Shown here: piece after piece, positions 1-64,000 of the stretch
How the letters are laid out: each line of letters starts with the position of its first letter
Numbering within the stretch: the first letter of the stretch is position 1
DNA from: a virus
Lineage: Duplodnaviria; Caudoviricetes
Length of the DNA stretch: 64,000 nucleotides
Direction: 5' to 3' (one strand)
IMG/VR virus record: IMGVR_UViG_3300032167_000004
Span: 199,787-263,786 of that record
Made by a program: the position numbers and the translations under genes
The notes under the pieces: model-generated
The model's database searches: none
Seen by the model: the letters and a program-made list of their open reading frames with translations, nothing else
What the model was told of the DNA's origin: nothing

Positions 1-2
1 AA

Positions 3-2549
3 AATAGTATAATTCTTTTTGTTGGTGATAACGGTAGTGGAAAGACTTCATTATTAAGCACATTACATCCGTTTGCATATTATGGTAGTATGGATCCAAG
101 AAGTAATACTTCTATATTAAGAGAAGATAAAGATGGATATAAAGAAATCCATATTCAATATAATGAAGATATCTATAAAATCCAGCATCATTATAAGAAT
201 ACTAAACGAGGAATTCTATTAAAAAGTTTTATTCAAAAGAATGATGAAGAATTAAATCCTAACGGTAATGTTACATCATTCAATGAAACTATAAAAAATG
301 AATTATCTTTAGAATTAGATTTCTTAAGATTACTTAGATTAGGTAGTAATGTTACTAATTTAATTGATATGAGAGCTGCTGAAAGAAAATCATTTACATC
401 ATATTTATTAACAGATATTAGTATGTATAATGAATTATTTAAGAAAGTTAGTGAAGATAATCGTATCTTAAAGAATATGATTAGAACTGTATCAGATAAA
501 TTGGTAAAATTAAATGTATTAGATGAATCTGTATTAAAGTCTGATATAAGTGTTATTGAAAATAAGTTAAATGACTTAAATAATTCTAAAGATAAAGTTC
601 AACATGATATTGGTATTGTTGAGGGTAAAATTACATCTATAGCCCCTGAAGGTATTGAATCTGTCATGAGTGAGATTAAGGAACTTAAAAAAGATCTTAA
701 TATTGAGAAGAATAAAATTATTACAGCTAAGAGTTATCTTTCTAAGTTATGTATTATTTTAGTATGTGACATCAATGAAGAAATTGAAATAGTGACGAAA
801 GAAATTAATAAAGCAGAAAATGAAAAAGAATTAAATTCTAATATGATATTATTTTATAAAGAGCAATTAAATGGTCTTTATAATAAGAAATCTGATTTGG
901 AAAACATTCTTAAAGTTACAGTATCTGATGTTACATTCAAAGAAATGACTGAATTATATGCTAATCTCTTAGCAAAACTAAATCAGTATGAAAAGAAATA
1001 TAAAAACAATACTCCTATATATACAAAAGATAACATATTAACATTATTAGAAGTATTAAATCAGATTAATAATATTATTAATGAAACACATGGCTTTGAT
1101 GGAAAAGCTATTACTAAAGTTATTGATTTATTGAGGAATTCTCAAAATGTTGATAGTTATGTCAATTCTAGAAGAAAAGAAATTGACAAGGATATTATGA
1201 AGATTAATGCTGAATTAAATAATTCTATTAATCTAAACAATCCTTCAATTTTATTTAGACCTAGTAATTGTCCTGAAGATAAATGTCCATATTTCTTCTT
1301 ATATGAATTAATCTTTTCTAATAATAAAAAATCTGATAAGAGTATTATATCATTAAATAATGAAAAAGAATTATTAGATAATATGTCTTATGTTAAGACT
1401 AATATAGACTATATATTTATGATTCTAAATACCAATAAGTCTTTAATATCTAAAGGAAATATTCCTTATTTTAGAATTGATAATGTTTTTAATTCATTAT
1501 TAACAGGAAAATCTCTTTATGATGAAGATGTAATTACTGATATGATTTCAGATGTTGAAGAATATGAGGAATACTTATCTTTAATTACTAAGGTAAAAGA
1601 ATTAAAAACCGAACTCAATTTATTAAAATCTAATAGTTCTATTATAGAATCTACTAAAAAAGAATTAGATTCTATAGAAATTGAAATACAAAATATTATA
1701 GAAAAGATTAGTGATTTAGAATCTAAAAATAAATTTAATGAGCATTGGATTCAGGGGAGAATTAAATATAGAGATTCTTTATTCAAATTTTTAGAGCATG
1801 AAAATACTATTGATATTAGTAATAAAAATATTCAATCTATTGAAGAATTGATTGCTAATAAAGTATCCATATTCCAAAATGTATCTATATTGAATAATGA
1901 GTCTAAAGACTTGCATAAGAAACTTGATTTAATAAATTGGGAAATTGATAAATATAACAATGAGTTATTTAATCTTAAAGTTAAATTGAAAGATTTTATA
2001 TCATTATCTGAAGAGCATAATATTTTAAATGAAAAGTTTGACGATGTTAATATTCTAAGAGAATCATTATCAGCAACTAAAGGTATTCCTTTATTATATA
2101 TGCAATTATATCTAAAGAATACTAAGATGTTTGTCAATGATTTATTGCGAGTAGTATATTCTGATAACTTTGAAATTGATGATTTTGATATCAATGAAAC
2201 AGAATTTAATATACCTTATATAAAGAATAATATTAGAATATCTGATGTAATGTATGCTTCTCAAGGTGAGAAATCATTCTTATCTCTTGCATTATCTTTT
2301 GCTTTAATCAATCAATCCATTAAAGATTATAATATCTTATTACTGGATGAGATTGATTCTACATTAGATACAAGAAATAGAGCAATGTTCTTAAATATAC
2401 TTGAGAAACAAATGGAGAGTATAAATTCTGAACAGGTATTCCTTATCACTCATAATAATGTATTTGAAAATTTCCCCGTTGATTTAATTGTAACGACTAA
2501 GAATAAGGATATTAACTATTCAAATGCTAATATCATTTGGTCAGTGTAA
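3..2549 (+). CDS. sbcC: SbcC/Rad50-like SMC ATPase (5' truncated by window edge)
   Basis: Frame is open from nt 3 with Walker A GDNGSGKT upstream of the tracked ATG at 90; long coiled coil, central CPEDKC hook-like motif, signature ASQGEK, Walker B ILLLDEID, H-loop LITH. Confidence 0.9.
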   Translation, partial: NSIILFVGDNGSGKTSLLSTLHPFAYYGSMDPRSNTSILREDKDGYKEIHIQYNEDIYKIQHHYKNTKRGILLKSFIQKNDEELNPNGNVTSFNETIKNELSLELDFLRLLRLGSNVTNLIDMRAAERKSFTSYLLTDISMYNELFKKVSEDNRILKNMIRTVSDKLVKLNVLDESVLKSDISVIENKLNDLNNSKDKVQHDIGIVEGKITSIAPEGIESVMSEIKELKKDLNIEKNKIITAKSYLSKLCIILVCDINEEIEIVTKEINKAENEKELNSNMILFYKEQLNGLYNKKSDLENILKVTVSDVTFKEMTELYANLLAKLNQYEKKYKNNTPIYTKDNILTLLEVLNQINNIINETHGFDGKAITKVIDLLRNSQNVDSYVNSRRKEIDKDIMKINAELNNSINLNNPSILFRPSNCPEDKCPYFFLYELIFSNNKKSDKSIISLNNEKELLDNMSYVKTNIDYIFMILNTNKSLISKGNIPYFRIDNVFNSLLTGKSLYDEDVITDMISDVEEYEEYLSLITKVKELKTELNLLKSNSSIIESTKKELDSIEIEIQNIIEKISDLESKNKFNEHWIQGRIKYRDSLFKFLEHENTIDISNKNIQSIEELIANKVSIFQNVSILNNESKDLHKKLDLINWEIDKYNNELFNLKVKLKDFISLSEEHNILNEKFDDVNILRESLSATKGIPLLYMQLYLKNTKMFVNDLLRVVYSDNFEIDDFDINETEFNIPYIKNNIRISDVMYASQGEKSFLSLALSFALINQSIKDYNILLLDEIDSTLDTRNRAMFLNILEKQMESINSEQVFLITHNNVFENFPVDLIVTTKNKDINYSNANIIWSV

Positions 2550-2650
2550 GGAGTTGTAGAAAATTGGATATATCTCAAATATATGAAAATCTCTTCATTT
2601 TATTTTATTTAATTACTATTTGTATTATTACGATTATATTAGGTGATAGA

Positions 2651-2782
2651 ATGAAGAAAATTTTATATAATATGGATAATAAATGGTTTTTATTCTATAC
2701 CATTTCAGTATTATTCATAAGTATCCCTATTTCATTAATTGTGACAACAATAGTTGTCACATTCTTAATGTATATAATTTAA
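2651..2782 (+). CDS. small membrane protein
   Basis: ATG at 2651 after AGGTGA; hydrophobic stretch WFLFYTISVLFISIPISLIVTTIVVTFLMYII. Confidence 0.5.
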   Translation: MKKILYNMDNKWFLFYTISVLFISIPISLIVTTIVVTFLMYII

Positions 2783-2801
2783 AAAGAGGAGAAATAAAAC
2801 A

Positions 2802-3335
2802 ATGAAAATGGATTTCACTGAAGAATTAAAGAAACTGGATAGTATGAAAAAGTACATTGAAAATAGTATTATGATTAATTTCTGTGTACATACTAAGAAT
2901 AGAATACTAAGCATGATTACATATATTAAAAATTTATTATTAGTTAAGCAAGATATAGTTACTGATAATATGGGAGAAGTCTCTGATGGGTACCATACAT
3001 TTAATGAATTATATCATCATAGAGCTGTTTTATTCTCTGTAATTTGTAATAATTATAAGAATCTTGCCTGGAAGAGTAAACAACATCATGATCCTAGTCA
3101 ACCTATGTATGATGGTATGTTCATTGTAGGTATCAATACACCAAATGGTTCTGCAACTTATCATTATGATATAGAACCATATTGGAATATGTTTGATGTT
3201 CAGGAGTTAGATAGAGCACCTGAATGGGATGGACATACTCCTGCCGAAGCAATTGAAAGAATTTCTACATTACCCATTATTGATAATAATGGCTTAGATT
3301 TAAATGATCTTATTGGAGACTTTTTAGATATTTAA
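2802..3335 (+). CDS. conserved phage protein (SDGYHTF...WDGH motif family)
   Basis: GAGGAG RBS; motifs SDGYHTFNELYHHR and APEWDGHT typical of a widespread phage hypothetical family. Confidence 0.75.
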   Translation: MKMDFTEELKKLDSMKKYIENSIMINFCVHTKNRILSMITYIKNLLLVKQDIVTDNMGEVSDGYHTFNELYHHRAVLFSVICNNYKNLAWKSKQHHDPSQPMYDGMFIVGINTPNGSATYHYDIEPYWNMFDVQELDRAPEWDGHTPAEAIERISTLPIIDNNGLDLNDLIGDFLDI

Positions 3336-3354
3336 TATATTTAACCATATTGAA

Positions 3355-3951
3355 ATGAGGAATACACTTTTGATGAAACTTCACGATTATCACTATGTGA
3401 GTGATACTAAAAAGATAAGAATTCTATTATCAGCTATAGTTTATCTATTATTTGCAATAGTTATCGAATTAGCTATTCTTATTATCCTTAATATAGAACC
3501 GAAAGATAATATAATTGACATAGTTGAGGAAGTGCCAATAACTATAACTGAAAATACTGAACCTATATTATCATATACCGAAGAAGATCTTAAATGGTTG
3601 AGTGCTGTAATGTATTGTGAAGCGGGTTCTGAATGGATTACTGATGATGAACAGTTACTCTTTGGACAAGTAGTAATCAATAGAGTCAATTCTCCAGAAT
3701 TTCCAAATACTGTTAAAGAAGTAGTAACTCAACCTAATCAATATCATCCGGAAAAGTTTGTTAATCAAACTCCTGATCAAAGAACGATTCACAATGCTAA
3801 ACTATTATTAGAAGGTTATGGTCCTGATATGCCTCCTTCTGTTGTATTTCAGGATAATCGTGCTTTAGGTGCTGTATGGAAAAAGATTGAAATTGATAAA
3901 TTAGGAACTACATATTTCTGTCATTCACCTAATCTTGATCTTTATTATTAA
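3355..3951 (+). CDS. membrane-anchored SleB/CwlJ-like cell wall hydrolase (Hydrolase_2)
   Basis: N-terminal TM helix; LSAVMYCEAG (catalytic Glu), VVINRVNSPEFPNTVKEVVTQPNQY. Confidence 0.85.
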   Translation: MRNTLLMKLHDYHYVSDTKKIRILLSAIVYLLFAIVIELAILIILNIEPKDNIIDIVEEVPITITENTEPILSYTEEDLKWLSAVMYCEAGSEWITDDEQLLFGQVVINRVNSPEFPNTVKEVVTQPNQYHPEKFVNQTPDQRTIHNAKLLLEGYGPDMPPSVVFQDNRALGAVWKKIEIDKLGTTYFCHSPNLDLYY

Positions 3952-3962
3952 GATTAATAAAT

Positions 3963-3992
3963 AGACCAATAGGGTAAATTCCCTATTGGTCT
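3963..3992. terminator. bidirectional intrinsic terminator
   Basis: 12-bp inverted repeat AGACCAATAGGG/CCCTATTGGTCT with T-rich tail between convergent genes. Confidence 0.8.
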
Positions 3993-4000
3993 TTATTTTT

Positions 4001-5137
4001 TTATTCATCATCAGGAAGGAAGTATTCCATTACATTATAGATACGTCCTTTAGAATCAGTTGCATATGAGCCATCATCACTAAATCTCATCCTACCAGCA
4101 TCTCTCTTAGTAGGTAGAGGATAATCAGGTACTTGTTGTTTATTTTTATCAATAGCAATAAAATCCCAATTACCAGTATCAATACATTTCTTAACTAAAA
4201 TTTTTACACCCATATTTTCATATTCAATATATTTAGAACCTGCTAAACTTCTATGAGGATTACCGTTAGCTTCTAATCTATCCATTAAGATTTTATTATA
4301 CATATCTTCTTCACTAACAGGTTTTTCACCTTGTTCAATAGCATCAATTATAGAACCGTATTCATCTTCATAATCATCATTATAAGATACGGGTTCATTT
4401 GTCATACTTTGAATAAAGTTGGTTCTACCATGATTGAGAATATTCTTAAAGTATGCAGATGCAAGATATTCAGGATTATTTTTGTTTTCAGTATCCTTAG
4501 TCTTTGCTTCGGATTTCATAGTAAGATCAGCGATAGTTTTCTTTGTACTATTAATTTCTTTTAGAATACTCAATTTACTATTTTTAGCATTTAATACTAA
4601 TTGTGCTAATTCATTAGTATATTTAGAAACTCCTCTTACTTTGGAGCCTTTCATAGCATTCAGATCTTTTTCTAGTGTTTTACCAAATTTAGAAGTTTCG
4701 TCTAATAACGAATATAATAAAGTTAATTCTTCAGCAAATTCTTTTTTATAATTATTCTTATTTTTCTTTAAATCATTATAACCGCTCTTACCTTTCATAG
4801 TAAGATCGTCTTCAATATCATCTTCTTCACGTTCTTTTAAAATACTATCGATATCTAATAATGTGTCTTCATCAATACTATCATTAGACATAATACCAAG
4901 ATCAGAATCTAAATCAGTAATACGATCACTAATTAAATTCTCTTTCTTCTTTTTTTTCTTATTTTTCTTAGGTTTAATATTGGATAAAATAACCATATCA
5001 TCAGTATCATCATCAATGATATTATTTTTCTTAGGTTTATCATTAGATGAAATAGATTTAATTTCATCAACTAAAGAGGGTAAAGATTGTTGAGAATCTT
5101 CAGTATAAATTTCAATATTATAATATCCGTTGCTCAT
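4001..5137 (-). CDS. hypothetical protein (acidic/poly-Lys N-terminus, coiled coil)
   Basis: 378-aa ORF with AGGAGGAG RBS. Confidence 0.8.
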   Translation of the reverse strand: MSNGYYNIEIYTEDSQQSLPSLVDEIKSISSNDKPKKNNIIDDDTDDMVILSNIKPKKNKKKKKKENLISDRITDLDSDLGIMSNDSIDEDTLLDIDSILKEREEDDIEDDLTMKGKSGYNDLKKNKNNYKKEFAEELTLLYSLLDETSKFGKTLEKDLNAMKGSKVRGVSKYTNELAQLVLNAKNSKLSILKEINSTKKTIADLTMKSEAKTKDTENKNNPEYLASAYFKNILNHGRTNFIQSMTNEPVSYNDDYEDEYGSIIDAIEQGEKPVSEEDMYNKILMDRLEANGNPHRSLAGSKYIEYENMGVKILVKKCIDTGNWDFIAIDKNKQQVPDYPLPTKRDAGRMRFSDDGSYATDSKGRIYNVMEYFLPDDE

Positions 5138-5238
5138 ATTTTTATTATTCTCCTCCTTAATATAAAATATTAATTACATAAATGTCCTCATAATAAAAAA
5201 ATAACTTTTTATTACAACATGTACAATATAATAATTAT

Positions 5239-5327
5239 GGAGAGTTGTCCGAGTGGTTTAAGGAGCGAAACTTGAAATTTCGTGATGGGGAAACCCACCA
5301 AGGGTCCAAATCCCTTACTCTCCGCCA
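5239..5327 (+). tRNA. tRNA-Ser(UGA)
   Basis: Acceptor GGAGAGT/ACTCTCC, anticodon arm CGAAA-CTTGAAA-TTTCG, long variable arm, discriminator G, encoded CCA; T-loop reads TCCAAAT. Confidence 0.92.
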
Positions 5328-5328
5328 T

Positions 5329-5360
5329 AAAAAGAGGGTAATATTTTTTACCCTCTTTTT
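5329..5360. terminator. hairpin between the two tRNAs (terminator or processing signal)
   Basis: AAAAAGAGGGTAA/TTACCCTCTTTTT inverted repeat. Confidence 0.6.
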
Positions 5361-5365
5361 CATAT

Positions 5366-5440
5366 TGAGACGTCGTCAAGTGGTAAGACAACAGACTTTG
5401 ACTCTGTCACTCGCAAGTTCGAATCTTGCCGTCTCAGCCA
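5366..5440 (+). tRNA. tRNA-Gln(UUG)
   Basis: Acceptor TGAGACG/CGTCTCA, anticodon arm ACAGA-CTTTGAC-TCTGT, GTTCGAATC T-loop, encoded CCA. Confidence 0.95.
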
Positions 5441-5443
5441 TCT

Positions 5444-5493
5444 AAAAATAATGATAGATAGTGTTCTAAAAAGCACTATCTATCATTATTTTT
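5444..5493. terminator. intrinsic terminator after tRNAs
   Basis: 20-bp inverted repeat including A/T tails. Confidence 0.75.
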
Positions 5494-5508
5494 ATCAATA
5501 ATAAAATT

Positions 5509-5521
5509 AAATATATATTAT
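5509..5521 (+). promoter_or_regulatory. early-type phage promoter motif AAATATATATTAT
   Basis: One of 17 copies of the (A/G)ANTATATATTAT motif; 16 lie just upstream of ORFs; resembles phiKZ/AR9 early promoters. Confidence 0.7.
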
Positions 5522-5555
5522 AATAGTGATATTAAAATTAAGGAGGACAATTTTT

Positions 5556-7562
5556 ATGAATGAGCAAATCCCTGAAAATGTCCAAGGTATAATTAATTCA
5601 TTTTATGATAAATTATACATTATGGAAAATGAAATGGAGGATGTAAAACATTACAGGAATATAATTGATGAGGTTTTTGATCATTTACGAGCAGGATTTG
5701 AGATTAAAAGTCTTAGAGAATGTCCAGTACATTTTAAATTTCATAAAGATGATACTTTTATTCATACTTTACAATTAAGACATTTTCTAACAAATCTAAT
5801 TTTCTGGGAACCTCTTATTGAATTAGATTCAGTTAATTATCTGAATGAATCTTTCATTGTAGAATGTGGAAAGATTTCATCTGGATATATTAAAACTTAT
5901 ATTGATAATAAAATAATTATTCCATATAGAAATAAAATATCAAATAAGAAAATGAATAAATTGATTCATGATTTGATATTTAATTTAACAAAAATTTCTA
6001 CTGAATTCAATATTATATTAGGATTGAGTATGAATGTCGAATCTTTCATTGATGTTGCAAATAAGAATGAAAGATTTAATGAAATTATTCGTACTAAACT
6101 TGATCCTAATATGCAGCCCAGTGAAATTGAATCTCATCTTCATGATTTAATGAAAGAAGAGATTCAAATATTAATGAAAGAAGATAATGTACTAAGACCT
6201 ATGTTATTATCTGGTTCTGGTATTAAAGATAAACAGCTTTCTGAGTTTAGTATTAATATGGGTCTTAAACCTTCTCTTGAAGGTAGTACAATTCCTATTC
6301 CTATTAATTCCAACCTTCTTGTTGGCGGATTATCTACAGTTTCGGGATATTACATCGATGCCTTAGGCGGTCGGAAATCCCTTATCTTCAACAAGAATGT
6401 CATGGGTAAGTCGGGTTATTTCGCGCGTAAAAGTATGTTGTTAGTTTCTGATATGAAACTTAGACAAGATGAAAAAGTATGTAGAAGTGTACATCCTTTA
6501 CAGTTAGAAGTTAAGACTAAAGAACATTTTAGAAGATTAATTGGTAGAAAATATAGATTGCCTAATCAAAGAAATTATTCAATTCTTACTAATGAAGATA
6601 CCCATGTAATTGGTAAAAAGATTTTATTGAAATCTCCTATCACATGTGCATCTAATAAAGGTGTTTGTAAAGATTGTTATGGTCCATTATTGTTCCATAC
6701 TAACCAAGGTGGTGTTGGTATTGGTTCGTTTGCGGGAGCTATTATTACAAACCCACTATCTCAGGCTGTTCTTTCTTCTAAACATCTTTTAACTACTACT
6801 TCTGAACCTATTGAATTTAATGAAGATTTTAATAAATTCTTCAATTTAAATGCTAATGAAGTAACTATTAAGATTAGTGACGATTATTATATTGATGATC
6901 ACTCCCTTTTGTTAATTGATCAGAATATTATTACACTTGATGAATTAAATGAAGGTGAAATTAATAAGTTCTGTACAATTTATCATGTAAAGAATAATAG
7001 AACTAATGAGATTTATGAGATTAGAGAAACAACAGGTAAAGAGCTGTATCTGTCTCCTGAATTGATTGATATGATTGAGAAAAGAAAAAAGAATAAAGAT
7101 GGTATCTATGAAATTAAATTTATAGATATTCCTGATGACCAAAGACTATTCTTAATCCAAATTGAAAATAGAGAATTAACGAGGCCTCTATATAAGATTA
7201 TGGGATTACTCGATACTGTCGGAAAACGTGCAGAACTCGGGATTACTAATATACATGAACTAGCTCAGGTTTTCTTAGATCTATTGATCGAATCTAAGAT
7301 TAATGTTATGAGTGTTCATGCTGAGGTTATGTTAGCTCCTCTGATTAGATCTATGGAAGATATTCTTGAAAGACCTGATTTTAAAAGATATGATGCAATT
7401 GATGATATTCAGATGTTGACAATTAGTTCTGCATTGGAAAAACATCCTTCTGTATTGATTGGTCTTTCTTCTCAGTTCTTAGGTAGACAGTTAGTATCTC
7501 CGTTGACATTTAGAAAAACTGGAGAAAGTTTCATTGATCCTTTCTATAAGGATACTTTATGA
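5556..7562 (+). CDS. phage multisubunit RNA polymerase beta' C-terminal subunit (probably non-virion RNAP)
   Basis: AGGAGG RBS; bridge-helix-like KSGYFARK, Zn motif KSPITC..GVCKDCYG, trigger-loop-like NPLSQAVLSSKH, VHAEVM; followed by an SF2 helicase as in phiKZ-like phages. Confidence 0.88.
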   Translation: MNEQIPENVQGIINSFYDKLYIMENEMEDVKHYRNIIDEVFDHLRAGFEIKSLRECPVHFKFHKDDTFIHTLQLRHFLTNLIFWEPLIELDSVNYLNESFIVECGKISSGYIKTYIDNKIIIPYRNKISNKKMNKLIHDLIFNLTKISTEFNIILGLSMNVESFIDVANKNERFNEIIRTKLDPNMQPSEIESHLHDLMKEEIQILMKEDNVLRPMLLSGSGIKDKQLSEFSINMGLKPSLEGSTIPIPINSNLLVGGLSTVSGYYIDALGGRKSLIFNKNVMGKSGYFARKSMLLVSDMKLRQDEKVCRSVHPLQLEVKTKEHFRRLIGRKYRLPNQRNYSILTNEDTHVIGKKILLKSPITCASNKGVCKDCYGPLLFHTNQGGVGIGSFAGAIITNPLSQAVLSSKHLLTTTSEPIEFNEDFNKFFNLNANEVTIKISDDYYIDDHSLLLIDQNIITLDELNEGEINKFCTIYHVKNNRTNEIYEIRETTGKELYLSPELIDMIEKRKKNKDGIYEIKFIDIPDDQRLFLIQIENRELTRPLYKIMGLLDTVGKRAELGITNIHELAQVFLDLLIESKINVMSVHAEVMLAPLIRSMEDILERPDFKRYDAIDDIQMLTISSALEKHPSVLIGLSSQFLGRQLVSPLTFRKTGESFIDPFYKDTL

Positions 7563-7570
7563 TTAAAGAT

Positions 7571-7610
7571 ATAATAAGAGATGTAATATAATCATTACAT
7601 CTCTTATTAT
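7571..7610. terminator. hairpin/terminator
   Basis: 17-bp inverted repeat ATAATAAGAGATGTAAT/ATTACATCTCTTATTAT. Confidence 0.65.
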
Positions 7611-7664
7611 CTAATCTTTAAGTATATATTATAGTAATATAATATATAAGGAGGAATTAAACCA

Positions 7665-9131
7665 ATGAATGAAAAACAACCAAAGATTGAAGTGAGACAT
7701 AGTGGTATATTAATTCATAATTATGAATTACATGATGCTCAAATATTGGAAGATTATTTAAGTGTATATGATCCGATTAAACATCGTAAATCTTATAAAG
7801 GTATGATGTGGGATGAAGAAAAAAAGATTCTTTATATTCCCAGAGGAGTTGATATTAATTTCCTTGAAAAGGTATTTAGAGAACCTGCAGAGATGAATTA
7901 TGAATGTAATCCTGTAGAAAATATTAGTATTCATGCAAAAATTCCACCCAGAGATAATAATCAAAGAAATGCAATAGCATTTCTTATTGGTCAAGGAAAA
8001 TATGAATATACTAAGAAATATTCTCAGATGTTATTACAGATGCCTCCCGGAAGTGGAAAGACTTTTGTAATGACAACAGCATTACAGTTCATTGGTATGA
8101 GAGCATTTATTATTGTACCTAATGAAAAAATAAAGAAACAAACTATTGTATCTTTATTGAAGTTTACTGATATTGGTAGTGAGCACATTATTGATGTAAG
8201 AGGAAAATCTGAAATCAATAAAATTATGAGAAAAGAATTACCTAAATGGAAAGTATATGTCGCATGTCATGGTACTTTGATTTCTCATGCTAAAAGAAAT
8301 GGATGGGAATCAATTGAAGAATTATTCAGACATACTAAAGTGGGTGTAAAGATTTATGATGAAGCCCACTTATATTTTGAAAATATTCTCAAATTAGATT
8401 TCCATACTAATGTAAAGAAAACTATTTATGTTACTGCAACATTCCAGAGAAGTGATTATTCTGAGAATATTCTCTTTAATAAATGCTTTAAAAATGTTAT
8501 ATCATTCCATATAGATAGTAAAGAGTATGATAAACGTCATACTATGTATCTAGGTATTCAATACAATTCTCATCCATCTATAGATAAGCAGACTTATATG
8601 ATGACTAGAATGGGTTTCAGCAAAATTAGGTATGCTAACTACCAAATTCAACAACAATCTTTCTTTGATGCTTTAGATTATACTATTAAATACTTTAAAG
8701 ATTATGAAGGAAAGATTCTTATTCTTACCTCCACTATTGATGGTGTAGAAAAGATTAAGAAATTTATTGATGATAGTTATGATAATATTTCTGTATCTTC
8801 TTATCATTCTAAAGTAAGTGAAGAAGATAGAGATAAAGCATTTACTGCTGATATTATCTGTACAACTCCTCAATCTGCTGGTGTAGGTGTTGATATTCCT
8901 GGTCTTAGAGTATGTATTATGTGTGAATCTTATTCTTCTCAAGTACAAGCTGAGCAAGTATCGGGAAGACTTAGAGAATACGGTCAAGGTAAAGATACTT
9001 ACTATGTAGAATTAGTTGACATTGGATTTCCTAGAGTATATAAAATGTGGAAAAGTAGACTTAGTGTGTTTAAGTTAAAATGTAAGAAAATGTTATCTAT
9101 TGACTTATCTACCAATAAAGATATTAAATAG
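7665..9131 (+). CDS. SF2 DExH helicase (UvsW/phiKZ gp75-like)
   Basis: PPGSGKT, YDEAH, VTAT, GVDIPGL, QVSGRLR; early motif at 7620-7632. Confidence 0.9.
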   Translation: MNEKQPKIEVRHSGILIHNYELHDAQILEDYLSVYDPIKHRKSYKGMMWDEEKKILYIPRGVDINFLEKVFREPAEMNYECNPVENISIHAKIPPRDNNQRNAIAFLIGQGKYEYTKKYSQMLLQMPPGSGKTFVMTTALQFIGMRAFIIVPNEKIKKQTIVSLLKFTDIGSEHIIDVRGKSEINKIMRKELPKWKVYVACHGTLISHAKRNGWESIEELFRHTKVGVKIYDEAHLYFENILKLDFHTNVKKTIYVTATFQRSDYSENILFNKCFKNVISFHIDSKEYDKRHTMYLGIQYNSHPSIDKQTYMMTRMGFSKIRYANYQIQQQSFFDALDYTIKYFKDYEGKILILTSTIDGVEKIKKFIDDSYDNISVSSYHSKVSEEDRDKAFTADIICTTPQSAGVGVDIPGLRVCIMCESYSSQVQAEQVSGRLREYGQGKDTYYVELVDIGFPRVYKMWKSRLSVFKLKCKKMLSIDLSTNKDIK

Positions 9132-9193
9132 TATATTTAATATCTTTAAGTATATATTATTAATGTGTCATAAATGAATAGGAGGATAACACT

Positions 9194-9499
9194 GTGGCAG
9201 ATACATCAAGTAAAAAGACTCGTCAAAATGTTAACACGTTTTCTGTTAACAGAAAAAACTTTATGGATATTGTTGTCAAGAATGAGAACTTATCCAAAAA
9301 AGATTTGAGAGTTTTTATACATCTCATGACTCATTTGGATGGTAATGAATACCGAAAGGTTTCATACAAAAACATTGCATTAGATTTAGGATATGATAAA
9401 TCTGATGTAAAAGAAAGTATCAATAATTTATACACAGAAGGAATTGTTGATATTGGTGATAGTGGATCGGTGGAGAAAGGTCTTATTATCACTTTTTAA
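9194..9499 (+). CDS. winged-helix DNA-binding protein
   Basis: GTG start after GGAGG; LSKKDLRVFIHL...SYKNIALDLGYDKSDVKESINNLYTEGIV wHTH pattern; early motif at 9148-9160. Confidence 0.75.
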   Translation: MADTSSKKTRQNVNTFSVNRKNFMDIVVKNENLSKKDLRVFIHLMTHLDGNEYRKVSYKNIALDLGYDKSDVKESINNLYTEGIVDIGDSGSVEKGLIITF

Positions 9500-9713
9500 A
9501 TAATCACTGTTAAACTCTTTGAAGAAAGGAGGAAACGGTGATTTAAAGAATTGGGTTCCTTGGGGAATTTAGATCACCGTTGCAAGATAACCCAATGAAC
9601 AATGAAACAACTTATGATACTTGTGTAAATGATGGTTATACTATCGGTTACGCAGACTAACAACTAAGAATGAAAATCAAACTATTTTAAACACAACGAA
9701 GAGGAATTTGAAT

Positions 9714-9833
9714 ATGACACATAAAATGATAAAACTATATAAAAAGAGTAAACGTAATAAAATCAAATCATACTTTGATACTGTCAGAGACGATAGGTTT
9801 AAACCTATTAGTACATTATCAGAGAAAAAGTAA
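9714..9833 (+). CDS. small basic protein (39 aa), not in ORF track
   Basis: GAGGA RBS; MTHKMIKLYKKSKRNKIKSYFDTVRDDRFKPISTLSEKK; ends just before a terminator. Confidence 0.5.
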   Translation: MTHKMIKLYKKSKRNKIKSYFDTVRDDRFKPISTLSEKK

Positions 9834-9840
9834 TAAACTT

Positions 9841-9868
9841 GGGGTATACTGGAATTCCAGTATACCCC
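9841..9868. terminator. bidirectional terminator (perfect 28-bp palindrome)
   Basis: GGGGTATACTGGAATTCCAGTATACCCC between convergent genes. Confidence 0.75.
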
Positions 9869-9878
9869 TAATATTTTT

Positions 9879-10475
9879 TTAGTTGTTAATCTTAATAGCA
9901 TCAGCAGACTCAACACGAACAGCATTATTATTCTTATAATTGTTGTTCTTATTGTGCTTGTTATGCTTATTATTGTAGTTATTGTTTTTATAGTTATTAT
10001 TCTGCTGATACTGAGGCTTAGTATCCTTAACGGTTTCTTTAACCTCTTCAGCAGGTTCAGCCTGAACTTCTTCCTTTACTTCAGGACCAACTACATCTTC
10101 AATAACTTCTTCTTTTTTTTCTTCAACTACAGGTTCAGTAACTTCAGATACTTCAACAGTTTCTTCTTTTACTTCTTCCTTAGTTTCAACAGGTTCTTCT
10201 TTAATATTATCTTTATTCATGATACTATTAAAGATTTCAGCCTGTTTAGCTTGCTTAGCTTCACGAGAAGCTTTGCTGTTATCATCAGCAAAATTATTCA
10301 TAGTTAAACGGACTTCAGAACCATCATCACAAACCTCAACAACATGAACATTCTTAGAAATCAAAGTAAAAATGGTAGCAGTATCTTCCAGATAAGGAGT
10401 TAACACGGGACCATTAATAAATGACTTAGCTTGAATAGCACCATGGGTGAGGATTTTAATTTTTTTCTTAGCCAT
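9879..10475 (-). CDS. hypothetical protein with Glu/Val-rich and Asn-rich low-complexity tail
   Basis: 198-aa ORF, GGAG RBS. Confidence 0.75.
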   Translation of the reverse strand: MAKKKIKILTHGAIQAKSFINGPVLTPYLEDTATIFTLISKNVHVVEVCDDGSEVRLTMNNFADDNSKASREAKQAKQAEIFNSIMNKDNIKEEPVETKEEVKEETVEVSEVTEPVVEEKKEEVIEDVVGPEVKEEVQAEPAEEVKETVKDTKPQYQQNNNYKNNNYNNKHNKHNKNNNYKNNNAVRVESADAIKINN

Positions 10476-10502
10476 TATATTTTCACTCCATTAAGTTATA
10501 AA

Positions 10503-11165
10503 TTAGTCAATATCTAAATCAATATCATCGAAGTCAAAATCATCAAAAGATTCACCGACATCTTCAATAGTATCTTGTTTTTCACCTTTAATATTAGTAG
10601 TATCAGGAGTGGACTTAGTAGGTGCTTTATCGGGAGCATCCTCAATCTCTTCTTGATCTTCGCCATCGATATTCTTATCACAAGGTTTAGACTTAGTAGG
10701 AGTCTTATCGGGAGCATCTTCAACTTCATCCTGCTTAGTAGCAAGGATATTTTCAAAATCTGCTTCCATTAAATCATCAAAATCAAAATCTTCTAATTCT
10801 TCCATCACTTTGTTGTCCTCCTTTTTTTCATCTTCATCTTCGTCACCAGAATCACCATCTTCATGACCTTTTTCAATAGCTTCGGTAGTTACACTCTCAG
10901 TTAACATAGTTTCGGGAATAAAACCTTCAACAAGATCTTCAATATCTTTTGCAGTAACTTCCTCAACATCAGGATCATCAGGTAAAGAATCAACTAACTT
11001 AGCAATCTCAGGATCATTCTCTGCACCAATAATTAATGCATCAGGATCATCTAAGAAAATATCTTTAATGTCATCAATATTCTCGGAAATATACTCAGAA
11101 GCAGCCTCCAGGCTAGTTCTGAATTCAACATCGTTTCTCATTTTAGCTTTAAGAGTAGTTAACAT
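10503..11165 (-). CDS. acidic late protein (possible head/scaffold component)
   Basis: AGGAGG RBS; late motif at 11200-11211; internal repeat EDAPDK(T/A)PTKS x2. Confidence 0.7.
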   Translation of the reverse strand: MLTTLKAKMRNDVEFRTSLEAASEYISENIDDIKDIFLDDPDALIIGAENDPEIAKLVDSLPDDPDVEEVTAKDIEDLVEGFIPETMLTESVTTEAIEKGHEDGDSGDEDEDEKKEDNKVMEELEDFDFDDLMEADFENILATKQDEVEDAPDKTPTKSKPCDKNIDGEDQEEIEDAPDKAPTKSTPDTTNIKGEKQDTIEDVGESFDDFDFDDIDLDID

Positions 11166-11199
11166 CTATAACACCCTCCTTTAATTATTTTAGGTTAAT

Positions 11200-11211
11200 T
11201 ATCAAAATGTT
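11200..11211 (-). promoter_or_regulatory. late-type promoter motif AACA-N6-TA
   Basis: AACA-TTTTGA-TA; same spacing found upstream of 14 other genes in the window. Confidence 0.7.
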
Positions 11212-11223
11212 TTCATTAAATTT

Positions 11224-12417
11224 TTACATATTCACAAATTTATTATTATAATATTTCATTATGAATAATAATATAGGAATCATAATATAATCATACATAC
11301 AATATTTCATCCTATATTCTTTAAGTCTATCAATATCAATTTGATATATAGAATCAATAGTATCATTAAAATATTTAACCATTAATTCTTCAATAATATT
11401 ATCAAGTTCTTCAATATTATTATTTTTTATACCATCAATAATTTTATCTTTAATATACAATCCTATACCAACATGATCAGGTACAAATACTAAAGATCTA
11501 ATATTTTTTAAATTATAGTATAAGAATATGGAATGTTGATAAGTTATAGGACAGAGTTCATATCTTATATAATCCAATTCCTTAATATCTCTATCAACCA
11601 TTCTACCATAGAAAGACATTTCATATGTGGTAGGAAATTGTTCACCATAGTCTTCATTACTTATACTAATAGTTTCATATTTTTCTTTTCTATTTAATAA
11701 GTTATGTTCACTAATAAAATTAGATACAAATTTATCATAAATATGATCACTCATAGTATTGATTAAGAAACTATTATATCTCTTATTATAAAATAAGGAT
11801 ATATATTTACTAACAAATGTATCATAAATAGAATTTAACTCATTAATTAATTTATATTGATCTTCTTCAATTAAAAAGTTATCTTCTGTTCCAATGTTCT
11901 TAAATATACAAGTATATTTTTCTAATACTTGACTCTTTAAATTCTTTACTGCATCGGTACTAATTGTTTTTAAAGTAAATCCTATTTTATAATAATTATT
12001 AGATTTAATTGTATCATAATCAATTGAAGTTAGCATAAATACATAACTTTCATCTAAATATGATACAGTGAAGAAATCATTAGGTAAAGGTTTGATAGTA
12101 TTAGGTAAAATTAATCCATCACTATCATAACTACCAGTCAATCCTTCTTCTTCATCATTTAAATCTAATTTTATTTGGTCAATTCCATAAATAGGAAAAT
12201 CTTCTATCTTTTGAAATTTTAAAGGGGATTCATGTCCCAAAATTCTATCCACATTTAACAATCCAGTATCTGTAATACTATTTATATTATTAATGTGATA
12301 GTATGTAACAAACGTAGGTGTTTTTTCAGTGAAAACACTATATTGAGATTCTAATCGTTTTTCGTATTTGAATATATTATCATTAATGAAATTCTTCTCA
12401 TTCATTATAAATCCCAA
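11224..12417 (-). CDS. putative virion structural protein
   Basis: 397-aa ORF; GAGGTG RBS; late motif at 12440-12451. Confidence 0.65.
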   Translation of the reverse strand: MGFIMNEKNFINDNIFKYEKRLESQYSVFTEKTPTFVTYYHINNINSITDTGLLNVDRILGHESPLKFQKIEDFPIYGIDQIKLDLNDEEEGLTGSYDSDGLILPNTIKPLPNDFFTVSYLDESYVFMLTSIDYDTIKSNNYYKIGFTLKTISTDAVKNLKSQVLEKYTCIFKNIGTEDNFLIEEDQYKLINELNSIYDTFVSKYISLFYNKRYNSFLINTMSDHIYDKFVSNFISEHNLLNRKEKYETISISNEDYGEQFPTTYEMSFYGRMVDRDIKELDYIRYELCPITYQHSIFLYYNLKNIRSLVFVPDHVGIGLYIKDKIIDGIKNNNIEELDNIIEELMVKYFNDTIDSIYQIDIDRLKEYRMKYCMYDYIMIPILLFIMKYYNNKFVNM

Positions 12418-12570
12418 AACCTATCACCTCACTTTCTATTACAAAAATGTTGAAGGAACACAGAAAAAAATAAACAAGTATATAAAAGGAATGAAATAAT
12501 TCCTTCAGTTACTTCGATACCTTCATTTTCGTGTTCATGATGTTTTCATTGTTCTCCTCTTTTATTAAAC

Positions 12571-12617
12571 ATGTAAAGAGATAATACGGTCTGCTCATCC
12601 GTATTATCTCTTTACAT
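12571..12617. terminator. hairpin/terminator after primase
   Basis: Inverted repeat ATGTAAAGAGATAATACGG/CCGTATTATCTCTTTACAT. Confidence 0.7.
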
Positions 12618-12618
12618 A

Positions 12619-13656
12619 TTATTTTTTCATTTTTACTAAATCAATTTGATTTTTATGAACTCCATAATCTTTTTCTTTAGTATTATAATAAATATTAATA
12701 CTATTTACAAATGGTGATAATTCTTTAATAGTTTTACTATACCAATAACTGTCTTTATCATTATCTGAATAAATATTAATATTAATATTATCTCCAACTA
12801 AACCTAAAGATATAAAGTATTTAATAACTGAAGTATATGCAGCTCCACATACGGCTGCATATACTTGATTTTTTAAATTCTGATTTTTTACATGATAATA
12901 TATTCCTAATATATCAAATGTACCTTCAGCAAGATTAATGTAAATAGGTTCATTACTAAGTATATCAATCTGATTAGGTATTGTATAAAATTTTCGAGTA
13001 TTATCTATACTAGGAACTACAGAATATTTATCATATCTTAATTTATTCGTATTAGTTATATCACGAAATATAACAAATTCATTCCTAACAGATAAGAATC
13101 CAACATAATCATCATTTAAAAGATTTGCTCTAGAAGCACTGGTAGTAATTTGGTCTATTTTATTAAAAGTTAATAACTGTTCTAAACTAAATACTACTTT
13201 TAATTTCTGTAATTCTTCAAATGTGAACGGAATTCCTAATCTATCTTCAATATATTTTTTCTTAATTTCATCACTTGTACCTATTCTTCCTATTGGTACT
13301 CGGTAATTAAATTTATTGTCTTTAATATTATAGATTTTATTAAATTTCTTATTAATATTCTTATTGAATGTAATAAGATTACTATTTAATTTTAAATCAT
13401 TAATATCAAAGGTTCTTAATACTGATGGTGTTAATATACCATTTTCACCACAGTTGAAACAATTGTAAAGTATAGGTTTATCATTATTTAAATTAGTTTG
13501 TACATAGAATCTTGTTTTGCGCGGATCTTTTTTTGAATCTCCACAAAATTGACATCTGAGGGCTATTTGATTTGCATTTATTCTATGTGCATATGGTAAT
13601 TGTAATAATTTATATTCTACACTTTGTTTGAAATCATATTCATCCATTATTATCAC
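12619..13656 (-). CDS. DNA primase (T4 gp61-like, Zn finger + TOPRIM)
   Basis: CQFCGDS...CFNC Zn finger; TOPRIM AEGTFD and YSDND. Confidence 0.85.
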   Translation of the reverse strand: MIIMDEYDFKQSVEYKLLQLPYAHRINANQIALRCQFCGDSKKDPRKTRFYVQTNLNNDKPILYNCFNCGENGILTPSVLRTFDINDLKLNSNLITFNKNINKKFNKIYNIKDNKFNYRVPIGRIGTSDEIKKKYIEDRLGIPFTFEELQKLKVVFSLEQLLTFNKIDQITTSASRANLLNDDYVGFLSVRNEFVIFRDITNTNKLRYDKYSVVPSIDNTRKFYTIPNQIDILSNEPIYINLAEGTFDILGIYYHVKNQNLKNQVYAAVCGAAYTSVIKYFISLGLVGDNININIYSDNDKDSYWYSKTIKELSPFVNSINIYYNTKEKDYGVHKNQIDLVKMKK

Positions 13657-14173
13657 TACTTTTCACTCTTGATGAAAATAGACTAAATACCCATAACATC
13701 AATTTATTAAGATAACTAAATTTAATAGATTGAAACTTATTAACTGGAATAGCTTTCTCATTTAATGCATTATATCTAATTGTAACACATGACCTGAAAT
13801 CATATTCAGGAAAACAATAATCGTCATTATTATAAGTTTCCAATTCCCATCCATTAGGTAATGGATATACCTTTAATAAAGATTCAAAGAATTCTTTCTT
13901 AATAGAATTATCAAATGTTATGTATGCAGGTTGATAATCACCATTCTTTTTAAGATGACCTTCACAACAATATAATGTTTTTAATCCATATTCATTCAAT
14001 GTTTTAATGATATTTATTATACCAGCATCAATCTCAACTGCAGGTTCACCACAATCACATAAATATGAATAATGTACTGTATGACTTAATCTTTTATCTG
14101 TGTAGTATATGTTCTCTCTAACTGTAGACTTATAGATTTTATTACATTCTGTACAATAGAAATATACAATCAT
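13640..14173 (-). CDS. Zn-binding hypothetical protein with TYW3-like motif
   Basis: CTEC...CDCG; IDAGIINIIKTLNEYGLKTLYCCEGH. Confidence 0.6.
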   Translation of the reverse strand: MIVYFYCTECNKIYKSTVRENIYYTDKRLSHTVHYSYLCDCGEPAVEIDAGIINIIKTLNEYGLKTLYCCEGHLKKNGDYQPAYITFDNSIKKEFFESLLKVYPLPNGWELETYNNDDYCFPEYDFRSCVTIRYNALNEKAIPVNKFQSIKFSYLNKLMLWVFSLFSSRVKSSDNNG

Positions 14174-14655
14174 ACAAATCCTCTTTCTTCAAAAATTTTT
14201 CGTATATTATCTATAACATCTGATAAATATTGATCTTGTACAAACATAAATCTTTTTGCATAAATATCACTGTTACATTGTTCTACAAAATCATAAAATG
14301 TTTTATCAATATTATTAATAAATGCTTCACTACTATTTCTTTGCTTATATCTTTGAATATATACATCTTTTAATCTAGGAGATGGATATATCAATGCATA
14401 AGTAATACCTTCTTTAGCTAATCCATTTCTAACATTCTCATGAGAAGATATTAATATGTAATCAACTTTTCCAATTAAACTTTTTATATGAGTAATATAA
14501 TTATTAGGGAAATCAGGATTTCTAACACCAGGTTCTAACCAAGAAAAATTACTACTATCAGAATCTTGTACAATAATATCAGTTCCTTTATACATTTCTG
14601 TCAGATAACTTTTTCCAACACCAGGAAATCCAGAAATAATTATAGTATTTTTCAT
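14170..14655 (-). CDS. P-loop nucleotide kinase-like protein
   Basis: N-terminal IIISGFPGVGKS Walker A; 161 aa. Confidence 0.75.
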   Translation of the reverse strand: MKNTIIISGFPGVGKSYLTEMYKGTDIIVQDSDSSNFSWLEPGVRNPDFPNNYITHIKSLIGKVDYILISSHENVRNGLAKEGITYALIYPSPRLKDVYIQRYKQRNSSEAFINNIDKTFYDFVEQCNSDIYAKRFMFVQDQYLSDVIDNIRKIFEERGFV

Positions 14656-14725
14656 GTTTATTTTCTTCTCCTCTTAATATTATTAAGCTTATCTTTATGT
14701 TAATTACCCTTTTTAATTGTAAAAT

Positions 14726-14760
14726 ATACCCCTATATAGGATTATCCTATATAGGGGTAT
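14726..14760. terminator. hairpin/terminator
   Basis: ATACCCCTATATAGGA/TCCTATATAGGGGTAT. Confidence 0.65.
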
Positions 14761-14792
14761 TCATTAAAATATTTTTGCGCAAAAATATTTCT

Positions 14793-16283
14793 TTATAACT
14801 GATTTAAGAAATTCAAAAATTCGTCACTAATAATATCTTGATTTACTTCAATAGTTTGACCTAATAGTTCTTTATTATCATAATCTACAAAAGTAAATGA
14901 TGTATTTAATAATGTAGATAATAAATTAATAATAAGGTCCTCTTTACCTATATCATTCAATGAACTATACTTATCTTCAATAATATGTTGATAAATAGAA
15001 CTTGATTGAATCTTTGTTAAGAATTTATCATTTCTTATAGTTCTTGCATTTAATTTACTTTCAATATTAGAAGAAATAATTTGAGGTAAATATACACAAG
15101 ACTGGAATTGTAATCTCTTCTTTAACATAATCAATAGTTTTAAATACTGAGTTCTATTTAATAACATCAAATCTCGATATCCGTTGAAGTATTTTGCATA
15201 GTAATAAAATACTAACTGAGATTGGAATTTAGTGATATTAAGATTACGTTTATAATATTCAATCTCTTCATCAGTAATCTCAATATGCATTTTCTTTTTA
15301 ATTCTTTTAATTGTTTTCTTAATGTTAATTTCTGATAAAATTACTGAACTCTCATCAATCTTAGATGCATTCATTTCAAGCTTATCAAGTCCTGATAGGC
15401 CAGATGCATCACGATGTGCTGATAATTCAATACGATTTAACTTGTACGGTTCAACTAAAAAGAAGCGTAATTGCTTGTCCAAAACGACATAATTGAAACT
15501 GACGATATTTTTATTGAATTCATACTTAAAGAATGTTTCAGATATGATTTTATCTTTTAATAATTCTGTCATATGAGTTAATGCGTTAGTGCCAAAAATC
15601 TCGCGCTGTTCCCAGATAAGAGAATTTCTAACGAAATTCACATTAACCTTAGAATATATAGATATCCATAATTTATTATAAATATCGACTTCTTTACCAA
15701 ATATATCAAATAATCCTTCATAAAATCTGAAGATATATTTACGGTCTTTAATTAAACCATAAGAATTTAAATAATGGAACATTGGTGCAACCATCATTTT
15801 CATAGACATGCTAATAGCCATCATAACTTTAGCATGTTTCATTGTGAACTCTAATGTTTCATTATATTTCTTACTAGTATCATCAGATGTTAAATCTATA
15901 TAATAATTATCTTCTACTAACTGATTAATTTTCTCTATCATTGTATCAGTAAGAAGAATATTATAAACCATTTTAATAAAAGTTCCTAATGGAATATTAT
16001 TGTCTTTATTATCAACTAAGAACTTTAATTTTAAATATGCAAGTATTAATTCATTCTCTTTATCGTAATACTTAATAAAATAATTTATATAATGAGTGAT
16101 ATGTTCCAACTTTTTTACATATGACTCTTTTTTAATAATAAAATTATTCAAAGCATCATTATTTTGACGTTTAAAAATCTTATTAAATGGTACTACTACC
16201 AACTTCCCATCATATGTTATCTTCGTATCTTTCTTAGTGGGAACCCACTCATCAATACGGATAAATTCTTCAGTTTCCAACAC
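14793..16283 (-). CDS. non-virion RNAP promoter-specificity (sigma-like) subunit, AR9 gp226/phiKZ gp68-like
   Basis: Segments PFNKIFKR..NNFIIKKESY, NKLWISIYSKV, NIVSFNYVVLDKQL resemble AR9 gp226 as recalled from memory; size about 500 aa; two genes from a chaperonin as in AR9; early motif at 16317-16329. Confidence 0.72.
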   Translation of the reverse strand: MLETEEFIRIDEWVPTKKDTKITYDGKLVVVPFNKIFKRQNNDALNNFIIKKESYVKKLEHITHYINYFIKYYDKENELILAYLKLKFLVDNKDNNIPLGTFIKMVYNILLTDTMIEKINQLVEDNYYIDLTSDDTSKKYNETLEFTMKHAKVMMAISMSMKMMVAPMFHYLNSYGLIKDRKYIFRFYEGLFDIFGKEVDIYNKLWISIYSKVNVNFVRNSLIWEQREIFGTNALTHMTELLKDKIISETFFKYEFNKNIVSFNYVVLDKQLRFFLVEPYKLNRIELSAHRDASGLSGLDKLEMNASKIDESSVILSEINIKKTIKRIKKKMHIEITDEEIEYYKRNLNITKFQSQLVFYYYAKYFNGYRDLMLLNRTQYLKLLIMLKKRLQFQSCVYLPQIISSNIESKLNARTIRNDKFLTKIQSSSIYQHIIEDKYSSLNDIGKEDLIINLLSTLLNTSFTFVDYDNKELLGQTIEVNQDIISDEFLNFLNQL

Positions 16284-16328
16284 GTGTCCTCCTCATTGTT
16301 ATTAAGCTTCTATTATATAATATATACT

Positions 16329-17099
16329 TTATTTTTTTATTGTAGTTTTTACTTTAGATTTTCCTGTAATTTTTTTATGAGGAGTGATACGATGGTCACT
16401 TCTTGTTTTAGTTGCTTTAGGTTTTCCTACAACTTTATTTGTCTCTTTTTTAGGCTTATTATCAGTTTTCTTATTCTTTTCTTCTTTAAGTCTATTATTT
16501 TCTTTCTTAATCTCCAATTCAATTTTATCGGTAGATTTAATAGTTTTCTTGAATTGGTCAATCATTAATCTCTTAGAAATAGGAACTAAGGAAACCTTAT
16601 TCATGAAAGATTTATTAGACTTAATATATTTACAAGCAAAATAAATAGATTTCTCAAAATTAATTACTTCACCAGGATTTTTAATAATAGGATTGTCAGA
16701 TAAAACAATATCCTTATATTTATCCCTTAGGAAATCTATTATAAGTCCATAATCATTATACACATATGCATATGTATAAGTAAAACTAGGACAATTACTA
16801 AATACTTTAATCGTGTATCGATTAAGATTTAAATCATTGGTAACTTCTTTTTCGGTAGGTGTGAATTGAATAACAACATCATATTCATTATTTCTTTCAG
16901 ATTCACTAGGAATTTTCACATGGATATAAAAATTAGTATTATCATGATAATGATAATGTTTAAAGTCCTTGTGTTTTTCCAAAAGTTTAGCATATCTTGT
17001 ATCCAGATCAGATTTAATAAGATTTCTATTAGCAATCGCTGTAGAACCTTTACCCATAGGATTTTCAAGATACTCATCAAGAGTTTGAGGTATGAACAT
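16329..17099 (-). CDS. hypothetical protein with basic C-terminal tail
   Basis: 256-aa ORF, AAGGAGG RBS. Confidence 0.75.
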   Translation of the reverse strand: MFIPQTLDEYLENPMGKGSTAIANRNLIKSDLDTRYAKLLEKHKDFKHYHYHDNTNFYIHVKIPSESERNNEYDVVIQFTPTEKEVTNDLNLNRYTIKVFSNCPSFTYTYAYVYNDYGLIIDFLRDKYKDIVLSDNPIIKNPGEVINFEKSIYFACKYIKSNKSFMNKVSLVPISKRLMIDQFKKTIKSTDKIELEIKKENNRLKEEKNKKTDNKPKKETNKVVGKPKATKTRSDHRITPHKKITGKSKVKTTIKK

Positions 17100-17137
17100 G
17101 GTTTTGTTATCCTCCTTTCTTTCATGGGTTTAATTAA

Positions 17138-17162
17138 TCCAGGGGTAAATTATACCCCTGGA
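17138..17162. terminator. hairpin/terminator after chaperonin
   Basis: TCCAGGGGTA/TACCCCTGGA. Confidence 0.6.
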
Positions 17163-17174
17163 TAATATATAAAA

Positions 17175-18905
17175 TTAATGTTGTTCAGTCATAATAGAAA
17201 TATACTGATTACTGGAATTCAGAAGAGAGATAATAGAAGCGGTAGCTTTCAGAATCTCAATATCAGTTTCACAAGAATTAATAATATCCTTAGAATATGT
17301 GTCATGAATTAGATCATAACAAATAGGTTCTTCACTATTCATACACTTATCAATAATAGCAGTGAAGAAATCATCAGTCATTTCTTTTTCAGTATACTTA
17401 TTACGAAGAATAGTTTTAAATACATTTAGGAATGCTTTTTTAATAATAGCAAACATTTCATGTTCATATTCTTCCATACAAGTATTATTTTTCTTTTCTT
17501 CTTCTGTCATCTGATTAATGATATAAGGAATAATTAAAGATCCACCAATTGTATAACCATGAGTAAATGCAGATTCGCAAGCTTTAACTGCGTCCTCAAC
17601 AAGGTCAAAATTAGCAGTCTTTTCTAATTCAGAATTACCACCAACATGGATGATACCCATATGTCCATTCAACTTAGTCATTCTCTGCTTCAATTCATTC
17701 AGCTTAATATCTACAATACCTCTCTTTTGATTTTCATCAAGAGCTTTATTGTATTTATTAGTAGCATCTGCAACTGCTTTATTATAAAGATTTTCATTTC
17801 TACTAGTAAAACCTCTAATAAAAGTAGTCTTTTCAGAAATTACCATTGAATCAACAAAACCAACATATTCCATTACAGTCTCAGGAGTAATTTCATCAAT
17901 AAACTGTTCACTGATAACCTGGCAACCACACATGATTGCGAAGTCATTATACAGATCATGAGAAACATTATTAACTAAAGATGCTCTAGTATACACAATA
18001 GTAGAGATACCTCTGGTTTTATATTCAACAATAATATTCTTACGAATATTATCAAGTAGGAATTTATCGTAATGAGGTGCAATAACAACTAATCTCTTAT
18101 TATTATGAGCAGCAGTCGTTGCAGCTTCACTAATAATAGGAAGTGCTCTTTCGATATCAATCTTATGGTCAAACATAATAACCATAGGATTATTAATCAC
18201 ACAAGTACCATCATCATTAGTAGTAAAAATATTATCAATATATGTAATATTACCTCTATAACCATCAATAATTTCATATGTAGTCTCATTAGTCTTAGAC
18301 TTAACATACTCAATAGAAGGATTATTGGTAGTCATATAAATATCTCTAATGATTTTAGAAATCTGATCATCACCATTAGTAGAAATATATGCGAGCTTAT
18401 AAATTTCTTCAAATGTTTCTTTATTGACTTGAATAGAAGAAGCATAAATTTTATCAACAAGATAATTTACACATTTATTCAAGGTTTCAATAAATTCTTT
18501 AGGACGCATTGTATTAATAATGCTTTCATGTGCTTTCATTTCTTTAAGAATAGAATTGGCAGCAACAATAGAAGTTGTAGAACCATCACCGACTCTAATA
18601 ACAACCTGAGCACTAATTCTCAGAAGAAGCATCATGATATTATTACTAACAGTATCATTGAATCGGATATTCTTCAATACTGTCCATCCATCCTTAGTAA
18701 TGTGGCATTCGCCATACTTTTCAATAATAGTTGTAGAACCATAAGGTCCTAAAGTCTTAGTTAATGCATTTGATACCTGAGAAAATACATTATCAATCTT
18801 TCTTTTAAATTCACTTTCTTCAATTACATTCCAGGCGAGATATTCTTTATAATAACGGCTCTCACCCGCACGACAAGAAATTTTCTTTTCATTCTGGTTT
18901 TCCAT
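17175..18905 (-). CDS. groEL: phage chaperonin (GroEL/Cpn60 family)
   Basis: TLGPYG, ITKDGWTVL, VGDGSTT, VEDAVKA; ATG 18905 after AGGAGG. Confidence 0.92.
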   Translation of the reverse strand: MENQNEKKISCRAGESRYYKEYLAWNVIEESEFKRKIDNVFSQVSNALTKTLGPYGSTTIIEKYGECHITKDGWTVLKNIRFNDTVSNNIMMLLLRISAQVVIRVGDGSTTSIVAANSILKEMKAHESIINTMRPKEFIETLNKCVNYLVDKIYASSIQVNKETFEEIYKLAYISTNGDDQISKIIRDIYMTTNNPSIEYVKSKTNETTYEIIDGYRGNITYIDNIFTTNDDGTCVINNPMVIMFDHKIDIERALPIISEAATTAAHNNKRLVVIAPHYDKFLLDNIRKNIIVEYKTRGISTIVYTRASLVNNVSHDLYNDFAIMCGCQVISEQFIDEITPETVMEYVGFVDSMVISEKTTFIRGFTSRNENLYNKAVADATNKYNKALDENQKRGIVDIKLNELKQRMTKLNGHMGIIHVGGNSELEKTANFDLVEDAVKACESAFTHGYTIGGSLIIPYIINQMTEEEKKNNTCMEEYEHEMFAIIKKAFLNVFKTILRNKYTEKEMTDDFFTAIIDKCMNSEEPICYDLIHDTYSKDIINSCETDIEILKATASIISLLNSSNQYISIMTEQH

Positions 18906-18957
18906 TATTTTTCCTCCTTTTAATAAATTGGAACTTATGTTAATGTTAATCACCTAA

Positions 18958-19695
18958 TTATTTTCTAGTATATACTGAAGGTGTATAAGGATCAAACATT
19001 GCTAATTTAAATACCAATTTTTCAGATAGTTTATCAATATTATCCACTTTTAAAATAGGGATATTAGCTTCATTTAATTTATACTGCCAACCTGTATTAG
19101 CAACTAATATATTTGTATATCCCACAATACCCTTTTCAATTAATTTATTAATAATAGTAACATCATTTAATACAAAGGATGTAAATCTAATCTTAGAACT
19201 TAGTTCATCTAATACTCTATCTAATTCACCATATACGTATAAAATATTTTTAGTTCCAAAGGTATTATAAATATCTCTAGCGATATTTTCATCATAATAT
19301 CTTGTATAAATATATATTGTATTAAGAAATTTTTGTCTTAATAATATATGAATAGAATTAGAAAAAGATAAAGATATGGATTTAGAAATAATATCAGGAT
19401 AATTTAAATATAAATCAAGATATGTATATTCAAATTCAAATTCGTCAATAGCTAATGATTTTAAAATATTCTGATCATTAGCACTAAAAATAACACCCAT
19501 TAATTCATTATCAGATAAATTCTCTATTTTACTATAATCAATAGAGAATTTATAATTTTTTCTATATTCTTCTGTGAGAAGTTTCTTTAATATAAGTAAT
19601 TTTGGAGTTTTGATAATATCATCATACATTACAAATAAAACTTCCTGTTGGGAAGCAAATGCATTCATAGGCATAAAAAATAACCCCCAATACAA
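18958..19695 (-). CDS. hypothetical protein
   Basis: About 240-aa ORF; start uncertain. Confidence 0.7.
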   Translation of the reverse strand: MYWGLFFMPMNAFASQQEVLFVMYDDIIKTPKLLILKKLLTEEYRKNYKFSIDYSKIENLSDNELMGVIFSANDQNILKSLAIDEFEFEYTYLDLYLNYPDIISKSISLSFSNSIHILLRQKFLNTIYIYTRYYDENIARDIYNTFGTKNILYVYGELDRVLDELSSKIRFTSFVLNDVTIINKLIEKGIVGYTNILVANTGWQYKLNEANIPILKVDNIDKLSEKLVFKLAMFDPYTPSVYTRK

Positions 19696-19700
19696 AAAAA

Positions 19701-19737
19701 ATATAGTGACAATAGAAATTTTCTATTGTCACTATAT
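19701..19737. terminator. intrinsic terminator
   Basis: ATATAGTGACAATAGAA/TTCTATTGTCACTATAT with poly-T on the minus strand. Confidence 0.75.
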
Positions 19738-19744
19738 AAATTAA

Positions 19745-20569
19745 TTAACCATTCAATGCTTCATCTAAATCATCTGCACTAATATGTTCCATTGCTATAT
19801 CAAAAGAACTATTATTAGAACGATTATTACTAAAAGTATTCTTAGTCGTAGTAGTAGCATTATTCCAAATGCTAGTTTTACCACTATATCCCTTAGGATT
19901 CAAATCAACTCCAACTTTATCAGCAATAGCATTTACAGTATTAACCATCCTGTCATTACTATAACGATTATTATACCTATTTACATGACTATTAAAATTA
20001 GAATTCTGAATAAAGGATTTCAACAATTCAATGAATAACATAAATTCAGCACTAATATTAGTTTCAACATTATAATCACCAGTATTAGGATCATAATCAT
20101 CAACAGTCATAGACTTCTTAAATTCATAATAAATAGACTGTTCTGCTTTCTTAGTATCAGGATTCAAACCCTTATGAATTGCAATATAGGGACGAATGCT
20201 CTGAGTAATAGCTTTACCAGTACCAACAGTTACAAGACTATCACCTGCAACGCTAATACCAATATTCTTTTCTTCTTCATTTTCAATTGCAGGAAGAATA
20301 TCCTTATTAATCTTATAAAGCAAAAGCATAACCTTCTCCATATTCAGAGAAGTTGCAACAAACTTATCATAATCATACAGTTGATCCTTACTCTGCTTAT
20401 CAGGGGGGAGAGCAGGATTAATTCTCAAACTAAACATTTCATCCCAACCAGAAATCTGCAAAGTAGAAGGTTCAAAACCATCTCTATTCTTGAACTGATA
20501 TACCTTAGTTGTAATACTCTTACGGTTATCATTTTCGTTGTTTTGTCTTGTTCCAAAATTATTTGCCAT
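19745..20569 (-). CDS. hypothetical protein, possibly ssDNA-binding
   Basis: AGGAGG RBS; Asn/Thr-rich linker then acidic C-terminal tail (ADDLDEALNG); function inferred from architecture only. Confidence 0.55.
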   Translation of the reverse strand: MANNFGTRQNNENDNRKSITTKVYQFKNRDGFEPSTLQISGWDEMFSLRINPALPPDKQSKDQLYDYDKFVATSLNMEKVMLLLYKINKDILPAIENEEEKNIGISVAGDSLVTVGTGKAITQSIRPYIAIHKGLNPDTKKAEQSIYYEFKKSMTVDDYDPNTGDYNVETNISAEFMLFIELLKSFIQNSNFNSHVNRYNNRYSNDRMVNTVNAIADKVGVDLNPKGYSGKTSIWNNATTTTKNTFSNNRSNNSSFDIAMEHISADDLDEALNG

Positions 20570-20627
20570 AAAAATTTGTCCTCCTAAAAATAATTGATTA
20601 CATTTAAGTTCTTAATGATATTAAAAG

Positions 20628-20963
20628 TTATCTACATAAATATTTATTTACTAATAATCTATTTTTATGCTCATCATTATAATAAATGCTTAAAGAATTT
20701 TCACTTTCAGGATATAACTTAATAGGATATCCAATATCTTCAGCCATTTTAATAACTTTATTAAATTCATTAATAATCATAGATTTGTCTATAGGTATAT
20801 ACATATTATAGTTACCTTGCGGTCCACACCAATAATGTCCTTCATCACCTATTCCACCAGAACCAAAACTATAATAATCTTCACAATAACCACTTACATA
20901 TTGTCGGTTACAAGTAAGTCTTTTTTCACATATTGTGCTGCAACATGCTGCAATATCATTCAT
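20628..20963 (-). CDS. Cys-rich hypothetical protein
   Basis: 111-aa ORF coupled to upstream gene. Confidence 0.65.
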   Translation of the reverse strand: MNDIAACCSTICEKRLTCNRQYVSGYCEDYYSFGSGGIGDEGHYWCGPQGNYNMYIPIDKSMIINEFNKVIKMAEDIGYPIKLYPESENSLSIYYNDEHKNRLLVNKYLCR

Positions 20964-21186
20964 TTTTATCTTCCTCTAAATTTACTAAAGTGTTAGTATT
21001 TCCATATACCCATTGATTATCTTTACTGATATATCCAATATATAAAGCACCATTATCTAATGCTTTCTTTATTTCTACATCCATAATAATTTTATTACTA
21101 ATTTCTTTCATAGATTTATATATTCTAAAATTTATTATACATGCAGATATATTTATAATTGTAACAATTATTAAGAACAATCTCAT
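20956..21186 (-). CDS. small membrane protein
   Basis: N-terminal hydrophobic helix. Confidence 0.6.
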   Translation of the reverse strand: MRLFLIIVTIINISACIINFRIYKSMKEISNKIIMDVEIKKALDNGALYIGYISKDNQWVYGNTNTLVNLEEDKNE

Positions 21187-21302
21187 CTTTTATTCCACCA
21201 ATCAACAATCATTTCACTTATTGAATAAATACCTTGTATAATATATACTACAGATATAATAATTGCCAACACTATTAATGCTAAACAAATAAATTCTAAC
21301 AT
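21183..21302 (-). CDS. small membrane protein (39 aa), not in ORF track
   Basis: AAGGA RBS; MLEFICLALIVLAIIISVVYIIQG...; ATGA overlap with next gene. Confidence 0.55.
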   Translation of the reverse strand: MLEFICLALIVLAIIISVVYIIQGIYSISEMIVDWWNKR

Positions 21303-21366
21303 AATTAATATCCTTCTTTTAAAATTATAGTAAGACTAGTCCATTATATTAGGACTAGTCTTATAT

Positions 21367-21837
21367 TTATAACTTATTTAACTCATCTACAAAGTTAACA
21401 ATATCAGTAGCTAATTGATCACATTTATTATTGATCAAATTATCACTATGACCTTTAACTTTAATGAATTCTACATTTTTATGGAATCTTACAAGTTTAA
21501 GTAATATAATCCATAAATCAATATTTGCAACAGGTTCTTTCTTAGAATTAATCCATTTATTCTTTTCCCATTTTTCATACCATTTCTGATTAAAACAGTT
21601 TATAATATATGCAGAATCAGAATAAACTTTAATATTAGAAGAACGTTCAATCATTCTAAGACCAGTAATTACTGCTTTAAGTTCCATTCTTTGGTTTGTT
21701 GTTGAAGGTTCATATCCAGTAATATAAATAGGTCTATTTTGTTTATTTATAATTACTGCAGCATAACCTCCTGGACCATCAGGATTTATCCGACATCCTC
21801 CATCAGTATAAACAATATAATCAGTCTCTGTGTTCAT
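21367..21837 (-). CDS. rnhA: ribonuclease HI
   Basis: VYTDGG, TTNQRMEL, YSDSAY, VKGHSD, N..CDQLA. Confidence 0.93.
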   Translation of the reverse strand: MNTETDYIVYTDGGCRINPDGPGGYAAVIINKQNRPIYITGYEPSTTNQRMELKAVITGLRMIERSSNIKVYSDSAYIINCFNQKWYEKWEKNKWINSKKEPVANIDLWIILLKLVRFHKNVEFIKVKGHSDNLINNKCDQLATDIVNFVDELNKL

Positions 21838-22351
21838 CAGTAGATCCGAAACCTCCAGTACGAGTTCCTTCAACTTTATTATTATAAACTACACCATATT
21901 GATGGAAAATACCCTGAATAAACTTATCTCCAGGCATAATAGTCAAGACATTGTCTCTAATATTACTACAATTAGTAATACTTACCATAATATGTCCTTC
22001 ATTTTTAGGATTGTTATAATAATCACTATCAATGATACCAACAGTATTATCCAATTGAAGTCTATATTTAAAACCTAATCCACTTCTAGGATAAAGGTCA
22101 AGAGACCAACCAGGTTCAATAAATACTTTAATACCTGTAGGAATAATTACAGTCTGTTTCGGTGCAAGCTTAAACATACAGAAAGATTTAAAATCGTAAC
22201 CTGCAGAACCTGCTGTTGCCTGTGCAGGAAGCTCGATTATTTCATAAGCTTTTCTAAGAGTTTCCTCAGATACAGTTTCTGTAATATTAGCTTCACAATC
22301 TTTTTTAAACTGTTCAAAGCTAACCTTCTCAAATTGTGCCATTTCTACCAT
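21821..22351 (-). CDS. dut: trimeric dUTPase
   Basis: All five motifs: AGYDF, PRSG, GIIDSDY, GDKFIQGIF, RTGGFGST. Confidence 0.93.
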   Translation of the reverse strand: MVEMAQFEKVSFEQFKKDCEANITETVSEETLRKAYEIIELPAQATAGSAGYDFKSFCMFKLAPKQTVIIPTGIKVFIEPGWSLDLYPRSGLGFKYRLQLDNTVGIIDSDYYNNPKNEGHIMVSITNCSNIRDNVLTIMPGDKFIQGIFHQYGVVYNNKVEGTRTGGFGSTDEHRD

Positions 22352-22353
22352 TG

Positions 22354-22578
22354 TTAATATCCTCCACTAATTAAATTAAATCCACTTCCATAGTGATTAA
22401 GTATACCATACATTAAAAGAATAAATAGTATCATATAAAAACTTGCAGAAGTGAAATCTTTTTTACTATATAAATTTTTCAAATATGCTTTAAATGATAA
22501 TATTGTACACCATAATACGATAGCATATCTTCCCCATTGTGGGAGATCCCAATAAAATTCTTTTATTGCTTCCAACAT
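22354..22578 (-). CDS. small two-TM membrane protein
   Basis: AGGAG RBS; two hydrophobic segments. Confidence 0.65.
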   Translation of the reverse strand: MLEAIKEFYWDLPQWGRYAIVLWCTILSFKAYLKNLYSKKDFTSASFYMILFILLMYGILNHYGSGFNLISGGY

Positions 22579-22589
22579 AATTTAACTCC

Positions 22590-24533
22590 TTATATATTAA
22601 GAATATTAGAAAAATATTCTTTCTTAGATGTTTTAATAGTATCTAATCCTAGAGATTCCAATACAGGATAGAATTTATTTAATACATTATAAGAAATTGT
22701 ATCATAATCAATATAAGGAATTAACCACTCTGGAATCTTGTCAACATTTCTAGGAATTGCGATAACAGATAATCCTTTACTAGAAATTCTTTCATCAGGA
22801 TTATTTAAAATCTTTTCATTTAAAATTGTATACATTTCCGGATTCTCTACTCTTAACTTATTAATACTTTTTTCTTCATTAAGAGTAACCTTAACAATAT
22901 CCAATTTAGTAGGAAGTTCAATCTCTATATTAGGATAGAAAGTATTCCAAGCTATAACAGCTCTAACACCTTGCATCTTTAAAGGATCTGCATAAGCTTC
23001 TAATTCTTTAACAGATACAGGAATAAGATACTTCTTTTCACCATTTTTAAGTGTCTCAATGATTTCTGATTCAAATGCTTCAATATCATTAAGAATAGAA
23101 ACGATATTGATATCTTTACTACTAATAATTCTCTTCTTAATAATATCAAGAAATTTAGCTTTAGTTTCTACAGTTGCCGTAGATTTCATGAAATCATGAC
23201 CCTTTATATCCAGCTTCTCTGGCCAGATCTCATCACCCTCTCTAAGACGAATAGAACTAAAGTATCTTTTCTTCTTAGATGCCAATACAACACGGGACAT
23301 TAAGAATTCATTCTTAATATTAATAAAGTGTCTAAAATCCTTAGGAATATTTGCATGTTTAGTATATCTTCCTAATACAGTTTGCATCATATTAGTAATA
23401 ACAAATGCCATTGTATTAACTGCAATAAATCTAAGTTCTTCTCTATCACGACCATCATTTTTATAATCTGGATCAATGATATTATTAAACATAAATTCAA
23501 CCCACGGATTTAAATTCAAGAAATTACTATCAGTATCAATTGTTAAAACAACTTTTCTTTTATCATTCTTTAATCTTTGAATACGATTAATAGGAGAATA
23601 ATTATATAAAACAAATTCCTTATAATAAGTCCATAACTCTTCTAAATATTCTTTAGATGTTTCTGGAATTTTATTAGGATCTTTAAACTCCTTTGTATTT
23701 CTAACAATTAATACTAATAAAGAAATAATTTTATGATGCATAGAAAATTCATAAATATTATTCTTATAATAAATCTTATTTAATTGATCTTGTGTTAGTG
23801 TCATTAAATAAGAATATAATAATTCGGTATAAGATTCTTGATAATTATAGAAGGTGTCAACTAATCTATCATATACCTGATCAACTGTTACATTTATTAA
23901 AAATGTAGAATCTAATGTATATTTTTCATTAATAACATTTGTTAAAAATGTAAAACATTCATTAATATTATTGAATAATGTATTATTAGCTAGAAAAGAT
24001 TCAAATGCTTGTTCTGTTGTACTAATTAATGACTGACCCGAACCGGTAACAGATGGTGCTGTATACATATTAAATAGAAATGATGCAGCATTACCAAATG
24101 TACCATAAATAGAGTTTGCTGAAATCTTTTCAGACAACTGTTTTCTATCAAATGTTTGATATTCGTAGGAAGTTTTATCCTTAATGAATTTAAGTTGTCC
24201 TTTAAACTTCTTACGAGAAGTTAAGAATTTTTGAATCATCATTGCAAGGGGATTCTTAACCTGATGTTGATTCTTAAATAAAACACCATGACCTGCACAA
24301 ATTGGGTCAGTGTTATGAATCCAATTTATAGTATTCAACAGATTTGTATTAATCTGTTTATTAATATAGTTATTATCTAGAATAACTCTTGGATTCTTTA
24401 TATTCTCATTGATAATATCATCTAAGAATTCATTAATTTCTTTTTTACTTATTTCTGGATATAATTGATGTAGTATTTTTCTATTGGTTTTTTTCCATTC
24501 CTTTAGAAAAATGTATTCGTCACTATTAATCAA
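22590..24533 (-). CDS. family B DNA polymerase, part carrying motifs B and C
   Basis: KISANSIYG (motif B), TIDTDSNF (motif C), KKRY, IKG; early motif at 24572-24584. Confidence 0.88.
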   Translation of the reverse strand: MINSDEYIFLKEWKKTNRKILHQLYPEISKKEINEFLDDIINENIKNPRVILDNNYINKQINTNLLNTINWIHNTDPICAGHGVLFKNQHQVKNPLAMMIQKFLTSRKKFKGQLKFIKDKTSYEYQTFDRKQLSEKISANSIYGTFGNAASFLFNMYTAPSVTGSGQSLISTTEQAFESFLANNTLFNNINECFTFLTNVINEKYTLDSTFLINVTVDQVYDRLVDTFYNYQESYTELLYSYLMTLTQDQLNKIYYKNNIYEFSMHHKIISLLVLIVRNTKEFKDPNKIPETSKEYLEELWTYYKEFVLYNYSPINRIQRLKNDKRKVVLTIDTDSNFLNLNPWVEFMFNNIIDPDYKNDGRDREELRFIAVNTMAFVITNMMQTVLGRYTKHANIPKDFRHFINIKNEFLMSRVVLASKKKRYFSSIRLREGDEIWPEKLDIKGHDFMKSTATVETKAKFLDIIKKRIISSKDINIVSILNDIEAFESEIIETLKNGEKKYLIPVSVKELEAYADPLKMQGVRAVIAWNTFYPNIEIELPTKLDIVKVTLNEEKSINKLRVENPEMYTILNEKILNNPDERISSKGLSVIAIPRNVDKIPEWLIPYIDYDTISYNVLNKFYPVLESLGLDTIKTSKKEYFSNILNI

Positions 24534-24680
24534 TTATGTTCACCAACCTTCATATACGTATTAACATTATAATAATATATACTTCAATTTATTTTTAGTA
24601 TCTATTAATATGATTGTTTTCAGGCTTTTTAAGTTGTACTTAGTCGAGTTTGCTTAATATATTATTTTTAATATTAATCA

Positions 24681-24692
24681 AACATTTTTATA
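24681..24692 (+). promoter_or_regulatory. late-type promoter motif AACA-N6-TA
   Basis: AACA-TTTTTA-TA upstream of 24726. Confidence 0.7.
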
Positions 24693-24725
24693 AAACTAAT
24701 ATTAAAGAAAGGACGTGTTCTTAAT

Positions 24726-25178
24726 ATGTTATTTAATAAAAATGGTAACTTAAATCAGGAAGAAGAAGTTCTGAGCACTGAAGCTGTTAATTATATTATG
24801 GAGGCTTTCGTTAAGGAAGAGTTCACTCCTGATGAAATGTCTATGTTCCTGGAGAATCAGACTGAAATTGATGACGCTATCAATAATAACATTCTGATGG
24901 AAAAGACTATTGTTCGTTTAGATAAGAAGGCTAAGCTGTCTAAGGCTAGAAAGATGGCTGTCTTTACCATTGCTAAGGAAAAGAACGATCCTAAATTCAA
25001 GAAGTTGCTGACTGTCTGGAAGATGGAACGTTTCTTGGAGGATTATCTGGACAAGAAGTATGGTAATGAAGCATCTCGTCGTGCTAAGAAAGTTGTTTCT
25101 AATTCCGCAAAGTCTTCCAGTGGCACTATGATTAAGAGAGCTGCTGAGCGTGCAAAGAACACTTTTGAAACTAAGTAA
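24726..25178 (+). CDS. highly expressed late protein (probable virion protein)
   Basis: Late motif; biased codon use; acidic N-half, basic C-half. Confidence 0.7.
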   Translation: MLFNKNGNLNQEEEVLSTEAVNYIMEAFVKEEFTPDEMSMFLENQTEIDDAINNNILMEKTIVRLDKKAKLSKARKMAVFTIAKEKNDPKFKKLLTVWKMERFLEDYLDKKYGNEASRRAKKVVSNSAKSSSGTMIKRAAERAKNTFETK

Positions 25179-25185
25179 TGATAAT

Positions 25186-25220
25186 AAATCACTAGATGGA
25201 ATTTAACCATCTAGTGATTT
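25186..25220 (+). terminator. intrinsic terminator
   Basis: AAATCACTAGATGG/CCATCTAGTGATTT plus T tail. Confidence 0.75.
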
Positions 25221-25299
25221 TTAATCGTCGTTTTAATTATATATTATATATTTATAAGCTAATTAACAGTCTTATAATTATATAAGGAGATGATGAAAA

Positions 25300-27144
25300 A
25301 TGAAATTTTTAGGACCCGATGTAGATTCTTCAGATGTAATGTTGCTTGATATATTATATCATGCACCTAGAAAAGAATACGATAGGATTGATGCTATCGA
25401 TATTATATATAAAACTTTATCAGATGGTGAAAAACATATAAAAACTATTAAGAATCCTACAATTGATATTTATTTCGCTAAAGAAGAATATCGAAATTAT
25501 GATTATAATAAAAATTTCATGGAAATAGAAAATTGTGATGTTCATACTTGTGAATATAAAAAACTTCCTTGGTATATAGCTGAGCAAGCAGGTGAAAATT
25601 ATGTAAATGAATTAAGACGTATGGTTGAAAATGGAAGATTTAGAGATATTCAAAAAATTCATACCTATCCATATGTTTTTGGTTCTGATATACCTATAGA
25701 TGTATTCTATAGAACTCAGTGGTTATTAGAATATGATAATGAAAAAATGAAACCTCTTACTAAGATATTCCTTGATATTGAGGTTGATACTATTGATATA
25801 GTAGGTTTCGTCAGAGATGGTTCTTGTCCTATTAATGCAGTTACTATTGTAGATGATATAACTAATTCAGTATATACATTTTTATTAGATACTCACAATA
25901 ATTCTCAAATTGATGAGTTTAAAAATGATATTGATAATTTTATTGATGAATTACATGAAATGTTTGATGAATCTTATGGAGTATTATCATACTATATTTA
26001 TATGTATGATGATGAAAAAGATTTATTGAAAGATATGTTTAGATTAATTCATACTCTTAAACGAGATTTCTGTATGATATGGAACGGTATGGGTTTCGAT
26101 ATTCCATATATAATTGAACGGTTAAAAACTTTGAATATTGATCCTTATGATGTATTTTGTCATAAGGATTTTAAATATAAAATGTGTAAGCTTCATGAAG
26201 ATAATAAAAATTTTCAGGTTGCTAATAAAGGAAGTTTCTTCAAAACATCTTCCTATACTAAATATATAGATCAGATGATTCTATATGCAGCAACTAGAAA
26301 AGGTCAAAGTGAATTAAGATCTAATTCTCTTAATAGTATTGCCCAAGCTGAATTGGGTGATGAAAAGTTAGATTATACAGATGAAGCAAATATTAAAACT
26401 TTACCATATGTTAATTATCGTAAGTTTGTTATATATAACATTAAAGACGTTCTTCTTCAATTAGGAATTGAAAGAAAAGCAAATGATATTGATAATTTGT
26501 ACTTGCGTGGTTATGCAAATTGTACTGAGTATGATAAAGTTTTTAAACAGACAGTAACTTTGAAAGCTCGTGCTTATTACGAATATATTCTTCAAAATAA
26601 TATTTTAGGTAATAATATTAATGTCTTTAGTATTGATACTGGTAGTGGTTTTACTGGTGCCTTAGTTGGAAATCCATTGTTAAATACAAATACGGGTATA
26701 ATTCTATTTGGTAAACAGAGCATGTATGTATTCGATAATGTTATAGATATGGATTTCAGCTCAATGTACCCGCATATCATAATCTCCTTCAACATTGAAC
26801 GTCATACTATGATTTGTAAAATTATTATTCCTGATGTTACTGAAGATAGATATGACCATATCTTTAATGATGAAGATATTATTGATGTAGAGTATAGTGA
26901 AGATGATTCTGAAGAAGAAAAAGAAATTGAACTTGGTTATGATTCTGGTAAAGACTTCCTTGATAATTATTTAACTAAAGATACATTATCTATGGGTACT
27001 AAATGGTTTAATTTACCTGATGTTAATGAAGTTCATAATCAGTTTAAAAAGAGATTTAATGTTAAGCCTAAGAAGAGAATTAACTTAACTAATATTATTT
27101 CTTATATTGCTGATGGTTTAAATATTAATATTACCAAGGATTAA
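25300..27144 (+). CDS. family B DNA polymerase, part carrying 3'-5' exonuclease and motif A
   Basis: ExoI FLDIEVD, ExoII WNGMGFDIPY, ExoIII YNIKDV, motif A DMDFSSMYP. Confidence 0.88.
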   Translation: MKFLGPDVDSSDVMLLDILYHAPRKEYDRIDAIDIIYKTLSDGEKHIKTIKNPTIDIYFAKEEYRNYDYNKNFMEIENCDVHTCEYKKLPWYIAEQAGENYVNELRRMVENGRFRDIQKIHTYPYVFGSDIPIDVFYRTQWLLEYDNEKMKPLTKIFLDIEVDTIDIVGFVRDGSCPINAVTIVDDITNSVYTFLLDTHNNSQIDEFKNDIDNFIDELHEMFDESYGVLSYYIYMYDDEKDLLKDMFRLIHTLKRDFCMIWNGMGFDIPYIIERLKTLNIDPYDVFCHKDFKYKMCKLHEDNKNFQVANKGSFFKTSSYTKYIDQMILYAATRKGQSELRSNSLNSIAQAELGDEKLDYTDEANIKTLPYVNYRKFVIYNIKDVLLQLGIERKANDIDNLYLRGYANCTEYDKVFKQTVTLKARAYYEYILQNNILGNNINVFSIDTGSGFTGALVGNPLLNTNTGIILFGKQSMYVFDNVIDMDFSSMYPHIIISFNIERHTMICKIIIPDVTEDRYDHIFNDEDIIDVEYSEDDSEEEKEIELGYDSGKDFLDNYLTKDTLSMGTKWFNLPDVNEVHNQFKKRFNVKPKKRINLTNIISYIADGLNINITKD

Positions 27145-27160
27145 CCTCCTTGGTAATATT
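27127..27160 (+). terminator. intrinsic terminator
   Basis: AATATTACCAAGGA/TCCTTGGTAATATT followed by T run. Confidence 0.75.
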
Positions 27161-27183
27161 TTTTTAGTTTTTTTATTATTTAT

Positions 27184-27196
27184 AAATATATATTAT
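27184..27196 (+). promoter_or_regulatory. early-type promoter motif for the helicase-Myb pair
   Basis: AAATATATATTAT 45 nt upstream of ATG 27242. Confidence 0.7.
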
Positions 27197-27241
27197 AGAT
27201 ATAGGTATAAATAATAAATTACTAAAAAGGAGATTTACATC

Positions 27242-29071
27242 ATGCTATTACCTCACAATATACCTGTGTATAAAAAATTAAAAGAACACTTATCAAAAAA
27301 TAAAGATGCAATTATCATTACTGCAACAGGTACTGGTAAAAGTTACCTTGTTGCAGAATATATTGAAGAGTATAATTTAAATGCTCTTGTTATTTGCCCA
27401 AGAAGATCGCTCTGTAAATATTGGTCAAAATTGTCTGAAAATGTATCACCTATAACATACCAATATTTCGAAAAACATATTGACGATCTTATCAATGTAA
27501 ATGAAATTATAGGTTTCTTTGATATTTTCGTATTCGACGAAGCCCATCATGCCGGTGCTAAAAAATGGGGTAAAGCAATCGAAAAATTTAAAGAGGTTTG
27601 TAAAAAGCCTATTATCGGTCTTACTGCAGATCCTAAACGATATACTGATGGTGGTAGAGATGTATCTATTGAAATCTGGGATGGATCTATTGTAGAAGGG
27701 TACACTTTAAATGATTCAATTGGTAAAATTTTGCCTAATGTATCATACACATGTGCATTATATGATACAAATGGTTTAATGGAAAATATCCCTAGTGGAG
27801 TGTCTGATAAATTACTCAAACAGCTTGAATATTCTATTAAAAATACAAAGACTTGTGTTGAAATTTTACAGACAGAAATTAGTGAAAGTTTTCCTCATAA
27901 AGGAATTGTATTCGTTGATAGAATCCATACTATTAAAAATGGTATCGATATTATTAATAAAGCATTTCCTAATGAAAAAGTATGGGCAATTCATTCAAAA
28001 CAATCTGAAAAAATGAATGATATGTATATTAATGAATTTAATAATTCTGAATCTGGATTTATTGTTGCAGTTGATATGCTGAATGAGGGTATTCATATTA
28101 GTACTGTTGATATTGTCATTATGTTAAGAAAAACTTCTTCTCCCACAATATTCTTCCAACAAATTGGTAGAGGAATGTCTGTAAATGGTAAATATCTTCA
28201 TATCTTTGACTTTGTGTCTAATCATAATTCCTTAAAAATTACATCTAGTAAATCTTCGAAGCCAATTAAATTATTTGATACAGAGACGATATATAAACGA
28301 TCGGAACAATCTATCATTCATGATTATAGTAAAGATATTGTTGATGTATTGAATGATATTAAAAAATCATTATTTAATTTTTGGACTGAAGAGGAAGATA
28401 AAATTATTCGTAAATATTATCCTATTGAAGGATCTAAAGTTGCAGAAAGATTACCCGGTAGAACTAAAGATACATGTATATATAGGGCAAAAACATTAAA
28501 AATCAATAGTGATAAATTTTGGACTAAAGAAGAGGATGAAATTCTTAAGAAGTATTATCCTATTGAAGGTATGGATGTTGTAAAAAGATTACCTGGCAGA
28601 ACACGAAATGGATGTAAAGCTAGAGCAAGACTTTTTAATGTATTAGTGTTACATCATTGGACACCTGAAGAGGATGAAATTCTTAAGAAGTATTATCCTA
28701 CTGAGGGTGGTGATGTATATAAAAGATTACCAGGTAGAACTTCTAGTGCATGTGTTAGTAGAGCATCTAATTTTATTATTCAAATGAGACCATACTGGAC
28801 TGAAGAGGAAGATAAAATTATTCGTGAATATTATCCTACTGAAGGATCTAAAGTTGCAGAAAGATTACCCGGTAGAACTTCTAGTGCATGTAAAAATAGG
28901 GCAAAAATATTAAAGGTATTAACTAATGTAAATCATTGGACACCTGAAGAGGATGAAATTCTTAAGAAGTATTATCCCACTGAGGGAAGTAAGGTTGCAG
29001 AAAGATTACCTAATAAAACTCCTTCTGCATGTAAAGCTAGAGCAAATAAGCTCAAAATTAAACGCATTTAG
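27242..29071 (+). CDS. SF2 helicase/translocase with 5 C-terminal Myb/SANT-like repeats
   Basis: ATGTGKS, FDEAHH, GLTADP, LNEGIHI, QQIGRG; 5 repeats WTxEEDxI(L/I)xxYYPxEG..V..RLPxRT..xCxxRA. Confidence 0.88.
   Translation: MLLPHNIPVYKKLKEHLSKNKDAIIITATGTGKSYLVAEYIEEYNLNALVICPRRSLCKYWSKLSENVSPITYQYFEKHIDDLINVNEIIGFFDIFVFDEAHHAGAKKWGKAIEKFKEVCKKPIIGLTADPKRYTDGGRDVSIEIWDGSIVEGYTLNDSIGKILPNVSYTCALYDTNGLMENIPSGVSDKLLKQLEYSIKNTKTCVEILQTEISESFPHKGIVFVDRIHTIKNGIDIINKAFPNEKVWAIHSKQSEKMNDMYINEFNNSESGFIVAVDMLNEGIHISTVDIVIMLRKTSSPTIFFQQIGRGMSVNGKYLHIFDFVSNHNSLKITSSKSSKPIKLFDTETIYKRSEQSIIHDYSKDIVDVLNDIKKSLFNFWTEEEDKIIRKYYPIEGSKVAERLPGRTKDTCIYRAKTLKINSDKFWTKEEDEILKKYYPIEGMDVVKRLPGRTRNGCKARARLFNVLVLHHWTPEEDEILKKYYPTEGGDVYKRLPGRTSSACVSRASNFIIQMRPYWTEEEDKIIREYYPTEGSKVAERLPGRTSSACKNRAKILKVLTNVNHWTPEEDEILKKYYPTEGSKVAERLPNKTPSACKARANKLKIKRI
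28382..29068 (+). repeat. 5 in-frame tandem repeats of about 46 aa (Myb-like array)
   Basis: Recurrent DNA core such as TGGACACCTGAAGAGGATGAAATTCTTAAGAAGTATTATCC. Confidence 0.92.
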
Positions 29072-29079
29072 GAATAGAT

Positions 29080-29107
29080 GGTTGGGTGGGGTGATCTCCA
29101 CCCAACC
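29080..29107. other. GC-rich intergenic hairpin without U tail
   Basis: GGTTGGGTGG/CCACCCAACC between the two helicase genes. Confidence 0.55.
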
Positions 29108-29148
29108 TATAATTAATATGTTATCTTATAAAAAAGGAGACTTACACC

Positions 29149-31701
29149 ATGTTATTAGAACATAATAAACCTGTATATAAAAGGTTAAAAGAAACATTAA
29201 CAAATATCAAAGATACTGTTATTGTCACTGCAACTGGAACAGGTAAAAGTTATTTAATGGACGAATATATCGATGAATTTGATATGAAGGCATTAATTAT
29301 TTGTCCTACAATTGGTATGGGTGAAGATTGGTATAAATTATCTGATAGGGTAAGTTGTATTACATACCACCGATTTCATAAACATGTTGATGAGTATATT
29401 AAAAATGTTAATGAATATGATATTTATATTTTTGATGAGGCTCATCGTACAGGAGCTAAAGAATGGGGTAAATCTATAAATAAATTTAAAGATAAATGTA
29501 ATAAACCTATTGTTGGTTTAACTGCAACTCCTATTCGGTATACTGATAATTGTAGAGATATTACTATTGAGATGTTCGACGGGTCGGTTGTACATGGTTA
29601 CTCCATTAAAGAAGCTTTGGATGAAGGAATTCTTCCCAATATCAATTATATTTGTGCATTGTATGATACTACTGGAATTAAAGAAAAAATTCCTAAAGAT
29701 GTATCAAAAGAATTAATTGGTAGACTTGATCTGTGTATTCAAAATACTAAAAGATGTGTTGAAATTCTTAGATCTGAACTATCTAGTGGTAAAAATAAAG
29801 GGATTGTTTTTGTTGATAAAATTGAAAGTATTAATGACGGTATCAATATCATTAAAAAAGCTTTCCCGAATGAAAAAGTATGGTCTATTCATTCTAAACA
29901 AAGTAATCAACTCAATTCTCAGTGTATTGATGAATTTAATAGATCCAGTCATGGATATATTGTATCTGTTAATATTCTCAATGAAGGTAAACATGTGGAT
30001 GGAATAGATACTATTATCATGTTAAGAAAAACATCTTCTCCGACAATATTTATTCAGCAATTAGGTAGAGGGCTTTCTGTTAAAGGAAAGAATATAAATG
30101 TATTTGATTTTGTATCGAATCATTTATCTATTCGTGTTATGAATCAACGCCAAAATATAATCCGTACATTAGCATCCCCTTCAGCTAGAGTAAGTAAAAA
30201 ATCTAGTCAGTTAATTATTACTGATTATACTGGTGAATTCTATGCAATTCTTGAGACAATCGAAAATTTAAATAGTAGAACATACTGGACACCTGAAGAG
30301 GATGAAATTCTTAAGAAATATTATTACGTTGAAGGTGAGGATGTTGTAAAAAGATTACCTGGTAGAAATATGAATTCATGTACACACAGAGCTCATAGAC
30401 TCGGAATATTAAATTCTGCTAGATTCTGGACACCTGAAGAGGATGAAATTCTTAAGAAGTATTATCCCACTGAGGGAAGTAAGGTTGCAGAAAGATTACC
30501 TAATAAATCCAATACAGCATGTTATGCTCGTGCAAAAGTACTAAGTGTAAAATTCATTAATACGACTTGGACACCTGAAGAGGATGAAATTCTTAAGAAG
30601 TATTATCCCACTGAGGGAAGTAAGGTTGCAGAAAGATTATCTGGTAGAACTGTATCAGTATGTAGAAATAGGGCTAAAAGTATTGGTGTAACTAAACTTG
30701 GTTGGACACCTAAAGAGGATGAAATTCTTAAGAAGTATTATCCTATTGAAAGTTTAAGTAAGGTTGCAAAAAGATTGCCTAGTAAAACTAAAGATGCATG
30801 CTCACATAGAGCTGAGAAATTAAATTTAATTAAAGTAAATAATCTTAAAATTAAATGGTCTGAAGAAGAGGATGAAATTCTTAAGAAGTATTATCCTATT
30901 GAAGGTGAAGATGTTGCAGAAAGATTACCTGGTAGAACTAAAAGTGCTTGTAAATATAGAGCAAATGAGTTGAAATTGAAACATATTAATCTAAATGCAT
31001 GGTCTGAAGAAGAGGATGAAATTCTTAAGAAGTATTATCCTATTGAAGGTGAAGATGTTGCAGAAAGATTACCTGGTAGAACTAAAAGTGCTTGCAAAAA
31101 CAGATCTAATATATTAAATATCAATAAGCCTAGAAAGATATTATGGTCTGAAGAAGAGGATGAAATTCTTAAGAAGTATTATCCTATTGAAGGTGTACTT
31201 GGAGTTATAAAAAGATTGCCTAATAAATCTCGTAATGCATGTGAGTGTAGAATAGATGAATTATGTCTTATAAAATCTAAATCTATTTGGACTAAAGAGG
31301 AAGAAGATATTTTGAGAGAATATTATCCTATTGAAGGTGAAGATGTTGCAAAAAGATTACCTGGTAGAACTATGAGAGCATGTGTCATAAGAGCTAGAGC
31401 AATAGGTGTATTTATGTTATCCAAAGCTTGGACACCTGAAGAGGATGAAATTCTTAAGAAGTATTATCCTATTGAAGGATTTAAAGTTGTGAAGAGATTG
31501 CCTGGTAGAACTAAAAGTGCTTGTGTAAATAGAGCTAAACTCTTTAATTTACACAGTTCTAGAAATTGGACACCTGAAGAGGATGAAATTCTTAAGAAGT
31601 ATTATCCTATTGAAGGTGAAGATGTTGCAGAAAGATTACCTGGTAGAACTAAAAGTGCTTGTGTGTCTAGGGCTAGGAAATTGGGATTATACTACAACTA
31701 A
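29149..31701 (+). CDS. SF2 helicase/translocase with 10 C-terminal Myb/SANT-like repeats (paralog of 27242-29071)
   Basis: ATGTGKS, FDEAHR, GLTATP, LNEGKHV, QQLGRG; 10 repeats; RBS region nearly identical to paralog. Confidence 0.88.
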   Translation: MLLEHNKPVYKRLKETLTNIKDTVIVTATGTGKSYLMDEYIDEFDMKALIICPTIGMGEDWYKLSDRVSCITYHRFHKHVDEYIKNVNEYDIYIFDEAHRTGAKEWGKSINKFKDKCNKPIVGLTATPIRYTDNCRDITIEMFDGSVVHGYSIKEALDEGILPNINYICALYDTTGIKEKIPKDVSKELIGRLDLCIQNTKRCVEILRSELSSGKNKGIVFVDKIESINDGINIIKKAFPNEKVWSIHSKQSNQLNSQCIDEFNRSSHGYIVSVNILNEGKHVDGIDTIIMLRKTSSPTIFIQQLGRGLSVKGKNINVFDFVSNHLSIRVMNQRQNIIRTLASPSARVSKKSSQLIITDYTGEFYAILETIENLNSRTYWTPEEDEILKKYYYVEGEDVVKRLPGRNMNSCTHRAHRLGILNSARFWTPEEDEILKKYYPTEGSKVAERLPNKSNTACYARAKVLSVKFINTTWTPEEDEILKKYYPTEGSKVAERLSGRTVSVCRNRAKSIGVTKLGWTPKEDEILKKYYPIESLSKVAKRLPSKTKDACSHRAEKLNLIKVNNLKIKWSEEEDEILKKYYPIEGEDVAERLPGRTKSACKYRANELKLKHINLNAWSEEEDEILKKYYPIEGEDVAERLPGRTKSACKNRSNILNINKPRKILWSEEEDEILKKYYPIEGVLGVIKRLPNKSRNACECRIDELCLIKSKSIWTKEEEDILREYYPIEGEDVAKRLPGRTMRACVIRARAIGVFMLSKAWTPEEDEILKKYYPIEGFKVVKRLPGRTKSACVNRAKLFNLHSSRNWTPEEDEILKKYYPIEGEDVAERLPGRTKSACVSRARKLGLYYN
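30286..31698 (+). repeat. 10 in-frame tandem repeats of 44-51 aa (Myb-like array)
   Basis: Same conserved DNA core, variable second half. Confidence 0.92.
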
Positions 31702-31702
31702 C

Positions 31703-31737
31703 AAAAAAGAAAGACTCTTAATGAGTCTTTCTTTTTT
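31703..31737 (+). terminator. intrinsic terminator
   Basis: AAAAAAGAAAGACTC/GAGTCTTTCTTTTTT. Confidence 0.8.
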
Positions 31738-31799
31738 TTGTATTAATTTTAAATATATATTATAACTATATGATAAAAACTTAAAAGGAGTAATTTATT

Positions 31800-32450
31800 A
31801 TGATATACGAATTCAAAAAAGGTGAATTAAATAAATTAAATAATCTTAATCAAGATTTAAAAACTATATTTAATAATTATATTATTCTTGATAATGGATT
31901 TATTTATGGGGATTCTATTCTTCGTAAAGGAACCCATATGGTTCATACTCAATTTAAAATGTTCTTTGAATATCCAGATAGTTATGTTATTAGAATTAAT
32001 AGTAAAGATTTATTTGAAACTATTAAGAATAATAAAAAGATTATAACTTGTATTAGAATAATCGATAATATTATATATCTTGGTGGAGAAGAATCTTTAT
32101 TTAAAATTGGCGATATGATTAGTTTTAGATGGAGTCAATTATCAAATGAATTAATGGAATATATGTCATTAATAAACTTGATGGTAGAAGATAATAAATC
32201 TAATAGTACGTTTACTATTCTTTCTACGGAAGACACTATCGATTTAGTTAATAATGAATATAAAAATATTCGTAAAAATAAGTATAAAACAAGAATAACT
32301 AAAGAAGTTATTCCTGGATTAAAGAAATCTCATGAAGTAGTATTGGATTTCTTTGATCATACTAAGGATAAATCCTTATTCTATTTAGGAATTAAGGTAA
32401 GAAGAGCATATTGTACAAGTTATCATATCTATACTTGTTTACATATGTAA
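31800..32450 (+). CDS. hypothetical early protein
   Basis: AAGGAG RBS; early motif at 31751-31763. Confidence 0.75.
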   Translation: MIYEFKKGELNKLNNLNQDLKTIFNNYIILDNGFIYGDSILRKGTHMVHTQFKMFFEYPDSYVIRINSKDLFETIKNNKKIITCIRIIDNIIYLGGEESLFKIGDMISFRWSQLSNELMEYMSLINLMVEDNKSNSTFTILSTEDTIDLVNNEYKNIRKNKYKTRITKEVIPGLKKSHEVVLDFFDHTKDKSLFYLGIKVRRAYCTSYHIYTCLHM

Positions 32451-32454
32451 GAAT

Positions 32455-32486
32455 AAAGAGTCATAGATTAATTTCTATGACTCTTT
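32455..32486 (+). terminator. intrinsic terminator
   Basis: AAAGAGTCATAGA/TCTATGACTCTTT plus T tail. Confidence 0.75.
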
Positions 32487-32580
32487 CTTTTTTTGTATAT
32501 TAATAGTCCGAAAACAATTAATTAATGATTGTATATTGGAATGTATACAGACCTCATAGAAAGGTTGTGAAATAAATATT

Positions 32581-34839
32581 ATGGCTGAAAATAAAAAAGA
32601 AAATAATAGAAGTAATGAAAAAGTTAAAAAAGAATTATTAGATTTAAATAATACATTTAATGATGCATTGATTGATATTGCAACTAGTATTACAGGTACT
32701 GGTCCAGCTAATAATACTGAATTAAAAGTTTTACAGCGTGAAGTTGATAAAATTATTAATGCTGAATTAACTAATACGAAAAGTATTACTTCAGATGATA
32801 TGTCAACCTTCATGGTTAAATTATTTAATGATTTTGATAATAAAACTAAAACCAATGATAAATCATTAAATGATATATTTGAAAATGATGGAGCGGGATT
32901 GTTCCAATTCTTCCAACAGAGATATCAGAATAAAAATCTTTTATATGAAGATTTGGAAATGATTACTTCTCAATTGTTTGAACTTGAAGAAGCGGTTATG
33001 ACCACTCGTGATGCTATTATTACATCTGATGATATTTCTACTACAGTTTCAAGAACACTTAATTTCAAAAATTCTATTGGTGATGAGAACATAAGTAATT
33101 ATATTAAAACTGTAGAAGAATTGGAAAGAAAATTTAAATTATTAATTAAACTTAAGAATATGGTTGTTCCTAATACATTAAAATACGGTAATTATTATGT
33201 ATATTGCTGTCCATATTCTAAATTATTCCAAGAGCAATATGATAAGAAAATTAAAGATCCTTTTAAAAAGACTGTTATTAGTGAAAGTATTGATGAATCT
33301 TTCTTGGAAAACTTAACAAAGGATTTATCTAATATTGATGCTAAAATTGGTATTGATATTAAGAAAAATAATGTTATTGAAATTGCTAAGGAATATACTG
33401 ATAATATTGAAGTATATAATGATGTATGTTCTATTCCGTTATTAGAAGGTGTTGATATTTCTGAATTAGTAGATAATGAAAAATTTACTAAGAAGAAAAA
33501 AGATATTGTGAAAAAACAAGAATCTGAAAATGATAAACATCTTTCTGTTGATGGTACAGTTGATACATCCAAAAAAGGTGATAAGTTTGATAATATTACT
33601 GAATGTTATTTAAAATATATTGAACCTAAAAAGATGATCCCTGTAAAGATTCTTGACACTGTGATTGGATACTACTATATTCATGCAACTGATTTCCAAG
33701 TTAATAAATCTCCATTCTCTACAACTATTAAAGTTACTAATGCAACATCTGGACAAAATTATCAGAATACTGAAGATGTTGAAACTATGTTCTTAGGAAA
33801 GATTACAGATAAAATTGTTAAATCTTTTGATAAGAAATTCTTAGAGAATAATATTCAGTTTAAAGATATGATTTTTAATGCTTTATTATATAATAATTTA
33901 TATAAAAAGCAAATTAAATTCCAGTTTATTCCTGCTGATTATGTGGTTGAATTTAAAGTTAATGAGGATGCTGATGGAAATGGTCAGTCTGTATTAACTA
34001 AAGCATTATTCTATGCTAAATTATATTTAGCATTGTTAATTTTCAAAATGGTATCTATTGTTAGTAAGTCTAATGACCAAAGAGTATATTATGTTAAAAA
34101 CTCTGGTATGGATACTAATATTACAAATAAAATTCAAGAAGTTGCAAGATCTGTCAAAGGTAGACAGATTAACTTCATGGATTTATTAAACTACAATTCT
34201 ATAATCTCGAAAATCGGCGCATACAAGGAAATCTTTATCCCCGTTGGACGAAGTGGTGAACGAGGAATAGAGTTTGATATTTTACAAGGTCAAGATGTAC
34301 CATTAAATACTGATTTAATGGAAATGTTAAGAACTAACATGGTTAACGGCACTGGTGTCCCTTCAGTAATTATGAACTATATTAATGAAGCAGATTATGC
34401 CAGAACCTTAACTATGGCAAATTCTAAGTTCGTTGGTCGTGTTATTTCTTATCAGATGGATTTAAATGATCCTACTACTGAATTATATAAGAAGATTATT
34501 AAATTCTCTAACACGTCTATTCCCGAAGAATTAATTGAGAGTTTTGAATTTATCTTCAATCCTCCTAAGACCCTTAATACTACTAATATCTCTGATATTT
34601 TAAATAATACTGATCAGGTCGTATCTTATATTATTAAGATTATGACTGGTGAGAATGCCGATCAGACACAAGATTCTAACAGAATTAAAGATAAGGTATA
34701 TAAGAATCTTGCTAAGAAGTATCTCCCGATGATTGATTGGGATGATGCTGATGAAGCAATTAAAAATGCTAAAGTTGAAATTGCAAAAGAAGATGCAGAA
34801 GCTAAAGCTAAACCTTCAGATAATAATCAAGAATATTAA
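32581..34839 (+). CDS. probable portal protein
   Basis: 752 aa; late motif at 32513-32524; TLKYGNYY, LIFKMVSIVSKSNDQRVYYV, TGVPS resemble T4/phiKZ-type portal motifs. Confidence 0.65.
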   Translation: MAENKKENNRSNEKVKKELLDLNNTFNDALIDIATSITGTGPANNTELKVLQREVDKIINAELTNTKSITSDDMSTFMVKLFNDFDNKTKTNDKSLNDIFENDGAGLFQFFQQRYQNKNLLYEDLEMITSQLFELEEAVMTTRDAIITSDDISTTVSRTLNFKNSIGDENISNYIKTVEELERKFKLLIKLKNMVVPNTLKYGNYYVYCCPYSKLFQEQYDKKIKDPFKKTVISESIDESFLENLTKDLSNIDAKIGIDIKKNNVIEIAKEYTDNIEVYNDVCSIPLLEGVDISELVDNEKFTKKKKDIVKKQESENDKHLSVDGTVDTSKKGDKFDNITECYLKYIEPKKMIPVKILDTVIGYYYIHATDFQVNKSPFSTTIKVTNATSGQNYQNTEDVETMFLGKITDKIVKSFDKKFLENNIQFKDMIFNALLYNNLYKKQIKFQFIPADYVVEFKVNEDADGNGQSVLTKALFYAKLYLALLIFKMVSIVSKSNDQRVYYVKNSGMDTNITNKIQEVARSVKGRQINFMDLLNYNSIISKIGAYKEIFIPVGRSGERGIEFDILQGQDVPLNTDLMEMLRTNMVNGTGVPSVIMNYINEADYARTLTMANSKFVGRVISYQMDLNDPTTELYKKIIKFSNTSIPEELIESFEFIFNPPKTLNTTNISDILNNTDQVVSYIIKIMTGENADQTQDSNRIKDKVYKNLAKKYLPMIDWDDADEAIKNAKVEIAKEDAEAKAKPSDNNQEY

Positions 34840-34847
34840 TAACTATA

Positions 34848-34877
34848 ATCCCTATACAGTTAATTCTGTATAGGGAT
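34848..34877. terminator. hairpin/terminator
   Basis: ATCCCTATACAG/CTGTATAGGGAT. Confidence 0.65.
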
Positions 34878-34957
34878 ATTTAATATATTATTCAAATATA
34901 TATTATTACTATGAATAATACATTTATTTAATAATAAATAAAGGAGATAATGAAAAC

Positions 34958-36283
34958 ATGTTAGATTATAATAGTGAAATTGTTGAGCAAGGGTTATTAA
35001 CTTTAGTAAATAGTATCATTGATGGTTTTGATATTGGTCTTGAAGAGGATGAATATTATAAAGTAAGTTTTAATATTTGGGAAAACCATAAATTACAGAA
35101 CTTTTTAGATACATTTAAGTTTGAAGTTATCGGTAATGCGCATAAATTCCCTAATATTTTACCACAAAAGAACGCATTTTATGATTCAGACATTTATTTA
35201 TCTTATGAAAAAACTGATGTTATTGCTATATCTGAGAAATATAATGCTATTGCTATCTATTCAGTACAAAAATATTATGTAAAAATTTTAATGTTAATTG
35301 ATAAAGAAAACTATAGTAAGTTTAATAAAAAAGTTGTACCATTATTAGAATCTAATAAATCTTCTGGAATTTTCAATAGTGTTAATTTTAAATGTAAGAA
35401 AAAAGAATATATTGAAGTTTCCAGTCCTATGAACGATGAAGATAAAATTGTTTCTATTCAGAAGAAAAAACTTCCTAAAGAAAACTTAGTATATGATACT
35501 GAAAGCGAGTTATTTAATGTTATGAATGACATTAAGTTATTCTTTAAAAAAGATACTAAGGAATTATATAAGAAAATGAATATCTTATATAAAAGAGGAG
35601 TTATCATTCATGGTGAACCTGGTAATGGTAAAACTGCTATGATTAGAGAAATTATTAGACAATTGTCTAATGTAACAACTATTATTATCAATCCTAATAC
35701 TCCTAGAGTAACTTTTGTATTATCTGAATTAATTAATGCTTTAAAAGAAAAACCTACTATTATTGTTATTGAAGACATTGATAGTGTAATTTTAAATAAT
35801 AACCGTTCGGAATTTCTCAATATCCTAGATGGTATTAATATGAAATCTGGAATTTATTTCATTGGTACTAGTAACTATCCAGAAAGAATCGATCCTGCTT
35901 TTGTTAATAGATCAGGTAGATTTGATAGAATGTATAAGATTCCTAATCCGAATGAAAATATTAGAAGAGCATTCTTTAGATCTTGTAAGATTGGTGATAT
36001 TTTAACAGGATATAAAATTCATAAGGATAATAGTGATAATACTGAATTAAATATTGTAGATTTATTTGTTAAATATAGTGATGATTTATCAATGGCTAAT
36101 TTAAAGGAATTAATGATATCTACACAATATATGTTAATTAGTGATAATACTAAATCTATTGAAGAAGCATTAGAAACTAATTATAATACATTGAAAAATG
36201 TTAAAAGTGAACATGATAGTTCTCATAATGAATATGAAGAAAATTATCATAGATATAGACCTAATAAGGTATTTAGATATTAA
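34958..36283 (+). CDS. AAA+ ATPase
   Basis: HGEPGNGKT, IVIEDID, TSNYPERIDPAFVNRSGRFD; early motif at 34894-34906. Confidence 0.9.
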   Translation: MLDYNSEIVEQGLLTLVNSIIDGFDIGLEEDEYYKVSFNIWENHKLQNFLDTFKFEVIGNAHKFPNILPQKNAFYDSDIYLSYEKTDVIAISEKYNAIAIYSVQKYYVKILMLIDKENYSKFNKKVVPLLESNKSSGIFNSVNFKCKKKEYIEVSSPMNDEDKIVSIQKKKLPKENLVYDTESELFNVMNDIKLFFKKDTKELYKKMNILYKRGVIIHGEPGNGKTAMIREIIRQLSNVTTIIINPNTPRVTFVLSELINALKEKPTIIVIEDIDSVILNNNRSEFLNILDGINMKSGIYFIGTSNYPERIDPAFVNRSGRFDRMYKIPNPNENIRRAFFRSCKIGDILTGYKIHKDNSDNTELNIVDLFVKYSDDLSMANLKELMISTQYMLISDNTKSIEEALETNYNTLKNVKSEHDSSHNEYEENYHRYRPNKVFRY

Positions 36284-36286
36284 AAA

Positions 36287-36316
36287 ATCCCCATACAGGA
36301 TTTCCTGTATGGGGAT
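36287..36316. terminator. bidirectional terminator
   Basis: ATCCCCATACAGGA/TCCTGTATGGGGAT between convergent genes. Confidence 0.75.
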
Positions 36317-36334
36317 ATAATTATTTTTTTTGTA

Positions 36335-37192
36335 TTATACACCAGCGGGAGGAGTTAAGCCCTTATTATGACCCTTATCCTTAGGCCAGTTATAAATCCA
36401 GTTCTTAGTCATATTATCAACCTGATTAGTAGTATACTGACTCTCGAAGTCAAGATAATCACGCATAACCTGGAACTTATCAATCAGAGCCTTAGCAATA
36501 GTATTAATCTGAGGAGACTGATACTTAACACAGCTAAACTCACACTGCATAGTAACAATAGGATGCTGACCAGAATCATAATTGAAGTGGTCCTGCTGTA
36601 CAGATTTAGGCATCATATTGGATAATAATGCTGCATACTCAATACCATCGGAACGACCCGTAGGATCAGTAACAACATAAATTGCTTCAGCAACATGGTT
36701 CGCCTGAGAATATCTAACAGTATTATCAATATCCATGACACCATGGTAATGACCTAAGCCAGTATACGGATCAGAGATACCACTAATCCACATATCTAAA
36801 TATTCTCTAACAGGAGAACCTGCAAATTCATACAGAGAAATAGTAACGTTCTGAGTGCTATCAGTAGCAGTAGTTGCAACATCGAAAGAACGACCTGCAT
36901 AACCACCAGTAATCTGATCCATATTAAGCTCAGTGTTACCAATACCCTGAATACTAGTAAAGCCATACTCTAACAGATGACGGAAATTTTTCGTCTCACT
37001 AGGTAAAAGCTTTTCCATAAATACAGGCATTTTAATAAAGAAAATTCGAGCATAACCAGTCTTAAGAGGGTCATACTGTGCTAATGCCTGCTGAGTAGCA
37101 TTTAAGCCACCTAAGAATAAAGAATAATTTGTAATATCATTCTTACTATACTTTTTAATACCAGACTGTAAAGTATTAATTACTTCTGCCAT
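36335..37192 (-). CDS. probable tail tube protein
   Basis: 285 aa directly downstream of sheath; biased codons. Confidence 0.7.
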   Translation of the reverse strand: MAEVINTLQSGIKKYSKNDITNYSLFLGGLNATQQALAQYDPLKTGYARIFFIKMPVFMEKLLPSETKNFRHLLEYGFTSIQGIGNTELNMDQITGGYAGRSFDVATTATDSTQNVTISLYEFAGSPVREYLDMWISGISDPYTGLGHYHGVMDIDNTVRYSQANHVAEAIYVVTDPTGRSDGIEYAALLSNMMPKSVQQDHFNYDSGQHPIVTMQCEFSCVKYQSPQINTIAKALIDKFQVMRDYLDFESQYTTNQVDNMTKNWIYNWPKDKGHNKGLTPPAGV

Positions 37193-37218
37193 ATTATACT
37201 AACTCCTTTCTTAAAGAA

Positions 37219-39135
37219 TTAGGTACGTTTATTGATATCGATTTCAATAATACCACGCTTAGAAATACCTCTGAAGACAACAGCTAAATAACAATGTAAA
37301 ATAGATCTCTGTGCTTCGAAGGCATTCATATCAAAGTAAACTTCATAGCTGCTGACCTTGCTACCTCTGAAATCAGCAAACATACGAGTTGCATCTTCAG
37401 TGAAACGTAAACGGTCTTCAGCTTCAGAGAAGTTAAAGAGATTTGCACTAACAAACTCTTCGAGCATTCTCTTCATCTCTAACATAACTGCAACATTATT
37501 TTCTTCGGAAAGATCAGATAATGCAAGCTGGGAAGTGCTCTGAGTACCACGCACAAAATTATCTTCAGCAATACACTCGAAGAAATTACAATGATTAGTA
37601 TACAGAACTTCCTTAACAGCAAGATTATCAGCATCAATTGCAGGTTTCAGAGAATTACGAACATGATTGGTGATCTGAGTATAACGTTCACCAACAAAAG
37701 GAATATGATTACCAGCAGTACGATAGTGAGTAGGTAAGTTCTCAGCTAAGAAATAAGTCATAGTAACAGGAATTACACGACCAGTGAAAGGATCACGAAT
37801 CTTATAATGCTGACATTCCTTACTAATAACACAATCTGCAATAGACTTAATAGTTTCTCTGGTAACCCAATTAGAAGCAGCAGAAACAGTAGTTAAAATA
37901 CCAGCATCAATAACACAACGAGCATCATAACGATGTAATGCTAATTCAGCCAGCTTTAACTTAACTTCTTCAGAATAGTTAGCATCGAGAATCAATTCAC
38001 AAGGAACACTTCTCTTACTACGAATACCAATATCGAAGTCACCATTAAATGCCTTAATATAGGCTTCATCAATAGACTGTTGACGAGTAGGACCAACATT
38101 GCCTTCAGAATCTACCACAGGAGTATAGTTAGAAGCAAAGGTAGAATCATCACCATTACCTAAAGCAACACCGATAGTAGAATCTAATGCAGCAAAATCA
38201 ATTGCTTCAGAGTCAATAACATAACCGACCATGTCAGCACCAGTCTTAGTCTTACCTAAGAACATATCGCAGATAGAGAAATCTGCAACAGTCTGCTGCA
38301 TTTCAGTAGTAACAAACTCTTTATAAGTTGCATACAGATTATCGAAACCTTCAGTGTTAGTAACGAAGTCAATCTTCTTACTACCATTGGTAGGATCAGC
38401 AATGACATCATCAAACAGTAAAGATCTCATATCAACAATAGCATCATAGTTAAAACCACCACGATGCTGTTCTTTCAGAACAATATTACCAGAGCTACTA
38501 TCTAAAACTTCAAAGATATAGTTAGTAAATTCATTATCCTGATTCATTAAATTGTCAGAGACAATACGGATACGATATGCATTACCATACTGACCACGAC
38601 CCTTAGAAATAACAGAGAACAGAGGGAAGACATTATATTGCTCACCACGAACAGTTACTTCCTCAGGAGGATAGCTTGCATGTTCCTGCATCTTTAACAT
38701 CATAGTCTCTTTGTTAGTGATATTAGAAACAGGGGTAGCAACAAACTTAACCTTAAAGTTTCTAAGACCAGTTTCAGGATTCTCAGCAACCTGCGTATAT
38801 GCAGAAATAATAACATTTGCATAAGTTGCAGTCTGAGGCATAACTCTCATACAATAGCACTTTGCATTACCAGAACTAAGAGCAGCATAAGGCATATAGC
38901 AGGGCTGACCATAGAGATTAAAGTTAGGAGTACCATACTCTTCCAGATAATCACTAATACTGGTAACGGCCTTGATTACACCATCTTCACCCTTAGCAGA
39001 TGCAAATACAGTTAATAATCTGACACCATTTTCACTCTGAGTAGTCTCATTGGAAGTAAAAACGGAATTGTCATTAATATATGTTTTAACATGCGGAGTT
39101 AAATATTCAGGTACGATCTGACCAGATCTAGGCAT
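37219..39135 (-). CDS. contractile tail sheath protein
   Basis: YLEEYGTPN, CYCMRV, SKGRGQYGN, ILDANY, C-terminal LFNF...IIEIDI; late motif at 39162-39173. Confidence 0.82.
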   Translation of the reverse strand: MPRSGQIVPEYLTPHVKTYINDNSVFTSNETTQSENGVRLLTVFASAKGEDGVIKAVTSISDYLEEYGTPNFNLYGQPCYMPYAALSSGNAKCYCMRVMPQTATYANVIISAYTQVAENPETGLRNFKVKFVATPVSNITNKETMMLKMQEHASYPPEEVTVRGEQYNVFPLFSVISKGRGQYGNAYRIRIVSDNLMNQDNEFTNYIFEVLDSSSGNIVLKEQHRGGFNYDAIVDMRSLLFDDVIADPTNGSKKIDFVTNTEGFDNLYATYKEFVTTEMQQTVADFSICDMFLGKTKTGADMVGYVIDSEAIDFAALDSTIGVALGNGDDSTFASNYTPVVDSEGNVGPTRQQSIDEAYIKAFNGDFDIGIRSKRSVPCELILDANYSEEVKLKLAELALHRYDARCVIDAGILTTVSAASNWVTRETIKSIADCVISKECQHYKIRDPFTGRVIPVTMTYFLAENLPTHYRTAGNHIPFVGERYTQITNHVRNSLKPAIDADNLAVKEVLYTNHCNFFECIAEDNFVRGTQSTSQLALSDLSEENNVAVMLEMKRMLEEFVSANLFNFSEAEDRLRFTEDATRMFADFRGSKVSSYEVYFDMNAFEAQRSILHCYLAVVFRGISKRGIIEIDINKRT

Positions 39136-39195
39136 AATTAATAACCTCCTTTTTATTATTTTATAATATTGTTTTAAAGCTAGATAACGATTATT

Positions 39196-39930
39196 TTACA
39201 TTTTAATTACTTTTTCAATAGGTGATTCGACCTGTTTTTTATTGTATTTATTCATATTTAAGGAAGCAGTCATCATTGTATCAAAGTCTTCAAATGTAAG
39301 AGCTGCAAATGTCGAATTTCTAGAACAAATTTCTCTAATATTAGAAGCTCTATAATATGTCTTAGATGCTGTAGGATTAGCATTAATATATTTAGAAAAC
39401 TTCTCATTAGGATTTGTTGGGTTACGATAAATTTCAGCCAATATTAACTCTAATATAGATGACGGGACTCCTAAATTAACACCATTTAAATCAAGGTTTT
39501 TCTCCCATATTGATAATAATTTATCATATGGAATATTTGTGAGTTTACCACCGAAAACTAATTTAACAAATAATTCAGCAGATGTAGAATCCTTTTGTAC
39601 AACATTTGCCATGATCATATCATTATTATAATACTTAAGAACTCGATAAGAATCAGGTTCACTATTCTTATCGTTAAATAAATTAACTTTAGTTCTATAC
39701 ATATCATTGAAATGTAAAATAATAGTAGTCGGAAGATTCATCATAGACTTTACTAATATTTTATCATTTTTATCTTTAACAATACAATTCAAAAGACCAA
39801 ATGTTTTAATAACAGTACCTTCAATTTCTGCCATACCTGTGGAAAAATAATTTTCGGGGATATAAATTTCCATATAATAACCAGTAAAGATAATACTTTC
39901 ACCATTATCTTTTAAAAAGGTTTTTAACAT
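39196..39930 (-). CDS. putative RNAP beta' extreme C-terminal fragment (virion RNAP piece)
   Basis: SILELILAEIYR and NSTFAALTFEDFDTMMTASL...ESPIEKVI resemble beta' KHIEVIV / SFISAASFQET. Confidence 0.55.
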   Translation of the reverse strand: MLKTFLKDNGESIIFTGYYMEIYIPENYFSTGMAEIEGTVIKTFGLLNCIVKDKNDKILVKSMMNLPTTIILHFNDMYRTKVNLFNDKNSEPDSYRVLKYYNNDMIMANVVQKDSTSAELFVKLVFGGKLTNIPYDKLLSIWEKNLDLNGVNLGVPSSILELILAEIYRNPTNPNEKFSKYINANPTASKTYYRASNIREICSRNSTFAALTFEDFDTMMTASLNMNKYNKKQVESPIEKVIKM

Positions 39931-39962
39931 ATATTCTCCCCCTTAAAATTTAAAAAAATAAT

Positions 39963-39997
39963 AAGGATAAGAAGGAAAATAACTCCTTCTTATCCTT
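39963..39997. terminator. hairpin/terminator
   Basis: AAGGATAAGAAGGA/TCCTTCTTATCCTT. Confidence 0.6.
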
Positions 39998-40008
39998 TTG
40001 TTTTAGTC

Positions 40009-41028
40009 TTATCCTATAATTTTAATAACATCAATAATATTATTAATAAATCTATTTTTATCCTCTTCTTTATCAAATTTATTATAGAAGAGGTTCTTTA
40101 AGTTAATAGTAAATTGAGTGAGGAATAATCCATCTGCTTTGGTATATGACTTATTATGCCAAGAAGAAATATAATGAATTACTGCAAAGACAAAGATATT
40201 ATCTCTTTCTTGATAATCTTTATCGAGGAATCTTTTTTCAAGGAAATTAAACTTAGTAAGATCGGTCTTAATATCAAGACTCTTAATAACCTTAAGATAA
40301 CGTCTATATATATAAGTTGCCTTTTTATCATCCTTATGATCCCAAAGAATATTAGCACCCTTATAACTCTTACAATAATCTTTCAGATTATCAAGGTTTA
40401 TACCATTATCGAAAGAAGTAATTAACTTAGTAAATAACTCTTTCTGTTCATCAGTCTCAGCCTTCTCTAATCTTTCAGTAAGATTAAATCTAATTAAATT
40501 AGATACATTACCAAAGGTATTAACCAACTTATCAAATTCTTCCTGAGATTCAGCAATTTCAGCATTCAGTTTAGCAATTTCCTCGTCAAACTTCTTGAAA
40601 GATTCAAGAGTTTGTTTTCTCATAATAAGGAATTCACGCTTAAACTGATTTAATTCTCTAATAGTCTTAAATGAAACAGCAAATTCAGTAACATTACCTT
40701 CTTCATCAGTCAATAATGTATCAATTTCTTCATCTGTCATATTGTCAATGTCTTCTTCAGATACATTTTCAATATTTTTATCAATGAAATCAAAATCACC
40801 AAGTTCATTAAATAATTCATTTTGTTTCTTATTTACAGATTCTACGATAGAATTAATATCATTAATTCTAGACTTTAAATTTAACAACTTAAATGCATCT
40901 ACATTTTCATCATTAATGAAATCATTATCAGTAGTATCTTTAACTTCTACAACGTTTTCTTCATCCATCGCAGATAACTGCATAACTTCCGCAGTTTCTA
41001 CAGTTTCATTATTACGTTCAGTATCCAT
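40009..41028 (-). CDS. hypothetical acidic coiled-coil protein
   Basis: 339-aa ORF, GGAGG RBS. Confidence 0.75.
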   Translation of the reverse strand: MDTERNNETVETAEVMQLSAMDEENVVEVKDTTDNDFINDENVDAFKLLNLKSRINDINSIVESVNKKQNELFNELGDFDFIDKNIENVSEEDIDNMTDEEIDTLLTDEEGNVTEFAVSFKTIRELNQFKREFLIMRKQTLESFKKFDEEIAKLNAEIAESQEEFDKLVNTFGNVSNLIRFNLTERLEKAETDEQKELFTKLITSFDNGINLDNLKDYCKSYKGANILWDHKDDKKATYIYRRYLKVIKSLDIKTDLTKFNFLEKRFLDKDYQERDNIFVFAVIHYISSWHNKSYTKADGLFLTQFTINLKNLFYNKFDKEEDKNRFINNIIDVIKIIG

Positions 41029-41050
41029 ATTTCATTATCCTCCAATAATA

Positions 41051-41815
41051 TTATTTTTCAATTTTCTTCATAATCTTTAATCTAATATCAGTATGAAGCT
41101 CATCTAATATATAATCATGCGAATCAACACATAAATTAATATATGAAGGCACAAAATCACCAATTAATCTACTAGAAGAAATTAATCCTTTAATTACACA
41201 GGCATCATAATTTTCTTGATTTGCACTAAGATTAATAAAATCGATAGGATCAATATCCAAATCAATAATATATTTAATAATAGAAGATAGATTCGTGATG
41301 ATACATAAATCCTCAGGATTTTTAATCTGTTTCTTATATGCTAAGGTAGAAACATCTTTCTTCTGATTAAGTGAATCACTAAAATGTTCACAAATAACTC
41401 TCTTATTATTGAAAATATATTTTGTAAAAAATCTAGTAATATTTTTATGATATCTAAGAATAAAATATTTATAAATAGATTCTCCGATATCTACAGCATT
41501 TGAATAAGAAGAAATACTTTCAATATCTAAACCTAATTCAAATTTATTATTAATATTATCCATAATAAAAGTAAAGAACTCAATAAGCTTTTCGTTTAAT
41601 TCGGCAATAAGTTCTTCATTATCTTTAAACTCTTCTCTATATACTTCACATTTATCTAAAATCACATCAATATAATTCGTAGAAGAATTAACAGGATCAT
41701 TAATTTGTTCAATAATACTTTCTTTAATTAAATCAAAAGGAAGTTCTGCTAATAATGATTCCATTTCAGTTGATGTGGCTAATTCATATTCGTCTTTATC
41801 ATAAAAAAGTGACAT
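41051..41815 (-). CDS. hypothetical late protein
   Basis: Late motif at 41854-41865; ATG 41815 fits the RBS-like GAAAGGGCGG. Confidence 0.7.
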   Translation of the reverse strand: MSLFYDKDEYELATSTEMESLLAELPFDLIKESIIEQINDPVNSSTNYIDVILDKCEVYREEFKDNEELIAELNEKLIEFFTFIMDNINNKFELGLDIESISSYSNAVDIGESIYKYFILRYHKNITRFFTKYIFNNKRVICEHFSDSLNQKKDVSTLAYKKQIKNPEDLCIITNLSSIIKYIIDLDIDPIDFINLSANQENYDACVIKGLISSSRLIGDFVPSYINLCVDSHDYILDELHTDIRLKIMKKIEK

Positions 41816-41970
41816 ATATTTTAAAACCGCCCTTTCCATGCTTATATTTTAATTACCAAAATGTTACATAATAAATTAAAATCTATATTAGTATATTATA
41901 ATATTATAAGTATATATTATTAATATAGCAAATATATAAATATAATTTTTAATATAGGGGAGAAATTATT

Positions 41971-42417
41971 ATGGAACAAACTGTAATGACTAAAAGAATG
42001 TACGCAAATTCCATTGTTGATGGTTTTTGTAAAATGATGAACTTAGACCGAGCTACAGTGACAACTGAAGATTGGGGATACTATATGAAATATAGCAGTA
42101 AGTTGTCAGTATGTTTGGAATATTTGAATCTCTTGTCTGATAGAGATTTGGCATATGCTAAATGTAGGGGAGGTATCTATGATATCGATCCTGAAACTTT
42201 TAAAGTCATCAGTGTTAGAGAATATATGGCAACTTTGCCTGATGATGAAATTCCTGAAAAGGAAACTCGCAGACTGTTTGCAATTGGAGCAACCCTGAAT
42301 TCTATACTTAGAATTTTTAGGGAATATAGGATCAGTGGATATAAATTCAATATCAATATTAAAGTTAGTATTGACCATGTGAATAAAACTGTGTCCATTA
42401 CTGATAGGGAGGAATGA
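41971..42417 (+). CDS. hypothetical early protein
   Basis: GGGGAG RBS; early motif at 41908-41920. Confidence 0.75.
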   Translation: MEQTVMTKRMYANSIVDGFCKMMNLDRATVTTEDWGYYMKYSSKLSVCLEYLNLLSDRDLAYAKCRGGIYDIDPETFKVISVREYMATLPDDEIPEKETRRLFAIGATLNSILRIFREYRISGYKFNINIKVSIDHVNKTVSITDREE

Positions 42418-42680
42418 TATTAATGGGTATTGAAAGATTCCTGACTGAGAATTTATCTAATGCAGCATATGATAAATTTATTCAGTCAAAAAATAAAATT
42501 TTTGATTATACATGGTTTAATTCTGATTATAGTGTTAAACAAAAATCAGGCAAATGTATAGTAACATCTCGTCGATACAGTATTGTATATGACTGTGATA
42601 TTATCAGTATTAAAGATATTGAAACTGAGGAAAGTATCACAGATGACATTTTCCATTTAAGTCTAAAAGAGACTGAATAA
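42414..42680 (+). CDS. hypothetical early protein
   Basis: GGAGG RBS; ATGA overlap with upstream gene. Confidence 0.7.
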   Translation: MILMGIERFLTENLSNAAYDKFIQSKNKIFDYTWFNSDYSVKQKSGKCIVTSRRYSIVYDCDIISIKDIETEESITDDIFHLSLKETE

Positions 42681-42682
42681 AT

Positions 42683-42724
42683 AATAAAGTGGTTAATGGA
42701 ATTTTTCCCATTAACCACTTTATT
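42683..42724. terminator. bidirectional terminator
   Basis: AATAAAGTGGTTAATGG/CCATTAACCACTTTATT. Confidence 0.75.
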
Positions 42725-42726
42725 TT

Positions 42727-43857
42727 TTAACTATTCAAATCATCAAATAAATCTAAAGAAAAACCATAATCTTCATGACCAGTTTCATCCATACTTCTAT
42801 ATGTATTCATGAATCCTACACGATTATTAAATTCTTCAGATTCTCTTTGTGCTTTTTGCATTTCATTATATAATTTCATTGAATATGGATCTAATTTAGG
42901 TTCATACTTTTTTTTGTTTCCATCAGCATAACTAATCTCATTATGTAAATCTGCTCTGCTCAATAATCCACGTTTTTCTTGAATCATTGATCGCATATCA
43001 ATTTCCATATTAAAATTATTATCATTCTGTGTATTAATTCCTAAAAATTCTCTATCATTATCAGATAAAGCATTAACAATTTCACCATAATCCATTCCTT
43101 TATTTCTTTCTTCCTCTTCAGGAAGAACACCTCTAGTAAATCCATAACGTGCTAAATTATTACCATAGTAATAAAGATATAAACACATTAAGAAGGACAT
43201 AATAGAGTCATCATGTGCTCCTGAGATTGCCTGAATCTTCGAACGTATACGAACTAATTTCATTAAATCATCAATTACATTAGCACCAACGAATGATTCC
43301 TTATGCTCTTTTACATAATCATCAAGAAGTGAGAACATAACATCACGAGATTTACCTCCCGTCCAGATGCCATATAGTTTGCGTCTAGCAGCTTCTTGTC
43401 TAATAAAACCTTGACCATCTAATTTATCATCAACATTATTAATTAATTCTTTATTATTATCATAATATAGATTACCTCTAATTTCACTATCTCTTAAATG
43501 GTCAAGAACAGCTTCACCGTTAGCATTTCTTTCGATAGCAAGTATAGATCTAGGTAAATATTTCATTACTAAGATATATAAGAATTTAATTAAGTCTTTA
43601 ACACCAATATGTGGAGATTTAAATTCTGCAACAGTTTTTAATGTATAAGGATCCCAAACAGTAACAGCAGAGTTATCCAATCCATAACCATTTGAAACAT
43701 CAACACCAACAAAATATATTCTTTTTTTATCTAATGGTTCATATACATCTAATTTAAAAATTCTATTAATATAAATTTCTTCTTTAATAGTACCTTTTCT
43801 ATCCTGAATAGCATCAAGATCTTCAGGATCATAAGGGGACTGAGAGCTACCGTGCAT
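42727..43857 (-). CDS. terL: terminase large subunit, exon 3 (nuclease domain)
   Basis: FVGVDVSNG, IERN, HDDSIM; begins right after the intron terminal G at 43858. Confidence 0.85.
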   Translation of the reverse strand: MHGSSQSPYDPEDLDAIQDRKGTIKEEIYINRIFKLDVYEPLDKKRIYFVGVDVSNGYGLDNSAVTVWDPYTLKTVAEFKSPHIGVKDLIKFLYILVMKYLPRSILAIERNANGEAVLDHLRDSEIRGNLYYDNNKELINNVDDKLDGQGFIRQEAARRKLYGIWTGGKSRDVMFSLLDDYVKEHKESFVGANVIDDLMKLVRIRSKIQAISGAHDDSIMSFLMCLYLYYYGNNLARYGFTRGVLPEEEERNKGMDYGEIVNALSDNDREFLGINTQNDNNFNMEIDMRSMIQEKRGLLSRADLHNEISYADGNKKKYEPKLDPYSMKLYNEMQKAQRESEEFNNRVGFMNTYRSMDETGHEDYGFSLDLFDDLNS

Positions 43858-44035
43858 CAAATATATTCATATAGAAGTATTAATTCTATATAGTTCATTT
43901 AAGAACTTCTATATATTTCTATATAGTTTAGACTATATCTTCATCCTTTAATAAGGAGTTTCCTATTAATATTTATTTAAATACTATAGTCGTTGAACCT
44001 TCTAAAAAATAATTTTCCGTAAACTCACCAATTAT

Positions 44036-44048
44036 AAATATATATTAT
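44036..44048 (+). promoter_or_regulatory. early-type promoter motif inside intron 2, antisense to terL
   Basis: AAATATATATTAT, identical to copies upstream of early genes. Confidence 0.6.
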
Positions 44049-44052
44049 TTAT

Positions 44053-44351
44053 ATGACATAGATATAGAAATATACTTTATGTCATTATACTTATTTGTGA
44101 TCAAATATACAGATCACAAAATTAACTCTACCAAAGTTGTTGAAATCCTATCATCTAAGGAATAGACAAGCTAACCTTATTAAGGTAGTTAGTGCATCCC
44201 ATTGAGGAGTAGATCTGAAATCCTGAGATCGAAACGGTAGAGCATCCTAACAGAAATCTGAAGGATGAAACTGCACAAATCCTACTAGTAATAGTAGTTC
44301 AGGGTGAGTCCTGGAATAAGGAATGGTGAACAGGCACCATTTCTTTTTTTT
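44053..44351 (+). ncRNA. candidate structured ncRNA nested antisense in the P6 loop of intron 2
   Basis: No long ORF seen; GC-enriched; several helices incl. CTCTACC/GGTAGAG; ends in hairpin ATGGTG/CACCAT plus T run. Confidence 0.55.
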
Positions 44352-44451
44352 ATTTTTTTAGCTTGGCTGCTGATTATCTATTCATATAGACTTTCCAGCA
44401 ATTAAGGAAATTCATATATCATATTACTATGATATGACGCTTATTTATTTT

Positions 44452-44778
44452 ACGTCTTAAGAATATCTCTCGTTGAATTTTTAATTTATCACCATTAAGA
44501 TATGCACATACTTTATTAAACCATGCTTCATCTTTACCTAACTGCTGATACTGAAATTCAATATAAACAATTCGGTTAATAGAGTTGGTTTCAATATAAT
44601 CATATACATCTTCAATAGGTTTATCATAAAATGTTTCAGAGAATTTACAAGTATTTTCAATAATCTCTAATGCATCCATACCTGCCTGGGAGTCGAGATC
44701 TCCAGGAGTACTTGTTAGTATCCGACAATGAATAGAATTGTTCCTTTTTGCATTTTCAGATGCCGTTGAATATGCAGG
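44452..44778 (-). CDS. terL: terminase large subunit, exon 2
   Basis: 109 codons PAYSTAS...RILTSTPGD...REIFLRR, in frame with exons 1 and 3. Confidence 0.85.
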
Positions 44779-44955
44779 CTTTTTTATATTTCTATAAAAA
44801 ATAGACTATATCTTCATCTTATATACTATCACCATATATAAAATGCTCTCCATTTCCATTCTTTTTCTTTTTTTATGAAAAGGAATGTACTCTACTCAGT
44901 TACTCTCATAAGTATTTCTCTTATGATACCTTTTCGATAGTCGTTGAACTGTATT

Positions 44956-45549
44956 TTAAAAATTATAATGAGCAGATATATTTTTTCTAAGTCTACGTTT
45001 TTTGACATGTCTCAAAAAATAATATAATTTTAAATTATCACCACATTTACTGTATCCAAGAACTTCCATAACATCTGGAACATCAAATCCGTCAGCAAAT
45101 AATTTACAAACTTGATGTGTTAGCTCATCAGAATAAACACAAAAACCATTAGATTCACCATATAAATGATTTATATGTGGTTTCGCAGATCCATGTCTAT
45201 ACGAATGTTTATTATTTTCAGATTGTGTTGTCCATTCTAAATTTTTATAATAATTATGGTCACGAATTGTATCAAGATGATTTACAAAAATTTTATCGGT
45301 AGTTTCATCATACCCATCACAAAAATTAAAAGCAACTAAACGATGTAAATAAATATACATTGTTGTGCCATCTTCGGCTTTAAAAGTACCTCTAATATAT
45401 CCATCTTGATCTCTGGAATTAATACGTTTAAGTTTACCAGTTTTTTTATTTCTGACATTTCCATAATTACTTATTTCATAATTATTTTTCAATCCTGGAT
45501 ATCGTGCATCGACAAACCTTTCAGGTTCATCATCAATAATTATATACAT
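44956..45549 (-). CDS. NUMOD4-HNH homing endonuclease
   Basis: YEISNYGNVRN (NUMOD4), LHRLVA, VNHLD...N..NLEWTTQSENNKH (HNH). Confidence 0.9.
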   Translation of the reverse strand: MYIIIDDEPERFVDARYPGLKNNYEISNYGNVRNKKTGKLKRINSRDQDGYIRGTFKAEDGTTMYIYLHRLVAFNFCDGYDETTDKIFVNHLDTIRDHNYYKNLEWTTQSENNKHSYRHGSAKPHINHLYGESNGFCVYSDELTHQVCKLFADGFDVPDVMEVLGYSKCGDNLKLYYFLRHVKKRRLRKNISAHYNF

Positions 45550-45583
45550 AACACATCATCCTATTCTACAATAATTTTAATAA

Positions 45584-45595
45584 TAAATATCTGTT
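45584..45595 (-). promoter_or_regulatory. intron-internal late-type promoter for the HNH gene
   Basis: AACA-GATATT-TA about 35 nt upstream of the HNH start. Confidence 0.6.
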
Positions 45596-45778
45596 CATAA
45601 TTGAATAATTTTTAAAATATTAGCTGCGGATTGTCCAATCTTATAACCTTTTTACTATACCTTTGGAATTACCCATCGCCACTAATATATCACTATATTA
45701 GTTTAGTAGTTATAAACTTAAGGAGTTTCCCGCAATTAAGAGAGTTATCACAATATAACAATTGTGAAGGCCCGTTTG

Positions 45779-46501
45779 ACCCGATGCTGCCATAATAGTT
45801 TTAATATATGATATGAATTCGAATTCATCATAGTATTGAATAACTTGTGAAGAACCACGACCAATTCTTTCAGCAGATTCAATACCACGAGCTGAAGGTT
45901 TAGTAACAATACTATTACCATTAGAAGCGTTCTTTAATGTCTTAGTATTGTCAACACCTTTAATTTCTTTACCATCATCATCAAAAGCAATCTTGAATTG
46001 TAAGTATGCTGGCAATAATGCTCTTTGGTCTTTTACTTTAGTTAAGTTAGCAATTGCACGTTCTGCAGTAATATTTAAGAACATCATTTCTGCATTAGTA
46101 GAACCGAATAAGAATGCCCAGTTTATATTGGCAACAGTAGATTCTGTTTTACCAATCTGACGAGGAATAACTAAGTAATTATCAATACCATTAATAAAAC
46201 ACCAAGTAGCTGCTAAGTTTGCTCTATTTAAAAGATAAGGAACACCTTTAGGGTTGCCTTGGTCAGGAATTCTAGCAACTTCTCGTAAAAAGTACCAAGG
46301 ATTGATAATACACTCATTAATAATACGAACGATTTGATCATCACTTAAAAATGGAGAATGTGGATCTACTCCTCTTAAAGAAGGATCATACAACTTTAAG
46401 AAGAACATGTTATTCTTAATTCCTAATTTCTTTAAGTCTACGGCAGTTTGTACAAATGAGATATTTGTAGTATTAACATCGTAGATAAAATTTCTTGACA
46501 T
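45779..46501 (-). CDS. terL: terminase large subunit, exon 1 (ATPase)
   Basis: NPWYFLRE, PRQIGKT (Walker A), GRG, QYYDEFEF (Walker B); late motif at 46531-46542. Confidence 0.88.
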
Positions 46502-46636
46502 TATTCTCCTCCTTTATAATATTTATCGATTACAAAAATGTTAAAATTATACTCTGTAACAAAATAATAATGAATAAAAATATATATTATCTATATAGAT
46601 ATACATAATAATTTTTGCTAATTATGGAGGATTACT

Positions 46637-47008
46637 ATGTTATATAGGTATGAATTTGAATCTGGATGTGAATATCCACATACTGGAATTATACTTGGAT
46701 TAGATGATATATTTGATAAATTTAATAATAATTTATTAAACACTATAGTATTTTTTGAAAATAATCTTAAAGCTCCTATTATATATACTGACATTAATGA
46801 AAGAGTTACATTTTATTTTACAGAAAAAGGTAATGAAAAATTTAATAACTGTATAAAAACAATTAAAGAAGAAGCTTTAAAACTTGGTATAAATATTATT
46901 AGATTAGAATTAGATAAAGATATAGTTAATAAAATCTATTATGAAGATGAATATCAAGTTGTTGTTAATGATAAATATATTAATAATAGTAAAGTGTTTA
47001 GAATATAA
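46637..47008 (+). CDS. hypothetical early protein
   Basis: GGAGG RBS; early motif at 46578-46590. Confidence 0.75.
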   Translation: MLYRYEFESGCEYPHTGIILGLDDIFDKFNNNLLNTIVFFENNLKAPIIYTDINERVTFYFTEKGNEKFNNCIKTIKEEALKLGINIIRLELDKDIVNKIYYEDEYQVVVNDKYINNSKVFRI

Positions 47009-47015
47009 AATATTG

Positions 47016-47051
47016 AATGAGAGATAAGGATTAATTTCCTTATCTCTCATT
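47016..47051. terminator. bidirectional terminator
   Basis: AATGAGAGATAAGGA/TCCTTATCTCTCATT. Confidence 0.75.
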
Positions 47052-47056
47052 TTTAT

Positions 47057-48346
47057 TTATCCTTCATAACCCTTAGGGGCCCGAACCCAGACCGTTAGTT
47101 GTTTATCAATAATCTTAGTAGCTAATATATTTTTTCTAAGTTCTTCTAACTGTTCTTTCATATCAGTTAAAGTTCTCTTAGACTGCATAACCTTAGATCC
47201 TAGATCTTTATCAGCAGATTCAATATAATCTAAACCTCTATCGATTAATTCCATATAGGAATATAATTTATCTAATAAATAAATCTTGTCATCAACAGTT
47301 TCAATTCTTTCACATTCAACTGCTAAGATATCAATATCATTCTGATTAATTTTTTTCAGCTTACCATTCTTATCAAATAAATTACTAGCAGCTTCAGTCA
47401 TTACTCTAGTAACAAATTGATCTAAAATCTGATCAGTTCTTAATTCATTATATTTATCTTCAGTTAATCCAGCATTCTCAGATAATAAAATTCTATATTT
47501 ATCATTAGATTCACCGAAGAAACTATTATAAATATCCTGAATAACCTGTTTAGTTAATACACTAGGATTCTTTAACATTTCAACCTTTAATGCATTTCTT
47601 AAAGATTTCTTTCTAAACTCTAATTCAGTAATATTTAATACTGTCCAATTAACTACAATATTAATTTCATTTTCAAGTTCTTTATCAGTCTGATTAACTA
47701 AAGAATTACCTTGACTCTTAATTAATTTATTAATAAAAGAATCTAAGTCTCCACCATATCCATACTGAATAACAAATTTATCAGCAGTCTTTTCAGTTTC
47801 AATATTTGTGTACCTATAATTTTTAGTATGACAAGATTCAATAATTGCAATATTGAATAATTTACGAATCTTTTCAGTAGAAATTAATTGTCTTAACTGA
47901 TAGTTTAATTTAACAATCTTGAACTTAATAACTTTATATAATCTCTGAGGAATAGTATTAGAATATACCACATGACCAATTTCATGTAATAATACTGCAG
48001 TAATTTCCTGAGGATTGGCATTAAGATTCATATCATATAATAAGATACTATCAATCTCAATATTCCAATCATTATTTTTTTGCCAGATTTTTAATACATC
48101 ATCCATATTAGATTGATTATCAATAATAGATTCAATCATTAAATCCATTGTAGAAATAGAAGGAAATACATTCATACCGAAGAATGTATTTGAATTATTA
48201 TTTACAATGGTTAATGTGCAATTAATATCAAATACACGTTTCAGTGCAAGACTGATTTTATTTAAATTATCATTGACAGCAACTTTATTCTTAATAGACA
48301 TAAAGCACTTCTCAATATATAATAAATCATCATTTTTATTAATCAT
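47057..48346 (-). CDS. HExxH zincin-like protein, probably virion-associated
   Basis: EITAVLLHEIGH and downstream E..AD; ATG 48346 after AAAGGAG. Confidence 0.7.
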   Translation of the reverse strand: MINKNDDLLYIEKCFMSIKNKVAVNDNLNKISLALKRVFDINCTLTIVNNNSNTFFGMNVFPSISTMDLMIESIIDNQSNMDDVLKIWQKNNDWNIEIDSILLYDMNLNANPQEITAVLLHEIGHVVYSNTIPQRLYKVIKFKIVKLNYQLRQLISTEKIRKLFNIAIIESCHTKNYRYTNIETEKTADKFVIQYGYGGDLDSFINKLIKSQGNSLVNQTDKELENEINIVVNWTVLNITELEFRKKSLRNALKVEMLKNPSVLTKQVIQDIYNSFFGESNDKYRILLSENAGLTEDKYNELRTDQILDQFVTRVMTEAASNLFDKNGKLKKINQNDIDILAVECERIETVDDKIYLLDKLYSYMELIDRGLDYIESADKDLGSKVMQSKRTLTDMKEQLEELRKNILATKIIDKQLTVWVRAPKGYEG

Positions 48347-48432
48347 CTTTAATATTACTCCTTTCAATATACTAAATATTAATCCTTTTTCTATTATATT
48401 AAAGTTTAATATATTGTGGATAAAAATAAAAA

Positions 48433-48461
48433 TGGACATAGGGTAAATTACCCTATGTCCA
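48433..48461 (-). terminator. terminator of the major capsid gene
   Basis: TGGACATAGGGTA/TACCCTATGTCCA with T-rich tail on the minus strand. Confidence 0.75.
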
Positions 48462-48491
48462 AATGTTTATGAGTTATTTATAAATATTTAA

Positions 48492-50423
48492 TTAGTTAAT
48501 GGTGTACTCTGCAGAGACAATGTTGGAAGCAATCATGCCAGCCTTAGCAGCAACAACCTTCAGAGTGCAAGAAGCAGCAACACTAATGGAAGCGTTCATC
48601 AGAGGAGAAGTACCAACGACAGGCTCAGTACCATCAACAGTGTAGTAGATGTTGACACCAGGAGTTGCACAATCAACAGTTACAGATTGAGCACCAGTGT
48701 ATGCACCGGAAGCCAGGTTAATAACAGGAGTAGCAACCATTGCAGTTGCAGGAGAAGAAGGATTCTTCAGTGCAAACTGATTTTCAGAAATATGGAACTC
48801 ACCCTGAACAGGCAGAACTTCAGTCGTAATGAAACGAGAAGTACCCATAACGTTGGGAGTCAGAGGAGTCAGAGCATTACGGTAAGCATTCTCAATGTTC
48901 AGGCTATACTTATAATGCTTGAAGGTGATGATTTCCTTAGTCAGAGGATATGCGACAACACGCAGACCACGAGACTTAGGACACTTCATGGAGCTAACAA
49001 CATGGATACGGTTCTTGTTAGCGGTCATAACACCAAAGCGGTAATCCAGCTGAATACCACCAATCTTAGTATCCTCATCAATGACCCAACGGACATTATC
49101 CTGGATCAGAGTGACATTGTTGGGATGGCCGTAAACAACGAACATCAGATCCTGATTACGCAGCTTAACCTTCAGCTCATCAATGAAACGGTTCAGGTCA
49201 AACTTCATTTCAGAATCAATCCACTGAGAACGAGTAACGAACTTATTTGCAGGAGGCTCACAAGAGAAGTAACCCTCAGCAACAAAGCCATCAGTGTAAC
49301 CGAAAGGCAGATCAACACGAGTCTTCCAAGTATCATAGCTATCATTCAGGAAGCCCAGAATCTCGCTATCTTCATACTGAGACAGAACAGTAGACATATC
49401 GGCAATGATTTCAGTGGTAATATCGAAATCAAACAGAGCCTTGTAGTCCTTGATCTTTTCCAGAGTCAGACCAGTGTTAATACGGACACCATCAGGAATC
49501 TTCCATTCCATCAGTTCACGCTCACGATCCAGCTCAATAGTCTCATTGTTATTTTCATTGGACAGATGACCACCGAACTCAACCTGAACAGCGATACCAG
49601 CAGTAGAACCAACAGAAACAGTACCATTGTAGAAGTCAACCTGACCAATGACCAGATCCTTAACAGTGGTAGTACCATTAGAAGCCTTAACCTCAGCAGT
49701 GAAGGAAGAGTTAGCAGCCAGGTTAGGAGTAATATTGACAGGAACGCGAACAACGGAACCCTCAACATTCATGTGAACAGCCTTAATGCAGAAGTCCAGA
49801 GCCAGAGAATCACGTCTAGCAATAGAACCACCGGAAGCATTCAGAATGTTCTCCTCATTCAGAGGCAGAGTGTAAACCTGACCAGTAACCTGCTTACCAC
49901 GACCCTTAGCCATGATAGTCTTATAAGACTCATCATAGAAGATGTCAGGAATGTAATGCTTGTTACCCTCAGCGTCCTTCAGGAAACGACGCTCGTAAGC
50001 AGCCTTGATGATGGGCTTAGTGGGAACCTCGGTCATGACAATATCCTTAGAATGACCTTCAATGTAGGACTTCTTCAGGATAGGCAGAGTGATACCGACG
50101 ATAGGTGCCAGTGCAGCAACACCAGACTCCTGCAGCATCTCCAGAGAAGAGTTCTCAAACAGCTGCTCCAGCTTTTCAGGCATGGTAGCATAATACTCAT
50201 CACTAATCTGAGCTTCAGCAACATCCTGTAACAGCTCATTCTTATAAGCTTCCTTCAGAGTGTCAACACGTAAAATCTTAGAAATATCAGAAATTGCATC
50301 CAGCTGATAAGAGGACTGGAAACCCTCAAACAAATGCTTGATGCCCTCCTTGAAATCACGGTTCTTATCCTGGGAGAAAGAACCAATTACTTTACTAGTA
50401 TTTTCAGATAAATATTCATACAT
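48492..50423 (-). CDS. major capsid protein with C-terminal Fn3/CHB_HEX_C-like domain
   Basis: Strongest codon bias in window; late motif at 50555-50566; near prohead protease; C-terminal VATPVI...IYYTVDGTEP...TLKVVA. Confidence 0.75.
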   Translation of the reverse strand: MYEYLSENTSKVIGSFSQDKNRDFKEGIKHLFEGFQSSYQLDAISDISKILRVDTLKEAYKNELLQDVAEAQISDEYYATMPEKLEQLFENSSLEMLQESGVAALAPIVGITLPILKKSYIEGHSKDIVMTEVPTKPIIKAAYERRFLKDAEGNKHYIPDIFYDESYKTIMAKGRGKQVTGQVYTLPLNEENILNASGGSIARRDSLALDFCIKAVHMNVEGSVVRVPVNITPNLAANSSFTAEVKASNGTTTVKDLVIGQVDFYNGTVSVGSTAGIAVQVEFGGHLSNENNNETIELDRERELMEWKIPDGVRINTGLTLEKIKDYKALFDFDITTEIIADMSTVLSQYEDSEILGFLNDSYDTWKTRVDLPFGYTDGFVAEGYFSCEPPANKFVTRSQWIDSEMKFDLNRFIDELKVKLRNQDLMFVVYGHPNNVTLIQDNVRWVIDEDTKIGGIQLDYRFGVMTANKNRIHVVSSMKCPKSRGLRVVAYPLTKEIITFKHYKYSLNIENAYRNALTPLTPNVMGTSRFITTEVLPVQGEFHISENQFALKNPSSPATAMVATPVINLASGAYTGAQSVTVDCATPGVNIYYTVDGTEPVVGTSPLMNASISVAASCTLKVVAAKAGMIASNIVSAEYTIN

Positions 50424-50651
50424 ATCAAAGGCACGTCCTTTCATTTTATTATTTTATATATTTGTACGGTGTTAATAAAAAATATTTCATGATTTTTACC
50501 AATAGAATATGTATAAAATATACAAATACTATCAGTAATAAGATTTGTATATTTTAAATTAATGTTTATGTTAAAAGATTTATAGTAAAATAAAATAGTA
50601 GTTTATATACGATAAACAACTCATTCAATTATTATTATGTACATAATTTAG

Positions 50652-51389
50652 TTATTGGATTACATTAATTTTTCGTAACATCTCTATATTAATTTTATAT
50701 GACTGAATCATATAATTATAAACATAAAGATTTTTCACATACGTATCACTATTATAACTATTAGTGATATATTTATAGATATAATCACAAAGTGATGTTA
50801 AATTTTGTTTAACTTGAATAATTACTTTATTAGCTAAAGCTTGGGCATGTGTAATAGAATCAATCTTGTTACAGATGCCATTAAGATCATAATATAAATT
50901 GATAAGTGAATTTAATAATTCAGCTTTTTGTTTATTTTCTAAAATATCTTCTGGTGATTGAGCAGGTTGTTCTTCTTGAACTTCTCCTTCGGGAGCATTT
51001 TCATCATACCCTTCATCACCAGTTTCACCATCAATTTCTTCAGTATAATCAGTAGATTCTCCTGGATCTCCAGTATCTTCTGGATTATCTTCATTTTCTT
51101 CAGAATCAGGATCTACATCTATATCGTCAGTATAATCAGTAGATTCATCATCGGAATCATCATCAATATATTGCTCAAAATCTTCATCAGAATCTTCAGG
51201 TTCTACTTCTTCAACTTCAGCAGTATAATCAGTAGATTCATCATCATTTGTAGCATCGATTTCAGTAGGTTCTTCTACAGTTTCATCATCAATTTCTTCA
51301 GTATAATCAGTAGTATCAGTATTAGATACTTTTAATACTTTAGGTTTAGATGGGTTTTTAGCTTCTTTTAAAATATCAAATATATCCAT
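50652..51389 (-). CDS. acidic head/scaffold-like protein with (S/T)TDYT repeats
   Basis: Four TDYT motifs in an Asp/Glu-rich tract; head gene cluster. Confidence 0.65.
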   Translation of the reverse strand: MDIFDILKEAKNPSKPKVLKVSNTDTTDYTEEIDDETVEEPTEIDATNDDESTDYTAEVEEVEPEDSDEDFEQYIDDDSDDESTDYTDDIDVDPDSEENEDNPEDTGDPGESTDYTEEIDGETGDEGYDENAPEGEVQEEQPAQSPEDILENKQKAELLNSLINLYYDLNGICNKIDSITHAQALANKVIIQVKQNLTSLCDYIYKYITNSYNSDTYVKNLYVYNYMIQSYKINIEMLRKINVIQ

Positions 51390-51404
51390 AACTATCCCAC
51401 CTTT

Positions 51405-53030
51405 TTAATTAAGATTATATTCAATTCTTTCAATATCTTTAATTAATTTATTACGAATACGCATTAATTCATATTTAGCTTTCTTATCATTCTCACTCTT
51501 AGCATCTTCAATCTTTTCATTAACAATTTCTAACTCATTCTTTAAATCAGTTAAAATCTGTCTACGATGTTTAGCATCGACTTTTTTATCAATAGCAACA
51601 CCAACTAAAATACCAATAGCAATAACAATAAGACTACCTAATTTAGCAGGAGATGCTATTACACCAATAGCACCTTTAGCTAAAACTTTACCGGCACCAA
51701 CACCAAGTCCAATAGAACCTAAACCTATGATACCTTTTTTAATAAAACCAATCAGCTTTAATCTAAACTGACCAGTGATAATTCTCTCAGTTCTTTCTTT
51801 TTTATCCATTTCTTTAATCTTATTAATAGTATTATTAAACATATTAATCAATGGATCTAAAGATTTTTTTACAGGTAACATAGCTCGTTTATTATTAGAC
51901 TGAGAGTCTTTCATCTTATTGACACCTTTTTGAATGACTTTACCAGAAGCATGACCAGCTTTAATAGCACCTCTTTGAAATCTGCTAACAGCTTCATAAG
52001 TTCTACATAATCTAGCAAAGTTTTCTAATTCAGCATCATTAAGTTCTTCACCAGGATCAAAAATAATATCTGCTAAAGAATCTTCCATTTCAGCAATAAT
52101 ATCTTCCATTACACCCTCATCATATAAAATGATATCAGGTTGCATTTCAGTAATATTTTCACTGAGTTTTTTAGTATTCTTTTCAGAAATAACTCTCTTA
52201 GCCTCAATTAATTTTCTAACATATGTAGAATATAATTGATACTGAGCAGGTTCATTATTTTTTAACTCCATATACATAACTGCAATCTGTTTATCAAAAA
52301 TCTTAATATAAGATTTAATAACAGTATCTGATAACTTAGCTTCAGATAATTTATTAGCAATTACTGTAGGCATAGAGGTTAATAAATCTAATACATCACC
52401 AGTTACTCTAATATCCATATTTCTAATTAAGTCAGTATTCTTAACTAATAACATAGGATAACTAGAGAAATATTCTGAAGTTTTAGAAACTTTAATCTTT
52501 CTAATAATTTGCTCATATTCAGAGATAGTTTCGGGAGAAGTATTAATATTATAAATCAATACTTCCAAATCATCTTCTAAATATGATTCAAATATACAAG
52601 ATTTTTTAATTCTATCAATAGCTAAATTCATCAATACTTCTTCTTTAATTAATTCCATATCATTATTATTCTCAATATTAGAATCAATAATAGATATAGT
52701 ATTCTCTAATCGAGAAGAGTAATCAATATTATTAGAATTTTCTAATAAAGAAGAAATATGAGATTTATATTTATTTAATATATCATCAGATAAATCAGCA
52801 ACCTCTAAGACATGATCAACATAAGAAAATGTAATATCTGAATTAATATCACATAAAGAGCTTAAATTTTCAATGATAGTTTCCTTAGGATATGATCTAT
52901 ATGATGACATAAAATTAATAATATTAGTAGGAGTTTGATTAGATTTTAATAAATTAAAAGATTCAGTAATATGATCAGGTTTAGGAGTTTTATTTTCTAA
53001 AATCTTCTTAATATCAATATTTAAATACAT
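51405..53030 (-). CDS. putative virion structural protein
   Basis: 541 aa; late motif at 53072-53083; Gly-rich hydrophobic C-terminal segment. Confidence 0.65.
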   Translation of the reverse strand: MYLNIDIKKILENKTPKPDHITESFNLLKSNQTPTNIINFMSSYRSYPKETIIENLSSLCDINSDITFSYVDHVLEVADLSDDILNKYKSHISSLLENSNNIDYSSRLENTISIIDSNIENNNDMELIKEEVLMNLAIDRIKKSCIFESYLEDDLEVLIYNINTSPETISEYEQIIRKIKVSKTSEYFSSYPMLLVKNTDLIRNMDIRVTGDVLDLLTSMPTVIANKLSEAKLSDTVIKSYIKIFDKQIAVMYMELKNNEPAQYQLYSTYVRKLIEAKRVISEKNTKKLSENITEMQPDIILYDEGVMEDIIAEMEDSLADIIFDPGEELNDAELENFARLCRTYEAVSRFQRGAIKAGHASGKVIQKGVNKMKDSQSNNKRAMLPVKKSLDPLINMFNNTINKIKEMDKKERTERIITGQFRLKLIGFIKKGIIGLGSIGLGVGAGKVLAKGAIGVIASPAKLGSLIVIAIGILVGVAIDKKVDAKHRRQILTDLKNELEIVNEKIEDAKSENDKKAKYELMRIRNKLIKDIERIEYNLN

Positions 53031-53093
53031 ATTTATTATTCACTCCTTTCTATCAGATTCAATAAATATCTTACAATAATGTTTTTATAAATA

Positions 53094-53124
53094 AAAGGAT
53101 ATACTGAATATCAGTATATCCTTT
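53094..53124. terminator. hairpin/terminator
   Basis: AAAGGATATACTGA/TCAGTATATCCTTT. Confidence 0.65.
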
Positions 53125-53145
53125 ATAATATATTAATTTAATTAA

Positions 53146-53580
53146 TTATATTTTAGATTTACAATCAGCAATTTCTTTATCTAAAAATTGTATAGCACCT
53201 TGAACCCATTCTTTCCACCATTTACGATAATATGCACGATTACCAGTTTTTTCATCTTTATATTTTTTCATTAAAGATACACCAGTTGTGGAAAGAATAC
53301 CTAAAAATTTATCCCAACCATTATCATCGGGAATCTTATCTGCAGCTGCATTAATTTTAGGAATAAGTTTTTTACATTCATTAAATTCTTTAATTGCTAA
53401 TTTATAATCTTTATCTTTTTTTGCTTTTTTACCTGCAGCTAAATGTGAATCATATTCTTTAGCTAATTCAGTACTACCAAATTTAATAGCTTCGGAGTAT
53501 GAACCTTCATCTAAAATATCAGCAGTCATAATATCGACAAATTGAGTATCTTCCATTAAAGAATAAATTAAGTTATCCAT
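53146..53580 (-). CDS. small late protein with shared N-terminal leader (candidate internal head protein)
   Basis: LMEDTQFVDIMTADILDEG shared with 55663-56142. Confidence 0.7.
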   Translation of the reverse strand: MDNLIYSLMEDTQFVDIMTADILDEGSYSEAIKFGSTELAKEYDSHLAAGKKAKKDKDYKLAIKEFNECKKLIPKINAAADKIPDDNGWDKFLGILSTTGVSLMKKYKDEKTGNRAYYRKWWKEWVQGAIQFLDKEIADCKSKI

Positions 53581-53581
53581 A

Positions 53582-54418
53582 TTATAATCCTCTCATATAC
53601 GTATTTATATCATGCTTAATTTTTTCTTCCAGAGGAACAACAAACGTATCAGTTCCTTCTTTAATAATAACATGACGCATATCTTTACTTAATTTCATAT
53701 CACCTAATGCAACTTCACATAAGTTAGAAATTAATTTAACATTAGAAGATTCCATAGAAATAAAATCTTTAATAGCTGCTTCATGTACAGGTACAACACT
53801 GGATTCATTTACAACATTACCACCAGCAGTAACCTTTTTAACAATCTTTTCAATAGGAGCAGATTGATCAGCATATGCTGCTTTATGAGAAGGTAAAACA
53901 ACCCAGTCATAACAAACAGCATGACACTTAGACTGAACAATTGCAGTACCATCAGGTTTCTTAACTAGAGGAGCTAATGCACGAAGACTAAATGCAGGAT
54001 TCATACCTTGAAGAATAGCTTTCGTCATCTGTCTACCCATATCAGTATCTAAGGTCTCAATAACACCAGTACACTTATAATTATTAACATTATGAGAAAC
54101 GATTCTATGAGAAATTAATTTAGGATCAATAGTTAAGATTCTCTTAATATCATCAGACATAGGATGACCCGCTTCACCAAACCAAGAACCATTTCTCTGT
54201 AATTCCATAATATGCTCAGCATTTAATGAAGGAATCATAGCAGAACCCATATAAATTCTACCATTACGATTCTTTACATTAAAATCCTGTAAAGTAGCAT
54301 TGAATCTTACATAAAAGAGATTATTCTTATCAAAGAACTGTACATTACTAGCCTGTACAGGTTCAAAAGATTCTTCCATAATAAGATAAGCAACAACTTC
54401 ATCTTTCTGTAATCTCAT
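53582..54418 (-). CDS. prohead protease (T4 gp21/phiKZ gp175-like)
   Basis: NRNGRIY, GEAGHP, AFSLRA, YDWVVLPSH. Confidence 0.88.
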   Translation of the reverse strand: MRLQKDEVVAYLIMEESFEPVQASNVQFFDKNNLFYVRFNATLQDFNVKNRNGRIYMGSAMIPSLNAEHIMELQRNGSWFGEAGHPMSDDIKRILTIDPKLISHRIVSHNVNNYKCTGVIETLDTDMGRQMTKAILQGMNPAFSLRALAPLVKKPDGTAIVQSKCHAVCYDWVVLPSHKAAYADQSAPIEKIVKKVTAGGNVVNESSVVPVHEAAIKDFISMESSNVKLISNLCEVALGDMKLSKDMRHVIIKEGTDTFVVPLEEKIKHDINTYMRGL

Positions 54419-54598
54419 TTTCTATATCATTCCTTTCATAATAGTATTATATATCGAATAATATTATTATAATGTACGAATAATTTAATTTATAAAAATC
54501 GTATAGTTAGTGATAATAAGTATATATTATTAATATAATAAAGAGAAGGAATAACTCTTAAAACCAATCAAGAATTAAAATGAAAAGAGGAAAAAATA

Positions 54599-54724
54599 AT
54601 GGCACCTACTAATTACGAAATGATCTTCTGGGCAATGAGTGTAATCGGTACTATTTGTACCACACTGGTCACGATTAGAAATTACAATATTAATGAGCGC
54701 ATTCGCGTGTTTGGACATGACTAA
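54599..54724 (+). CDS. small membrane peptide (41 aa), not in ORF track
   Basis: AGAGG RBS; early motif at 54518-54530; MAPTNYEMIFWAMSVIGTICTTLVTIR... Confidence 0.55.
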   Translation: MAPTNYEMIFWAMSVIGTICTTLVTIRNYNINERIRVFGHD

Positions 54725-54727
54725 TAT

Positions 54728-55228
54728 ATGAAAGGGAAAATCATCATGAGTAAGAAATACACCTTAATCGAAGCTATTGGATCTTGCTACAATTATATTC
54801 TGAAACATACAGATTTTGAACCTAGTGATGATCTGTATCAAGATATTGCTGCTGATTATATTGAAAGATATAATCGTGGTACATCACATCAGCAGATTTT
54901 AAGCAATTTGGTATATGTATATAAAAGACGTTATATACGTTTATCAAAAGAAAATTTACCAGATGCTTATATTGATCCTATTATATGTGATGAAAATGAT
55001 CTTATGTTTGAAACTATTGGTAAAGATAATATTAAGATGGTTTTAGATGCTATTCCCGAACGTTGTAAAATGGTGATATATTTAAGATATTATGATAATC
55101 TTACATATGATACAATCGGTAAAATTATTGGGGTAACGAGTGGACGCGTTCAACAAATAGAACGGTCTGCAATTAGAAAATTAAGACATCATGATTGTCG
55201 TAAATATATTAGGGAATTTTATCGTTAA
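54728..55228 (+). CDS. sigma-70 region 4 HTH protein (short sigma-like factor)
   Basis: VIYLRYYDNLTYDTIGKIIGVTSGRVQQIERSAIRKLRH; start may be 54746. Confidence 0.8.
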   Translation: MKGKIIMSKKYTLIEAIGSCYNYILKHTDFEPSDDLYQDIAADYIERYNRGTSHQQILSNLVYVYKRRYIRLSKENLPDAYIDPIICDENDLMFETIGKDNIKMVLDAIPERCKMVIYLRYYDNLTYDTIGKIIGVTSGRVQQIERSAIRKLRHHDCRKYIREFYR

Positions 55229-55229
55229 T

Positions 55230-55257
55230 AAAGGGGGTACATTTCTGTACCCCCTTT
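55230..55257. terminator. bidirectional terminator
   Basis: AAAGGGGGTACA/TGTACCCCCTTT. Confidence 0.8.
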
Positions 55258-55264
55258 TATTTTT

Positions 55265-55570
55265 TTATTTTATATAACAAAATCCTGTTAATTCTGCTGA
55301 ATGTACTTCTACTTCACCACAAATTTCACATTCACCACTAATATCCGAATCACCACACACTATAACATCATCTTGTATTTTAGCATTTTCATACACCCTA
55401 GATTCATCAAATATCCAACAATTTCCTTCATGAGAAAGATTATCTTCAGATTCAATATATCCACCTTCATCTCCAGCTTCTACATATTTAAAATTAATTA
55501 ATGATTCTATTCTATGAAGAATATGTCCATTAATTTCAATAGTTTCATCTGTCATTATATATTTTCTCAT
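55265..55570 (-). CDS. short beta-helix-like phage protein
   Basis: GDEGGYIESEDNLSHEGNCWI followed by 6-residue periodic repeats; late motif at 55600-55611. Confidence 0.7.
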   Translation of the reverse strand: MRKYIMTDETIEINGHILHRIESLINFKYVEAGDEGGYIESEDNLSHEGNCWIFDESRVYENAKIQDDVIVCGDSDISGECEICGEVEVHSAELTGFCYIK

Positions 55571-55662
55571 AAAATATATCTTCCTTTACTTATATCAGTT
55601 ATATAAGTGTTAAAGATACAAAACTAACAAATTTATAATATATCCTTAATAGGAGGTTTTAT

Positions 55663-56142
55663 ATGATGAATGAATTATTAACTACTTTAATGGAAGATTC
55701 TCAGTTTGTTGATATTATGACTGCTGATATTCTTGATGAAGGTTTATTTGATAAATTTAAAAAGAAAAAAGAAGAACCTAAATCTAAAAATATTGATAAA
55801 TCTAAAGTATTATCTGATACAATCAATATCTTTAAAAATGAATTAAAAGCAATAAAAAATAAATATCCTATAAAGAATTCAATATTTATGACTTCTAATG
55901 ATGAATATTATAAAGATGATAAAAAGAATTTTATTGATGGTGAAAATGATTCATTAGGTATTGCTCAATATGATCTACATAAATTTAGCGATAAACCCAG
56001 AGATACTGATGAAAATAAAAAATTCTGGAAATATGCTAATGAGTTAACTAATAGTGTAAATGAAGAAATTTCTAAATATGGTGCTAAAGTTGTAGCAGAT
56101 GGAGATTGGGATACTGGTTCATTTTATTTAGAAATTAAATAA
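55663..56142 (+). CDS. small late protein with shared N-terminal leader (candidate internal head protein)
   Basis: AGGAGG RBS; late motif at 55626-55637; LMEDSQFVDIMTADILDEG. Confidence 0.72.
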   Translation: MMNELLTTLMEDSQFVDIMTADILDEGLFDKFKKKKEEPKSKNIDKSKVLSDTINIFKNELKAIKNKYPIKNSIFMTSNDEYYKDDKKNFIDGENDSLGIAQYDLHKFSDKPRDTDENKKFWKYANELTNSVNEEISKYGAKVVADGDWDTGSFYLEIK

Positions 56143-56146
56143 AAAA

Positions 56147-56183
56147 ATAAGAGATAATAGGGATTTTCCCTATTATCTCTTAT
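56147..56183. terminator. bidirectional terminator
   Basis: ATAAGAGATAATAGGGA/TCCCTATTATCTCTTAT. Confidence 0.75.
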
Positions 56184-56184
56184 A

Positions 56185-57267
56185 TTAAAACTTTATTTCT
56201 TTTCTTTTATTTACAGTAGCAGTAATTTCTTGTAACATAATTGGGTATTCGATAAAATATTTATCATTAATCTTTCTTAATGCTACATTATCAAATTTAT
56301 CTTTAATCTGACTAGTAATAACATATATATCTTTTTTATTCAATTGTGTGTACTGAAAATTAATATCGATACATTTATAATTATTTAATACATCATTCTT
56401 CATATCTTTCTTTAATATATTCAATAATAAATAAATATTATCGATATTATTACTAACTAATTTTTCATCAATAGCTTTCTGAATAATCTTATATATACTT
56501 TTCATTCCTAAACCTTTTATATTATAAATATTTCTATATTTACTACCTATCACAGCTAATATAAAAGGAATAAAACCTGATGAAAATTTGTATGATCCTT
56601 TACAATTGTAAAGATTCTTCAAATAATTAATAGTATTATTACTAGTACAGATAAATGAATTATCTCCTTTAGGAATAATAATATTACAATCATAATTTAC
56701 ATATTGTAAGTCATATAAATCTGCAGTAACAATAAAACTCTTAATATTATCAGAATCTTCATTAATTATGTGGGGAATCAATGAATTCTCAATTTCTTCA
56801 CTTTTAATAAAATAAACTCCCTGTATATATTCGATAATTAATTGAATAAATGGAATTGTATCAATAATCATTTTATATAAAGGGATATTGCCACCACTCT
56901 CACTAAATTTAAAACGACTATACATTCTATAATCTTTATTATATAAATTATTCTTATATTTTTTAGTAGTTAATGATGGCACATATAAGAATACCTTAGA
57001 TTCTATTTTATGTTTTGTGAAGAACATTCTGTAATGTGCCGCTAAATTAATAATATTAGCAATAAACTGCAATTTAGCATTTTTATTAACAGATATTTCT
57101 TCATTAATTTGTACACTACACATTTTTAATATAATGGTTTCTAAATTAATATAAATATGAACTATATCATCAGATCCTATATTTATATTATTATTTTCTC
57201 TAAGTAGTTCTAATAATTTAGAATACTTAACTTTATACATATTAAATAGTATATCCATATAAATCAC
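56185..57267 (-). CDS. 5'-3' exonuclease/flap-endonuclease-like protein (divergent)
   Basis: IVTADLYDLQ and helix-hairpin-helix YNIKGLGMKS. Confidence 0.55.
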   Translation of the reverse strand: MIYMDILFNMYKVKYSKLLELLRENNNINIGSDDIVHIYINLETIILKMCSVQINEEISVNKNAKLQFIANIINLAAHYRMFFTKHKIESKVFLYVPSLTTKKYKNNLYNKDYRMYSRFKFSESGGNIPLYKMIIDTIPFIQLIIEYIQGVYFIKSEEIENSLIPHIINEDSDNIKSFIVTADLYDLQYVNYDCNIIIPKGDNSFICTSNNTINYLKNLYNCKGSYKFSSGFIPFILAVIGSKYRNIYNIKGLGMKSIYKIIQKAIDEKLVSNNIDNIYLLLNILKKDMKNDVLNNYKCIDINFQYTQLNKKDIYVITSQIKDKFDNVALRKINDKYFIEYPIMLQEITATVNKRKEIKF

Positions 57268-57656
57268 CTAGCATTAATGATGATATTATACATTCCATTC
57301 TCATCAACTTCATCCAATAGTTTACTATCAATTTCATCAGTTACTGTAAAGAAATTTCTTTTTCTTTGTACAGCTTTTTCCAATTCTTCTAAAGTACCAA
57401 AATCATTTTCTAATAAGATATTAGTTAATCTATCAGCTTCCTCACTAGTTAAAGAGATACCTTTACCAATCTGCTTTTTACCAAAATTATAGTTTCTAAT
57501 ATCTATAGTAGTTTTATCTCCTTTTTTCTTTTCAGAAAGCCAATTAAAATAGGCTATTATTTTAGCCCAATCATTAGTTTCACTTTCTTTAATAACTCCA
57601 ATAATATCACCAAGTTCATAAAAAGGTTCATTATTATCTTTTTCTTTTTTAGCCAT
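57264..57656 (-). CDS. PC4/YdbC-like ssDNA-binding protein
   Basis: IDIRNY...IGKGISLTSEEA. Confidence 0.72.
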   Translation of the reverse strand: MAKKEKDNNEPFYELGDIIGVIKESETNDWAKIIAYFNWLSEKKKGDKTTIDIRNYNFGKKQIGKGISLTSEEADRLTNILLENDFGTLEELEKAVQRKRNFFTVTDEIDSKLLDEVDENGMYNIIINAR

Positions 57657-57661
57657 TATAT

Positions 57662-57838
57662 TTAACCCTCTTTCCATGCATAATGACGTCTAATCATTTT
57701 ACATTTACAATGTGGACAAATTTCTGGTGTTTCGTAAATATATTTCAAATCATTATCTATTATAACTGGTGCTTCACCACCACAATTTGAACATGTTGCA
57801 GGATATCCAAGCATCCAGTATCCATAGTTATCGTCCAT
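57662..57838 (-). CDS. small Zn-ribbon protein (58 aa), not in ORF track
   Basis: AGGAG RBS; CSNC...CPHC. Confidence 0.65.
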   Translation of the reverse strand: MDDNYGYWMLGYPATCSNCGGEAPVIIDNDLKYIYETPEICPHCKCKMIRRHYAWKEG

Positions 57839-57853
57839 AATTTAATTCTCCTA

Positions 57854-58144
57854 TTATCCAATAATTAATTCCTCTTCAGGAATTATATGATTGATTTTAA
57901 TATTAGGAAATCTTTTATTAAGATATTCTTCAAAATCATATTTATCTAACCAATTAAAGATATATTCTTCCTCAGTATATGATTCACCATAAGCATCCTC
58001 AATTTCTTCCATAATATCTAAAAGATTCTTTCCAGTTTTAAAGAAAGACAATATTTCTTTATCTGATATCTTATCTAAAAATGCACGCTCTTTATTTTCA
58101 AATTCTTCCCATCTTCGTTGATATACATAAGTACCATTACTCAT
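57854..58144 (-). CDS. hypothetical protein
   Basis: AGGAG RBS, 96 aa. Confidence 0.7.
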   Translation of the reverse strand: MSNGTYVYQRRWEEFENKERAFLDKISDKEILSFFKTGKNLLDIMEEIEDAYGESYTEEEYIFNWLDKYDFEEYLNKRFPNIKINHIIPEEELIIG

Positions 58145-58170
58145 ATTATTCTCCTATATAATAAAAAAAG

Positions 58171-58202
58171 AAGGGATACCAGAAATTAATCTGGTATCCC
58201 TT
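58171..58202 (-). terminator. intrinsic terminator
   Basis: AAGGGATACCAGA/TCTGGTATCCCTT with T tail on the minus strand. Confidence 0.75.
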
Positions 58203-58215
58203 TTCTATTATTTAA

Positions 58216-58806
58216 TTAATAATTCTTTCTCTCAATAGAATCAATCTGATGGCTACGCTTATCAGTATTATTACTAGTGTAACCAACGGACTTCATATTC
58301 TTAATAACAGAGATGATAGAATCTCTACCATCAGGATAAGCCATTGCATCAGTAATAGCAATATGATGATAGTTAGGGTTAGCTGCAAACATCATACCGA
58401 TAACACGGAAGATATCCAGTCGAACAAAATATTCACGATCAATCTTGCCAGACTGAATGTCACCCTTACCACACAGAGGAATCAGAACTTCTCTGAATTC
58501 TTCAGTAATTCTCAGATTACCCTTAGTATCAACTTTGTTACGCAGCATTGCAGGAACGTTCTGAATCTCAGAAGAAATGAATCTAGAGTTCTGATCCATG
58601 AACAGATACATTACAACTTCAGGACGATTTCTACCTTCAGAACGAACACGAATTCTTGCATCAGAAACACCTGTAATATTCTTTCTATTCAGATATTCCA
58701 TAACGAACTCTTCAATGGTAGAACCCTTAACGGAATAAATAACACCAGTGGGCTCAACCTCGACAATCTTGTCGAGAACACTATACTTCTTGTTTTCATT
58801 GCTCAT
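58216..58806 (-). CDS. highly expressed early hypothetical protein
   Basis: GGAGG RBS; early motif at 58888-58900; biased codons. Confidence 0.75.
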   Translation of the reverse strand: MSNENKKYSVLDKIVEVEPTGVIYSVKGSTIEEFVMEYLNRKNITGVSDARIRVRSEGRNRPEVVMYLFMDQNSRFISSEIQNVPAMLRNKVDTKGNLRITEEFREVLIPLCGKGDIQSGKIDREYFVRLDIFRVIGMMFAANPNYHHIAITDAMAYPDGRDSIISVIKNMKSVGYTSNNTDKRSHQIDSIERKNY

Positions 58807-58953
58807 GATTTAATAACCTCCAAAATTATTGTTAATTGATTTTTTCATGATAAGTTTTTTAATAACTATTATATCATGATTACTTAAATAATATATATTT
58901 AAATAATCTTTTGATTTTTCATTGCTAACTAATATTAACAATTACAAAGTTGT

Positions 58954-60765
58954 TTACATTAAAATACTTTTTAATAAATTCCTAATACCCAATATAGTCT
59001 CTTTAGGAATATTAACTACATATTTATCAAACTCAGAATCTTTATAATATCTTTCAAAATTAAAAGAAGGATCTTCTTTCTGAATATATGCTAAATATGT
59101 TTTAAAATCATTAATAGCAAATGCTCGTGCTTTAACGATATCTTTATCTCTAGTCTTATATTTAGGATTTCTCTCAATTATAGATATGAGTAAAAACATA
59201 AAAGCAACATTTTGTTTCATTGCTTCATAATTTTTATTTTTATAATTCTCTACTAAGATTCTATGAACTTCTGCATATTCGTCCATATAAGATTTCTTAG
59301 GATTAATAGAAATCTTAATATCACCATTTTCATTAATAGATAATCCTTCAGTGATTCGTTCTAAATGATAGTCTATATTATTACCTACATTAGGGAATGT
59401 TATATTAATAATTTTAATCTTAGGCTTAGAAGTATCACTAACTGCTCTAAGATAATCTATACATTTATCATCAAGTAATATTAATACATAATGTAATTTT
59501 TCAACATTTGTAGATTTACAAATAAAATATAGTTCATTATCTTTAATACCATACCAATAAATTACACCTCTATCAAATTTACTAGAAATGATACTATCAA
59601 TGTATTTAGTATGTAATAATCTTACTTCATCCTCTTGTGAAATAACATGAGTTTTATATACGCCGACAATATTAACAAGTCTATTATCTTTAGTCAAAAT
59701 ATTCGATATAGTATCAATTCTATCAATAATATCTTTATTATCGATATGATATAATGAATGTAATTTTTGTATAGGAGACATAGGTTTTAGTGTATTATTA
59801 GCAGTAAGAATAAATAAATCATTTTCAAGTTCTTTTTTCTGTTGGATTAATAAATCTCTTATCATTTCAAACTGCATAATTTTATCATCAAATGGAAGAT
59901 TATCTATATACCAATCCCTAAATTCAATTCTAATAGTTTTCAAATCCCGAACTATCTCAGGAGCAAACATATTTAAATCTAAATTTAAATATTCAATACC
60001 TTCTCCTATGCGGGTAATCAGAGTATGATATATCTCACTATTAATTCTATATACATAATACCAGTTATGATCATATTTAGTTTTTAGCACTTTACCTAAA
60101 AAATCTAAATAAAGTTTTTGTTCTTTACCGATTTCTATAGTTGCAGTATTAAAATTAATTTTTGTCATAATAGTTCGTCTAAAATCATTTAATAAAGGAT
60201 AGTACCAATTAGTTATATAAAATTTAGAATTCTCATATTTATGATAATTAAAAAACTCTCTATATGCGATTTCAAATATATCATTAATATCATGAATAAA
60301 TGATAGTAAATCTCTACTGGTATCTGTAGTAGTATTAATGATTTTATAAATATTTTTCTCAGCATTAATAATGAAATTTTCATCTGTATAAAAATCGAAA
60401 CTATCCATAAGTGTACAAATATATCGATCAAACTTAGGATTCATATTGGTTCCTTTTATATATGAAAATGACGTAGCCTCATTTACTGGATTAAATGATT
60501 CTAATAAATATTTTTTATCAATATATTTATAAAAAGGATTCTTTTCTCCCACTTTTACTTTCATATCAAATTTCTTTAATTTTAAATTAATATTTTTAGC
60601 TAACTCTCTTCGTTGTTCCGGTTTACAATATTTAAAAAACCTAATAGCAGATTGAACATGAGATTCATCATTTATAGGATACTTTCTTTCTTTAGGAAGA
60701 CCAAAATCTGAATCAGACAGTTCTTTTCTATGTTCCGTGGATAACTTTGCTTCTAATATATTCAT
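58954..60765 (-). CDS. late protein with N-terminal DUF6582-like domain
   Basis: LSTEHRKELSDSDFGLPKERKYPINDESHVQSAIRFF; late motif at 60800-60811. Confidence 0.65.
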   Translation of the reverse strand: MNILEAKLSTEHRKELSDSDFGLPKERKYPINDESHVQSAIRFFKYCKPEQRRELAKNINLKLKKFDMKVKVGEKNPFYKYIDKKYLLESFNPVNEATSFSYIKGTNMNPKFDRYICTLMDSFDFYTDENFIINAEKNIYKIINTTTDTSRDLLSFIHDINDIFEIAYREFFNYHKYENSKFYITNWYYPLLNDFRRTIMTKINFNTATIEIGKEQKLYLDFLGKVLKTKYDHNWYYVYRINSEIYHTLITRIGEGIEYLNLDLNMFAPEIVRDLKTIRIEFRDWYIDNLPFDDKIMQFEMIRDLLIQQKKELENDLFILTANNTLKPMSPIQKLHSLYHIDNKDIIDRIDTISNILTKDNRLVNIVGVYKTHVISQEDEVRLLHTKYIDSIISSKFDRGVIYWYGIKDNELYFICKSTNVEKLHYVLILLDDKCIDYLRAVSDTSKPKIKIINITFPNVGNNIDYHLERITEGLSINENGDIKISINPKKSYMDEYAEVHRILVENYKNKNYEAMKQNVAFMFLLISIIERNPKYKTRDKDIVKARAFAINDFKTYLAYIQKEDPSFNFERYYKDSEFDKYVVNIPKETILGIRNLLKSILM

Positions 60766-60874
60766 AAAGGAATCTCCTTTCGTATATATTTTTTAGTATT
60801 AATAATTTGTTAATTTAATATAAAAATTCAATGTATAAATAAAATATATATTATTACTATATAACTCAATATAA

Positions 60875-61528
60875 ATGGAGGAAACTATGAAAACATTTAA
60901 ACTTATACCTTATATGTATGATGATAAGACTAAAATCTTTAAAAAGAAAACAGTAACCATTGAATCTGGTGTTACAGTCTTAGTTGGATGTAATGGATTC
61001 GGAAAAACTTCATTTTTGAAATGTATTAAGAAATGTCTAAATGATGAAGATCTTAAATATATCTGGTATGATAATCTACATGATGGAGGTCATAATTCTA
61101 TTTCTAAAGCCCTATTTAATCAAGATTTTACTTTTGGAGCAACAGCATTCTGTTCTTCTGAAGGAGAGCAAATTGCTATGAATCTCCAGAAACTTTCACA
61201 AAATATTGGTTGGTATATTAATAATACACCTGACCAGAATGAATTATTTATTTTATTAGATGCTATTGATTCTGGATTTTCTGTAGATAACGTACAGGAT
61301 GTTAAGAAATATCTTTTTGCTCCACTTGCACAATTGTGTGCTAAAAATGGAAAAACTGTTTATATCATTGTATCTGCAAATGAATATGAAATGGTTCGTG
61401 GTGAAAGATGTTTTGATATTTATACTGGTAAATATAGAGAATTTAAAACTTATAATGCCTATAAGAATTATATTCTAAGAACTAGGGATATTAAAGATAA
61501 AAGATATGGGATTACTGAAGAATCGTAA
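60875..61528 (+). CDS. small ABC-type ATPase
   Basis: VGCNGFGKT, SSEGEQI, ILLDAIDSG; early motif at 60842-60854. Confidence 0.8.
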   Translation: MEETMKTFKLIPYMYDDKTKIFKKKTVTIESGVTVLVGCNGFGKTSFLKCIKKCLNDEDLKYIWYDNLHDGGHNSISKALFNQDFTFGATAFCSSEGEQIAMNLQKLSQNIGWYINNTPDQNELFILLDAIDSGFSVDNVQDVKKYLFAPLAQLCAKNGKTVYIIVSANEYEMVRGERCFDIYTGKYREFKTYNAYKNYILRTRDIKDKRYGITEES

Positions 61529-61588
61529 AATCAATTAATATGAATATATATTATTACAATAGAATCAAACAAGAAAGGAATCAACATT

Positions 61589-62290
61589 ATGAAATCTACA
61601 CAAAACAAAAATAATACTAAGAAAGGACATAAATATTCTATAATGGTACGCTTAAAGCGTAAATTGAAGAAGATGATTAAAAAGGTAACGTCTTCTAAAA
61701 ATGAATACACTGGCAAATTTGATAGCGGAAAGAAATCCTTATTTGGTGGAAAAGTTAACAGATGTTGGGATGTGCGTCTTTGGGCACCTTTTATCATTAT
61801 TCTTATGGTTATCATTAGCAATAATGATAAGGAAGTAGATCCTATTCCTATCGAGGATCCTGCTATTCAGGTTGCATCTGAAACTATTATGGAAACTGAA
61901 CCCGAACCCACCATTGATCTGCGTACCAGTGAAATTACCGCTCTTGCAAGACTAGCAGATACGGTTGCTCATGGTAAGAGTGATGAAGTAAAATCTATCA
62001 TCATGTGGATTGCCATTAACAGAGTTGAAGATAAAGCTAATGGTTATGGTATGGATCTTCAGGGTGAGATTGCAAGACCGAAACAGTGGCAGTGTTATGA
62101 CCCTGATGGTGCATATCTTCAGGCTACATATGATTTGGCTGAATCTGTACATGATACTTGGATGACTGGCGGTCCTCGTCCTATTTATAATGATATGCTT
62201 TGGTTCGTATTTAATTCTGATGGTTCTATTACTGTCAGAAATCGTTTCGGTAATGAAAAGAATCGTTCTGAAGCAACTTTTGGTCAATAA
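61589..62290 (+). CDS. membrane-anchored SleB-like protein, catalytic Glu apparently absent
   Basis: TM helix; ALARLADTVAHG, IAINRV, IARPKQW; early motif at 61542-61554. Confidence 0.65.
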   Translation: MKSTQNKNNTKKGHKYSIMVRLKRKLKKMIKKVTSSKNEYTGKFDSGKKSLFGGKVNRCWDVRLWAPFIIILMVIISNNDKEVDPIPIEDPAIQVASETIMETEPEPTIDLRTSEITALARLADTVAHGKSDEVKSIIMWIAINRVEDKANGYGMDLQGEIARPKQWQCYDPDGAYLQATYDLAESVHDTWMTGGPRPIYNDMLWFVFNSDGSITVRNRFGNEKNRSEATFGQ

Positions 62291-62295
62291 GATAT

Positions 62296-62324
62296 ACCGG
62301 TATGAGATAATTTCTCATACCGGT
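62296..62324. terminator. bidirectional terminator
   Basis: ACCGGTATGAGA/TCTCATACCGGT. Confidence 0.75.
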
Positions 62325-62334
62325 TTTATTTTTT

Positions 62335-63399
62335 TTATTCAAAGAAATAATCTTCTTTTTTTATATTAATATATGATTCATTTGCAACTGTTAACGTAGG
62401 GTATCTATAAGAAGTATCTTTACCTTTTTTATTTACATGAATTATAGAATTAATTTTATCAATAATTTTAATTGTATTATTTCCTATGATCCTATAAATA
62501 TTTTTAACTTCATTATGGATTTCCTGTGTAACATTTTGTGTATTACGTTTAAAAGGCACTAAGAATTTTCTTACAATTATTTCATATAAATCAAATCTTA
62601 CATTCGGATCTGTATCGGGAAATAACTGAATAAACTCGTCATATAAATATTTCCAATCAATCAATGTAGTATAATTAACCAATTCAGATTCTTTAAATTC
62701 TTTCTTTTTCTTTTTAATAATATCTTTAAGAGAAGCTTCTTTTAATATATCAATATAATTAAAATAAAAAGATTCTGATACAATAGTAGTTTGTTGATTT
62801 TTAATAAATTCTTTACGAGCTTCTTCAGTCTTTCTAATTAAAACTGATTCTTTAAATTTAGGAATAGTAAAATCACCTAAATTAATCACATTAGGATTAT
62901 TAATAGATTTAAGATCACCAGGAGCTAACATAATATCATTAAATCCTTTAATATTACCAGCTTTACACATATAAGATACAAATTCTGAACAGAACCATCT
63001 TTTTTTCTTATCTTCAGTATGTCTTTTAGTTTCTTTAAAATTAAGATAATACTGAACTAAACCTATATCATTATATTTAAACTTAGTATGGTTTTCACAG
63101 AAATAATCTATCTTAGATTGAATAGTATCTCTTTCTTCTTTAGTAACGAAAGTAACTAAAATAGTAAAATATCTATTCTTTTTATACATAGGTGACCATA
63201 TGGATTCTCTAACAAAACCTGCACCAAACATATGGTCTTGGGAATAAGGAATATCAGAGAATGAGTACATATTATTCATAGTAGAATCTAATGCAATAGT
63301 AGCATGGGAATATTCAGAACCGGTAGCGGTTCTAATAAGCTTTCCAAAATCAGTATCATTTGAAAATAAAATAATATATACGGGATATAAATCATTCAT
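62335..63399 (-). CDS. permuted papain-like NlpC/P60 (YiiX-type) protein
   Basis: TGSEYSHATI precedes WFCSEFV (His before Cys); late motif at 63429-63440. Confidence 0.78.
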   Translation of the reverse strand: MNDLYPVYIILFSNDTDFGKLIRTATGSEYSHATIALDSTMNNMYSFSDIPYSQDHMFGAGFVRESIWSPMYKKNRYFTILVTFVTKEERDTIQSKIDYFCENHTKFKYNDIGLVQYYLNFKETKRHTEDKKKRWFCSEFVSYMCKAGNIKGFNDIMLAPGDLKSINNPNVINLGDFTIPKFKESVLIRKTEEARKEFIKNQQTTIVSESFYFNYIDILKEASLKDIIKKKKKEFKESELVNYTTLIDWKYLYDEFIQLFPDTDPNVRFDLYEIIVRKFLVPFKRNTQNVTQEIHNEVKNIYRIIGNNTIKIIDKINSIIHVNKKGKDTSYRYPTLTVANESYINIKKEDYFFE

Positions 63400-63541
63400 A
63401 TAATAAAAACACCCTCTCTATAAACTATTATTAAAATGTTAACTGTTTATTAATAATCGTATTAATACAAAAAATAAATATATATTATTACAATAGAATA
63501 TAAGAAGGAAAACTTTATAACCAAGAAAGGAATTAATTTTT

Positions 63542-64000
63542 ATGAAGTTTTATAAATTTAGATATGACAAAGATAATTATCTTTTGATAAAACTTAGATA
63601 TAGCGCTCAGTCACTTTACGAGAATCGTGGTAGCCTAAGTTTTGAAATGATGCCTGTAACAGAATTCGATAATATGTATAGGTCAGTTAAATCTTTGTAT
63701 AAAAATATTTCATTAAGACTAGTAAATAAACATATGGGATTTTATATTGATTTGTATTATGACAATTATGAACATAAAAAGTATTTCGAAGCAAAACGTA
63801 TTTATGAATATCTCAATACTGAATATGATGAGGAAAAAATTAATTCTTTTGTTTTACAAGAAAAAGAATTAAAGAAAAAAGAACGTGAGAAAAAAATATG
63901 TGTTATGGAAGAGGAGAAATATAAAAAGAAACAAGAACGAGAAGAAAAAAGATTAAGAAAAATTGAGGAGGAACAGAAAAGAAAACAGAGACAGGCAGAA
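63542..64000 (+). CDS. hypothetical early protein (3' truncated by window edge)
   Basis: Open frame to the end of the window; AAAGGA RBS; early motif at 63476-63488. Confidence 0.65.
   Translation, partial: MKFYKFRYDKDNYLLIKLRYSAQSLYENRGSLSFEMMPVTEFDNMYRSVKSLYKNISLRLVNKHMGFYIDLYYDNYEHKKYFEAKRIYEYLNTEYDEEKINSFVLQEKELKKKEREKKICVMEEEKYKKKQEREEKRLRKIEEEQKRKQRQAE

Follow-up and report, generated by a model that had tools for sequence, protein, structure and literature searches.

What would a phage do with two neighbouring helicases, each drawn out at its C terminus into a tandem array of small domains? The 64,000-nt window analysed here carries such a pair on its + strand, gene 1 (27242-29071, 609 aa) and gene 2 (29149-31701, 850 aa). 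The source genome is that of a 264-kb gut jumbo phage. Open reading frames, Pfam matches and repeat coordinates agree with a preliminary description of the locus as two adjacent paralogues, each with an intact SF2 ATPase followed by 5 or 10 Myb-type repeats. The SF2 cores are 55% identical, and synonymous sites between the helicase domains are saturated (pS 0.605). The gene 1 core (aa 1 to ~335) and a connector helix (aa 336-380) occupy 27242..28381 (+) and match ResIII (E 6.9e-18) and Helicase_C (E 1.7e-15) in Pfam; in gene 2, core and connector (aa 1-379; 29149..30285, +) match ResIII, Helicase_C and SWI2_SNF2. The SF2 motifs GTGKS, DEAH, TA[DT] and QQxGRG are unchanged in 24/24 aligned homologues, and an AF2 model of the gene 1 motor (pLDDT 80) has a core resembling XPB, INO80, RadD and FANCM at Z ~22. 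These matches indicate that the motor of both genes is an intact SF2 ATPase. As the preliminary description had it, no nuclease domain is visible in either protein by Pfam search.

The arrays comprise five predicted Myb/GcrA-type repeats in gene 1 (aa 381-609; repeats proper 28382-29068, 28382..29071 with the stop codon, +; PF00249 E 3.7e-36) and ten in gene 2 (aa 380-850; repeats proper 30286-31698, 30286..31701 with the stop codon, +; PF00249 E 2.3e-62). The Pfam Myb scores are 123 and 207 bits against a cut-off of 24.4; Pfam delimits five Myb_DNA-binding stretches in gene 1 and nine in gene 2, whose tenth repeat was found by eye. Both arrays have a period of 44-51 aa, and at the DNA level TRF reports periods of 138 nt (4.8 copies) and 141-144 nt (9.7 copies), respectively. 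Net charges are +15 and +19, and helix 3 plus the linker is basic in every repeat.

Profile searches and structural models both indicate that the repeats are Myb-type three-helix domains, the fold first suggested for them. The repeat family profile matches c-Myb R1R2R3 (1h88) at E 2.6e-15, and an AF2 model of gene 2 repeats 8-10 (pLDDT 94) retrieves as its best Foldseek match the c-Myb-DNA complex 1h88_C (E 1.6e-5), followed by other multi-Myb DNA complexes (SNAPc4, T. vaginalis Myb2/3 and WER). Among single domains, the GcrA DNA-binding domain 5yiu_A is structurally closest (Z 7.0, rmsd 1.4 A over 47 of 49 residues, 30% identity), and gene 2 repeat 10 matches positions 2-45 of Pfam GcrA. Of the three canonical Myb tryptophans, the repeats keep just the first, and how they are oriented relative to one another is uncertain in the model (pTM 0.58; global TM 0.29 to c-Myb).

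Variation within the repeats is concentrated at positions 29, 30, 33, 34, 37 and 38, and in the linker. Across the 15 window repeats, entropy averages 2.55 bits at the six positions versus 0.68 bits at the other 35, a value that 0 of 200,000 random six-position sets reach, and all 15 six-residue signatures are unique; the same positions are the most variable family-wide (705 repeats). K, R, N, Q, S and T, which are typical base-reading residues, are enriched on the recognition face of family repeats. GcrA uses six residues of one domain (R33, N34, I37, G38, H41 and R42) to contact 7 bp, and T32 and K39 are among its phosphate contacts (PMC5887438). By aligned ranges, the base contacts correspond to all six variable positions and the two phosphate contacts to T28 and R35, the two residues that helix 3 conserves. 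In c-Myb, bases are read by K128, E132, N136, N179, K182, N183, N186 and S187 (PMC3203581), which fall by profile alignment on positions 30, 33, 34, 37 and 38. The preliminary description likewise placed the variable residues on the recognition face: its C-XX-R dipeptides (IY, KA, VS, KN and KA in gene 1; TH, YA, RN, SH, KY, KN, EC, VI, VN and VS in gene 2) are all confirmed, and they align, as it proposed, with the base readers K182/N183 of c-Myb (PMC3203581). The almost invariant scaffold that it described owes part of its uniformity to gene conversion acting on the DNA of the leading ~84 nt of each repeat.

We consider both proteins to be probably DNA-targeted motors, and give about an even chance to the fuller reading that they are accessory DNA motors in which a restriction-type SF2 ATPase is joined to a Myb/GcrA-type target-recognition array. 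The ResIII/SauUSI-like core, without a nuclease, would form the motor part and the 5 or 10 HTH modules the recognition part. The third helix of each module would be placed in the DNA major groove, where T28 and R35, with W1 and Y13, would grip the backbone and the six exposed residues at the variable positions would point toward the bases. Since no two modules present the same face, a composite DNA preference particular to each array is expected, in the manner of a polydactyl zinc-finger or multi-Myb protein and unlike a TALE. The array may tether the ATP-driven motor to target DNA, on which the motor could translocate, unwind or strip proteins; in relatives that carry Mrr or HNH domains, the DNA would be cut. 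We infer each of these steps: that the array binds DNA, with what specificity and on which target (DNA of the host, of a competitor or of the phage itself), and what the motor then does.

The arrays evolve by unequal recombination, through which repeats are gained or lost, by gene conversion of the 5' two-thirds of the unit, by fast turnover of the recognition face and by the swapping of entire arrays between helicases that are nearly identical. Over their first 84 nt the repeats are 0-2 nt apart, even between gene 1 and gene 2, and the next 39 nt differ at 12-20 sites, a pattern indicating that the leading ~84 nt of many repeats are kept alike via gene conversion. A one-repeat indel polymorphism falls at gene 2 repeats 5 and 6 (nt 30856-31143), which are identical over their leading 84 nt; the sole difference in a relative at 100% identity is a 144-nt deletion that leaves one repeat fewer. 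In 16 ortholog pairs, residues differ at 8.7% in the helicase, 26.8% in the scaffold and 55.4% on the recognition face, and in 7 pairs the whole array is replaced; such wholesale swaps occur between helicases that are 87-95% identical. No reverse transcriptase is present, so a diversity-generating retroelement was excluded.

The same data bear on a reading that we regard as rather unlikely, in which the modules form a low-specificity multivalent anchor that merely holds or spaces the motor on any DNA through a backbone grip like that of the ISWI/Chd1 SANT-SLIDE, with weakly constrained helix-3 residues and no encoded target. Of the two measures that the preliminary description had put forward, entropy singles out the recognition face, but pooled dN/dS there is about neutral (0.70; 0.98 against gene-wide dS), so that weak constraint accounts for the variability no less well than diversifying selection. 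Recognition residues also lack positional conservation: orthologues at 48% helicase identity share 12.4% of them between same-index repeats versus 11.3% between different-index repeats. Further points in favour of an anchor are the 638 different six-residue signatures among 668 family repeats, with no recurrent dipeptide or signature vocabulary, a repeat number that varies freely from 2 to 11 across the family, and the conservation within helix 3 of the backbone-contact equivalents T28 and R35. Against it, helix 3 is distinct in 15/15 repeats despite gene conversion of the remaining unit, and recognition-face dN/dS reaches 2.09 (p 0.044) in one ortholog pair, a value not replicated in the other two (0.30 and 0.58). 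Enrichment in base-reader-type residues argues in the same direction, as do the sequence specificity of both nearest structural relatives, GcrA and c-Myb R2R3, and the fusion of arrays to homing-type nucleases and NUMOD modules, which require site recognition. Since the recognition residues are fast-evolving but roughly neutral, specific base reading by the arrays is plausible but unproven.

Gene 1 and gene 2 belong to a large phage family of helicase-Myb-array fusions. With more than 700 such metagenomic helicase fusions, and the same helicase clade known with HA-repeat tails, the fusion is less novel than the preliminary description assumed. The array family spans 949 clusters at E<=1e-30, and an SF2 helicase is found in 21/82 top array clusters; the domain partners of the array, among them Mrr_cat (E 1.9e-27), I-HmuI NUMOD-like, AP2, HNH and sigma70_r4, are DNA enzymes or DNA binders.

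The cassette is bordered on the left by a terminator-like hairpin with a T-run at the end of the upstream PolB-N unit (27127..27160, +; consensus scan) and on the right by a bidirectional terminator-like hairpin (31703..31737; scan; -18.5 kcal/mol, z -6.1). A promoter-like motif, AAATATATATTATA (27184..27197, +; motif count), lies 45 nt 5' of the gene 1 start codon. Allowing up to 1 mismatch, it occurs 14 times in the window versus 2.04 expected, a count reached in 0 of 100 shuffles, and its copies precede RNAP-beta-like, helicase, PolB-N, clamp-like and AAA genes, mostly genes of replication and transcription. A strong GC-rich hairpin without a T-run between the two genes (29080..29107, +; folding; -23.5 kcal/mol, z -4.2; 0 of 200 shuffles fold equally well) is possibly a partial terminator or RNA-stability element.

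This setting could suggest a replication-origin or replisome helicase akin to herpesvirus UL9 and T5.108, whose array would find the phage's own origin or iterons for the motor to open, the two paralogues corresponding to two sites. The cassette lies between a PolB exonuclease half (25300-27144) and a probable sliding clamp (31800-32450), with an AAA ATPase further on; it shares its promoter motif with replication genes, its core matches PHROG 16 ('DNA helicase'), and T5.108 (Herpes_ori_bp, E 1.3e-7) shows that phages use origin-binding SF2 helicases. We nevertheless judge this role, drawn by analogy, improbable. On other jumbo-phage contigs the gene sits among small accessory genes near HNH_3, Tad8, NADAR, GmrSD_N and Lar-like genes, and since its position differs between phages, context says little about role. 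A co-evolved origin fits poorly with wholesale array swaps between closely similar helicases and with genomes that are identical except in repeat number. There is also no sequence similarity to T5.108, and the cassette is, in the manner of a moron, equipped with terminators of its own.

A true TALE-like code, in which the dipeptide between C32 and R35 would read one or a few fixed bases and the target would be legible from the protein sequence, seems very improbable. It would fit the dipeptide's alignment with c-Myb base readers, the near-identical scaffold with its regular spacing (46-48 aa in 61% of units), and the gain and loss of repeats through recombination, as in TALEs. However, the variation that the preliminary description likened to RVDs extends beyond the dipeptide to at least six helix-3 positions and the linker, and the 668 family repeats hold 201 different dipeptides (effective number 135) which, with the 638 signatures, leave no small code. 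The fold is Myb, not TAL. Zinc fingers read ~3 bp through 4 positions and TALEs 1 bp through 2; the nearest structural relatives of the repeats read 3-7 bp per domain, up to the 7 bp of GcrA. The TALE analogy was therefore discarded: the variable positions number at least six, they draw on no small vocabulary, and a module probably reads several bp.

Least probable of all is a protein-binding array that recruits the ATPase to proteins of the host or the phage, such as nucleoid proteins or RNA polymerase, as eukaryotic SANT domains of Myb fold bind histone tails: CoREST, NCoR and MTA are structural matches (Z 4.5-5.2) and helix 1 has a strongly acidic character (-1 to -4 per repeat), but DNA-binding Myb and GcrA forms match best, the arrays are net basic and fused to DNA enzymes, and Myb repeats that bind DNA normally have an acidic helix 1 too (c-Myb alignment).

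Among known systems, Caulobacter GcrA (PDB 5yiu/5yiv; PF07750, N-terminal part) resembles the arrays in that its base contacts coincide with the six hypervariable positions. GcrA, however, is a transcription factor with one such domain and a sigma70-binding C-terminal domain, whereas the window proteins have 5-10 tandem copies and an SF2 ATPase fusion without a sigma-binding domain. c-Myb R1R2R3 and other multi-Myb binders share the 'LPGRT..A' motif and short linkers between tandem repeats; they are eukaryotic, with units of 51-52 aa in 2-5 copies, whereas the phage arrays are viral and motor-fused, with units of ~41 aa plus a 5-8-aa linker in up to 10-11 copies. Gene 2 also matches phrog_323 'transcriptional regulator, D5-like' (E 4.9e-56), whose members Listeria phage B025 gp44 and B054 gp65 (30-33% identity over 75-91% of the array, tblastn) are stand-alone multi-HTH arrays without a helicase; T5 D5 is at best remote (hhalign probability 11%, E 0.0027; Pfam Myb E 0.0043, below threshold). 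Two likenesses are by analogy only, with no kinship beyond generic folds: ISWI/Chd1, with an SF2 motor and a C-terminal Myb-like DNA-binding tail (SANT-SLIDE), and C2H2 zinc-finger arrays and TALEs, with tandem modules, conserved scaffold, variable contacts and repeat gain, loss and conversion.

For the helicase, [Mrr]-helicase-HA x7-9 proteins, which may or may not carry the N-terminal Mrr nuclease, come closest among genomic relatives (31-33% identity over aa 2-332). These HA-repeat helicases (PF03457) have the layout [Mrr]-ResIII/Helicase_C followed by 7 to 9 three-helix repeats, paralleling an Mrr-helicase-Myb x6-NUMOD protein of the Myb family (P0033); they differ in repeat type, HA rather than Myb, and PF03457 had no match in the window proteins by Pfam search. 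We know of no function demonstrated for HA arrays to date. The nearest solved sequence to the motor is the type IV restriction ATPase SauUSI (7clg_A, E 1e-20 over aa 86-326), and PADLOC mREase_IV and PbeA match the motor at E 1e-21 to 1e-22. Like the window genes, SauUSI, type I/III R subunits and PbeA have a motor followed by a C-terminal target-recognition part. In the window genes, unlike SauUSI, there is no PLD, Mrr or other nuclease, a Myb array replaces the SRA-like domain, and the motor is encoded by a phage, whereas SauUSI-type restriction motors serve host defence.

The two co-directional open reading frames match the preliminary description exactly: gene 1 at 27242-29071 (+, 609 aa) and gene 2 at 29149-31701 (+, 850 aa), each encoding an SF2 ATPase followed by Myb-type repeats. 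The parent IMG/VR record is 263,786 bp long, is judged complete and has a GC content of ~27%; the window is its final 64 kb. It carries hallmarks of phiKZ-like jumbo phages, namely a multisubunit-RNAP beta-like gene, a split family-B DNA polymerase (PolB), a GroEL-like chaperonin, and major head and tail-sheath genes, and near-identical DNA is present in animal faeces and bovine-gut metagenomes. Across the whole genome, no Myb match lies outside the 15 units of genes 1 and 2, and no further copy of this type of helicase is present. Another PHROG-16 helicase in the window (7665-9131) proved unrelated to them in sequence.

The gene pair is a bounded cassette, with a terminator-like hairpin (27127-27160) and the promoter-like motif AAATATATATTATA (27184-27197) on one side and a bidirectional terminator (31703-31737) on the other. 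Between the genes stands a strong 12-bp hairpin without a T-run (29080-29107, +; -23.5 kcal/mol, z -4.2), GC-rich inside a 27%-GC genome, for which an attenuator, a processing site and an RNA stabiliser are candidate roles. At up to one mismatch, AAATATATATTATA occurs at 14 sites in the window against 2.0 expected, a seven-fold enrichment (for example at 5509, 7620, 25235, 27184, 31751, 34894, 46578, 60842 and 63476). Copies stand just upstream of RNAP-beta-like, helicase, PolB-N, clamp-like and AAA genes; capsid and sheath genes have none. Its enrichment and its placement before replication and transcription genes thus argue for a real promoter-like class, making it a candidate phage promoter class.

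Here the cassette sits between the exonuclease half of PolB and a probable sliding clamp gene. This 216-aa ORF (31800-32450, +), directly downstream and with its own AAATATATATTATA copy at 31751, resembles phage gp45-type, PCNA-type and beta sliding clamps in the ESM Atlas, where a feature score of 0.85-0.88 and a structure TM of 0.46-0.51 serve as leads only. It had no match in Pfam or PHROG, and its product is probably, as a lead, the phage's sliding clamp. The polymerase is split over opposite strands, with the exonuclease half at 25300-27144 (+) and the polymerase half at 22590-24533 (-) separated by a 150-aa ORF (family matches phrog_2927, phrog_3011, PF03104 and PF00136). Also in the window are the GroEL-like chaperonin (17175-18953, -; phrog_5725, E 9e-90), the phiKZ-type RNAP beta-like subunit (5526-7562, +; phrog_3015), and genes for tRNA-Ser(tga) and tRNA-Gln(ttg) (5239-5440, +).

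Both proteins match ResIII and Helicase_C in Pfam, and their SF2 core comprises two RecA-like domains with motifs I, II (DEAH), III and VI. Since all 24 homologues compared carry the helicase motifs unchanged (G30, G32, K33, D99, E100, H103, T128, A129, Q306, Q307, G309 and R310), both ATPases look functional. The core structure matches XPB, INO80, RadD and FANCM at Z ~22. A subfamily assignment from the whole gene 1 model was discarded, the matches being generic SF2 ones all tied at Z 21-22. As first noted from the sequence, no nuclease is visible: profile searches with Pfam, PHROG and NCBIfam found no nuclease family in either protein.

The Myb-type three-helix HTH fold proposed for the repeats is borne out by profile and structure searches. 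Gene 1 carries five repeats (aa 381-609) and gene 2 ten (aa 380-850), 44-51 aa each, with the W[TS]x[EK]E[ED] motif used to fix the boundaries; Tandem Repeats Finder recovers the same arrays at the DNA level. Pfam PF00249 (Myb_DNA-binding) matches gene 1 in five stretches (E 3.7e-36, 123.4 bits) and gene 2 in nine (E 2.3e-62, 207.3 bits), and 12 of the 14 matches in the genome exceed its gathering threshold of 24.4 bits. A family profile built from 125 three-repeat segments matched c-Myb R1R2R3 (1h88) at E 2.6e-15, aligning the phage 'LPGRT-xx-A-[CI]-XX-R-A' to 'LPGRT-DN-A-I-KN-H-W' of c-Myb R3. With an AlphaFold2 model of gene 2 repeats 8-10 (pLDDT 94), Foldseek returned DNA-bound c-Myb (1h88_C) as best match (E 1.6e-5, probability 1.00), followed by other multi-Myb DNA complexes.

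For a single repeat, a search independent of Foldseek ranked the DNA-binding domain of Caulobacter GcrA first (rmsd 1.4 Å over 47 of 49 residues, 30% identity) at Z 7.0, a value modest in general that here agrees with the sequence evidence; single-domain rmsd to GcrA, WER, CPC and SNAPc4 was 1.4-1.7 Å. Of the three canonical Myb tryptophans only the first is invariant; 585 of 674 repeats have Ala36 in place of the third (c-Myb W185), and Y12/Y13 serve in the core. This marks the repeats as atypical, with the fold in its compact, GcrA-like form known from bacteria and phages. The GcrA profile PF07750 matches gene 2 above its cut-off of 26.9 bits (E 7.8e-13, 49.5 bits, profile positions 2-45) and gene 1 below it (19.7 bits); only profile positions 2-46 of 155 are covered, with the C-terminal sigma70-interacting part of GcrA unmatched. 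Matches to phrog_323, a family of T5 D5-like multi-HTH proteins, reached E 4.9e-56 and 7.7e-23. Position 32 is Cys in 14 of the 15 window repeats (for example codons 28475-28477 and 30379-30381) and C, I or V across the family; its aligned counterpart in c-Myb R2 is Cys130, which is redox-sensitive and lies buried in the recognition helix.

Phage T5 D5 is only marginally similar to the array profile (hhalign probability 11%, E 0.0027). T5.108 (L179:4546-7332) was rejected as a relative, as it has no sequence similarity to the window proteins. Its GenBank note, 'replication origin binding', derives from InterPro SANT/Myb and DEAD-helicase domains; current Pfam finds no Myb domain in it, only Herpes_ori_bp (E 1.3e-7).

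The preliminary description had listed, repeat by repeat, a dipeptide at positions 33-34 that varies at predicted base-reading residues. Every letter of both lists recurs in the extracted repeats, and the variation extends further than claimed, to six positions (29, 30, 33, 34, 37 and 38, the recognition face) that correspond to base readers in GcrA and c-Myb. Mean entropy over the 15 repeats is 2.55 bits at these positions versus 0.68 bits elsewhere, the five most variable being 38, 34, 33, 37 and 29. Of 200,000 six-position sets drawn at random, not one matched the observed entropy, and all 15 six-residue signatures are distinct. Family-wide (705 repeats from 121 members), the same positions plus 18 and 21 are the most variable.

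In the GcrA-DNA crystal structure, R33, N34, I37, G38, H41 and R42 contact bases, and backbone contacts include T32 and K39 (PMC5887438). Mapped from aligned ranges (Pfam, protein 806-847 to profile 2-45, together with the structural alignment), these base readers would fall residue by residue on positions 29, 30, 33, 34, 37 and 38, and T32/K39 on the conserved T28/R35. All 13 residue labels given there are consistent with the GcrA sequence used for this mapping. The eight base-reading residues of c-Myb (PMC3203581) map to positions 30, 33, 34, 37 and 38 in a HMMER alignment. Helix 3 and the linker are basic in all 15 repeats, and the arrays have net charges of +15 and +19. Our preferred reading, to which we give about an even chance, is that a multi-module Myb/GcrA array tethers each of these DNA motors and that every module presents a recognition face of its own.

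How the recognition face evolves bears on the main rival. In 16 disjoint ortholog pairs whose helicases are 84-96% identical, 8.7% of residues differ in the helicase, 26.8% in the scaffold, 38.4% in the linker and 55.4% in the recognition face, and the array is wholly replaced in 7 of the 16. Pooled dN/dS is 0.70 at the six positions versus 0.14 in the helicase and 0.21 in the scaffold, so that constraint on the recognition face is three to five times weaker than elsewhere and its rate of change is roughly neutral. For three pairs taken singly the six-position values were 2.09 (p 0.044), 0.30 and 0.58; positive selection is not claimed, the value above 1 in one pair not being reproduced in the two others. 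Where 5-repeat orthologues have 48% helicase identity, recognition residues are shared between repeats of the same index no more often than between repeats of different index. A cluster around P0075, a homologous family protein, was dropped as a case of purifying selection (0/333 array versus 25/414 helicase changes), a recombination breakpoint explaining it equally well. The rival holds that the array is a low-specificity multivalent anchor. Weak constraint on such an anchor fits the near-neutral recognition face, and rapidly changing specificities fit it equally; we consider the anchor a serious contender, albeit an unlikely one.

At the DNA level, the helicase domains of the two genes are 55% identical with synonymous sites saturated (pS 0.605), yet many repeats have almost the same DNA over their first 28 codons, even between genes. 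Repeat 5 of gene 1 and repeat 2 of gene 2 differ at 2 of 84 nt and then at 17 of 39; repeats 5 and 6 of gene 2 differ at 0 of 84 and then at 12 of 39. The conserved codons of helix 3 are as diverged at synonymous sites (0.61) as the helicases are; gene conversion has therefore homogenised helices 1-2, and old, distinct sequences have been retained in helix 3 and the linker. Other samples yielded a 204-kb contig whose only difference over ~9.5 kb of otherwise 100% identity is the clean loss of one 144-nt repeat, at the identity tract of repeats 5 and 6 in gene 2; Logan contigs break inside repeats and are silent on this 9/10-repeat polymorphism. One Logan contig (run X6) joins 28425 to 28840 in gene 1, from repeat 1 to repeat 4, omitting 414 nt and three repeats; 40 nt fit either side, and the junction may be a two-repeat allele or an assembly collapse or artefact. 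A diversity-generating retroelement was rejected, no reverse transcriptase (PF00078) being found in the 263,786-bp record.

A bolder proposal, which we think improbable, is a 'polydactyl Myb' whose ~47-aa modules would read short DNA words through six helix-3 residues, letting phages re-programme the targets of ATP-driven motors, or in relatives those of a nuclease, in conflicts. Re-targeting would proceed by shuffling, adding and mutating modules against hosts or rival phages. If true, a recognition code could be worked out from thousands of natural arrays and put to use in designed DNA binders. The strict TALE-like dipeptide code first suggested for the variable pair is very hard to sustain: variation covers at least six positions as well as the linker, the 201 different dipeptides and the 638 unique signatures among 668 show no small vocabulary, and the fold is Myb, not the TAL two-helix one.

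The helicase-array fusion belongs to a large family. At least 719 fusion relatives were found at E<=1e-5, with 2-11 repeats each and a period of 46-48 aa in 61% of units. Among 1.84 billion proteins, the array profile alone matched 949 representative clusters at E<=1e-30, a count that rises to 6,120 at E<=1e-10. The helicase is present in 21 of the 82 top array proteins; the others are bare arrays or are fused to HNH, Mrr_cat, sigma70_r4 or other HTH domains. One homologue (P0033) reads Mrr_cat (E 1.9e-27)-helicase-Myb x6-NUMOD-like, and P0075 has an AP2-like domain at its end. The hosts indicated by MAG labels include Lachnospiraceae, other Clostridia, Bacilli and Bacteroidia. Megablast of 10 kb found no close relative among deposited phages, tblastn of the deposited collection found no deposited or cultured phage covering >=80% of the fusion, and array-only matches occur in only 33 deposited records. 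Full-text literature searches turned up no paper describing a phage helicase fused to a Myb array; what comes nearest is a remark that RsfA-like transcription factors of the Myb type are expanded in some jumbo phages (PMC7824862).

In other jumbo-phage contigs the gene lies among small accessory genes, beside HNH_3, Tad8, NADAR, GmrSD_N or Lar-like genes (neighbour loci L099:9001-11804, L098:16114-16401 and L181:8982-9326), and it is found in prophage-like regions too. Lar-like genes serve restriction alleviation, and the GmrSD_N, Tad8, NADAR and Lar-like neighbours hint at a defence or counter-defence neighbourhood. In another jumbo-phage contig, a GmrSD_N (DUF262) gene overlaps the 3' end of the helicase-Myb gene. 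Mobility, array swapping and neighbour genes weakly favour an accessory, possibly conflict-related role over one in core replication.

Tandem arrays of nucleic-acid-reading modules (zinc fingers, TALEs, and PPR/PUF for RNA) have proved productive for both science and technology, and we know of no comparable modular-reader system established for phages. Here, a very large family joins a conserved Myb/GcrA scaffold to a fast-changing face, in arrays gained, lost and swapped between near-identical motors. If specific, these arrays would define how phage motors and related Mrr/HNH nucleases choose DNA, and could serve as a new modular scaffold for DNA binding. Should they instead be unspecific anchors, the proteins would be a prokaryotic-virus counterpart of the 'motor plus SANT tail' design of ISWI/Chd1, and would suggest a function for the equally unexplained HA-repeat helicases.

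GcrA is a single-domain transcription factor, whereas here 5-10 repeats follow a helicase. Among solved sequences, that of the type IV restriction ATPase SauUSI comes closest to the motor (E 1e-20); in SauUSI-like type IV and ATP-dependent restriction enzymes a nuclease is joined to the motor, whereas genes 1 and 2 are without one. The nearest genomic helicases, at 31-33% identity, are [Mrr]-helicase-HA x7-9 proteins. Two of the HA-repeat helicases compared (L020 and L030) have 9 and 7 HA stretches; the window proteins, neither of which matches PF03457 (HA repeat), carry Myb arrays instead. Genes 1 and 2 are a Myb-array variant of a known, functionally unexplained 'helicase plus helical-repeat tail' design.

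What the first reader, a model, noticed from the sequence alone, without database searches (positions are those of the whole stretch)
44036..44351. Group I intron carrying an antisense, independently transcribed structured RNA in place of a homing endonuclease
Seen: intron 2 has about 350 nt inserted between Q and R, closed by CTAAAAAA/TTTTTTAG, the same position that holds the HNH ORF in intron 1. The insert shows no long ORF. On the opposite (+) strand it looks like a complete transcription unit: early motif at 44036-44048; hairpins at 44053-44085 and 44094-44120; long-range helix CTCTACC (44126-44132)/GGTAGAG (44236-44242); hairpins ACCTT/AAGGT, GATCT/AGATC, CATCCT/AGGATG, CTACT/AGTAG, TCAGG/CCTGG; a possible crossing GTGCA/TGCAC pairing; a recurring AAATC(C)T motif (4 copies); and a terminator hairpin plus T run. 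Inference: a roughly 300-nt early ncRNA sheltered in a self-splicing intron of an essential late gene. It could be a protein sponge, a guide or scaffold RNA, a ribozyme, or an antisense brake on terminase splicing. I could not assign it to a known RNA family from memory.
Basis: partly seen in the sequence, partly recalled or inferred. Interest (0 to 1): 0.8.

Follow-up and report, generated by a model that had tools for sequence, protein, structure and literature searches.

The report
Antisense RNA gene inside terminase intron
A self-splicing intron in the terminase gene of an AR9-like giant gut phage carries, where a homing-endonuclease gene usually sits, an ORF-less unit on the opposite strand with an exact early promoter, a folded ~295-nt RNA and a terminator; no such non-coding cargo turned up in the searches made here, and its expression and function are still untested.

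Summary
The window comes from a 263.8-kb AR9-like jumbo phage found in animal faeces. The large terminase gene lies on the minus strand behind an AR9-type late promoter and holds two group I introns.

An intron-less relative fixes intron 2 at 43858-44451. Its P6 hairpin is replaced by about 360 nt with no ORF and no trace of a decayed gene.

On the plus strand, this insert carries:
- an exact copy of the experimentally defined AR9 early promoter, AAATATATATTAT-N6-G (predicted start G44055);
- a strong intrinsic terminator at 44318-44345, followed by a T run.

Of 27 exact promoter copies in the genome, this is the only complete one with no gene behind it.

The predicted ~295-nt RNA folds unusually well on the plus strand (z -6.1, against -3.2 for its complement). 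Two of its three tetraloops are GNRA on that strand. The listed natural variants fall in loops.

Two flanking helices let the minus-strand intron loop the insert out.

Limits: no homologue was found anywhere, there is no Rfam match and no RNA data, and covariation could not be tested.

Most likely this is a real early antisense non-coding RNA gene carried as intron cargo. Its role is inferred only: cis-antisense action on the terminase pre-mRNA, or action in trans.

The parts
43858..44451 (-). Group I intron 2 of the large terminase gene (594 nt). The 5' splice site follows U44452 and the terminal G is 43858. P1 pairs GACGU with GCGUC through a U.G pair.
   Evidence: The intron-less relative L018 (88% nt) and an intron-less contig in run X12 join 44452 to 43857. 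Partial Rfam Intron_gpI hits score about 27 bits each. Core elements were located.
42727..43857 (-). Terminase exon 3
   Evidence: It is collinear with the intron-less 694-aa protein P0058 in L018. tblastn matches the terminase large subunit of AR9 and PBS1.
44452..44778 (-). Terminase exon 2 (327 nt)
   Evidence: blastn against the intron-less L018.
44779..45777 (-). Group I intron 1 (999 nt), carrying a sense-strand NUMOD4 endonuclease-like ORF (44956-45549) between Q and R
46531..46542 (-). AR9-type late promoter AACATTTTTGTA, upstream of the terminase start codon at 46501
   Evidence: Pattern AACA-N6-T(A/G) found; consensus taken from PMC5312081.
44002..44012 (-). 3' arm of P6 (UUAUUUUUUAG)
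44350..44361 (-). 5' arm of P6 (CUAAAAAAAUAA). On the plus strand the same bases form part of the terminator T run.
44013..44349 (.). ORF-less cargo that, together with the new P6 arms, replaces the short P6 hairpin seen in sister introns
   Evidence: The paralogous intron in the same genome (83-88% identical outside P6) has P6 = ACCAAUUAUAUAUUGGU. Relatives L013/L014 and L008 have an intron at the same site with a short P6.
44015..44029 (-). 3' arm of the minus-strand closing helix (GGUGAGUUU-AC-GGAA). It lies upstream of the plus-strand promoter, so it is outside the plus-strand RNA.
   Evidence: Minus-strand fold. Duplex energy is -16.7 kcal/mol, matched by 3 of 2000 shuffles.
44303..44316 (-). 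5' arm of the minus-strand closing helix (UUCC-A-GGACUCACC)
44036..44048 (+). Early (virion-RNAP type) promoter AAATATATATTAT, followed by ttatat and G44055 as the predicted start
   Evidence: It is identical to the AR9 consensus AAATATATATTAT-(6N)-G. The genome holds 27 exact copies, and 25 of them are followed by a Shine-Dalgarno sequence plus an ORF.
44055..44083 (+). 5'-terminal hairpin that starts at the predicted +1 and has a GAAA tetraloop (44067-44070)
44094..44120 (+). Perfect 9-bp hairpin with a 9-nt loop
   Evidence: Three natural variants all fall in the loop.
44126..44242 (+). Multi-branched domain closed by CUCUACC/GGUAGAG
44243..44315 (+). Three hairpins: 44243-44267, 44282-44297 (GUAA tetraloop) and 44298-44315
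44318..44353 (+). Intrinsic terminator with an 11-bp stem (one G.U pair, which is an A.C mismatch on the other strand), a 6-nt loop, and T8-A-T7
   Evidence: Terminator scan found 4 hits in 4.2 kb, against 0.8 in shuffles. Fold.

Best explanation
The P6 loop of terminase intron 2 carries an independent, ORF-less early transcription unit on the strand opposite the terminase gene.

The injected AR9-type virion RNA polymerase should start at G44055 and stop at the hairpin and U-tract near 44346-44353. That would give a stable, highly structured RNA of about 295 nt from the first minutes of infection. This much follows from an exact experimentally defined promoter consensus and a canonical terminator. 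It is inferred, not observed.

The cargo replaced the intron's short P6 hairpin. It brought or evolved nested end-pairing helices, so the minus-strand ribozyme can loop it out and still splice the essential terminase mRNA.

Most likely mode of action (inference, about 0.3 on its own): the RNA is a cis-antisense partner of the late terminase pre-mRNA or the excised intron. It is perfectly complementary to the P6 insert, and the mirror-image hairpins could start pairing by loop-loop contacts. Pairing would alter folding, splicing or RNase III processing of intron 2, and so link terminase production to the early-to-late switch.

Intron 2 has no endonuclease of its own. It probably rides on the intron 1 endonuclease 327 nt away by co-conversion, which would leave its P6 loop free for other cargo (inference).

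The confidence of 0.45 covers the whole statement. That a discrete plus-strand RNA is made I put at about 0.75-0.85.
For: Promoter:
- AAATATATATTAT-ttatat-G equals the AR9 early consensus mapped by dRNA-seq. In AR9, 33 of 34 predicted copies are active, and the one silent copy differs by a single base.
- The genome has 27 exact copies, against about 1 expected by my own estimate. Twenty-five precede an SD plus an ORF of 40 aa or more, most within 14-75 nt. One variant copy drives tRNA genes. This is the only complete exact copy with no ORF behind it.

Terminator:
- An 11-bp hairpin with a T run lies on the plus strand.
- AR9 polymerases stop at predicted intrinsic terminators.

Strand asymmetry:
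- The same span folds to -85.0 kcal/mol (z -6.1) on the plus strand and -73.7 (z -3.2) on the minus strand. The genome background is mean -1.25, sd 1.54.
- Two of three tetraloops are GNRA on the plus strand and none on the minus strand. A random 4-mer is GNRA with probability 0.036.
- The terminator G.U pair is an A.C mismatch on the other strand.
- The first hairpin starts at the predicted +1.

Conservation:
- Relatives in two other studies (runs X10, X11) carry the insert at about 92-100% identity.
- All 7 listed variants in 44055-44125 fall at unpaired positions, about P = 0.002 given 29 unpaired of 71 positions.
- The variant at 44085 puts a stop into the 28-aa ORF.

Not a decayed gene: tblastn with 819 genome ORFs finds nothing significant.

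The terminase gene is late: it has an AACA-N6-TA promoter.
Against: - No RNA evidence of any kind exists.
- No homologue was found, so covariation could not be tested. The searches covered the phage database, IMG/VR, JGI metagenomes and GTDB genomes by pattern, and five related jumbo phages by blastn and a covariance model.
- The insert occurs in a single lineage. Relatives at 79% and 62% aa identity have the intron without it, which also fits a recent selfish or neutral acquisition.
- Most helices are pure Watson-Crick pairs and fold on both strands.
- With its flanks, the minus strand folds to -90.5 kcal/mol (z -4.7) and has significant closing helices outside the plus-strand transcript. Some of the structure is therefore selected, or at least tolerated, for the intron.
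- The list of natural variants was truncated by the tool, with 86 not shown.
- The cis-antisense role has no direct support, and an early RNA acting on a late transcript needs it to persist.
Confidence: 0.45

Rival explanations
1. The same early RNA is made, but it works in trans as a protein-binding scaffold or sponge, an anti-defence decoy or another riboregulator. The intron is only a safe harbour that costs the phage no coding capacity.
For: - The plus-strand-specific fold includes a multi-branched domain closed by a long-range helix, plus GNRA tetraloops. That is more elaborate than typical antisense stem-loops.
- AAATC(C)U is repeated four times, and this is the only such cluster on that strand of the genome.
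- The promoter class fits an RNA needed at takeover.
Against: - There is no Rfam family on either strand.
- Complementarity to the rest of the phage genome is not in excess: 32 12-mers, against 17-67 in shuffles.
- No homologue occurs in five related jumbo phages, so it is not a conserved core function.
- The repeated motif sits in different structural contexts.
Confidence: 0.22
2. The insert is a relic or selfish passenger: a promoter-terminator cassette left by an antisense cargo gene that was deleted, or captured by recombination between promoter copies. An RNA may be made, but it has no selected function.
For: - The insert is confined to one lineage, while sister introns at the same site have a short P6.
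- Twenty-five nt around the promoter are identical to another early promoter at genome position 196712-196736, which hints at recombination between promoter copies.
- Introns of this genome carry varied cargo with early promoters: an HNH gene, and a 412-aa ORF that a first-stage note calls TnpB.
- Antisense endonuclease genes are known in nuclear group I introns.
Against: - No ORF remnant is detectable.
- A fold z of -6.1 on the transcript strand, GNRA loops and loop-restricted variation are not expected of decaying coding sequence.
- The promoter and terminator are both intact and exact.
Confidence: 0.2
3. The insert is an intron peripheral domain that works only on the minus strand, as an extended P6 that aids or regulates folding. 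The plus-strand promoter and terminator are silent by-products.
For: - The minus strand folds to -90.5 kcal/mol (z -4.7).
- Nested closing helices (P6, 11 bp; a 13-bp helix at 44303-16/44015-29) lie outside the plus-strand transcript. Only 3 of 2000 shuffles match the duplex energy.
Against: - By my own estimate, an exact 13-nt promoter plus N6-G arising by chance in about 350 nt is expected far less than 0.001 times. All other complete exact copies drive genes.
- Over the transcript span the minus strand folds 11 kcal/mol worse, and its z is within the genome's normal range.
- Sister introns manage with a 17-nt P6.
Confidence: 0.08

Closest known systems
[quoted passage not shown] 2017, PMC5312081)
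   Same: Both are AR9-type phages with the identical early promoter consensus AAATATATATTAT-N6-G. In both, the promoter and its cargo lie inside a self-splicing intron of a late gene, so the cargo is expressed independently of the host gene.
   Different: The AR9 cargo appears to be a protein gene on the same strand as the host gene. In the RefSeq record the virion RNAP beta gene (6 joined pieces) contains an HNH homing endonuclease CDS on the same strand; locus tags are offset from the paper's g-numbers. Here the cargo is on the opposite strand, has no ORF, and ends in its own terminator.
[quoted passage not shown]
   Same: Cargo sits in peripheral helices, including P6. Antisense orientation relative to the ribozyme is documented, and a second structured RNA (a second ribozyme) can be intron cargo.
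   Different: Those antisense cargos encode proteins. The second ribozyme of the twin intron belongs to the intron's own transcript and has no promoter of its own. The hosts are eukaryotic rDNA, not a phage protein gene.
Intron-transposon hybrids that combine a group I intron with TnpB and its guide RNA (PMC10690162), and the 412-aa ORF in this genome's tubulin intron that a first-stage note calls TnpB
   Same: A group I intron carries a non-endonuclease cargo that includes a functional non-coding RNA. In this genome, the 412-aa ORF in the tubulin intron is also wired to an early promoter.
   Different: No TnpB or other protein gene accompanies this RNA. It shares no sequence with the tnpB region beyond the promoter. 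It ends in a terminator hairpin rather than an evident guide segment; only a 7-nt match to the intron-less junction was seen by eye, which I judge to be chance level.
Classical cis-antisense RNAs of phages and plasmids (lambda OOP, P22 sar, CopA, RNA I); recalled from memory, not checked here
   Same: A short, stable, stem-loop-rich RNA is transcribed opposite its target from its own promoter and ends at an intrinsic terminator. Complementary hairpin loops allow kissing initiation.
   Different: Those RNAs are 70-110 nt and overlap coding or leader regions. This one is about 295 nt, has a multi-branched domain, and overlaps only an intron loop that is removed from the mature mRNA.

Membership tests
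Group I intron (Rfam RF00028; phage IA2-like) | Conserved core with P3-P9 and the P4 3' strand (Q), P7 5' strand (R) and P7 3' strand (S) elements | tested here: met
   Q, R and S and the helices P2-P9.2 were located. Two partial RF00028 matches score about 27 bits each (E about 2e-4). They fall below the 50-bit gathering score because the model is split by the insert.
Group I intron (Rfam RF00028; phage IA2-like) | U.G pair at the 5' splice site in P1, a terminal G, and in-frame exon ligation | tested here: met
   The intron-less alleles (L018; X12 contig) join ...CGU(44452) to AUG(43857). P1 pairs GACGU with GCGUC, and G43858 precedes exon 3.
Group I intron (Rfam RF00028; phage IA2-like) | Self-splicing activity | not testable with these tools
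   Inferred only, from the essential terminase gene and the intact core.
AR9-type virion-RNAP early promoter | Consensus AAATATATATTAT followed by 6 nt and a G start | tested here: met
   Exact match at 44036-44055.
AR9-type virion-RNAP early promoter | Transcription starts there early in infection | not testable with these tools
   No RNA run holds the sequence.
Intrinsic (factor-independent) terminator | G+C-containing stem-loop followed directly by a U tract on the transcribed strand | tested here: met
   44318-44345: 11 pairs (4 G-C), a 6-nt loop, then T8-A-T7.
Any curated RNA family (Rfam 15) | Covariance-model match on either strand of the insert | tested here: not met
   Nothing at gathering score. 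Only noise at E up to 10. ARAGORN finds no tRNA or tmRNA.
Decayed homing-endonuclease or other protein gene | Residual protein similarity or a long broken reading frame | tested here: not met
   tblastn with 819 genome ORFs gives a best per-query E of 0.002, which is not significant after multiple testing. The longest ORF is 33 aa.
Conserved structured ncRNA (evolutionary criterion) | Homologues with compensatory base changes | tested here: inconclusive
   No homologue beyond near-identical relatives was found. The 7 listed variants spare the stems, but no double changes could be seen.
cis-antisense regulatory RNA | Own promoter and terminator opposite an expressed target, with full complementarity | tested here: met
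   The unit lies wholly inside the transcribed intron of the late terminase gene.
cis-antisense regulatory RNA | A measurable effect on the target RNA | not testable with these tools
   This needs infection or in vitro splicing experiments.

The most novel reading that the evidence does not exclude
A group I intron whose cargo is not a nuclease gene but a stand-alone non-coding RNA gene on the opposite strand. The RNA would be an early, virion-RNAP-made, ~295-nt structured RNA. It would either time terminase splicing by pairing with its own intron, or act in trans on host or phage factors during takeover. That would make 'RNA-gene cargo' a new category of intron passenger and a new class of jumbo-phage early ncRNA.
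Probability: 0.4. Interest if true: 0.8.

Novelty: new variant of a known kind. Interest (0 to 1): 0.62.

Why it matters
Group I intron cargo is known as homing endonucleases, a second ribozyme of the same transcript, and transposon TnpB modules. The literature I searched showed no independently promoted, antisense, non-coding RNA gene.

If the RNA is made and acts on its own intron, it would couple splicing of an essential packaging gene to the early-to-late transcription switch, which would be a new layer of phage gene timing.

If it acts in trans, it is a new early ncRNA of AR9-like jumbo phages, whose early programme runs on an injected polymerase.

It also shows that intron loops can serve as safe harbours for non-protein genes. 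The case is directly testable, because the promoter class is already biochemically defined in AR9.

Tried and rejected
**Homologue searches, all empty**
- megablast and blastn of the intron and insert against 50,697 phage records;
- five insert patterns against IMG/VR and two against JGI metagenome contigs;
- one 20-mer against GTDB genomes;
- blastn and a single-sequence covariance model (R1, 143 nt) against five related 210-247-kb phage genomes and the phage's own genome, which found only noise or the model's own source;
- the scan's own index.

Records near the window may be hidden by the tools, so near-identical copies were seen only through the look-up of encoding contigs (L003-L005, L016, L017, all 100% identical).

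**Expression:** no RNA holder is listed among the 24 runs.

**Insert-less form of this intron:** joints 44008->44352 (X6) and 44003->44360 (X11) have short sides and come from deep, multi-copy intron-core contigs. They are most likely paralogous introns, so I did not use them.

**Guide RNA for the phage's TnpB-like protein:** the insert shares nothing with the tnpB region beyond the promoter. I saw no guide-like 3' segment matching the intron-less junction, only a 7-nt chance-level match.

**CsrA-type sponge on the minus strand (AGGAU motifs):** the motif contexts are inconsistent, so I did not pursue it.

**Mobile element with a target-site duplication:** the flanking CTT/CTT is the conserved AAG...AAG of the intron core and is also present around P6 of sister introns.

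**Small protein:** the ORFs of 28 and 33 aa lack a Shine-Dalgarno sequence. One acquires a stop in a natural variant and the other runs through the terminator.

**A second ORF-less early unit** at genome position 23724 (minus strand) is not unusually structured (z -1.7), so there is no evidence for a family of such RNAs.

**Late-promoter-like AACAGAAATCTG at 44249 (plus strand),** seen by eye: I estimate it at chance frequency.

**Access limit:** The genome search could not reach L008 or L003 directly.

Full report
**Context**

The window is bases 199787-263786 of a 263,786-bp virus record with 28% G+C. The sequence occurs in animal faecal and gut metagenomes from several studies. Exon 3 of the interrupted gene matches the large terminase of AR9, PBS1 and other jumbo phages at 24-34% aa identity.

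The genome uses AR9's two promoter types. The motif AAATATATATTAT occurs 27 times exactly, against about 1 expected by my own composition estimate. It is almost always followed within 14-75 nt by a Shine-Dalgarno sequence and a start codon. This is letter for letter the AR9 early promoter consensus AAATATATATTAT-(6N)-G, mapped by dRNA-seq and assigned to the injected virion RNA polymerase (PMC5312081).

The terminase gene itself sits behind an AR9-type late promoter, AACATTTTTGTA, at 46542-46531 on the minus strand.

**The introns**

At least nine or ten loci in the genome carry group I core motifs. In the terminase gene, the boundaries are fixed by natural intron-less alleles:
- A close relative (L018, 88% nt) encodes an uninterrupted 694-aa terminase.
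- Its DNA aligns to 46579-45778, 44778-44451 and 43857-42704.
- A contig in run X12 joins 44461 to 43857 through nine synonymous bases.

Intron 1 is therefore 45777-44779. It carries a sense-strand 197-aa NUMOD4 endonuclease-like ORF between Q and R.

Intron 2 is 44451-43858 (594 nt). It has a U.G pair in P1 (GACGU/GCGUC), a terminal G, and recognisable P2-P9.2. Rfam gives only two partial 27-bit hits, because the model is split by the insert.

**The insert**

- Between Q (44375-44365) and R (43998-43984), P6 is formed by CUAAAAAAAUAA/UUAUUUUUUAG and encloses about 337 nt.
- A paralogous intron elsewhere in the same genome is 83-88% identical on both sides but has a 17-nt P6 hairpin.
- Relatives at 79% (L013/L014) and 62% (L008, L019-L021) terminase identity have an intron at the same site with a short P6.
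- The whole P6 hairpin was therefore replaced in this lineage only.
- The insert has no ORF over 33 aa and no detectable remnant of any protein encoded in the genome. It has no Rfam, tRNA or tmRNA match on either strand.

**Plus-strand transcription unit**

The promoter copy at 44036-44048 is exact and is followed by ttatat and G44055, the AR9 spacing and start base. In AR9, 33 of 34 predicted copies fire, and the one silent copy differs by a single base.

Of the 27 exact copies here, 25 have a downstream gene and one lies at the contig end. This is the only complete copy with nothing to translate. A one-mismatch copy drives tRNA genes, so the promoter class already serves non-coding genes.

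An 11-bp hairpin with T8-A-T7 lies on the same strand at 44318-44353. AR9 transcription ends at such predicted terminators. The predicted product is about 295 nt.

**Which strand is the structure for?**

Both strands fold better than shuffles. Over exactly the transcript span, however, they differ:

| Strand | MFE (kcal/mol) | z-score |
|---|---|---|
| Plus (44055-44351) | -85.0 | -6.1 |
| Minus (same span) | -73.7 | -3.2 |
| 36 random genome windows | - | mean -1.25, sd 1.54, minimum -4.8 |

(All.)

Further points favour the plus strand:
- Two of the three tetraloops are GNRA on the plus strand (GAAA at 44067-70, GUAA at 44288-91) and none on the minus strand. The chance of a GNRA per random 4-mer is 0.036.
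- The terminator stem has a G.U pair that is an A.C mismatch on the other strand.
- The first hairpin begins at the predicted +1.

Relatives in two other studies (runs X10, X11) carry the insert at roughly 92-100% identity. The 7 listed differences within 44055-44125 all lie at unpaired positions (about P = 0.002), and one introduces a stop into the 28-aa ORF. The tool truncated the variant list, so this is suggestive only.

**Minus-strand constraints**

Outside the plus-strand transcript, the segment 44015-44029 pairs with 44303-44316. This is 13 bp with two G.U pairs on the minus strand, at -16.7 kcal/mol, matched by only 3 of 2000 shuffles. It lies directly inside P6. Such a helix is what an intron needs to loop out a large insertion. 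The element is therefore shaped on both strands: the ends for the ribozyme, the interior for the plus-strand RNA.

**Function**

Nothing can be assigned by homology. No relative of the insert exists in any collection searched, nor in five related jumbo phage genomes by blastn or a covariance model. Complementarity to the rest of the phage genome is not in excess.

The only target that can be named from sequence is the intron itself, because the RNA is fully complementary to the P6 insert of the late terminase pre-mRNA. I therefore rank a cis-antisense role first, in which the RNA modulates folding, splicing or processing of intron 2 and hence terminase timing. A trans-acting role comes second and a functionless relic third. 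All three remain inferences.

**Comparison with known systems**

[quoted passage not shown] That cargo appears to be a same-strand HNH endonuclease gene.
- Antisense endonuclease genes in P6 and other helices, and a second ribozyme as cargo, are known in nuclear group I introns.
- Intron-TnpB hybrids carry guide RNAs.
- This genome's tubulin intron holds a 412-aa ORF behind an early promoter, which a first-stage note calls TnpB.
- A promoter-to-terminator, ORF-less, antisense RNA unit as intron cargo did not turn up in the literature I could search.

**Verdict**

It is a new variant of known kinds (intron cargo, phage antisense RNA), of moderately high interest, and directly testable.

Noticed in passing
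G000:C1:181774-183540 (about 16-18 kb before the window start): An early promoter is followed by a 10-codon ORF (MIKICTLGLI), then a group I intron-like core. Inside that sits a second early promoter (182157) and a 412-aa ORF (182208-183446). First-stage notes call this ORF TnpB and the host gene tubulin. It is another intron cargo wired to an early promoter, here on the sense strand.
   Followed up: partly
G000:C1:76647-76950 (outside the window): A one-mismatch early promoter (GAATATATATTAT) is followed by what look like two tRNA genes rather than an ORF, so the early promoter class also appears to drive non-coding genes.
   Followed up: no
G000:C1:23380-23724, minus strand (outside the window): An exact early promoter is followed by about 330 nt with only tiny ORFs (18-29 aa). 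The 5' end (AUACCGUAAGG) pairs with the 3' end (CUUUACGGUAU) just before a T9 run. The fold z is only -1.7, so it may be a small-protein mRNA or a second ncRNA.
   Followed up: partly
window 54518-54580 and 63476-63540; also genome 81234 and 54560: Several early transcripts share a similar leader just after the promoter: a short hairpin around GA(G)AAGGAAAACUC, then UAAACCAAGAAAGGA. This may be a conserved 5' UTR element.
   Followed up: no
L018:4001-6085; L006:187-1458; L013:1-260; L008:3150-3520: Intron occupancy in the terminase gene is polymorphic among relatives. It ranges from no introns (88% nt relative), to no intron at site 2 (76% aa relative), to an intron at site 2 with a short P6 and a core more like intron 1. 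This fits active intron gain, loss and exchange.
   Followed up: partly
G000:C1:44740-44995, minus strand (outside the window): This ORF-less intron is the closest paralogue of terminase intron 2 (83-88% identity) and sits in another gene. It shows what intron 2 looked like before the P6 replacement.
   Followed up: partly
window 44164-44174 versus 44358-44368: An 11-nt segment of the insert (AGACAAGCTAA on the plus strand) is complementary, with one mismatch, to the plus-strand sequence at the intron's Q/P6 junction. The predicted plus-strand RNA would thus carry a near-copy of the minus-strand segment AGCCAAGCUAA. By my rough estimate this is about chance level.
   Followed up: no
window 46578-47008, plus strand: An exact early promoter diverges from the terminase late promoter and drives a 123-aa ORF. 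The same layout is kept in relatives (L019-L025).
   Followed up: no
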